IMG/VR virus record: IMGVR_UViG_2675903654_000020
Coordinates: 1 to 32,559 of that record
Length of the DNA: 32,559 bases
From: a virus
Taxonomy: Duplodnaviria; Heunggongvirae; Uroviricota; Caudoviricetes
Strand: one strand, 5' to 3'
In this document: positions 1 to 32,559 of the stretch, in pieces
Layout: each line of letters starts with the position of its first letter
How positions within the stretch are numbered: the first letter of the stretch is position 1
Made by a program: the position numbers and the translations under genes
The notes under the pieces: generated by a model
Told to the model about the DNA's origin: nothing
Seen by the model: only the letters and a program-made list of their open reading frames with translations
Databases searched by the model: none

Positions 1-486
1 ACGATTGAACAACGCGGACCACAAACGGCTGATGAGCTGGCTACATTGTTTGATACCACATCACGCAAAGTGGCTTCAACGCTGGCAATGGCAATCAGCA
101 AAGGTCGTCTGATTCGTGTTAATCAGAACGGTAAATTTCGTTACTGCATGCCGGGCGGTAATTTACCAGCAGAGCCGAAAGCGGCATCGGTAGCGGAAAC
201 TGATGGTAAAGCCTTTCCTCAGCCTGCATGTGTTGCGTTACCAGTACAGGAAGCTGCAACACAGGAAGATATTAAAACAGAAACTGTGGCGGACATTGTG
301 CAGCCGCTTGAGAAGCGAGTGGATAATCTGGTTCTGCCATCGCTGCGACAGGCAAACCGCGAACTGCGTCGGGCGAAAAGTGATATCCGGAAATGGGAGC
401 GAGTCTGTGCCGCGCTGCGGGAGCTGAATAAATATCGCGATATTGTCGCCCAGCTTTGCCAGGAGGCAACCAGTGAGCAAGATTGA
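1..486 (+). CDS. hypothetical phage early-region protein, 5' end outside window
   Basis: Reading frame open from base 1 with no upstream stop; stop at 484-486; downstream gene is translationally coupled. Confidence 0.5.
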
Positions 487-679
487 CTACCAGGAATTGG
501 CTGCTGCTAACGCTTTCTTGGCGGATGTGCGGGCTGGGGCGTTTAACGACCTTTGCGCGGCGTTTGTCAGGCACGCAAAAATTGCAGGACTGGACGATGG
601 CGATCTCGTTACGGTGAAAGAAGCGACTGATGCGCTGCTGCACTGTGCAGAACAGCTTCGGGAGGGATTCAAGCAATGA
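473..679 (+). CDS. hypothetical small phage protein
   Basis: GTG at 473 with AGGAGG 7 nt upstream, overlapping the stop of the previous gene; the six-frame track start at 443 is TTG. Confidence 0.45.
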
Positions 680-930
680 GCGAATCAAAATGCCAGGTTT
701 ATGGCAATCAGATAGAGCCGTGTGCGGCACTGGCAAGGTCCCTTGAGCATGATGCTGAATACACGACGCGAAAAGGTCTGCTGAAATACAAAATCTATAA
801 CAATGAATTAATTTACTCACAAGACTTGATCATGCTGCGGTCAGGTGAATTTTCTAAATTACCGATTCGAGTTTCATTTTGCCCGTTCTGTGGTGAAAGT
901 CTGAAAACGTGGGAGAACAGAAATGAATGA
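676..930 (+). CDS. hypothetical protein with Cys pairs (zinc-ribbon-like CPFC motif)
   Basis: ATG 676 overlaps previous stop (ATGA); GGAGGG RBS at 661-666; Cys pairs at both ends of the protein. Confidence 0.5.
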   Translation: MSESKCQVYGNQIEPCAALARSLEHDAEYTTRKGLLKYKIYNNELIYSQDLIMLRSGEFSKLPIRVSFCPFCGESLKTWENRNE

Positions 931-1234
931 AATTAGAGAAATACCAGTAATACGTGATGAATATGGCTGCTGGACGCATCCTGAGTATGAAAAATTCTGT
1001 GATGGTAGAGAACATATTTCAACGGAAGAGTTTAACGCATGGATGGAGGAAAATAATCTTCAATGGACCATCAGAACTATGGATGAAGATGATTTTAATC
1101 TGGACGCAGATGGTCCCGATATTGCCTCCTGGAAACCGGAGCGCCCGGAAGGTGAAGGCTGGTTCATTGGTTCCATTCATGACACTGAAGATGGTCCTGT
1201 TTGTGTATGGCTAAGAAATAAGGCTGAAGCATAA
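923..1234 (+). CDS. hypothetical acidic phage protein
   Basis: ATG 923 with GGGAGA RBS, overlapping previous stop; 103 aa ORF. Confidence 0.5.
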   Translation: MNEIREIPVIRDEYGCWTHPEYEKFCDGREHISTEEFNAWMEENNLQWTIRTMDEDDFNLDADGPDIASWKPERPEGEGWFIGSIHDTEDGPVCVWLRNKAEA

Positions 1235-1363
1235 AGGGGATAAACCACCTGTCAACAAAACACTGAAAATTTAAATCAGAAGTGAATTTTATTAAATCCT
1301 TAACCGGAGGGATCCCAGCACCCTCAAAATATCACGAGACCGCCCGAAAAGGGCGGTGATGAA

Positions 1364-1504
1364 ATGCGAAAATTTAAAATAATTATCGAGACTGGAATAG
1401 CTTGTGAAAATTTCAAGGATGTATTTGAAGTGGATGATGATCTGACACCAGATGAAATTCATGACGAATACTGCAATTACTCATATCACGAAATAAAAGA
1501 CTAA
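1364..1504 (+). CDS. small ORF (46 aa), hypothetical
   Basis: ATG 1364 just after a GC hairpin (1339-1357); below the ORF-track length cutoff; AT-rich moron region. Confidence 0.2.
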   Translation: MRKFKIIIETGIACENFKDVFEVDDDLTPDEIHDEYCNYSYHEIKD

Positions 1505-1517
1505 GAGGAAGAATGAA

Positions 1518-1628
1518 ATGGCTTATTTTAGCTCCACTAAATATAGCGTCATTTTTGGAGAATGGCATGAACTGTTAATGGACTATGCAGAGTTACGTGG
1601 TAGAAGTGTTGCCGATGACGGAACATAA
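1518..1628 (+). CDS. small ORF (36 aa), hypothetical
   Basis: ATG 1518 with AAGAGGA RBS 8 nt upstream. Confidence 0.2.
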   Translation: MAYFSSTKYSVIFGEWHELLMDYAELRGRSVADDGT

Positions 1629-1721
1629 CGTGGTGTGAAGTTGCATAAGAAACTACTTTAATCGTCCGAAAAGAACATCGTTCTTAACGGCCAAGCAATA
1701 GAGAGTGGTGGTTATAATGAC

Positions 1722-1749
1722 CCCAACCCCGTATAATAAGGGGGTTGGG
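1722..1749 (-). terminator. GC-rich hairpin immediately downstream of the phosphatase gene (9-bp stem CCCAACCCC/GGGGTTGGG, no clear U-tract)
   Basis: Perfect inverted repeat 1722-1730 / 1741-1749 with 10-nt loop; sits about 45 bp past the stop of the minus-strand operon. Confidence 0.3.
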
Positions 1750-1793
1750 ATTAGTGTGGATAAATTAGAATCAATGTTTTTGATATCTAAAAA

Positions 1794-2510
1794 TTAGATT
1801 ACTTTTACGCCTATAAAGGTGTAATCATCCATTATGTTTTTCTCAATCCTTTTTCTTAAACTGTTCGCAAAAGACGTCGGTGAGAGCATTGTTTTCTCAG
1901 AAAACCTTGGTCTGACATCCCAATGCTTATAAGCACCATCGGACATTGCATAAATTTGAAGAGAACCATTAAAAATTAGTTGATTAATCGGAAAAGACAT
2001 TAATTCAAAATTCAGCTCTGTTGTATTTGATAAAGCATTTGTTAGGATTGAAGATAAACGCTCTTTATGATTTCTTAAATTGCGCAATTTATGCTCACCA
2101 GAATCAAGAAGTTCTTGATACCTCGTTTGATCAGTAGTTAACTGATTTAATTTGTTGTTTTTATTAAAGTATACACGGCAATCACCGGAATGGCCAATTA
2201 ACACTTCATTTTTTTTGATATGAACAATTGTTAATGTTGTGGCAGTGCTAATATCTAAATTATCAATTTCTTTTTTAGCCGAATGAAATGCACTTTCAAT
2301 TGAGAAAAAGGAAGTGTCTAGCGCGTGTTTAATACCACGAATGGCAGCATGAGACGCAAGCATTGAATTTTCAGAGGAACCAACGCCATCAGCTACTGCA
2401 AAGACAATGTTAAAATCGCTATCAAAAGATGGCGGTAAATAAAAGTCTTCATTTTCTTTTTTTTGGGGTTGTTTTAGGCTAAAACAAGCCATTTCAATTA
2501 TGTTCTTCAT
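1794..2510 (-). CDS. PP2C-family Ser/Thr protein phosphatase (238 aa)
   Basis: PP2C-like motifs: VADGVGS metal-binding Asp/Gly motif, GHSGDCRVY, MSDGAY, C-terminal DD; ATG with GAGGT RBS; overlaps kinase stop by 17 bp; AT-rich codon usage. Confidence 0.75.
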   Translation of the reverse strand: MKNIIEMACFSLKQPQKKENEDFYLPPSFDSDFNIVFAVADGVGSSENSMLASHAAIRGIKHALDTSFFSIESAFHSAKKEIDNLDISTATTLTIVHIKKNEVLIGHSGDCRVYFNKNNKLNQLTTDQTRYQELLDSGEHKLRNLRNHKERLSSILTNALSNTTELNFELMSFPINQLIFNGSLQIYAMSDGAYKHWDVRPRFSEKTMLSPTSFANSLRKRIEKNIMDDYTFIGVKVI

Positions 2511-3288
2511 TATTTACCTCCCCCATCACTTTTAAAAAATCTTCCAATAACTCCTGTGCGCTCTGATATCGTTCTTCAGGCCAATGGGCGCAACATTTAG
2601 CAATCAATCTTCTTAATTTTTCACTTCTTTCTGTTGGATATATATCAGTGATAATTTTGCCTATAGCGAATATGTCGCTTTGGAAAGAAAAAAGACCGCT
2701 CTCATGTATTTCAGGTGCTCGATATCCGTCTGTACCCATGTGATTGGGCTTAAATTTTGTTTTGACTTCAGCCCGTAGGGTATCTCTATCTTTTACCAGG
2801 CCAAAATCAGATATCTTATATTTCCCATCGGCGTAATAAAGGATGTTTCCTGGTTTTAAATCACGATGTATGTAGTTGTTTTCATGTATGGTGATAATTC
2901 CTTTTAAAATCTGAATGACAGCAGACTTCCTCTCTGCGTCATTCATTCCATTGTTGATGGCTTCATATAAGTTACATTCTGCCAGCTCCATGACAAAATA
3001 AGGTTTATCACCATTTGTATTAAACAAAACTATTGGTGCTATTGAATCATAGTTTATTCTATTGAGTTTGCATTGTGTTTTGATCTCAACTAAAAAACGC
3101 TGTCTTAAATCAGCCAGCTCTTTTATGGCTGTGTTGTCAAAGTCCGGGCAAGGTGAAAAGTATTTGCGAGCATATGTGGTCACGTTGGTCTGGGCTAAAT
3201 TATAGACTTCAACCTTATATACTTCGCCAAACCCCCCTCGTCCTAAACTGCGACCATCTTTAAGTAAATAATTACCGCACCGATCCAC
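2494..3288 (-). CDS. Hanks-type (eukaryotic-like) Ser/Thr protein kinase, kinase domain only (264 aa)
   Basis: Gly-rich loop GRGGFGEV, conserved Lys in ARK, catalytic loop HRDLKPGN, DFG (SDFGL), APE (YRAPE); GTG start with GGGGG RBS; AT-rich. Confidence 0.8.
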   Translation of the reverse strand: MDRCGNYLLKDGRSLGRGGFGEVYKVEVYNLAQTNVTTYARKYFSPCPDFDNTAIKELADLRQRFLVEIKTQCKLNRINYDSIAPIVLFNTNGDKPYFVMELAECNLYEAINNGMNDAERKSAVIQILKGIITIHENNYIHRDLKPGNILYYADGKYKISDFGLVKDRDTLRAEVKTKFKPNHMGTDGYRAPEIHESGLFSFQSDIFAIGKIITDIYPTERSEKLRRLIAKCCAHWPEERYQSAQELLEDFLKVMGEVNNEEHN

Positions 3289-3584
3289 GGCGCCCCCCTA
3301 ACTCTAAGTAATGGATTGATAAGACTGGAAAAACATATATATCTCCTTTTATACACGTTTGCTATTTTTATTGCAATGCTCCACCTGTGGAGGACCAGGA
3401 AGGGCGATATTCTGATGAGTCTTTAACTGATTGAATTCGCTCCGATGCGGGACTTCCCACATCGGGAGAACATTACCACTAGGGGTAAAAACGATTTGCG
3501 GGAAAAGGATAGTTAAGTAGAATTGCTGCGGGTGCTTGAGGCTATCTGTCTCAGGCATGCCACCAAAGGCAGATAGAGAAAAGC

Positions 3585-3650
3585 CCCAGTTAACATTACG
3601 CGTCCTGCAAGACGCTTAACATTAATCTGAGGCCAATTTCATGCCAGACA
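3585..3650 (-). ncRNA. predicted Sok-like antisense RNA of the hok locus (position approximate)
   Basis: Inferred from Hok/Sok family architecture (antisense RNA overlapping the mok start region); boundaries not resolved from sequence. Confidence 0.25.
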
Positions 3651-3853
3651 CATGTAGGTTAGCCTCTTACGTGCCGAAAGGCAAGGAGAAGCAGGCTATG
3701 AAGCAGCAAAAGGCGATGTTAATCGCCCTGATCGTCATCTGTTTAACCGTCATAGTGACGGCACTGGTAACGAGGAAAGACCTCTGCGAGGTACGAATCC
3801 GAACCGGCCAGACGGAGGTCGCTGTCTTCACAGCTTACGAACCTGAGGAGTAA
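3641..3853 (+). CDS. Mok-like overlapping reading frame of the hok locus
   Basis: ATG 3641 in frame with hok and ending at the same stop, as in hok/mok loci. Confidence 0.4.
   Translation: MPDTCRLASYVPKGKEKQAMKQQKAMLIALIVICLTVIVTALVTRKDLCEVRIRTGQTEVAVFTAYEPEE
3698..3853 (+). CDS. hokD: Hok-family type I toxin (51 aa), HokD/RelF-like
   Basis: Protein MKQQKAMLIALIVICLTVIVTALVTRKDLCEVRIRTGQTEVAVFTAYEPEE matches my recollection of HokD; single TM helix; leader homologous to hok mRNA; intrinsic terminator downstream. Confidence 0.8.
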   Translation: MKQQKAMLIALIVICLTVIVTALVTRKDLCEVRIRTGQTEVAVFTAYEPEE

Positions 3854-3921
3854 GAGACCCGGCGGGGGAGAAATCCCTCGCCACCTCTGATGTGTCAGGC
3901 ATCCTCAACGCACCCGCACTA

Positions 3922-3945
3922 AACCCGCTTCGGCGGGTTTTTTGT
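3922..3945 (+). terminator. Rho-independent terminator at the hok mRNA 3' end
   Basis: Stem CCCGC-TTCG-GCGGG followed by a run of 7 T. Confidence 0.7.
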
Positions 3946-4128
3946 TGCGCGCTGAATACGCAGTGTGAAAAATAACCATATATTTGATTATATACACAAC
4001 AAAAAATAAAAGTCATTGTACCTGCACATTAAATAATCAAATATACGGCGTGAAATAAATATTTTTCAGATTAATATTTTTGTCTCTATGTGGATATAAC
4101 CGTTTGTACTTATAAATCTGGAGGCATC

Positions 4129-4341
4129 GTGAAAAAAATAAAGAAACTATTTAGTAGTAAATACGCAGTCATACGTCGTGATGACCTGTCAGTTATAGTC
4201 GAAATGGATTACTTCCCTGAAACCCCAAAATCAATGATGTATCGTAATGGTCGAAAGGCAATTTTTTTACCGATGAGGGTAAGTGACATTATGGGAAATG
4301 ATAAACTGCTGGATGAATTGCGAGTCAGAGCATCCTGTTAG
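4129..4341 (+). CDS. hypothetical small protein, possibly Rem-like (Qin prophage synteny)
   Basis: GTG 4129 with GGAGG RBS 4 nt upstream; the longest ORF (from 4090) would be 83 aa; position between hokD and nin/Q genes resembles the Qin-like order as I recall it. Confidence 0.45.
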   Translation: MKKIKKLFSSKYAVIRRDDLSVIVEMDYFPETPKSMMYRNGRKAIFLPMRVSDIMGNDKLLDELRVRASC

Positions 4342-4412
4342 TATTGGCATTAATTCTGGTATACTACATAACGGGCTGAACACCCATTCTACTGCGCCAG
4401 CGGAGAACTACG

Positions 4413-5012
4413 ATGGCGCATATACAACTGGTCAAACAAACCTCTTCCGGATTACTTCTCCCGGCGACGCCGGAGAGTTGCGATTTTTTGCATCAAATCA
4501 AAATAGGTGAGTGGATACACGCAGACTTTAAGCGTGTACGTAACTACGCATTCCACAAGCGTTTTTTCAAACTCCTGCAACTGGGATTCGATTACTGGAC
4601 TCCGGTCGGTGGGGCGATCACCCCTCGAGAACGAAAACTGGTTTCAGGATTCGTTGATTACCTGTGCGAATCGGTAGGTCGGGAACATACTCCAGCCCTG
4701 AGTGATGCCGCAGAGCAATATTTGAATACCGTTGCGACACGCAGAACCCGGGATACGGCATTGCTAAAGTCGTTTGAGGCTTTCCGCGAGTGGGTAACCA
4801 TTCAGGCCGGATTTTACACCGAGCATATTTATCCGGACGGTAGCCGCGGGCGTCGAGCGAAATCCATCGCGTTTGCGAATATGGACGAAACCGAGTTTCA
4901 GCAGGTTTATAAATCTGTGCTGAATGTGCTGTGGAACTGGATCCTGTTCCGTAAATTTTCCTCTCCGGAACAAGTCGAAAATGTGGCCGCGCAGCTGCTG
5001 GAGTTTGCGTAA
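4413..5012 (+). CDS. hypothetical nin-region protein (199 aa)
   Basis: ATG 4413 with GGAGA RBS; coupled to downstream genes; typical of lambdoid nin region upstream of Q. Confidence 0.55.
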   Translation: MAHIQLVKQTSSGLLLPATPESCDFLHQIKIGEWIHADFKRVRNYAFHKRFFKLLQLGFDYWTPVGGAITPRERKLVSGFVDYLCESVGREHTPALSDAAEQYLNTVATRRTRDTALLKSFEAFREWVTIQAGFYTEHIYPDGSRGRRAKSIAFANMDETEFQQVYKSVLNVLWNWILFRKFSSPEQVENVAAQLLEFA

Positions 5013-5302
5013 TGGTGGATTTACGTAAAGCGGCGCGGGGGCAGATGTGCACCGTCAGAATCCCTGGATACTGCAATCACAATCCTGAAACGTCTGTGCT
5101 GGCGCATTACCGACTGGCGGGAACGTGTGGAACGGCGATAAAACCACACGATATGCAGGCAGCGATTGCCTGTAGCTCGTGCCACGATTTAATCGACGGG
5201 CGGGTAAAAACCAGCGATTACACCAAAGAAGAATTACGCCTGATGCATGCAGAAGGTGTTTTTCGCACACAAGAAATCTGGAGAAAGGAAGGTTATTTAT
5301 GA
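5012..5302 (+). CDS. Cys-rich putative zinc-binding protein (96 aa)
   Basis: ATG overlaps previous stop (TAATG); Cys clusters CxxxxxxxxC and CxxC-like (CSSCH). Confidence 0.5.
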   Translation: MVDLRKAARGQMCTVRIPGYCNHNPETSVLAHYRLAGTCGTAIKPHDMQAAIACSSCHDLIDGRVKTSDYTKEELRLMHAEGVFRTQEIWRKEGYL

Positions 5303-5853
5303 TTTACCCAACGAATACAGGAAAAAGCGGAGAACACCTTCGTCTCACCACGCTGGAAAGTGTCTGGATTCAGGGGAAACTGCGTATGTGGGGGCGCTGG
5401 TCGTATATTGGTGGCGGTAAGACGGGGAATATGTTTAACCAGATGTTGACCTCTAAAAAGCTGACAAAAACGGCAATTAACGAGGCGCTCCGGAGGATGA
5501 AAAAAGCAGGGCTGGACAAACCTGAACTTGAGGCTTTTTTGCGGGATATGATCAACGGCAAGCAAAAAAGCTGGCTGGTGCATTGTACTGATGCAGAGGC
5601 GTTATGCATTGATCGGGTGATTAGTGAAGTGCTGGCAGAACACCCAGGATTGATTTGTATCCTCCGGCAACGATATGAAGGGAGGGGGATGACTAAGCGA
5701 AAAATGGCTGAATTGCTGAATGGTTCACACCCTGAGTGGTGTTACGCCACGTGCCGTAATCGCATAGATGCGTGGTTGAAAATGGCAGAGTTTATGCTCT
5801 ATCTGCCGATGCGTGATGCATTCTCTTCCGGGGATCTAAAAACCGTCTGTTGA
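5299..5853 (+). CDS. late-gene antiterminator Q-like protein (184 aa)
   Basis: ATG 5299 with AAGGAAGG RBS, overlapping previous stop (ATGA); immediately followed by a near-consensus promoter and a terminator, the classic Q-pR'-tR' arrangement; family assignment by position and recollection, not by search. Confidence 0.55.
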   Translation: MIYPTNTGKSGEHLRLTTLESVWIQGKLRMWGRWSYIGGGKTGNMFNQMLTSKKLTKTAINEALRRMKKAGLDKPELEAFLRDMINGKQKSWLVHCTDAEALCIDRVISEVLAEHPGLICILRQRYEGRGMTKRKMAELLNGSHPEWCYATCRNRIDAWLKMAEFMLYLPMRDAFSSGDLKTVC

Positions 5854-5879
5854 CTCAATCTGTTATCCGGGGCTATATT
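5850..5879 (+). promoter_or_regulatory. candidate late promoter pR' (TTGACT -35, 18-bp spacer, TATATT -10)
   Basis: -35 TTGACT at 5850-5855 overlapping the Q stop codon, -10 TATATT at 5874-5879. Confidence 0.5.
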
Positions 5880-5940
5880 CCTCACGCGCCAGCAAAATCT
5901 GGCGTCGGGATTGGCGTCCTGGATAGAGACCGCGACAGAT

Positions 5941-5963
5941 ACACGCCGCGAGCGTGTTTTTTA
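5941..5963 (+). terminator. intrinsic terminator downstream of the candidate late promoter (tR'-like)
   Basis: Stem ACACGC / GCGTGT with 5-nt loop followed by TTTTTT. Confidence 0.55.
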
Positions 5964-6123
5964 TTGTCGTATGCACGCGCACATCTGAATTATGGTGGGC
6001 TGTGTGGGGGCGGAGAGATCCGCGCCGGTCGGTTTCCCGGTTACGCCAACCCTGCACAGTTCACCACCAGACGATTGGCGTCGTCGGTGGTGAGTTATTA
6101 AGAAACCACCAGAGGGCGTCATT

Positions 6124-6735
6124 ATGACAACTCAAATTTCTGTTGAAACTCTCTCCCCTATCACCCATAACCAGATTCCTGTTATTACCACCGAACTTTT
6201 GGCGCAGCTTTACGGCACTGAGCCGGTGCGTATTCGCCAGAATCATCATGAGAACAAAGCACGCTTCGTTGAAGGGAAACACTTTTTCAAAGTTGTTGGT
6301 AATGACCTTAAAGAATTGCGGGTAGCTTTAAACTACTCACAAAATTTGCGGGTTACTTTAAGTAACTCACAAAATTTGCAACCATCTTTAAGAGGGTTAC
6401 AAATTTCCCCGAAAGCCCGCTCCCTTATCCTCTGGACAGAACGAGGCGCAGCCCGTCACGCCAAAATGCTCGAAACCGATCAGGCGTGGGATGTGTTCGA
6501 AAAACTGGAAGACTGCTATTTCAGACAAAAGGATCTGTCAGCGCCAGCTTCATGCCAGAAAAGTTACGACACGCGAGTTCTCTGTTATCAGCGAGGCGGT
6601 GTCACTGTTTCCACAATTCAGTTGCGGGATGATGATATTGTTATTTCCCTTGAGTCATGGCTGGAACTGGCGAGAGCCAATGGTTGGTTTGTTGTTCGCA
6701 GAGATAAACTGGTGGAAAGGCTGATGCAGCTTTAA
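6124..6735 (+). CDS. ORF6N-domain (Bro-N/antirepressor-like) protein
   Basis: N-terminal ORF6N-like region (IPVITTELLAQLYGTEPVRIRQNHHENKARFVEGKHFFKV) and conserved LILWTERGAARHAKMLETDQAWDVFEKLE segment; ATG with AGAGGG RBS. Confidence 0.65.
   Translation: MTTQISVETLSPITHNQIPVITTELLAQLYGTEPVRIRQNHHENKARFVEGKHFFKVVGNDLKELRVALNYSQNLRVTLSNSQNLQPSLRGLQISPKARSLILWTERGAARHAKMLETDQAWDVFEKLEDCYFRQKDLSAPASCQKSYDTRVLCYQRGGVTVSTIQLRDDDIVISLESWLELARANGWFVVRRDKLVERLMQL
6318..6377 (+). repeat. two tandem 30-bp units (25/30 identical) inside the ORF6N gene, with a degenerate third copy to about 6406
   Basis: Units 6318-6347 and 6348-6377; each contains a near-palindrome (for example GTTAC-TTTAA-GTAAC); in frame, encoding a 10-aa repeat. 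Confidence 0.6.
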
Positions 6736-6830
6736 AAAAGTTCTTGCAATTTTAGCCATAAACTGCTTCAATTCCGGTACGCTTCGCAAAGCTGTATCGC
6801 GAGGCGAATCAAGCGCATGAACTTTACCAG

Positions 6831-6859
6831 AACCCGCCATTGAGCGGGTTTTGTTGTTT
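6831..6859 (+). terminator. intrinsic terminator after the ORF6N gene
   Basis: Stem CCCGC / GCGGG with CATTGA loop followed by a T-rich tract. Confidence 0.55.
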
Positions 6860-7082
6860 CTGACGGATAGAAAAATGAAATAGCTAAATAAAAAGAATGC
6901 ATTGGATGCCATATATTGGCAACGTGACGACAGCGTTAATCTGGTCGGGCTCCCATGGCGACGTAGTGAGGGAGAGGAAGCGTAAAGCATCACTGAGTTA
7001 CGGTTGGCACCCGGTTTAACGCGTAAGTAGCCTGATAAAGAGATAGTGCACCGCGGCACTCACAGCGGCAACGATTAACTGA

Positions 7083-7107
7083 CCTCGGCATTTGCCGGGG
7101 TTTTTTT
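7083..7107 (+). terminator. strong intrinsic terminator upstream of the lysis genes
   Basis: 7-bp GC-rich stem (CCTCGGC / GCCGGGG) with 4-nt loop followed by 7 T. Confidence 0.65.
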
Positions 7108-7207
7108 ATTTAAGGCCGCAGACAGGCCCATTTAGTGCAACGCCTTTCCCCGTTTCCGCTCCTGGAATATTCGGGGATTTTTTATTCCCTCAATTTGCAC
7201 CCGCGAT

Positions 7208-7567
7208 ATGTGCGAGGTGAGAGATGATGAAATGCCTCATAACCCAAATACCTGGCCGGACTGGCTGGAGTTGTTTCAGAGCTGGTGGCGTGGAGACACA
7301 CCGCTGGGTGCAGTGATTATGTCGATCGTTATGGCTGGTTTGCGCATCGCCTATTTTGGCGGTGGTGGGGGCTGGAAACGAAAAACGCTTGAGATTTTGC
7401 TCTGTGGTGCCCTGACGCTGACCTTTGCATCCGCGCTTGAGTATGTCGGATGGCCTAAATCACTTTCTGTTGCCATTGGTGGTGGGGTGGGGCTGATTGG
7501 TGTTGATGCTATTCGTGGTGCGGCAATGAGGGTCATCGGTAACAAGTTCGGTGCCCATAAGGAGTAA
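7208..7567 (+). CDS. phage holin, class I-like (3 predicted TM helices), possible dual start
   Basis: Three hydrophobic segments and a charged C-terminus; in-frame ATGs at 7208 and 7232 (the latter with GAGGTGA RBS); directly upstream of the endolysin. Confidence 0.7.
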   Translation: MCEVRDDEMPHNPNTWPDWLELFQSWWRGDTPLGAVIMSIVMAGLRIAYFGGGGGWKRKTLEILLCGALTLTFASALEYVGWPKSLSVAIGGGVGLIGVDAIRGAAMRVIGNKFGAHKE

Positions 7568-7570
7568 TTA

Positions 7571-8047
7571 ATGCAGACACTTAATTCCCAGCGTAAAGCT
7601 TTCCTTGATATGGTGGCATGGTCAGAAGGAACGGATAACGGGCGACAACCGACACGTAACCACGGTTATGATGTTATTGTTGGTGGCGAACTGTTCACTG
7701 ATTACTCCGATCACCCTCGCAAACTTGTCACGCTAAATCCGAAACTCAAATCAACAGCCGCCGGACGTTACCAGCTTCTTTCACGCTGGTGGGATGCCTA
7801 CCGCAAGCAACTTGGTCTGAAAGATTTTTCTCCAGAAAGCCAGGATGCTGTAGCGCTGCAGCAGATTAAAGAGCGTGGCGCTTTACCGATGATTGACCGC
7901 GGCGATATTCGTCAGGCAATCGACCGTTGCAGCAATATCTGGGCGTCGTTACCTGGTGCAGGTTACGGTCAGTATGAACATAGAATCGGTGACCTGATTT
8001 CCCGATTTAAAGAAGCTGGTGGGGTGGTAAATGAAGCTGAGATATAA
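7571..8047 (+). CDS. R: endolysin, lambda R-type lytic transglycosylase
   Basis: Near-identical over most of its length to phage lambda R as I recall it (QRKAFLDM..WSEGTDNGRQ..TRNHGYDVIVGGELFTDYSDHPRKLVTLNPKLKST..). Confidence 0.9.
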   Translation: MQTLNSQRKAFLDMVAWSEGTDNGRQPTRNHGYDVIVGGELFTDYSDHPRKLVTLNPKLKSTAAGRYQLLSRWWDAYRKQLGLKDFSPESQDAVALQQIKERGALPMIDRGDIRQAIDRCSNIWASLPGAGYGQYEHRIGDLISRFKEAGGVVNEAEI

Positions 8048-8423
8048 GCTGGTTATTGTTGCCTTCTTTGTTACCGTCATCGGTTCTTTTATCTGGTCTG
8101 CCGGGCATTACTACAGCAAATATCAGCACGAAAAGGAGCGTGCTGATGAGGCTGTACGAAATGCTGAATCTGCAACAGCCATTACCAGTAACGTCCTGCA
8201 ATCTCTGCAAATCATCAATACAGTTATAGAGGCTAACCAGCATGCAAAACAGCAGATCGCACTGGAGTCACAGAGAACCCAGGAAGATATCAAAGTGGCT
8301 GTTGCGGGTGATGATTGCGCTGTTCGTATCGTTCCTTCTGGCGCAGTTAAGCGGTTGCACGAATACGCGAACGGTATACGTGTCGGTGCCGGTCGTTCCG
8401 TTACCAGCCAGTCTGACGGATGA
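8031..8423 (+). CDS. Rz: i-spanin (Rz-like)
   Basis: N-terminal TM helix, coiled-coil-like middle; ATG overlaps the end of R by 17 bp. Confidence 0.7.
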   Translation: MKLRYKLVIVAFFVTVIGSFIWSAGHYYSKYQHEKERADEAVRNAESATAITSNVLQSLQIINTVIEANQHAKQQIALESQRTQEDIKVAVAGDDCAVRIVPSGAVKRLHEYANGIRVGAGRSVTSQSDG

Positions 8424-8586
8424 AACACCCCAGCCAGATTTACCCGACCCGTTTACGTGGGGAGCCAGCCTTAACCTGAATGTTGCGTTGCTGTCAGCGT
8501 TAGCACAGTGCAACAGGGATAAGGCCGATATCAGGACTTTTGAGAAAAACAGGGCAGCACAAACTAATGGCACGATTAAACGTTGA
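8311..8586 (+). CDS. Rz1: o-spanin lipoprotein (Rz1-like), +1 frame overlapping Rz
   Basis: Signal peptide with lipobox LSGC, proline-rich mature part; starts inside Rz in another frame and extends past the Rz stop. Confidence 0.65.
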   Translation: MIALFVSFLLAQLSGCTNTRTVYVSVPVVPLPASLTDETPQPDLPDPFTWGASLNLNVALLSALAQCNRDKADIRTFEKNRAAQTNGTIKR

Positions 8587-8752
8587 AGTTATCCCACCAG
8601 ACAGCGAAACGATGAACGGGATTTTTGCAGAGATTGAACGTAAATATGCGCATCAGCCGATGACGCCAAAAGTTATCGATGAAATGCAACGCGAAGCGGC
8701 GCGCCTTGTACGGCGAGCGACAAACACGAAGGTTACGTTCGTTCGGGACTGA
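8567..8752 (+). CDS. hypothetical small protein (61 aa)
   Basis: ORF with ATG 8567; weak RBS; start uncertain. Confidence 0.3.
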   Translation: MARLNVEVIPPDSETMNGIFAEIERKYAHQPMTPKVIDEMQREAARLVRRATNTKVTFVRD

Positions 8753-8809
8753 CATTACAGAAGCTCCTTTGATAAGGGGCTTCGATAATGTCACTAAGAG
8801 GAAAAATTC

Positions 8810-9559
8810 ATGGCAAAACCGGACTGGGAGGCCATCGAATCGGCATACCGGGCCGGAGTCCTTAGCCTCCGTGATATAGGCGAGAAATACGGCGTAACAG
8901 AAGGGGCTATCAGGAAGAGGGCTAAAAAGCTTGGTTGGGTACGCAGTGGCGGTACGCAGGTTTGCAAAAATGGTACGCAAAAAAGAAAAGTGCGTACCAG
9001 CAGAAAGCCTGCCATTACTGGCCTTACACAAAAAGGTACGCAACCAAAAACAGAAGCTACACCGGATACGAAACCGATACGCGGAATGCGTACCGATCCC
9101 CCGACTAACCCATTCCAACCCGGTAACCAGCAGGCATTAAAACACGGTGGTTATGCCCGTCGCCTTCTGCTCAAAGATGAGGTGATAGAGGACGCTAAAG
9201 CGTTGACGCTCGAGGACGAATTATTTCGCCTTCGTGCTAACAACCTTGTCGCTGCAGAGAATATTGGTCGGTGGCTGGTGTCGCTGGAAGATGCTAATGG
9301 GGACCAGGAAAGGAAGATGCTGATGGAAAATATCAGCGCCGCCGAGAAAGCAATGATGCGCAATACAGTTCGTATTGAGTCCATCGTTGGCACGCTTGCG
9401 ACGGTAGGAAAAATATTTGCTGATACAGCCTACCGCAAGGCCGCCACTGATAAGGTGTCTCTGGAGGCTGATCGTCTTCGCCGTGATGCAGGTATTGATG
9501 ATGGCAATGGAGAGCGTGACCTCAATGACTTCTACTCTGACATCCAAACCGACGCTTAA
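8810..9559 (+). CDS. terminase small subunit
   Basis: N-terminal HTH-like region, immediately upstream of and overlapping the large terminase; AAGAGGA RBS. Confidence 0.7.
   Translation: MAKPDWEAIESAYRAGVLSLRDIGEKYGVTEGAIRKRAKKLGWVRSGGTQVCKNGTQKRKVRTSRKPAITGLTQKGTQPKTEATPDTKPIRGMRTDPPTNPFQPGNQQALKHGGYARRLLLKDEVIEDAKALTLEDELFRLRANNLVAAENIGRWLVSLEDANGDQERKMLMENISAAEKAMMRNTVRIESIVGTLATVGKIFADTAYRKAATDKVSLEADRLRRDAGIDDGNGERDLNDFYSDIQTDA
8938..9094. repeat. cluster of octamer repeats GGTACGCA (4 direct, 2 inverted) inside the small terminase gene; candidate pac-type recognition site
   Basis: GGTACGCA at 8938, 8951, 8972, 9035; TGCGTACC at 8991 and 9087. Confidence 0.4.
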
Positions 9560-10928
9560 TCCGGCTTTACGTAGTTTCTGGACTACGCGGGCACGTAACA
9601 AAGTGCTTTATGGTGGCCGGTCATCGTCAAAATCATGGGATGCCGCTGGCATTGCCATATTTCTGTCGAATAAATACACCCTGCGTTTTTGTTGTGCCCG
9701 TCAGATCCAGAACAAAATCGAAGAGTCGGTGTATACCCTGCTCAAAATTCAGATAGACAGGTTTGGCCTGCGGCACCGTTTCCGTATTCTGAACAACAAA
9801 ATCATTAACCGGGTTACTGGCTCGGAATTTGTTTTTTATGGATTATGGCGCAACATCGAAGAAATTAAGTCACTGGAGGGGATCGATGTGTTGTGGCTGG
9901 AAGAAGCCCACGCACTGACGGAATACCAGTGGAAAATTCTGGAGCCAACGATCCGTAAAGAGGGGTCGGAATGCTGGTTCATATTCAACCCCGGACTTGT
10001 TACTGATTTCGTCTGGCGCAACTTCGTTGTTGATCCGCCCGAAGGCACTCTCATCCGCAAAATTAACTATGACGAAAATCCGTTTCTGTCTGACACCATG
10101 CTTAAGGTTATCGACGCGGCGCGACGCCGTGATCCGGATGGTTTTAAACATGTGTATGAGGGCGTTCCGGAGTCTGATGATGATGCGGCAATCATCAAAC
10201 TGTCCTGGATAGAAGCCGCAGTGGATGCGCACAAAACGTTAAATTTCGAACCCAGTGGAAGAAAGCGTATTGGCTTTGACGTGGCTGACAGTGGTACAGA
10301 TAAGTGCGCTAACGTTTACCGTCACGGATCCGTTGTTTTCTGGGCCGACGAATGGAAGGCCAAAGAAGATGAATTACTGAAGAGCTGCCAGCGTACTTAT
10401 CAGGCGGCGCTGGAGCGTGAAGCAGATATTGTTTACGACTCTATCGGTGTTGGTGCGTCTGCCGGTGCTAAATTCTCTGAAATTAACGCTGACCGGAAGA
10501 GCGAGAATGCATACGCGAGACGAGTGAATTACCAGAGGTTTAACGCCGGTGCTGGTGTGCATGAGCCAGATGACGAATACAACGGCATCCCCAACAAAGA
10601 CTTTTTCGCAAATCTTAAGGCTCAGGCATGGTGGCTGGTGGCTGACCGTTTCAGAAATACGTTTAACGCCATTAACAACGGAGAACAGTATCCTGTGGAT
10701 GAGCTGATCAGCATAGATTCTAGTTGTCCGTTGCTTGAAAAGCTGAAACTGGAACTGACAACACCTCATCGCGATTTTGACCGTAACGGACGTGTGATGG
10801 TCGAAAGTAAAAAAGACCTCGCAAAACGCGAGATACCGTCACCAAACGTTGCTGACGCATTCATTATGGCCTTCGCGCCAATTGATACATCGCTGGATAT
10901 CTGGGAACAGCTGGGGAGACAGGCCTGA
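9501..10928 (+). CDS. terminase large subunit
   Basis: 476-503 aa ORF after terS with ATPase then nuclease-like organisation; start uncertain (in-frame ATGs at 9501, 9507, 9525; the track start at 9417 is upstream). Confidence 0.8.
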   Translation: MAMESVTSMTSTLTSKPTLNPALRSFWTTRARNKVLYGGRSSSKSWDAAGIAIFLSNKYTLRFCCARQIQNKIEESVYTLLKIQIDRFGLRHRFRILNNKIINRVTGSEFVFYGLWRNIEEIKSLEGIDVLWLEEAHALTEYQWKILEPTIRKEGSECWFIFNPGLVTDFVWRNFVVDPPEGTLIRKINYDENPFLSDTMLKVIDAARRRDPDGFKHVYEGVPESDDDAAIIKLSWIEAAVDAHKTLNFEPSGRKRIGFDVADSGTDKCANVYRHGSVVFWADEWKAKEDELLKSCQRTYQAALEREADIVYDSIGVGASAGAKFSEINADRKSENAYARRVNYQRFNAGAGVHEPDDEYNGIPNKDFFANLKAQAWWLVADRFRNTFNAINNGEQYPVDELISIDSSCPLLEKLKLELTTPHRDFDRNGRVMVESKKDLAKREIPSPNVADAFIMAFAPIDTSLDIWEQLGRQA

Positions 10929-12394
10929 TGGCACGAAACAAACAAGCCCTGCGGCGAACTGCGCAGGCCACAGCTGATGGTTATGAGAATTTTATTGCCC
11001 GCGTAGGGATGCAGACACCTAACCAGCACTCAGCATCCACCTACCGGGCTAATTTCACCAGTCGTAACCGCATGCTGGTGGAATGGTCCTATCGTTCGTC
11101 CTGGATCATCGGCGAAGCGGTCGATGCTATCCCAGATGATATGACCCGCAAAGGCATTCGCATCACTTCGGAAATTGATGCAAAAGATCGCGGCATTCTC
11201 GAATCACAACTGGATGAGTTGCAAATCTGGGATGCACTGAACGACGTGCTGAAATGGTCGCGCCTCTATGGCGGCGCGGTGGGTTTCATCATGATTGAGG
11301 GGCAGGCACCAATGACCCCTCTGCGACCCGAAACCATCGGTAAAGGCAAGTTTAAGGGCATTCTCCCGCTCGACCGCTGGATGATTGACCCGGTACTGAC
11401 CCGCCGCATTAAAGATATGGGGCCGGACCTGGGTAAACCTGAGTTTTATGATGTGGTGACCACAGCAACGGGAATTCCTGCCTGGCGCATTCATCACAGT
11501 CGCCTGATTCGCTTTGATGGCGTCACGCTGCCATTTCAGCAGAAGATGACCGAGAACGAATGGGGAATGTCGGTTGTAGAGCGTATCTGGGATCGTCTTA
11601 CCGCGTTCGACAGCGCTACTGTCGGTGCGGCGCAGCTGGTCTACAAGGCGCATTTGCGTACCTACAGCGTGGAGAAGCTACGCGAGCTTATCGCACTTGG
11701 TGGTCCTGCGTATGAAGCGTTGCTGAAGAATATTGACCTGATTCGACAGTTCCAGAGCAATGAAGGCATGACTCTCATGGACTCGCGGGATAAGTTTGAA
11801 ACCCATCAGTACAGCTTCAGTGGTCTGGATGACATCCTTTCACAGTTTGCAGAACAGATTAGTGGCGCTGTTGGTATCCCACTGGTGCGGTTGTTCGGAC
11901 AGTCCCCGAAGGGATTTTCTACCGGCGATGCAGACCTTGCCAACTATTACGACCGGGTAAGTTCGTTGCAGGAGAGGCGTTTACGTCTTCCGGTGCGGCG
12001 GATACTGGACATCATGCATCGTTCGGAACTTGGCAAGCCGCTCCCGGATGATTTTACATTTGAGTTTAACCCGCTCTGGCAAATGTCTGATGTCGATCGT
12101 TCAACGGTGGCATTAAATACCACCAACGCAATCAGTACAGCGCTGGGTGATGGTCTGATGACACTGAAAGCTGCTATGACCGATTTGCGCGAAAATTCTG
12201 ACGTAACCGGCATCGGGGCATCCATTACCGATGAGGACATAGAGAATGCCGAAGACGAAGCGCCGCCCGGCATCGGCGAACCTGATGACGAACCGCAGGA
12301 ACCGTCAGGCGGAAATCCGCTATCGAACCAGCCTACGCAGGATAGCGCGGGCGGTCGGGGACATCGTAAATGGTCGCTACGATGGTTCAAATGA
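10928..12394 (+). CDS. portal protein
   Basis: 488 aa ORF directly after terL (TGATG overlap), acidic C-terminus, followed by head morphogenesis gene. Confidence 0.7.
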   Translation: MARNKQALRRTAQATADGYENFIARVGMQTPNQHSASTYRANFTSRNRMLVEWSYRSSWIIGEAVDAIPDDMTRKGIRITSEIDAKDRGILESQLDELQIWDALNDVLKWSRLYGGAVGFIMIEGQAPMTPLRPETIGKGKFKGILPLDRWMIDPVLTRRIKDMGPDLGKPEFYDVVTTATGIPAWRIHHSRLIRFDGVTLPFQQKMTENEWGMSVVERIWDRLTAFDSATVGAAQLVYKAHLRTYSVEKLRELIALGGPAYEALLKNIDLIRQFQSNEGMTLMDSRDKFETHQYSFSGLDDILSQFAEQISGAVGIPLVRLFGQSPKGFSTGDADLANYYDRVSSLQERRLRLPVRRILDIMHRSELGKPLPDDFTFEFNPLWQMSDVDRSTVALNTTNAISTALGDGLMTLKAAMTDLRENSDVTGIGASITDEDIENAEDEAPPGIGEPDDEPQEPSGGNPLSNQPTQDSAGGRGHRKWSLRWFK

Positions 12395-13019
12395 CAGTAT
12401 CACGGAAATTATTGAGGCGCTGGAACGCTACAGTGAAATCATCACCCCCTGGGCGACAAAGGTCGCGGAAAACTTTACCGCCGATATTGTGCGCAAGAAT
12501 GATGAGCAGTGGCGTAAACACAGCAAAACCATCAGCCGTGAGCTACGCAATCTGGTAAACAGTGCCCCGCCAGGGCAGGTGATGAAATCCATCGTTGCTG
12601 AACAGGTTAAGTACATTAAATCGCTACCCCTCGAGGCGGCTGACAGGGTGTACGACATCCAGAATCGGGCGATTGAAGCTGTTGTGACCGGTGGGAGAGC
12701 GGAACATTTTGCTAAAGAAATAGCCGCATCGGGTGATATAGCAAAGTCCAGAGCTGACCTGATTGCCCGTACTGAACTTGGACGTGCAACCGGCGCGCTG
12801 GATCAGGCGCGTGCGCTGTCAATTGGTTCGAATGGTTATATCTGGCGTACAGCCGAAGATGGTGACGTCAGGCATTCTCATCGGGAAATGGAAGGTAAAT
12901 TTGTCGAATGGGGCAAACCTCCAACGCTTGACGGCATGACCGGTCACGCTGGCGAGCTCCCGAATTGTCGTTGTTATAAAGAAATCGTTTTTCCCTCCTC
13001 CCATTCTTATCCCGCCTGA
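12246..13019 (+). CDS. head morphogenesis protein, Mu F-like / SPP1 gp7 family (minor capsid)
   Basis: Basic N-terminus and conserved mid-region typical of Mu F-like proteins; overlaps portal 3' end by about 150 bp (alternative ATG at 12285). Confidence 0.6.
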   Translation: MPKTKRRPASANLMTNRRNRQAEIRYRTSLRRIARAVGDIVNGRYDGSNDSITEIIEALERYSEIITPWATKVAENFTADIVRKNDEQWRKHSKTISRELRNLVNSAPPGQVMKSIVAEQVKYIKSLPLEAADRVYDIQNRAIEAVVTGGRAEHFAKEIAASGDIAKSRADLIARTELGRATGALDQARALSIGSNGYIWRTAEDGDVRHSHREMEGKFVEWGKPPTLDGMTGHAGELPNCRCYKEIVFPSSHSYPA

Positions 13020-13033
13020 ATCGCAGGTAACCC

Positions 13034-14254
13034 ATGAAATATTTTTTCAATACCCGGCTGGGGGAAACCCGCTATCAGCTGGCTGACGGCTCGTTGCTGT
13101 GCAAAGACGTGCCGATAGGACGAACAGGTAAGCAGCTCTATGGTGCTGATGACCTGCCAAAACTGAAACCCGATAAGTTCGGTGAAATAGTCGTCACGCG
13201 TTCTCCCGAACAGGTATTTCATCCGGCCACGCTTGCCTCATTCGAAGGGATGAGCATCACGGTGCTGCATCCCGAGGATGAAAACGGGGATGTGCGGCTG
13301 GTAAATCCCGAGAACTGGAAAGAGCTTGCTGTCGGGCACCTCCAGAATGTCCGGCGCGGGACGGGTGAGCAGTCTGATTTGATGCTGGCTGACCTTATCG
13401 TCAAAGACGAAAACGCCATTCAGCTGATCGAAGATGGCCTGCGCGAAGTGTCGTGCGGCTATGACGCGGAGTATGAGCAGACCGAGCCAGGTAAAGCCGA
13501 GCAGGTCGATATTACCGGAAACCATGTGGCTCTTGTCCCTAAAGGCAGAGCCGGAAATCGTTGTGCAATTGGAGACAGAGACACAATGGCAAATCAAAAG
13601 AAAAGCTGGTGGACCCGCATGCGCACGGCCATCAAAACGGGTGACGCTGACACCATGAACGAACTGGTGGAGTCGGCTCCCGTATCGGTTACAGGAGATG
13701 AGGGGGATTTGCCGCAGGGCGTTAATCTCAACATCAACCTGTCCCCGCAGCAACCGCTACCGGACAAAGCACCAGAGATGGGCGGAGGTCCAACCGGCGA
13801 CAGTGATGATGACCTCAAAACATTACTGAAAGCCCTGCTGGCTAAGCTGGAAGGAAATGCGACGGGCGATAACGACAATAAGCCTGACGATAATCCGACC
13901 GGTGACGGCGAGGACGATGAAGAGGAAACCACGATTACTGGTGACTCAGCCTGGCGTGCCGAAGTTATCGTTCCGGGTATCGATCTGAGCCGTAAGATGA
14001 AACCGACCGCGTTCAAACGCGAGGTTCTGGCTTCTGCTGACAAAACGCTGGTTCGCCAGATAGTCGGTGATGCGGATATCCGCAAATTACCGAAACAATC
14101 GGTCGACATGGCGTTTAATGCCGTGTCTGAGATTGCCAAAGGGCGAAACACCAGCGCCACCACCGGCGATGCACAGCGCCCAAACATGGGCATGACCAGT
14201 ATCGCTTCCCTGAACAAACAAAACGCTGAATTCTGGGCAAACCGTAAAGGGTAA
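13034..14254 (+). CDS. putative prohead protease/scaffolding protein with acidic low-complexity linker
   Basis: Position between head morphogenesis and capsid genes; D/E-rich linker; function inferred from gene order. Confidence 0.45.
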   Translation: MKYFFNTRLGETRYQLADGSLLCKDVPIGRTGKQLYGADDLPKLKPDKFGEIVVTRSPEQVFHPATLASFEGMSITVLHPEDENGDVRLVNPENWKELAVGHLQNVRRGTGEQSDLMLADLIVKDENAIQLIEDGLREVSCGYDAEYEQTEPGKAEQVDITGNHVALVPKGRAGNRCAIGDRDTMANQKKSWWTRMRTAIKTGDADTMNELVESAPVSVTGDEGDLPQGVNLNINLSPQQPLPDKAPEMGGGPTGDSDDDLKTLLKALLAKLEGNATGDNDNKPDDNPTGDGEDDEEETTITGDSAWRAEVIVPGIDLSRKMKPTAFKREVLASADKTLVRQIVGDADIRKLPKQSVDMAFNAVSEIAKGRNTSATTGDAQRPNMGMTSIASLNKQNAEFWANRKG

Positions 14255-14257
14255 AAA

Positions 14258-14764
14258 ATGAATAATGTATTTCTGTACCGGATGCCTGTTGGCATTGCCG
14301 GGGCTGTCTCTCGCCCGCAGGACTTAACCGTCGAACCGGTGGTCCTTAAATCCGATAACGCCTTCGCTGCCTATGGGCTGGCTGGTAAATACGATGATGA
14401 CGGTTTTTTCGTGCCGCTGGCAGATGGTGATACCGCAGACAAGGTGAAGGGGATCTACGTGCGCCCTTATCCGACCACTTCGCAGCCGGACATGGTTCGC
14501 CAGGTGGGGAGTGGCAAGAACTTCCCGGGCGACGCCATGAAGCGTGGCTACGTGACCGTTAATCTCGGTTCTGATTTTGATGCCAGCACCATCAAAAAAG
14601 GCGACCCGGTATACGTTGTCGTCTCCACTGATGAATCCATCAAAGTGCCGCTGGGTGGATTCATGGCCACGTCAGTCAGTGGCAAAAACGTGGTGCTGAC
14701 CAACGCTGAATTCACAGGTGCCGGTGATGCTGACGGCAATGCAGAAATTTCCTGGAAGATTTAA
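14258..14764 (+). CDS. head structural protein (possible decoration protein)
   Basis: 168 aa ORF immediately upstream of the major capsid gene; AAGGG RBS. Confidence 0.45.
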   Translation: MNNVFLYRMPVGIAGAVSRPQDLTVEPVVLKSDNAFAAYGLAGKYDDDGFFVPLADGDTADKVKGIYVRPYPTTSQPDMVRQVGSGKNFPGDAMKRGYVTVNLGSDFDASTIKKGDPVYVVVSTDESIKVPLGGFMATSVSGKNVVLTNAEFTGAGDADGNAEISWKI

Positions 14765-14775
14765 GGAACAGACGA

Positions 14776-15717
14776 ATGATTACTTTTGATCAGGCAACCG
14801 TTGACAACTCTGGTGCCTTTCTCATCGGGGAGCTGGAGCGACTCGACCAGACGCTGAACCTGCCACTGGTGGGGTACACCTGGACCCGCGATATTCAGTT
14901 GCGTGAAGATGTCTCTATCGCAGATGACATTTCCAGCTGGACGAATACCAGCTTCGCCGCTGCGGGTACTGGTGCAAATCCGAATGGCAAAAACTGGGTA
15001 GGCAAAGACTCAACCGCTATTGCTGGCGTGAACGTGGATATCGGCAAATCCGGTAACCCGCTGAACCTTTGGGGGATGGAACTTGGCTGGACGGTCATAG
15101 AATTGCAGGCTGCTCAGCAGATCGGACGCCCGATTGATACGCAGAAGTATGACGGGATGCAACTGAAATGGCAGATGGATAACGATGAACAGGTATATGT
15201 TGGCGATTCCGCATTAAACCTGAAAGGTCTTGTTACCCTGGACGGCGTGCCTGTCAACAACGCTGCCAAAACGTGGGCAACCTCAACACCGGACGAAATC
15301 CGCGCAAGCATTAACCAGGTGCTGTCTGATGCGTGGGCCGCTTCCGGTTACTCTGTGGTTCCGCGTGATTTGCTGATCCCGCCTGAGCAGTTTGCTCTGT
15401 TGTCCAGCATCATCGTTTCATCTGCGGGTAACCAGTCCCTGTTGACGTACCTTCAGACCAACACCATCAGCTATCACCAGAACGGTATTCCGCTGAATAT
15501 CCGCGCGGTTAAATGGCTGAAAGGCCGTGGTGTGGGGAATAAGGATCGCATGGTTGCGTACACCAACGATAAAAAATACGTCCGCTACCCGCTGGTTCCG
15601 CTTCAGAGCGTGCCGGTGCAGTATCGCGGTCTGTATCAGATCGTCACTTACTACGGCAAGCTGGGTGCAGTCGAGCCAGTGTACAAAGAAACCATTTCGT
15701 ACGTTGATGGCATTTAA
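14776..15717 (+). CDS. major capsid protein (putative)
   Basis: 313 aa ORF with strong AAGGA RBS in the head module; hairpin immediately downstream. Confidence 0.55.
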   Translation: MITFDQATVDNSGAFLIGELERLDQTLNLPLVGYTWTRDIQLREDVSIADDISSWTNTSFAAAGTGANPNGKNWVGKDSTAIAGVNVDIGKSGNPLNLWGMELGWTVIELQAAQQIGRPIDTQKYDGMQLKWQMDNDEQVYVGDSALNLKGLVTLDGVPVNNAAKTWATSTPDEIRASINQVLSDAWAASGYSVVPRDLLIPPEQFALLSSIIVSSAGNQSLLTYLQTNTISYHQNGIPLNIRAVKWLKGRGVGNKDRMVAYTNDKKYVRYPLVPLQSVPVQYRGLYQIVTYYGKLGAVEPVYKETISYVDGI

Positions 15718-15758
15718 CAGCCACATGGCCCCCTGGCGGGGCCATTAAGGATGACCCG

Positions 15759-15980
15759 ATGGCAAAAAATAATGCAGTAATACACGTACATACCCCGTTT
15801 GTGCTCACGCTTCCCGACGGTTCACGGCGCGAGTTTGTTAAAGGCCGTCATGCTGTGGAGGAAGACGTTGCCACGCACTGGTTCACTCGTGCGCACGCGG
15901 AAGTATCCGTTGGCAAAGCCACAGACGCGCGTAACGAGGTAAAAAATGCCAAAGAATCAAAGTCTGCCAGCGGTAAGTGA
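15759..15980 (+). CDS. hypothetical small head/neck protein
   Basis: ATG with AAGGA RBS; overlaps next gene by 35 bp. Confidence 0.35.
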
Positions 15981-16353
15981 TTTTCGCCGCGACTTCCCGC
16001 AGTTTGCTGACCCTGCCAAATATCCCGAAGCGCAAATCCAGTTTCGTCTGAATCTGGCCGATGAACTGCTGAGCGAAAACGTCACCGGCAAAAAGTTGTT
16101 TCCGTACTTTGCCGGGTTGTTCGTTGCGCACTACATGACACTCTGGGCGGCAGACAGCCGGGCGATGCTGGCTGGTGGTTCGGGCGGTTCAACCAATGGT
16201 GTTCAGTCCTCAAAGTCCGTGGATAAGGTAAGCGTCAGTTATGACACCAGCGCGACGCTGAATCCTGATGCAGGTTTCTGGAATAACACCCGATATGGCG
16301 CTGAATTTTATCAGTTGATCACGATGTTCGGTGCAGGCGGTCGCCAGCTATGA
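15946..16353 (+). CDS. head-tail connector/completion protein (putative)
   Basis: ATG with GAGGT RBS; gene order. Confidence 0.45.
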
Positions 16354-16904
16354 ATTTCAAAAGCGGTGTAACAACGAGGGTGGATAACGCTAAGGCCATT
16401 CTGGATGCGCTCAGGTCGTTAACCAAAAAAGATGTGCTGGTCGGCATCCCTTCGGAAGACAGCGAGCGGGATGATGTTCCGTTTGGTAATGCGGGCATCG
16501 GTTACCTCAACGAATACGGCTCACCAGAGCAGAACATCCCGCCACGACCTCACCTGGCCCCCGGCGTTAAATCGGCAGAAGAGCAGACGGTGCCGCAGCT
16601 CAAAGCCGCGGCGCAGGCTGCGCTTGATGGTAATGCGTCGGGTGCGGAAAGAGCGCTCAACCGTGCCGGAACGCTGGCCGTTAATGGTGTCAGGCGTTAC
16701 ATGACCATTACCGGCTTTACGCCGCTTGCTGACAGTACTGTTGAAGCCCGGGCTCGTCGGGGGCGCAAGGGGGCAACACTGGAACTTGCCCGGCGTGCTG
16801 CTGGCGAATCTCCCGGAACCGATCTGGCGAAACCATTAATTGACACCGGGCAATATCGCAGAGCTATTACCCATGTAGTGAGGGATAAAGATGCCGACTC
16901 TTGA
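16350..16904 (+). CDS. head-tail joining protein (putative)
   Basis: ATGA overlap with previous gene; gene order. Confidence 0.45.
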
Positions 16905-26044: not shown

Positions 26045-27243
26045 TGGCTCTGAACCTTGATTCTCTCGGTTTATCTGCAAAGGTAACCGCGGAGGGGATC
26101 AGTGCGCCTGATTATCAGACGATACTCAGCACCCTGATTAGCTATTTTCAGCAGATTTATGGCAGTGATGCCTACCTCGAACCGGACAGCAAAGACGGCC
26201 AGATGGTAGCTCTGATGGCGCTGGCGATTCATGATGCCAATAATATGGCGATAACTGTCTACAACTGTTTTTCACCGGCAACTGGCTATGGGGCTGCACT
26301 GACCAGTAACGTGAAAATAAATGGTATTTCACGTAAAGGCGCGACGAATTCTACGGTTGATTTGCTTCTTACAGGAACTGCCGGAACAACCATCATTAAT
26401 GGCAGCGTGAAAGACAGTAATAATGTGATATGGCGTTTGCCTGCTTCAGTGGTGGTCGGCGTGGATGGTACAGTGATGGTGACCGCAAAATGTTCCGTCA
26501 GTGGTGCAGTGGCGGCGCTGGCTGGAACTATCACTGAAATTAATACGCCAACCCGTGGCTGGGTTTCGGTAACCAATCCTGCTGCAGCTACTGTAGGCAC
26601 TCCAGCAGAAACTGATGCGGAGTTACGTATCCGCCAGTCGCAAAGTGTTGCGTTGCCATCAATAACCCCATTTGAAGCACTGGATGGTGCTGTTTCTAAT
26701 GTTACCGGTGTAACCCGCCACAAACTCTATGAAAACGATACTGGTTCGGAGGACGGTAACGGGTTACCGCCACACTCTGTTGCTGTAATTGTGGATGGCG
26801 GTGATGTGACGGATATTGCTCAGGCTATCAGAGGAAATAAAGGCCAGGGGACAGCCACTCACGGTACAACATCCGTTACGGTTCCGGATAAATACGGCAA
26901 TCCCCATGTAATCAAATTCTCGCGTTCCAGTGATGTGCCTGTTTACGCTCGGATTAAATTAAAAGTTTTTACGGGTTATACCTCACAGATAGGGCAGCAG
27001 ATCCAGCAGGCTATTTCCGACTATATCAATAGTCTGATGATTGGTGATTCGGTCCTTTTAAGTCGCATTTACTCACCGGCGAATCTTGGCGTGGTGAGTG
27101 GCGGGAATGCACGCTATTACGATATTCAGGAACTGACGATTGGGAAATCCCCGGGGGCTTTGTCGTCATCAAACATTGATATCAGATACAACGAATCTGC
27201 GTCCTGTACCCCGGAAAATATCGTTATAACGGTGGAGTCATGA
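26044..27243 (+). CDS. baseplate J-like protein (Mu gp47-like, putative)
   Basis: 399 aa ORF, TAATG-coupled; position upstream of the tail fibre genes. Confidence 0.55.
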   Translation: MALNLDSLGLSAKVTAEGISAPDYQTILSTLISYFQQIYGSDAYLEPDSKDGQMVALMALAIHDANNMAITVYNCFSPATGYGAALTSNVKINGISRKGATNSTVDLLLTGTAGTTIINGSVKDSNNVIWRLPASVVVGVDGTVMVTAKCSVSGAVAALAGTITEINTPTRGWVSVTNPAAATVGTPAETDAELRIRQSQSVALPSITPFEALDGAVSNVTGVTRHKLYENDTGSEDGNGLPPHSVAVIVDGGDVTDIAQAIRGNKGQGTATHGTTSVTVPDKYGNPHVIKFSRSSDVPVYARIKLKVFTGYTSQIGQQIQQAISDYINSLMIGDSVLLSRIYSPANLGVVSGGNARYYDIQELTIGKSPGALSSSNIDIRYNESASCTPENIVITVES

Positions 27244-27920
27244 GCAAATACACCGAACTAATCACGAACTACCACGCCACCAAACCTAAATTTCTTGCGC
27301 ATGTTGATCTGATGACCCGGCCACTTATTGATGTTGCGGCTGCCACCAGAGGGCTGATTACTGCATTTGATATTGACTCTGCGGTTGGTGTGCAACTTGA
27401 CATTCTTGGATTGTGGATCGGACGTAGCCGTGTTGTCAGCCAGCCTATCTCAGGTGTCTATTTCAGCTGGGATACCGACGGGCTTGGATATGATCAGGGG
27501 GTATGGCAGGGACCATACGATCCTGATTCAGGATACATGTATCTCAGCGATGAAACTTATCGTGTCATTCTTAAAGCGAAGATTGCGATTAATAACTGGG
27601 ATGGACGGAATGATTCGCTTCCGGCAATTCTTGACGCTGCAACAGCAGGATCCGGGCTGCGAATGCAGATAGTCGATAACCAGGACATGACGATATCGGT
27701 CTGGGTCTTTCCTGATACTGATATTTCAGATGTATCGCGTGAGTTAATTGCGGCAATTAAACAGGGGTATCTCACAGTAAAAGCCGCCGGGGTATGGGCG
27801 GGTGGCATTGAAACACCTTCGGTGGAAACCCCATCGGAAGGCTCAAAATTTTTTGGTTTTGATATGGATAACGAATTCATCAGTGGCTTTGATGTAGGAG
27901 CATGGGGAGTATTACTCTGA
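27240..27920 (+). CDS. tail protein (Mu gp48 / P2 gpI-like, putative)
   Basis: ATGA-coupled 226 aa ORF immediately upstream of the tail fibre gene. Confidence 0.5.
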   Translation: MSKYTELITNYHATKPKFLAHVDLMTRPLIDVAAATRGLITAFDIDSAVGVQLDILGLWIGRSRVVSQPISGVYFSWDTDGLGYDQGVWQGPYDPDSGYMYLSDETYRVILKAKIAINNWDGRNDSLPAILDAATAGSGLRMQIVDNQDMTISVWVFPDTDISDVSRELIAAIKQGYLTVKAAGVWAGGIETPSVETPSEGSKFFGFDMDNEFISGFDVGAWGVLL

Positions 27921-29068
27921 TGGCGAAAAATGACTTTAAAGCGTTTGCAACGGATCGAAATGCCAATGTTATATCGCAGGAGGAATGGGAAGCGTTGCCC
28001 GCGCTTTTATCTGGATTTACAGCAGGGAAAGCCTCCAGTGCGCAAGTCAATAAGGTTATTCGGCAGGCCAGCTTTATTGCTGCAGCTCTGGCCCAGTTTG
28101 TAAGTGATAAAACGCAACGGGATGTGCTTGATAATGGTGATCTGCCCGGTTTTGTTGAATTGCTGGGATCGGGGTTTGCTGTTGAATACCTGAGCCGCAA
28201 GAATCCGTTTGGCGATATCAAATCGGACGGCACGGTGAAAACGGCTCTCGAAAATCTTGGTTTAGAAAGATGTGATCAGGACACTAACGAAACACGCATT
28301 TGGTCACCAGACAAAAAATCTTATGTTTTTGTGCAGAATGATGGATGGGGGGCATATTCAATAAATCCCCAGGCAGGGACTATTGCACTGCAATTATCAT
28401 CTGGCGGTACAGGTGCAAAAGATGCTGCCAGCGCGCGTAGTAATCTTGGTCTGGGAGATGTGGCAACGGAGAACACAGTACCTCTGTCTAAGGGGGGAAC
28501 TGGCGGGACTTCTCTGGCAGAAGCGCGTAGTAACCTTGGCGTCAATCGTTTAGTACAAGGCTTAGTTGACACATACATTACTTCACAAAGCGATAACTAT
28601 CGGCTGTTTGTGAATGATAGTGGTGCATGGGGCGTACTTAACAATATCGGAACGCCAATGGCTCTAGCGCTTAGTCAGGGCGGAACCGGCGCGACCACAG
28701 CTGCCGACGCACGAGCAAATTTAGGGCTTGGCTCAGCAGCAACAGCAAACCTGGGAAATGGGGCTAATCAGGTTCCGACAATGGCTAATTTCACATCAGG
28801 TCCTGGCTGGGTGAAATTTCCTGACGGCACCATCATGCAGTTTGGTACGAACATTTCAGGCTCTGCTGGCTACCCAACTGCTGTTAATTTCCCGATACCT
28901 TTTACCGATGATTATCGCGTCGCATGTTCTTTCGATACGCCAACCAGTGCAGAAGACTGCCCGGCATTCTCGACAAGTAAGATAAATAACTATGGTTTTT
29001 ATCTCGCGTCATCGCGTCAGGGGGCTGTCAAAGGAGCTGGTGCCAACTGGATAGCAATAGGAAGATAA
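27902..29068 (+). CDS. tail fibre protein (constant N-terminal part plus currently expressed variable C-terminal part)
   Basis: Three copies of a GGTG...AR.NLGLG motif typical of tail fibres; followed by tail fibre assembly gene; internal Gin-type crossover site at 28245-28270. Confidence 0.7.
   Translation: MGSITLMAKNDFKAFATDRNANVISQEEWEALPALLSGFTAGKASSAQVNKVIRQASFIAAALAQFVSDKTQRDVLDNGDLPGFVELLGSGFAVEYLSRKNPFGDIKSDGTVKTALENLGLERCDQDTNETRIWSPDKKSYVFVQNDGWGAYSINPQAGTIALQLSSGGTGAKDAASARSNLGLGDVATENTVPLSKGGTGGTSLAEARSNLGVNRLVQGLVDTYITSQSDNYRLFVNDSGAWGVLNNIGTPMALALSQGGTGATTAADARANLGLGSAATANLGNGANQVPTMANFTSGPGWVKFPDGTIMQFGTNISGSAGYPTAVNFPIPFTDDYRVACSFDTPTSAEDCPAFSTSKINNYGFYLASSRQGAVKGAGANWIAIGR
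28245..28270. repeat. left recombination site of invertible segment (gix/pix-like, weaker match)
   Basis: CTCTCGAAAATC-TT-GGTTTAGAAAGA resembles the Gin/Hin/Pin site consensus TTnTCnnAAACC-nn-GGTTTnnGAnAA; lies inside the tail fibre gene. Confidence 0.45.
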
Positions 29069-29070
29069 AA

Positions 29071-29508
29071 ATGAAATATTTATACGACGCAGTAACTAAC
29101 GCATTTTATCCATTAGCAATGCAGGCAGACTATGAGGCGGCAGGGATGTGGCCCGAAAAAGGCGTGGAAGTTGATGAAGAGACTTTTGTTGCATTTCAGA
29201 AGCCACCGGAGGGAAAAATGAGGATTGCGGGTGATGATGGTTATCCCGTATGGAGTGATATTCCGCCACTGGCACCTGAAGAACTGATAAAGATGGCAGA
29301 ATACGAGCGTCAGCGGCGCATAGATACTGCCAATGAGCACATGAATAACAGGCAATGGCCAGGTAAAGCAGCTATTGGTCGTCTGAAAGGTGAGGAACTG
29401 GCGCAATATAATTTGTGGCTGGATTATCTGGACGCACTGGAACTGGTTGATACCTCCAGTGCGCCAGATATTGAATGGCCTACGCCTCCGGCAGTTCAGG
29501 CAAGATGA
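29071..29508 (+). CDS. tail fibre assembly protein (Tfa / Mu U-like)
   Basis: 145 aa ORF directly after the fibre gene, AGGAAG RBS. Confidence 0.7.
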   Translation: MKYLYDAVTNAFYPLAMQADYEAAGMWPEKGVEVDEETFVAFQKPPEGKMRIAGDDGYPVWSDIPPLAPEELIKMAEYERQRRIDTANEHMNNRQWPGKAAIGRLKGEELAQYNLWLDYLDALELVDTSSAPDIEWPTPPAVQAR

Positions 29509-30073
29509 CATCCGGCGCGGTGCTGGTATCTGTTGCAGTCACCGCGTCAATGTAATCCAGCACGGCGTTAAGTCGGGTTGTTTCTGTCTGCGTCAGTTTA
29601 CGTGCGGCCTGCAATTTCAGCTGAATCAGACTGATGGAAGCCATTGCAGCATCAATCAGTGACTGACGCTGTGCTTCTGCCGCGTCTACTGCAGCGCTAT
29701 GCTGTGCATCAGTATCGGTCACCCATTTCTCACCATCCCATTTATCGTATGGCGTTAACGGTGAAAGCGTGACATAACCGTCTTTGATGGCACCGATATA
29801 ATCCACTGTAACAGCTGCGCCATTTTCGATTGAGTAAACAGTCTCATTGCGGTGGTCTTCTTCATGGCTCCATCCCTTACCCGTAAATACTGCCACTTTC
29901 CCCGGAATGTATTCGCCAGGGTCAATACCAGTGGAACAGGCGGGCATACTTACGCCAGTATTAATATATTCATCAGACCAGCCCGTATATTCATACGTTA
30001 CTGCATCATAATAAAAACAACGCATATCGCCCGGCACTGTAGCCAGCCCATTTTCATCAAAAACAGGTTTCAT
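29480..30073 (-). CDS. alternative tail fibre assembly protein (U'-like), inverted orientation
   Basis: 197 aa minus-strand ORF converging on and overlapping the + strand assembly gene by 29 bp. Confidence 0.65.
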   Translation of the reverse strand: MKPVFDENGLATVPGDMRCFYYDAVTYEYTGWSDEYINTGVSMPACSTGIDPGEYIPGKVAVFTGKGWSHEEDHRNETVYSIENGAAVTVDYIGAIKDGYVTLSPLTPYDKWDGEKWVTDTDAQHSAAVDAAEAQRQSLIDAAMASISLIQLKLQAARKLTQTETTRLNAVLDYIDAVTATDTSTAPDVILPELPEA

Positions 30074-30582
30074 TATTTAGCCCTTACTAAAAAGTTGAAT
30101 GCGATGTTACGGGGACGCGTTTCAGTACCGCCTGGGTTTTGAAAAGCGGGCAAAGCACTTCCACCCGGCTGACTAACGCCGCTGGTATATAATGGAGAAG
30201 CATTCGAAACGGTGCCAAACACTACATTACTGCCACTTCCATTTAGCCCTAAAAATTTATGCTCGTGCGTTTTGAAATCGTCTGATTGCGCGGAAAGTAA
30301 CGCACGGCCACTATCAACACCACGGCCATCATCCCAGATACGAATGAAATCACCGCGGGCTTCAGGTAATACCAGCGAAGGAAACACTTTTGCCAGCACA
30401 GGGTAATCAGAGGCAGAAAATTTCGCCCCGTTGAACTTCAAAAACACCATACTGGACCAGCTGTCGATTACAGTATTTGGCATTGCAGCGGACGGCCAGA
30501 AGAACGGAACGCCAATAGCTGGAGCACCTTCTCCCAAACCAACGTTTATGAAAATGCAGAAATAACAAGCAAATGGCATCAT
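30073..30582 (-). CDS. alternative tail fibre C-terminal segment (Sv'-like), silent in this orientation
   Basis: Minus-strand frame open up to 30603 without a credible start or RBS; its 5' end carries the gix-like site and encodes ..NVGLGEG.. matching the ..ENLGLE.. junction in the + fibre gene; stop overlaps the U'-like start. Confidence 0.55.
   Translation of the reverse strand: MMPFACYFCIFINVGLGEGAPAIGVPFFWPSAAMPNTVIDSWSSMVFLKFNGAKFSASDYPVLAKVFPSLVLPEARGDFIRIWDDGRGVDSGRALLSAQSDDFKTHEHKFLGLNGSGSNVVFGTVSNASPLYTSGVSQPGGSALPAFQNPGGTETRPRNIAFNFLVRAK
30529..30554. repeat. right recombination site of invertible segment (gix/pix-like, strong match)
   Basis: TTCTCCCAAACC-AA-CGTTTATGAAAA matches the Gin/Hin/Pin site consensus; located just upstream of the invertase gene. 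Confidence 0.6.
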
Positions 30583-30608
30583 TCCTGCTTTTACCAGGGG
30601 GATTTAAC

Positions 30609-31162
30609 ATACTTATTGGCTATGTACGCGTATCAACAAATGACCAGAACACCGATCTGCAACGTAATGCACTGAACTGCGCGGGATGTGAGCGGGTTTT
30701 TGAGGATAAAATCAGTGGCACTAAGTCCGACAGACCGGGGCTTAAAAAACTGCTCAGGACACTATCGGCAGGAGACACTCTGGTTGTCTGGAAGCTGGAC
30801 AGGTTGGGGCGCAGTATGCGGCATCTTGTTACGCTGATAGAAGAGTTGCGTCAGCGTGGCGTGAATTTCCGAAGCCTGACTGACAGTATTGATACCAGCA
30901 CCCCAATGGCCGTTTCTTTTTTCATGTCATGGGTGCCCTGGCTGAAATGGAGCGTGAACTGATTGTTGAACGAACAAAAGCTGGACTGGAAGCTGCTCGC
31001 GCACAGGGACGAATTGGCGGTCGCCGTCCCAAACTTTCATCAGAACAATGGGCGCAGGCCGGGCGACTAATTGCATCAGGAGTTCATCGCCAGAATGTGG
31101 AGATCATCTATGATGTTGGCGTATCGACTTTGTATAAGAAGTTTCCGGTCGGAGATAAATGA
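30609..31162 (+). pseudogene. serine DNA invertase (Pin/Gin/Cin family), apparently disrupted: canonical start replaced by ATA and 1-bp frameshift near 30908
   Basis: N-terminal part ..IGYVRVSTNDQNTDLQRNAL..VWKLDRLGRSM.. ends in frame 0 at 30962; C-terminal part ..MGALAEMERELIVERTKAGL..GRIGGRRPKL.. continues in another frame (30929-31162); a missing G in the GGG run at 30908-30909 explains the shift. Confidence 0.65.
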
Positions 31163-31465
31163 AACCGCAGCACGTCGTATGCAAGAACGTGCCACGGCTG
31201 GCTGATGGACGTTCGATAGCGCGAGTTTGAATGAAAATCAGCCGAAGGTGATTTTACATAATTGCTACGGAATTATTCAATACAGGAATTGCTTGTGTAT
31301 GCATGGATTGACCTGAAATATTCCCGAAAATTTCTCTAAAAAACTCGAAAAAAATGGTAACTAATTGAATGTATTAATATGTAATGGTATGTGTTAGGGA
31401 TTAAAAGATGAGCATAAATTTATTTAACACATTAATTCTAAAGGATTTTGTCGTTTGTTGACGAA

Positions 31466-31491
31466 AACAGGAATCGTGTTCGGTCTCTTTT
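31466..31491 (+). ncRNA. 3' end of sRNA SdsR (RyeB)-like sequence with terminator; probable prophage attachment core
   Basis: ACAGGAATCGTGTTCGGTCTCTTTTT matches my recollection of the SdsR 3' end; upstream sequence does not look like the SdsR 5' region, consistent with a prophage inserted at the sRNA 3' end. Confidence 0.35.
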
Positions 31492-31626
31492 TATCTGTTA
31501 AAAGCCAGAAGCATTTCCTTCGCTGACTTTATAGTCAACCATAACACACACTCTACTGTCTGAGTCCAGCGTTTTTTAACATTCTTGTTAAGATTATGTG
31601 ATCTTTAGCGCGGGAGGAAAATATTG

Positions 31627-32283
31627 ATGAAACAGCCTGCGCCCGTTTATCAGAGAATTGCGGGTCATCAATGGCGACATATCTGGCTTTCTGGCGATAT
31701 ACACGGTTGTCTTGAGCAGTTGCGCCGCAAATTATGGCATTGTCGTTTTGATCCGTGGCGAGATTTACTTATCTCAGTGGGAGACGTTATCGATCGTGGG
31801 CCGCAAAGTTTACGTTGTCTGCAGTTACTGGAACAACATTGGGTTCGTGCGGTAAGAGGCAATCATGAACAGATGGCGATGGATGCGCTGGCATCCCAGC
31901 AGATGTCTTTGTGGTTGATGAATGGCGGCGACTGGTTTATTGCGCTGGCAGATAATCAACAGAAACAAGCGAAAACGGCGCTGGAAAAATGTCAGCATTT
32001 GCCCTTTATTCTTGAAGTACACAGCCGCACCGGCAAACATGTTATTGCTCATGCCGATTATCCAGATGATGTTTATGAATGGCAAAAGGACGTTGATTTG
32101 CATCAGGTCTTGTGGAGCCGCTCACGATTAGGTGAACGCCCAAAAGGGCAGGGAATTACAGGTGCTGATCATTTCTGGTTTGGTCATACACCGTTGCGAC
32201 ATCGCGTGGATATTGGCAACCTGCATTATATTGATACCGGTGCTGTCTTTGGGGGCGAACTGACTCTTGTGCAATTGCAATAA
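31627..32283 (+). CDS. pphA: serine/threonine protein phosphatase 1 (PPP family, lambda-phosphatase-like), host gene
   Basis: PPP motifs GDIHG, GDVIDRG, GNHE; protein matches my recollection of E. coli PphA (218 aa); ATG 31627 with GGGAGGA RBS. Confidence 0.8.
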   Translation: MKQPAPVYQRIAGHQWRHIWLSGDIHGCLEQLRRKLWHCRFDPWRDLLISVGDVIDRGPQSLRCLQLLEQHWVRAVRGNHEQMAMDALASQQMSLWLMNGGDWFIALADNQQKQAKTALEKCQHLPFILEVHSRTGKHVIAHADYPDDVYEWQKDVDLHQVLWSRSRLGERPKGQGITGADHFWFGHTPLRHRVDIGNLHYIDTGAVFGGELTLVQLQ

Positions 32284-32559
32284 TTAAAAATCACCGTACT
32301 CCTGCGCAGGTCGCCAGAAACCATCTATAAAATCCTCAATCGGAAAACAACCGCCCTGGCGGATCCGTTGATCGCTCATAGAATGAAGACACTGCTGTTC
32401 CGTGTTGTAGACATCCACAACAATATCTTCACAACCGCCATCCAGGTAGCAAACAAAAAGTACCAGCGCGAACATTTCATCCCCGAAGTGTGGTGCCGTA
32501 CCGTTAAGTTTAGGAGAGATTTTACAACGGGGGAATAACCAGGACAAATAACCCGCCAT
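32284..32559 (-). CDS. hypothetical host protein, 3' part only (start beyond window end)
   Basis: Minus-strand ORF running from the window end to a stop at 32284, convergent with pphA. Confidence 0.4.
   Translation of the reverse strand: MAGYLSWLFPRCKISPKLNGTAPHFGDEMFALVLFVCYLDGGCEDIVVDVYNTEQQCLHSMSDQRIRQGGCFPIEDFIDGFWRPAQEYGDF

What the first reader, a model, noticed from the sequence alone, without database searches (positions are those of the whole stretch)
30573..31162. The invertase that should drive the switch appears inactivated (lost start codon plus 1-bp frameshift)
The protein is clearly Pin/Gin/Cin-like, but the canonical start reads ATA (30609), giving ..N-I-L-I-G-Y-V-R-V.. An in-frame upstream ATG at 30573 would add a 12-aa extension but has a poor RBS. 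After ..SLTDSIDTSTPM the frame shifts: the expected GRFFFHVMGALAEMEREL continues only in another frame (30929-31162). One missing G in the GGG run at 30908-30909 explains it. Either the fibre switch is frozen in this orientation, or it relies on another invertase in trans, or these are homopolymer sequencing errors.
Basis: partly seen in the sequence, partly recalled or inferred. Interest (0 to 1): 0.55.

Follow-up and report, generated by a model that had tools for sequence, protein, structure and literature searches.

The report
Dead pinE invertase gene in prophage
The gene that should flip this E. coli prophage's tail-fibre switch is a genuine, inherited pseudogene with a lost start codon and a 1-base deletion, an ordinary finding already flagged as 'frameshifted' in public annotations of sister strains.

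Summary
The Pin/Gin-type gene at 30609-31162 reads ATA where relatives read ATG. It also lacks one G at 30908-30909, which splits it into a catalytic-domain ORF (30573-30962) and an E-helix/HTH ORF (30929-31162).

Neither lesion is a sequencing error:
- The deletion allele is in 16 complete E. coli genomes, including ETEC H10407 and O103:H2 12009, and on at least 1000 public contigs.
- The exact ATA-plus-deletion ORF is in at least 6 independent assemblies, all beside pphA.
- An otherwise identical intact 61-mer is about ten times commoner (152 records), so the deletion is derived.
- RefSeq already annotates the same lesion as "pinE, frameshifted".

The switch architecture survives. The right crossover site is perfect, and in-silico inversion gives an in-frame 274-aa alternative fibre plus its chaperone.

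Two O103:H2 strains carry the same frameshifted pinE with 100%-identical flanks. They hold the segment in opposite orientations, so such switches still flip, most plausibly through other invertases in trans (PinQ/PinR precedent).

In this window the left crossover site is degenerate. It belongs to a fibre cassette otherwise seen in prophages without an invertase, so this copy is probably locked. Ordinary; low interest.

The parts
30609..31162 (+). pinE-type DNA invertase pseudogene; the repaired reading gives 184 aa
   Evidence: Repaired protein matches Mu Gin over residues 1-181 (E=4e-92). PGAP annotates the 99.9%-identical COL60J copy as 'pinE, frameshifted'.
30609..30611 (+). Lost start codon, ATA in place of ATG (G->A at 30611)
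   Evidence: K-12 e14 pinE is identical over 30572-30650 except for this base. Among 5426 complete genomes only COL60J shares it over the full 79 nt. It is present in at least 6 other assemblies.
30573..30962 (+). ORF1, 129 aa: upstream in-frame ATG, catalytic domain to Met100, then a 17-aa out-of-frame tail
   Evidence: PF00239, residues 15-116. The exact protein is on record in several assemblies.
30908..30909 (+). Site of the 1-bp deletion: GG where intact alleles have GGG (ATG-GGC-CGT)
   Evidence: Exact frameshift 60-mer in 16 records; repaired 61-mer at 100% in 152 records.
30929..31162 (+). ORF2, 77 aa, -1 frame: helix E remainder plus HTH_7 DNA-binding domain
   Evidence: PF02796, 1.7e-11. 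The exact 77-aa protein is on 36 contigs.
30917..30923 (+). T_TTT_TTC heptamer in frame 0. It is an incidental slippery-like motif formed by the ancestral Phe-Phe-Phe codons.
   Evidence: Read from the sequence. The same T-run is in the intact allele. No downstream structure (z=0.15).
31099..31101 (+). GAG (Glu) where the intact relatives examined have Ala (V-A-I/L-I); seen here only in frameshift-allele copies
   Evidence: Weak sign of further decay. The neighbouring P->H and K->N changes also occur in the intact NCTC9022 gene and are not counted as decay.
30529..30554 (+). Right crossover site TTCTCCCAAACC AA CGTTTATGAAAA (core 30541-30542)
   Evidence: Identical in every related locus examined. 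It contains the published e14 repeat CCTTCTCCCAAACCAA.
28245..28270 (+). Degenerate left crossover site CTCTCGAAAATC TT GGTTTAGAAAGA (core 28257-28258)
   Evidence: Five of 26 bases differ from the CTCTCGAAAACCTTGGTTTGGGAGAA found in five of the loci examined (L002, L003, L004, L006, L008); L005 differs from that sequence by one base. Homology to relatives breaks here. The same junction occurs in prophages with no right-site match and no invertase annotated in the stretch examined. No inverted repeat of 14 nt or more links it to the right site.
27902..29068 (+). Expressed tail-fibre gene, 388 aa: constant part to about 28257, then a rare variable cassette
   Evidence: (Gp53-like_C). The cassette covers at least 80% of the query in only 3 of 5426 genomes.
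29071..29508 (+). Tail-fibre assembly chaperone for the expressed cassette
   Evidence: Caudo_TAP, 5.8e-33
29480..30073 (-). Silent alternative tail-fibre assembly chaperone, 197 aa, intact
   Evidence: (Caudo_TAP, 2.2e-24)
30073..30540 (-). Silent alternative fibre C-terminal cassette (Sv'), an intact reading frame
   Evidence: In-silico inversion of 28257-30542 fuses it in frame to the constant part, giving a 274-aa fibre. The same cassette is in the expressed orientation in L016.

Best explanation
This is a real, vertically inherited pseudogene of the e14-type DNA invertase gene pinE. It sits at the right end of a contractile-tailed prophage inserted next to pphA in an E. coli chromosome. 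Two independent lesions kill it. The older, widespread one is a 1-bp deletion (GGG->GG) at codon 101, which separates the catalytic domain from helix E and the DNA-binding domain. The younger, lineage-specific one is ATG->ATA at the start codon. The prophage therefore cannot drive its own tail-fibre switch. The switch layout is otherwise that of the Mu G / P1 C / e14 P segments: constant fibre part, crossover site, two convergent fibre-tip plus chaperone cassettes, crossover site, invertase. The silent cassette is still open and would fuse in frame. In relatives with two good crossover sites the segment still flips although their pinE carries the same frameshift, most plausibly through invertases of other prophages acting in trans. 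In this window the left-hand cassette, including the inner half of the left crossover site, is of a kind otherwise seen in prophages without an invertase. Only a degenerate site is left, so this copy is most likely locked in its present orientation. Shown: the lesions, their recurrence in independent assemblies, the derived status of the deletion, the inversion between O103:H2 strains, the degenerate left site. Inferred: trans-complementation, and the locked state of this copy.
For: Lesions and domain split. Derived deletion: the exact frameshift 60-mer is in 16 records and the repaired 61-mer in 152 records at 100%. Real allele: it is present in ETEC H10407 and O103:H2 12009; the ATG-start 117-aa ORF1 is on at least 1000 contigs; the exact 129-aa double-lesion ORF1 is in at least 6 assemblies, all next to pphA. 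The ATA is one base away from K-12 e14 pinE. RefSeq annotates it as 'frameshifted'. Switch anatomy and in-frame alternative fibre. Inversion despite the frameshift: L014 versus L015 have flanks 100% identical over 3163 and 5680 nt and a 1877-nt segment precisely inverted at 99.9%. Trans action has published precedent: PinQ/PinR invert the e14 P segment, and PinE complements gin and hin (PMC12529663). Degenerate left site of a type seen without an invertase.
Against: No reads from this strain were examined, so mixed orientation in the culture cannot be excluded. Three short-read contigs of sister assemblies end exactly at the right crossover site, which could mean mixed orientation as well as repeats. 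Natural crossover sites of this family tolerate divergent half-sites, and the left site keeps the TT core and AAA-C/GGTTT flanks, so it may still be usable by a trans invertase. Whether the O103:H2 genomes hold an intact second invertase was not checked; only the counts of 2 and 3 pin-like places were seen. ATA is not an absolute null start, and a T_TTT_TTC motif sits just after the deletion.
Confidence: 0.85

Rival explanations
1. The switch in this window is not frozen. It still flips at a low rate because another serine invertase elsewhere in the genome (a second Pin/Gin-like gene or a PinQ/PinR type) acts in trans on the perfect right site and the degenerate left site.
For: O103:H2 12009 and 129 show a clean inversion with the same frameshifted pinE. 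2999 of 5426 E. coli genomes hold a pin-like place, up to 7 per genome. PinQ/PinR invert the e14 P segment in trans. The silent cassette and its chaperone are still intact ORFs. The left site keeps the matching TT core. Sister contigs break at the crossover site.
Against: The left site differs from the consensus at 5 of 26 positions, 4 of them in the inner half that is normally an exact inverted repeat of the right site. The same junction is found in prophages without an invertase. No genome was found with this left cassette in the inverted position. In K-12, a pinE deletion leaves the P segment locked under ordinary conditions.
Confidence: 0.3
2. The frameshifted gene is still weakly functional. 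A -1 ribosomal slip, or a one-U transcriptional insertion, on T_TTT_TTC (30917-30923) would rejoin the frames. The product would be a full-length Pin with Ala-Val-Ser in place of Gly101-Arg102-Phe103. This would explain why the allele is so common and why its carriers still invert.
For: A canonical X_XXY_YYZ heptamer lies in frame 0, 8 nt after the deletion and before the frame-0 stop. The allele is on at least 1000 contigs with ORF2 still open. Inversion occurs between O103:H2 carriers.
Against: The heptamer is just the ancestral Phe-Phe-Phe codons and is present in the intact allele. The intact allele is about ten times commoner among complete genomes. There is no stimulatory structure downstream (z=0.15) and no Shine-Dalgarno-like run upstream, as read from the sequence. 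The product would change three residues at the start of helix E. In this window the start codon is lost as well. Trans-complementation explains the inversions without it.
Confidence: 0.05
3. Both lesions are homopolymer or base-calling errors of this assembly, and the gene is intact in the cell.
For: The deletion lies in a short G run next to a T run, a context prone to errors on some platforms.
Against: The identical deletion is in 16 complete genomes from different laboratories and on at least 1000 contigs. The exact ATA-plus-deletion protein is in at least 6 independent assemblies and in COL60J. ATG->ATA is a substitution, not a homopolymer error.
Confidence: 0.03

Closest known systems
PinE and the P segment of cryptic prophage e14 (E. 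coli K-12)
   Same: The 79 nt around the start are identical to K-12 apart from the start-codon base. The right crossover site is the same and contains the published repeat CCTTCTCCCAAACCAA. The layout is the same: fibre constant part, two convergent fibre-tip/Tfa cassettes, invertase. Among the sequences aligned, the repaired protein is closest to e14-type Pin proteins.
   Different: The gene here has no ATG and is frameshifted. It lies in a full-length prophage next to pphA, not in e14 at icd. The body of the gene is a different allele, shared with prophages at the yfhH/tadA site. The left site and left cassette are of a type seen without an invertase.
Gin and the G segment of phage Mu; Cin and the C segment of P1; Hin and the H segment of Salmonella
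   Same: It is the same small serine recombinase family (E=4e-92 to Gin structures 3UJ3/4M6F). The logic is the same: a switch that swaps tail-fibre C-termini and their chaperones. By established knowledge, and as cited in PMC12529663, these invertases can substitute for each other.
   Different: Those are active genes; this one is a pseudogene. The tail module here is neither Mu nor P1 (Pfam content).
The same 'pinE, frameshifted' pseudogene in RefSeq genomes (COL60J MF546_RS10380, ETEC H10407 ETEC_RS14785, O103:H2 12009 ECO103_RS16250)
   Same: The 1-bp deletion is identical. COL60J also has the ATA and is 99.9% identical over 751 nt at the same pphA site.
   Different: H10407 and the O103:H2 copies keep ATG and have consensus left and right sites at another chromosomal site. 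COL60J has an IS3 element in its fibre gene and another left cassette.
PinQ/PinR of Qin and Rac acting on the e14 P segment (Kirigo et al., NAR 2025, PMC12529663)
   Same: It is a precedent for an invertible fibre segment driven by invertases encoded in other prophages. This is the mechanism inferred for carriers of the frameshift allele.
   Different: No pinQ/pinR-like gene is in this window, and the rest of the genome is not available. Trans action is inferred here, not shown.

Membership tests
Hin/Gin/Cin/Pin DNA invertases (small serine recombinases) | N-terminal resolvase catalytic domain with the Y-V-R-V-S-T active-site serine motif | tested here: met
   PF00239 at E=5e-37 in ORF1. The motif LIGYVRVSTNDQ is identical to Gin.
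Hin/Gin/Cin/Pin DNA invertases (small serine recombinases) | C-terminal HTH_7 DNA-binding domain joined to the catalytic domain through helix E in one polypeptide | tested here: not met
   HTH_7 (1.7e-11) is present, but only in ORF2 in the -1 frame. The break falls at Gly101, the start of helix E.
Hin/Gin/Cin/Pin DNA invertases (small serine recombinases) | A usable start codon at the conserved M-L-I-G-Y N-terminus | tested here: not met
   ATA at 30609-30611. K-12 e14 and all other loci aligned except COL60J (L001, which shares the ATA) have ATG.
Hin/Gin/Cin/Pin DNA invertases (small serine recombinases) | Close sequence relationship to characterised members | tested here: met
   The repaired protein aligns with Mu Gin over residues 1-181 at E=4e-92 and differs from K-12 PinE at only a few positions. 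By descent it is a member; by function it is a pseudogene.
Invertible tail-fibre segment (Mu G / P1 C / e14 P type) | Two 26-bp crossover sites in inverted orientation with matching 2-bp cores | tested here: inconclusive
   The right site is perfect. The left site keeps the TT core but has 5 of 26 mismatches to the relatives' left site. No inverted repeat of 14 nt or more was detected.
Invertible tail-fibre segment (Mu G / P1 C / e14 P type) | Two convergent fibre-tip plus chaperone cassettes, each giving an in-frame fibre after inversion | tested here: met
   Current state: a 388-aa fibre plus a 145-aa Tfa. In-silico inversion gives a 274-aa fibre plus a 197-aa Tfa.
Invertible tail-fibre segment (Mu G / P1 C / e14 P type) | Fis-dependent recombinational enhancer in cis within the 5' part of the invertase gene | not tested
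   No Fis-site scan was made. In the alignment only two base differences from the L002 allele are visible in the 5' part of the gene: the start codon and codon 30. That allele is the one carried by the O103:H2 strains that show an inversion. The enhancer is therefore inferred to be intact.
Invertible tail-fibre segment (Mu G / P1 C / e14 P type) | The segment is found in both orientations | not testable with these tools
   No reads are available for this strain. In relatives it is found: O103:H2 12009 versus 129. L016 carries the window's silent cassette in the expressed orientation.
Programmed -1 ribosomal frameshift | Slippery X_XXY_YYZ heptamer in the zero frame within the overlap | tested here: met
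   T_TTT_TTC at 30917-30923
Programmed -1 ribosomal frameshift | Stimulatory downstream structure or upstream Shine-Dalgarno-like element | tested here: not met
   The downstream 80 nt fold no better than shuffles (z=0.15). No GGAGG-like run is seen in the 20 nt upstream.
Programmed -1 ribosomal frameshift | The two-frame arrangement is the conserved state of the gene family | tested here: not met
   The single-frame allele with the same flanks is in 152 records against 16. All characterised relatives are single ORFs.

The most novel reading that the evidence does not exclude
The 1-bp-deletion allele of pinE, present on at least 1000 public contigs, is not dead. It is kept because low-level -1 slippage on the T_TTT_TTC run just after the deletion makes a full-length Pin with three changed residues at the start of helix E. 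That would give a throttled, rarely firing invertase and would account for the inversions seen between O103:H2 carriers. In this window the extra ATG->ATA change would throttle it further.
Probability: 0.05. Interest if true: 0.5.

Novelty: already known. Interest (0 to 1): 0.15.

Why it matters
It matters little beyond correct annotation. The gene should be called a pinE pseudogene, not two small 'recombinase' and 'HTH' genes as several gene callers have done. The tail-fibre switch of this prophage should be treated as unable to flip on its own.

Two points are mildly useful. A single frameshift allele of pinE has spread widely through recombination between prophages at different chromosomal sites. 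Carriers of it still show clean inversions, which is natural-population support for the recently published idea that prophage invertases work across prophages in one cell.

Tried and rejected
- Extra decay in the DNA-binding domain. I first read P->H, K->N and A->E as post-inactivation damage. The intact NCTC9022 PinE has H and N too, so only A->E remains, and weakly.
- Programmed frameshift. The heptamer is there, but there is no stimulatory structure and the intact allele predominates. I kept it only as a low-probability rival.
- Left crossover site. I searched with the right site at up to 3 and then 7 mismatches and found nothing in the window. The site was located only by alignment to the relatives' left site. 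My first coordinates were off by one base and gave an out-of-frame fusion, corrected.
- The window's left cassette in the inverted position. I looked for it in other genomes. Only 3 genomes have the cassette, and none has it next to an invertase.
- Sequenced phages carrying this allele. The top-ranked full-length matches are 72-89% identical. The 39 records in the 95-99% identity band are not among the 30 rows listed and were not inspected.
- A second recombinase in the window. None was found among the 28 larger ORFs scanned with Pfam.
- The second pin-like place in O103:H2 12009. I did not manage to locate it, because the search tool shows only the best place per record.

Full report
**What is in the sequence**

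The stretch 30573-31162 was read and translated. ATA lies at 30609-30611 and is followed by LIGYVRVSTNDQ..., the conserved N-terminus of the Pin/Gin/Cin/Hin invertases.

An in-frame ATG at 30573 adds MASFLLLPGGFN. It is preceded by AAATAACAAGCAA, which has no Shine-Dalgarno-like run.

Frame 0 runs through ...DSIDTSTPM, then reads AVSFFMSWVPWLKWSVN and stops at 30962. GRFFFHVMGALAEMEREL...STLYKKFPVGDK continues in the -1 frame, whose listed ORF is 30929-31162.

Inserting one G after 30908 restores a 184-aa protein. It aligns with Mu Gin (PDB 3UJ3, 4M6F) over residues 1-181 at E=4e-92. Pfam finds the resolvase catalytic domain in ORF1 and HTH_7 in ORF2.

**Where it sits**

Downstream lie pphA (31624-32283) and yebW, so the window is E. 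coli chromosome with a prophage ending next to pphA. The prophage encodes:
- a Q-like antiterminator, a holin, a terminase and a portal;
- a Mu-F-like head protein and a major capsid protein;
- homologues of contractile-tail sheath and tube families, a spike, baseplate J and a wedge protein.

The last 3.3 kb has the classic layout of an invertible tail-fibre segment:
- the fibre gene at 27902-29068 (+);
- a fibre assembly gene at 29071-29508 (+);
- a second assembly gene at 29480-30073 (-);
- a second fibre C-terminal cassette at 30073-30540 (-);
- the invertase gene.

**Are the lesions real?**

The 60 nt around the frameshift occur exactly in 16 records of the 5426-genome collection. These include ETEC H10407 and O103:H2 12009.

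The same sequence with GGG restored occurs at 100% in 152 records. They include intact genes in P2-like and e14-like prophages. The deletion is therefore a derived, minority allele of an otherwise identical intact gene.

The ATG-start truncated ORF1 (117 aa) is on at least 1000 public contigs.

The 79 nt around the start are 100% identical only in COL60J. They are one base, ATG versus ATA, away from K-12 e14 pinE.

The exact 129-aa product carrying both lesions is encoded in at least 6 further assemblies from different samples, all next to pphA. RefSeq already marks the COL60J, CS6L, 2011C-4251, H10407 and 12009 copies as 'frameshifted' pseudogenes.

Sequencing error is thus essentially excluded. 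The order of events is clear: first the deletion, which is shared by prophages at two chromosomal sites and by mosaic genes such as CS6L's; then the start-codon change, found only in the pphA lineage.

**Further decay?**

All frameshift-allele copies read Q-N-V-E-I-I where the intact relatives examined read Q-K-V-A-I-I or similar. The window also has His in place of a Pro. The intact NCTC9022 gene has His and Asn too. Only the Ala->Glu change (31099-31101) is confined to frameshift copies in my sample, which is a weak sign at best.

**The switch itself**

The right crossover site, TTCTCCCAAACC AA CGTTTATGAAAA (30529-30554), is identical in every related locus examined. It contains the repeat published for the e14 P segment.

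Five of the related loci examined have the left site CTCTCGAAAACC TT GGTTTGGGAGAA about 325 nt into the fibre gene, and a sixth, L005, differs from it by one base. The window has CTCTCGAAAATC TT GGTTTAGAAAGA at 28245-28270. That is five mismatches, four of them in the inner half that normally mirrors the right site. No inverted repeat of 14 nt or more joins the two ends.

Homology to the relatives stops exactly here. The cassette that follows (about 28264-29330) covers most of the query in only three other genomes. Two of those were examined (strains 33-6 and A41). In both, the same junction sequence and cassette are followed by a DinI gene and chromosomal genes. There is no right-site match, and no invertase is annotated in the stretch examined.

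The left end of the segment therefore looks replaced, by ordinary recombination, with a fibre type otherwise seen without an invertase.

Even so, in-silico inversion between the two cores (28257-30542) joins the constant part in frame to the silent cassette. It gives a 274-aa fibre followed at once by the 197-aa chaperone. The silent genes are still intact.

**Does a frameshifted pinE mean a frozen switch?**

Not in general. O103:H2 strains 12009 and 129 carry the same prophage at the yfhH/tadA site. Their flanks are 100% identical over 3163 and 5680 nt, and both have the frameshifted pinE. The 1877 nt between the crossover sites are precisely inverted at 99.9% identity.

Among the 15 prophages of this type listed, the cassette annotated next to pinE differs between strains. 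This is consistent with both orientations being present.

L016 (SRR6940354), which has the double-lesion allele next to pphA, carries the window's silent cassette in the expressed orientation with a consensus left site. At 95.6% identity this reflects mosaic history rather than a recent flip.

The simplest explanation is invertases supplied by other prophages:
- 2999 of 5426 genomes have at least one pin-like place, up to 7;
- 12009 and 129 have 2 and 3 pin-like places;
- PinQ and PinR of Qin and Rac have been shown to invert the e14 P segment;
- PinE complements gin and hin (PMC12529663).

I could not check whether the extra copies in the O103:H2 genomes are intact.

**A functional frameshift?**

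Eight bases after the deletion, frame 0 reads T_TTT_TTC (30917-30923). A -1 slip there would rejoin the frames and give Ala-Val-Ser for Gly101-Arg102-Phe103. Four points argue against it:
- the run is just the ancestral Phe-Phe-Phe codons and is in the intact allele too;
- the downstream 80 nt fold no better than shuffles (z=0.15);
- no Shine-Dalgarno-like element lies upstream;
- the single-frame allele predominates.

I keep this as a 5% reading.

**Verdict**

This is a genuine pinE pseudogene with two lesions, already annotated as such in sister genomes. The prophage cannot flip its own fibre switch.

Because the left crossover site is also degenerate, this copy is probably locked with the rare 388-aa fibre expressed. 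A trans invertase using the degenerate site cannot be excluded (about 0.3).

This is an ordinary result. The only mildly notable points are the wide spread of one frameshift allele and the natural evidence for cross-prophage inversion.

Noticed in passing
window 1794-3288 (-): Adjacent genes for a PP2C-like phosphatase (238 aa) and a eukaryote-type Ser/Thr protein kinase (264 aa) in the early or accessory region of the prophage. They are possibly a phage-exclusion or host-modulation pair.
   Followed up: no
window 28434-28459: A second crossover-like motif inside the expressed fibre gene: CGCGTAGTAATC TT GGTCTGGGAGAT. Its inner half matches the crossover half-site at 10 of 12 positions, and it lies in the same reading frame (S-N-L-G-L-G-D). 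A third N-L-G-L-G motif lies near 28717. These could be relics of, or substrates for, alternative inversions.
   Followed up: no
window 28264-29330: The expressed fibre-tip cassette and the start of its chaperone gene are rare. Only 3 of 5426 complete E. coli genomes cover at least 80% of the query. In the two genomes examined, the cassette sits in prophages with no invertase annotated nearby.
   Followed up: partly
L018, L019, L020 (contig ends at window 30529-30537): Three short-read assemblies that carry the same double-lesion pinE have contigs ending exactly at the right crossover site. This is expected either from repeated fibre cassettes or from mixed orientations in the sequenced culture.
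   Followed up: no
L014 versus L015 (O103:H2 12009 and 129): There is a precise 1.88-kb inversion between the crossover sites, with 100%-identical flanks. Both strains carry the frameshifted pinE. This is natural evidence for inversion without a working cognate invertase.
   Followed up: partly
L001 2618-3846 (COL60J): The closest complete-genome relative has an IS3-family element inserted in the fibre gene and yet another variant of the left junction (CTCTCTCAAATC TT GGTTTAAAAGAA). The fibre module is decaying in that strain as well.
   Followed up: no
window 30696-30698 (codon 30 of pin): At codon 30 the window has Val and the O103/H10407 frameshift copies have Phe, whereas the intact relatives examined have Ile. 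Two different replacements at one codon within the frameshift lineage are compatible with relaxed constraint, but the sample is too small to test this.
   Followed up: no

What the first reader, a model, noticed from the sequence alone, without database searches (positions are those of the whole stretch)
31163..31626. Prophage-host junction apparently inside the sdsR/ryeB sRNA locus next to pphA
Just upstream of host pphA, ACAGGAATCGTGTTCGGTCTCTTTTT (31466-31491) matches my recollection of the 3' end and terminator of SdsR (RyeB). The sequence upstream is AT-rich phage-like DNA carrying only an imperfect copy of the preceding stem (GACGAAAAC rather than GACCGAATAC). That is the pattern expected when a phage integrates at the 3' end of an sRNA gene and brings a near-copy of the displaced segment. 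The ryeA/ryeB locus has been reported as an insertion hot spot for foreign DNA.
Basis: partly seen in the sequence, partly recalled or inferred. Interest (0 to 1): 0.55.

Follow-up and report, generated by a model that had tools for sequence, protein, structure and literature searches.

The report
Prophage right end inside sdsR/ryeA
This is the right-hand junction (attR) of a temperate phage inserted into the terminator hairpin of the E. coli small-RNA gene sdsR (ryeB), a real and cleanly resolved junction but an ordinary example of an integration site already described for Salmonella phages.

Summary
From 31467 to the window end the sequence is 99.4% identical to K-12 (sdsR-pphA spacer, pphA, yebW). 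Everything to the left is prophage. No complete SdsR or RyeA lies in the window. The window is the start of a draft contig that begins inside the prophage, so this genome's attL cannot be read.

Relatives supply all four att sites: attB (K-12), attR (window, COL60J), attL (COL60J, with a complete SdsR whose 3' end is phage-supplied) and unrecombined attP (phage record PP818812). Flanking SNPs segregate reciprocally and confine strand exchange to 11 bp, ACAGGAATCGT (31467-31477), which covers the 7-nt terminator loop.

Region 31163-31466 is the P arm of a lambda-type attP, with two conserved candidate integrase arm sites.

Of 5426 complete E. coli genomes, 237 have the site split. 228 carry this attR type and 228 carry the matching attL type.

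Inferred, untested consequences:
- sdsR is preserved.
- ryeA is cut 64 nt after its start.
- pphA is separated from the sdsR promoter that normally drives it.

The site is already known in Salmonella (Balbontín 2008), so interest is low.

The parts
30573..31162 (+). Last phage gene before the junction: a pin/pinE-type serine invertase, frameshifted into two ORFs (30573-30962 and 30929-31162).
   Evidence: The Pfam Resolvase and HTH_7 domains are split over the two ORFs. The gene is annotated 'pinE, frameshifted' in COL60J, which is 99.7% identical here.
31163..31258 (+). Conserved hairpin-containing segment just after pin, lying outside the attP arm proper.
   Evidence: It is 80-83% identical to a segment at the end of the late region of HK97, phi80 and Stx phages. 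Rfam CssrB gives a partial hit of 27.2 bits, below the cut-off of 76. The homologous stem in pPE4 is a perfect 13-bp inverted repeat. G+C is 51%.
31259..31466 (.). AT-rich P arm of the phage attachment site (the phage-derived half of attR).
   Evidence: G+C is 28%. The 314-nt stretch 31167-31480, which contains this arm, is 84% identical to the stretch left of the core in the unrecombined attP of phage record PP818812. The same arm occurs in IMG/VR contigs L015-L018. It has no similarity to K-12.
31323..31330 (+). Candidate integrase arm-type site (CCCGAAAA), 144 nt left of the core.
   Evidence: The YYCGAAWW motif sits at fixed offsets -144, -123, +61, +71 and +82 on one strand in E. coli-type attPs. 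Salmonella phage ZC-S1_prp keeps -144, +61, +71 and +82 despite diverged arms. Background is about 10 hits in the whole window counting both strands. Binding has not been tested.
31344..31351 (+). Second candidate arm-type site (CTCGAAAA), 123 nt left of the core.
   Evidence: as for the first site.
31460..31468 (+). Phage-derived imperfect copy (GACGAAAAC) of the 5' arm of the SdsR terminator stem, taken as the left core half-site of attP.
   Evidence: The same sequence is present in the attP of PP818812. It differs from the attB sequence GACCGAATAC.
31467..31477 (.). Crossover segment ACAGGAATCGT. It contains the 7-nt terminator loop AGGAATC (31469-31475).
   Evidence: It is bounded by 31466 (A as in attP, T in attB) and 31478 (G as in attB, A in attP). 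COL60J attL shows the reciprocal pattern.
31467..31492 (+). Displaced last 26 nt of sdsR/ryeB: loop, 3' stem arm and U-run, cut off from the rest of the gene.
   Evidence: It is identical to K-12 and BL21 sdsR. The remnant does not fold into the terminator hairpin (-8.8 kcal/mol, z = -0.5, against -15.8 kcal/mol for native and attL). The terminator scan finds it in K-12 and in attL but not here.
31467..31530 (-). First 64 nt of ryeA/sraC (start site mapped to 31530), now followed by phage DNA instead of the rest of ryeA.
   Evidence: The K-12 annotation places ryeA at 1923066-1923337. Coordinates were transferred through the gap-free alignment. The window is identical to K-12 across this stretch.
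31493..31626 (+). Native sdsR-pphA spacer, which includes the ryeA promoter region on the minus strand.
   Evidence: It is 100% identical to K-12.
31627..32283 (+). Host gene pphA (protein phosphatase 1), now separated from the sdsR promoter by the prophage.
   Evidence: Annotated as pphA in every matching genome. Choi et al. 2019 report that pphA is transcribed mainly by read-through from the sdsR promoter.

Best explanation
Region 31163-31626 is the attR junction of a temperate mosaic myovirus. The phage integrated by lambda-type tyrosine-integrase recombination into the terminator hairpin of sdsR (ryeB), between yebY and pphA.

How it works:
- The phage attP carries a near-copy of the terminator: an imperfect 5' arm, an identical 7-nt loop, and a 3' arm plus U-run.
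- Strand exchange occurs within ACAGGAATCGT. The loop most likely serves as the 7-bp overlap region, and the two stem arms as inverted core-type binding sites (inferred).
- After integration, attL holds an intact sdsR whose last ~15 nt (3' stem arm and U-run) are phage-supplied. This is shown in related lysogens.
- attR, in this window, holds the phage P arm joined to the displaced last 26 nt of sdsR.

Sequence-level consequences (shown):
- The attR remnant is neither a functional sRNA nor a terminator.
- The ryeA promoter and its first 64 nt stay at attR and now point into phage DNA.
- pphA lies about 43 kb from the sdsR promoter.

Functional consequences (inferred): loss or alteration of RyeA, and altered pphA transcription.
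For: Host/phage boundary at 31466/31467.

Four-site comparison: attB (K-12), attP (PP818812), attL and attR (COL60J) and attR (window) show reciprocal segregation of the three flanking SNPs.

attL holds a complete SdsR:
- COL60J attL scores 118 bits for SdsR and 179 bits for RyeA, directly followed by the P' arm, an integrase and an excisionase.
- Three further attL loci, including Shigella flexneri, have full SdsR (81-114 bits). An attR-type locus has none.

Integrase: it has lambda Arm-DNA-binding, central and catalytic domains, and is about 41% identical to HK022 Int.

AttP architecture: arm-site candidates and an IHF consensus sit at fixed offsets in diverged attPs, including a Salmonella phage whose Int is 74.5% identical.

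Population: 5189 of 5426 genomes have an intact attB. 228 have this attR type and 228 have the matching attL type.

Terminator: the hairpin is kept at attB and attL and lost at attR.

Prophage: the window is colinear with the COL60J prophage. Its late region is 97.6% identical to Escherichia phage vB_EcoM-611R5, a deposited phage record that carries a different integration end.
Against: - The integrase, excisionase and attL of this particular genome are not in the window. The contig starts inside the prophage, so the left end is inferred from relatives.
- No integrase binding, excision or transcript data exist here.
- The strict IHF consensus is absent from the P arm in the window.
- pin is a pseudogene, so the prophage may be partly decayed.
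- The only phage-form attP with a name is labelled an Actinobacillus phage, a doubtful label.
Confidence: 0.93

Rival explanations
1. The whole region is native host sequence with an intact sdsR; the stem difference is only strain variation.
For: Host identity does begin a few bases before the core (CGAA at 31462-31465).
Against: In the 27 positions left of 31467, 22 differ from K-12. There is no SdsR or RyeA above threshold. A phage invertase ends 300 nt upstream. The yebY-sdsR segment is absent from the window. 5189 genomes show the uninterrupted arrangement, which differs from this one.
Confidence: 0.005
2. The junction arose by illegitimate recombination, a deletion or an IS-mediated rearrangement that truncated sdsR, not by site-specific integration.
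For: attL is not visible in this contig. An IS3 element sits in the related COL60J prophage.
Against: An unrecombined attP with the same P arm, core and P' arm exists. The SNP pattern at attL and attR is reciprocal. 228 independently assembled complete genomes share both junction types. The window has no IS at the junction.
Confidence: 0.02
3. The site-specific integration is real, but the element is now a fixed, excision-incompetent cryptic prophage. attR would then be a fossil scar, not a working recombination site.
For: pin is frameshifted in the window and in COL60J. COL60J additionally carries an IS3 in its tail-fibre region.
Against: The P arm, its candidate arm sites and the core are intact and match phage-form attPs. 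The structural module is 97.6% identical to Escherichia phage vB_EcoM-611R5, a deposited phage record. The element is present in only about 4% of genomes with varied cargo, which suggests ongoing mobility.
Confidence: 0.2
4. The junction is an assembly artefact (a chimeric draft contig).
For: The source is a draft assembly whose contig breaks inside the prophage.
Against: The same 601-nt junction is present at up to 99.7% identity in complete genomes, with at least 80% coverage in 228 of them.
Confidence: 0.005

Closest known systems
Integration of phage PhiW104 and other foreign DNA into the last 23 bp of ryeB in Salmonella enterica (Balbontín et al. 2008, J Bacteriol 190:4075; seen only through PMC7380047, PMC3603311 and the reference list of PMC3333887)
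   Same: Same gene and same sub-site, the 3' terminal hairpin and U-run of ryeB/sdsR, which is internal to ryeA. sdsR is kept and the ryeA 5' part is changed. A Salmonella phage record (ZC-S1_prp), whose Int is 74.5% identical, has the same core and arm layout.
   Different: The host is E. coli, where pphA lies downstream and depends on the sdsR promoter. The attP and attB sequences differ at three positions, so the unambiguous crossover segment is 11 bp. The phage is a mosaic myovirus with a Rac-like early region. The original paper could not be read, so sequence-level identity with PhiW104 is untested.
Bacteriophage lambda / HK022 attP-Int system (heterobivalent tyrosine integrase)
   Same: The Int has arm-binding, core-binding and catalytic domains and is about 41% identical to HK022 Int. 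The arms are AT-rich. There are two repeated sites in the P arm, three tandem sites in the P' arm, and an IHF consensus between the core and the P' sites. This resembles the lambda layout of P1/P2 and H'/P'1-3 (established knowledge). An excisionase gene lies next to int.
   Different: The core and arm site sequences are different. The attB is the hairpin of an RNA gene, not the gal-bio spacer. No binding data exist.
Integration into the 3' ends of tRNA and tmRNA genes with phage-borne replacement of the displaced end (Williams 2002, cited; established knowledge)
   Same: The target is a symmetric stem with a 7-nt loop in a conserved, single-copy RNA gene. The phage carries a surrogate 3' end, so the RNA gene survives integration.
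   Different: The target is a Hfq-dependent sRNA terminator hairpin, not a tRNA anticodon or T-loop. An antisense gene (ryeA) and a read-through-dependent downstream gene (pphA) are disrupted or uncoupled.

Membership tests
Rfam RF00111 SdsR_RyeB | Covariance-model score at or above the gathering cut-off (38 bits) over the full model | tested here: not met
   The window scores 19.6 bits at 31414-31492; only the terminator part aligns. Nothing is found at gathering threshold. COL60J attL scores 118.1 bits. The window therefore holds a fragment, not the gene.
Rfam RF00101 SraC_RyeA | Covariance-model score at or above the gathering cut-off (37 bits) | tested here: not met
   The window scores 24.8 bits at 31408-31496 on the minus strand; only the first ~40 model positions truly match. 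COL60J attL scores 179.1 bits.
Lambda-type prophage attachment junction (attR) | One side is identical to the unoccupied host locus and the other side to the phage attP arm, joined at a short common core | tested here: met
Lambda-type prophage attachment junction (attR) | A reciprocal attL exists at the other prophage end with the same core | tested here: inconclusive
   Met in relatives: COL60J, three further loci, and 228 versus 228 genomes. It cannot be tested for this genome because the contig starts inside the prophage and the window has no second core copy.
Lambda-type prophage attachment junction (attR) | A tyrosine integrase with an arm-binding domain, and an excisionase, encoded next to attP/attL | tested here: inconclusive
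   Present in COL60J and PP818812: PF00589, PF22022 and PF09003. These genes are not within the window.
Lambda-type prophage attachment junction (attR) | Arm-type integrase sites and IHF sites in the arms | tested here: inconclusive
   YYCGAAWW motifs lie at conserved offsets (-144 and -123 in the window). An IHF consensus lies at +38 in the P' arm of relatives. No strict IHF consensus occurs in the window's P arm. Protein binding cannot be tested here.
ryeB/sdsR insertion hot spot (Balbontín 2008) | The insertion point lies within the last ~23 bp of ryeB, internal to ryeA | tested here: met
   The crossover at 31467-31477 lies 16-26 nt from the sdsR 3' end and 54-64 nt from the ryeA start.
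ryeB/sdsR insertion hot spot (Balbontín 2008) | Lysogeny lowers ryeA expression and raises ryeB expression | not testable with these tools
   Only the sequence-level split of ryeA is shown. The expression claim comes from the review summary.
Rfam RF02799 CssrB | Score at or above the gathering cut-off (76 bits) | tested here: not met
   27.2 bits, covering only the last 40 model positions.

The most novel reading that the evidence does not exclude
Integration at this site acts as regulatory lysogenic conversion in about 4% of E. coli.

- It cuts ryeA (the antisense antagonist of SdsR) 64 nt after its start.
- Because the attR remnant no longer forms a terminator, pphA is left open to read-through from the co-oriented pin gene and late operon.

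Lysogens would then have more SdsR, little or altered RyeA, and a pphA that responds to phage rather than stationary-phase signals. A promoter-like element in the P' arm might drive a shortened RyeA substitute.
Probability: 0.3. Interest if true: 0.45.

Novelty: new member of a known kind. Interest (0 to 1): 0.2.

Why it matters
It documents, at base resolution and with all four att sites, that the sdsR/ryeB terminator is a live phage attachment site in E. coli and Shigella as well as in Salmonella. About 4% of complete E. coli genomes are occupied.

In E. coli the insertion has an added, untested implication. Choi et al. 2019 report that pphA is transcribed mainly from the sdsR promoter and that RyeA counteracts SdsR. 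Lysogens should therefore differ from non-lysogens in RyeA and pphA expression.

For annotation, it explains why a 26-nt SdsR fragment sits upstream of pphA, and it warns against calling that fragment an sRNA gene.

Tried and rejected
- I looked for attL in the window: there is no second core copy, even allowing 3 mismatches, and no SdsR.
- I tried to find the source genome among complete E. coli genomes: no record covers window 1-3000. The best partial hit (bR_120_Kylling) is an unrelated lambdoid prophage next to yccA that shares only cargo genes.
- An exact-protein look-up identified the source contig (CYFR01000032.1, GCA_001285905.1), but it starts at window position 1. Relatives' 10-kb flanks stop at the DUF1187 gene, which in COL60J lies just short of xis and int.
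- The closest phages by structural genes (vB_EcoM-611R5 and relatives) have a different integration end, next to yfhH, pgpC and tadA. They do not inform this att site.
- Balbontín 2008 could not be opened by DOI or by PMC id.
- A literature search for sdsR with prophage, integrase and attB, requiring three of the four terms, listed no paper containing the word sdsR among the 15 shown, so it gave nothing relevant.
- The species-representative genome scan for the P' arm found only one Shigella flexneri and one E. coli genome, so no wider host range was shown.

Full report
**1. The observation**

The string ACAGGAATCGTGTTCGGTCTCTTTTT occurs once in the window, at 31467-31492. None of 100 dinucleotide-preserving shuffles gave a match. 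Aligned with K-12 MG1655 and BL21, it is the exact 3' end of sdsR: loop, 3' stem arm and U-run.

An ungapped comparison with K-12 gives a sharp boundary.
- From 31467 to the window end (1093 nt) there are 7 mismatches, the first at 31846.
- In the 27 positions before 31467, 22 differ.

To the right lie the native sdsR-pphA spacer, pphA (31627-32283) and yebW. To the left, GACGAAAAC (31460-31468) replaces the native GACCGAATAC. The 208 nt upstream are 28% G+C. The phage invertase gene pin ends at 31162.

Rfam finds no SdsR or RyeA at gathering threshold anywhere in the window. At a permissive threshold only fragments appear: SdsR 19.6 bits against a cut-off of 38, and RyeA 24.8 bits against 37.

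**2. What it is**

All 5426 complete E. coli genomes match the window from about 31462 rightwards. Only 228 also match the phage side over at least 80% of the 601-nt query spanning the junction.

One of these is strain COL60J, 99.7% identical across the junction. It has a prophage of about 43.4 kb lying exactly between yebY and pphA. Its left end carries a complete SdsR (118 bits) and RyeA (179 bits). These are followed at once by foreign DNA, a tyrosine integrase and an excisionase.

A phage-form record, PP818812, holds the unrecombined attP. It is labelled Actinobacillus phage vB_Apl-pPE4, but its Int is 97.5% identical to the COL60J prophage Int. From left to right it reads:
- a left arm 84% identical to window 31167-31480;
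- the core;
- a right arm equal to the COL60J attL arm;
- the integrase gene.

The four sites read as follows (lower case marks the three SNPs that distinguish attB from attP):

| Site | Sequence |
|---|---|
| attB | GGACCGAAtACAGGAATCGTgTTCGGTCTcTTTTTATCTG |
| attP | TGAC-GAAaACAGGAATCGTaTTCGGTCTtTTTTTAATTG |
| attL | GGACCGAAtACAGGAATCGTaTTCGGTCTtTTTTTAATTG |
| attR (window and COL60J) | TGAC-GAAaACAGGAATCGTgTTCGGTCTcTTTTTATCTG |

The three SNPs segregate reciprocally between attL and attR. Strand exchange therefore took place within ACAGGAATCGT (31467-31477).

Six IMG/VR contigs carry the same core. They have attP-, attL- or attR-type flanks.

**3. Population check of the left-end repeat**

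- A 301-nt K-12 attB probe is uninterrupted in 5189 of 5426 genomes and split in 237.
- An attL probe (sdsR plus 100 nt of P' arm) is covered at 80% or more in exactly 228 genomes. This equals the count for the window-type attR.
- Every genome retains the sdsR part.
- Three more attL loci, including one from Shigella flexneri, have full SdsR at 81-114 bits. An attR-type locus has none.

The window's own attL cannot be read. An exact-protein look-up shows that the window is the first 32,559 nt of draft contig CYFR01000032.1 (GCA_001285905.1), which begins inside the prophage. The window is colinear with the COL60J prophage from the DUF1627 gene to attR. The exceptions are some cargo and an IS3 in COL60J.

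**4. Anatomy of 31163-31626**

- **31163-31258.** This is a hairpin segment shared at 80-83% identity with the end of the late region of HK97, phi80 and Stx phages. It explains a partial, sub-threshold CssrB hit.
- **31259-31466.** This is the P arm of attP.
- **Arm-site candidates.** The motif YYCGAAWW lies at -144 and -123 from the core in the window (31323 and 31344).
  - In phage-form attPs it also lies at +61, +71 and +82, always on the same strand, with an IHF consensus at +38.
  - Salmonella phage ZC-S1_prp (Int 74.5% identical) keeps the -144, +61, +71 and +82 sites and the IHF consensus, although its arms have diverged; it lacks a match at -123.
  - Background frequency is about ten hits in the whole window, counting both strands.
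- **Integrase type.** The Int has the lambda Arm-DNA-binding domain and is about 41% identical to HK022 Int. This layout therefore matches a lambda-type attP, with P1/P2 on one side and H' plus P'1-3 on the other (established knowledge). Binding itself is inferred.
- **Core geometry.** The crossover segment contains the 7-nt terminator loop, flanked by the two stem arms. That geometry fits a 7-bp overlap region between inverted core sites, as in tRNA-gene attachment sites (inference; Williams 2002 as cited).

**5. Consequences**

*Shown by sequence and folding*
- The native and attL terminators both fold as an 11-bp stem with a 7-nt loop at -15.8 kcal/mol. The attR remnant does not fold this way (-8.8 kcal/mol, z = -0.5).
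- The terminator scan finds the hairpin in K-12 and in attL but nothing in window 30900-31700.
- The K-12 ryeA start maps to window 31530 on the minus strand. The ryeA promoter and its first 64 nt therefore remain at attR and now point into the P arm and the 3' end of pin. The body and terminator of ryeA sit at attL.

*Inferred*
- Native RyeA is lost or replaced. The review summary of Balbontín 2008 reports lower ryeA and higher ryeB expression in PhiW104 lysogens.
- Choi et al. 2019 found that pphA is transcribed mainly by read-through from the sdsR promoter. The prophage should therefore uncouple pphA from that promoter. With no terminator at attR, pphA would be exposed to transcription from the co-oriented pin gene and late operon.

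**6. Comparison with what is known**

Phage integration into the last 23 bp of ryeB has been described for Salmonella (Balbontín et al. 2008). The present case is the same sub-site in E. coli, with a related integrase and attP module.

It does not qualify as an SdsR or RyeA gene copy, because both Rfam cut-offs are missed. It does qualify as an attR by the junction criteria. The left-end criteria are met only in relatives.

**7. Verdict**

- The coordinates are off by one base.
- The replacement copy of the sdsR 3' end lies at attL, outside the window.

The finding is a well-resolved but ordinary member of a known kind. The only moderately new angle is the predicted rewiring of ryeA and pphA in about 4% of E. 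coli genomes, which needs transcript data.

Noticed in passing
window 1-32559: The window is the first 32,559 nt of draft contig CYFR01000032.1 (45,493 nt; assembly GCA_001285905.1). The contig begins inside the prophage's DUF1627 gene, so the integrase end lies on another contig.
   Followed up: partly
window 30573-31162: The pin/pinE invertase is frameshifted; the Resolvase and HTH_7 domains are split over two ORFs. The same defect is annotated in complete genome COL60J, so it is probably real and not a sequencing error. Oppositely oriented tail-fibre assembly genes lie just upstream (29071-30582), as expected for an invertible segment that may now be locked.
   Followed up: partly
window 31157-31258: A hairpin lies immediately after pin. 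It gives a partial CssrB hit (27.2 bits, below cut-off) and is 80-83% identical to a segment at the end of the late region in HK97, phi80 and many Stx phages. By my reading of the alignment, the stem shows compensatory differences between the window, pPE4 and L015. It may be a shared late-operon terminator or processing element.
   Followed up: partly
L005 (PP818812, 'Actinobacillus phage vB_Apl-pPE4') 2997-4534: This record's attP mimics the enterobacterial sdsR terminator, and its integrase is 97.5% identical to that of an E. coli prophage. The Actinobacillus host label looks doubtful.
   Followed up: no
L004 (COL60J) 5941-5968, minus strand (P' arm, not in window): A promoter-like TTTGCA-16 nt-TACAAT points antisense into sdsR from the phage side of attL. 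It could drive a shortened RyeA substitute in lysogens. By my reading of the alignments, the sequence is conserved in the P' arms of pPE4 and L016.
   Followed up: no
window 3530-3853 and 5873-6071: The prophage carries a hok/sok-type toxin-antisense pair (sok, 118 bits) and an isrK / C4-antisense immunity-type RNA cluster (75.5, 66.7 and 50.5 bits) upstream of an ORF6N (antirepressor-like) gene.
   Followed up: no
window 1794-3288, minus strand: A Ser/Thr protein kinase plus PP2C phosphatase gene pair lies in the early region. It is absent from the otherwise colinear COL60J prophage, which carries an ATP-binding/STAS-like pair there instead. This looks like a swappable cargo slot, perhaps for defence genes.
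   Followed up: no
L006/L007 (ON470588, vB_EcoM-611R5): The phage record closest in structural genes (97.6% identity) ends in the host genes yfhH, pgpC and tadA. It therefore looks like a predicted prophage with a different integration module, which illustrates module exchange between identical virion cassettes.
   Followed up: partly
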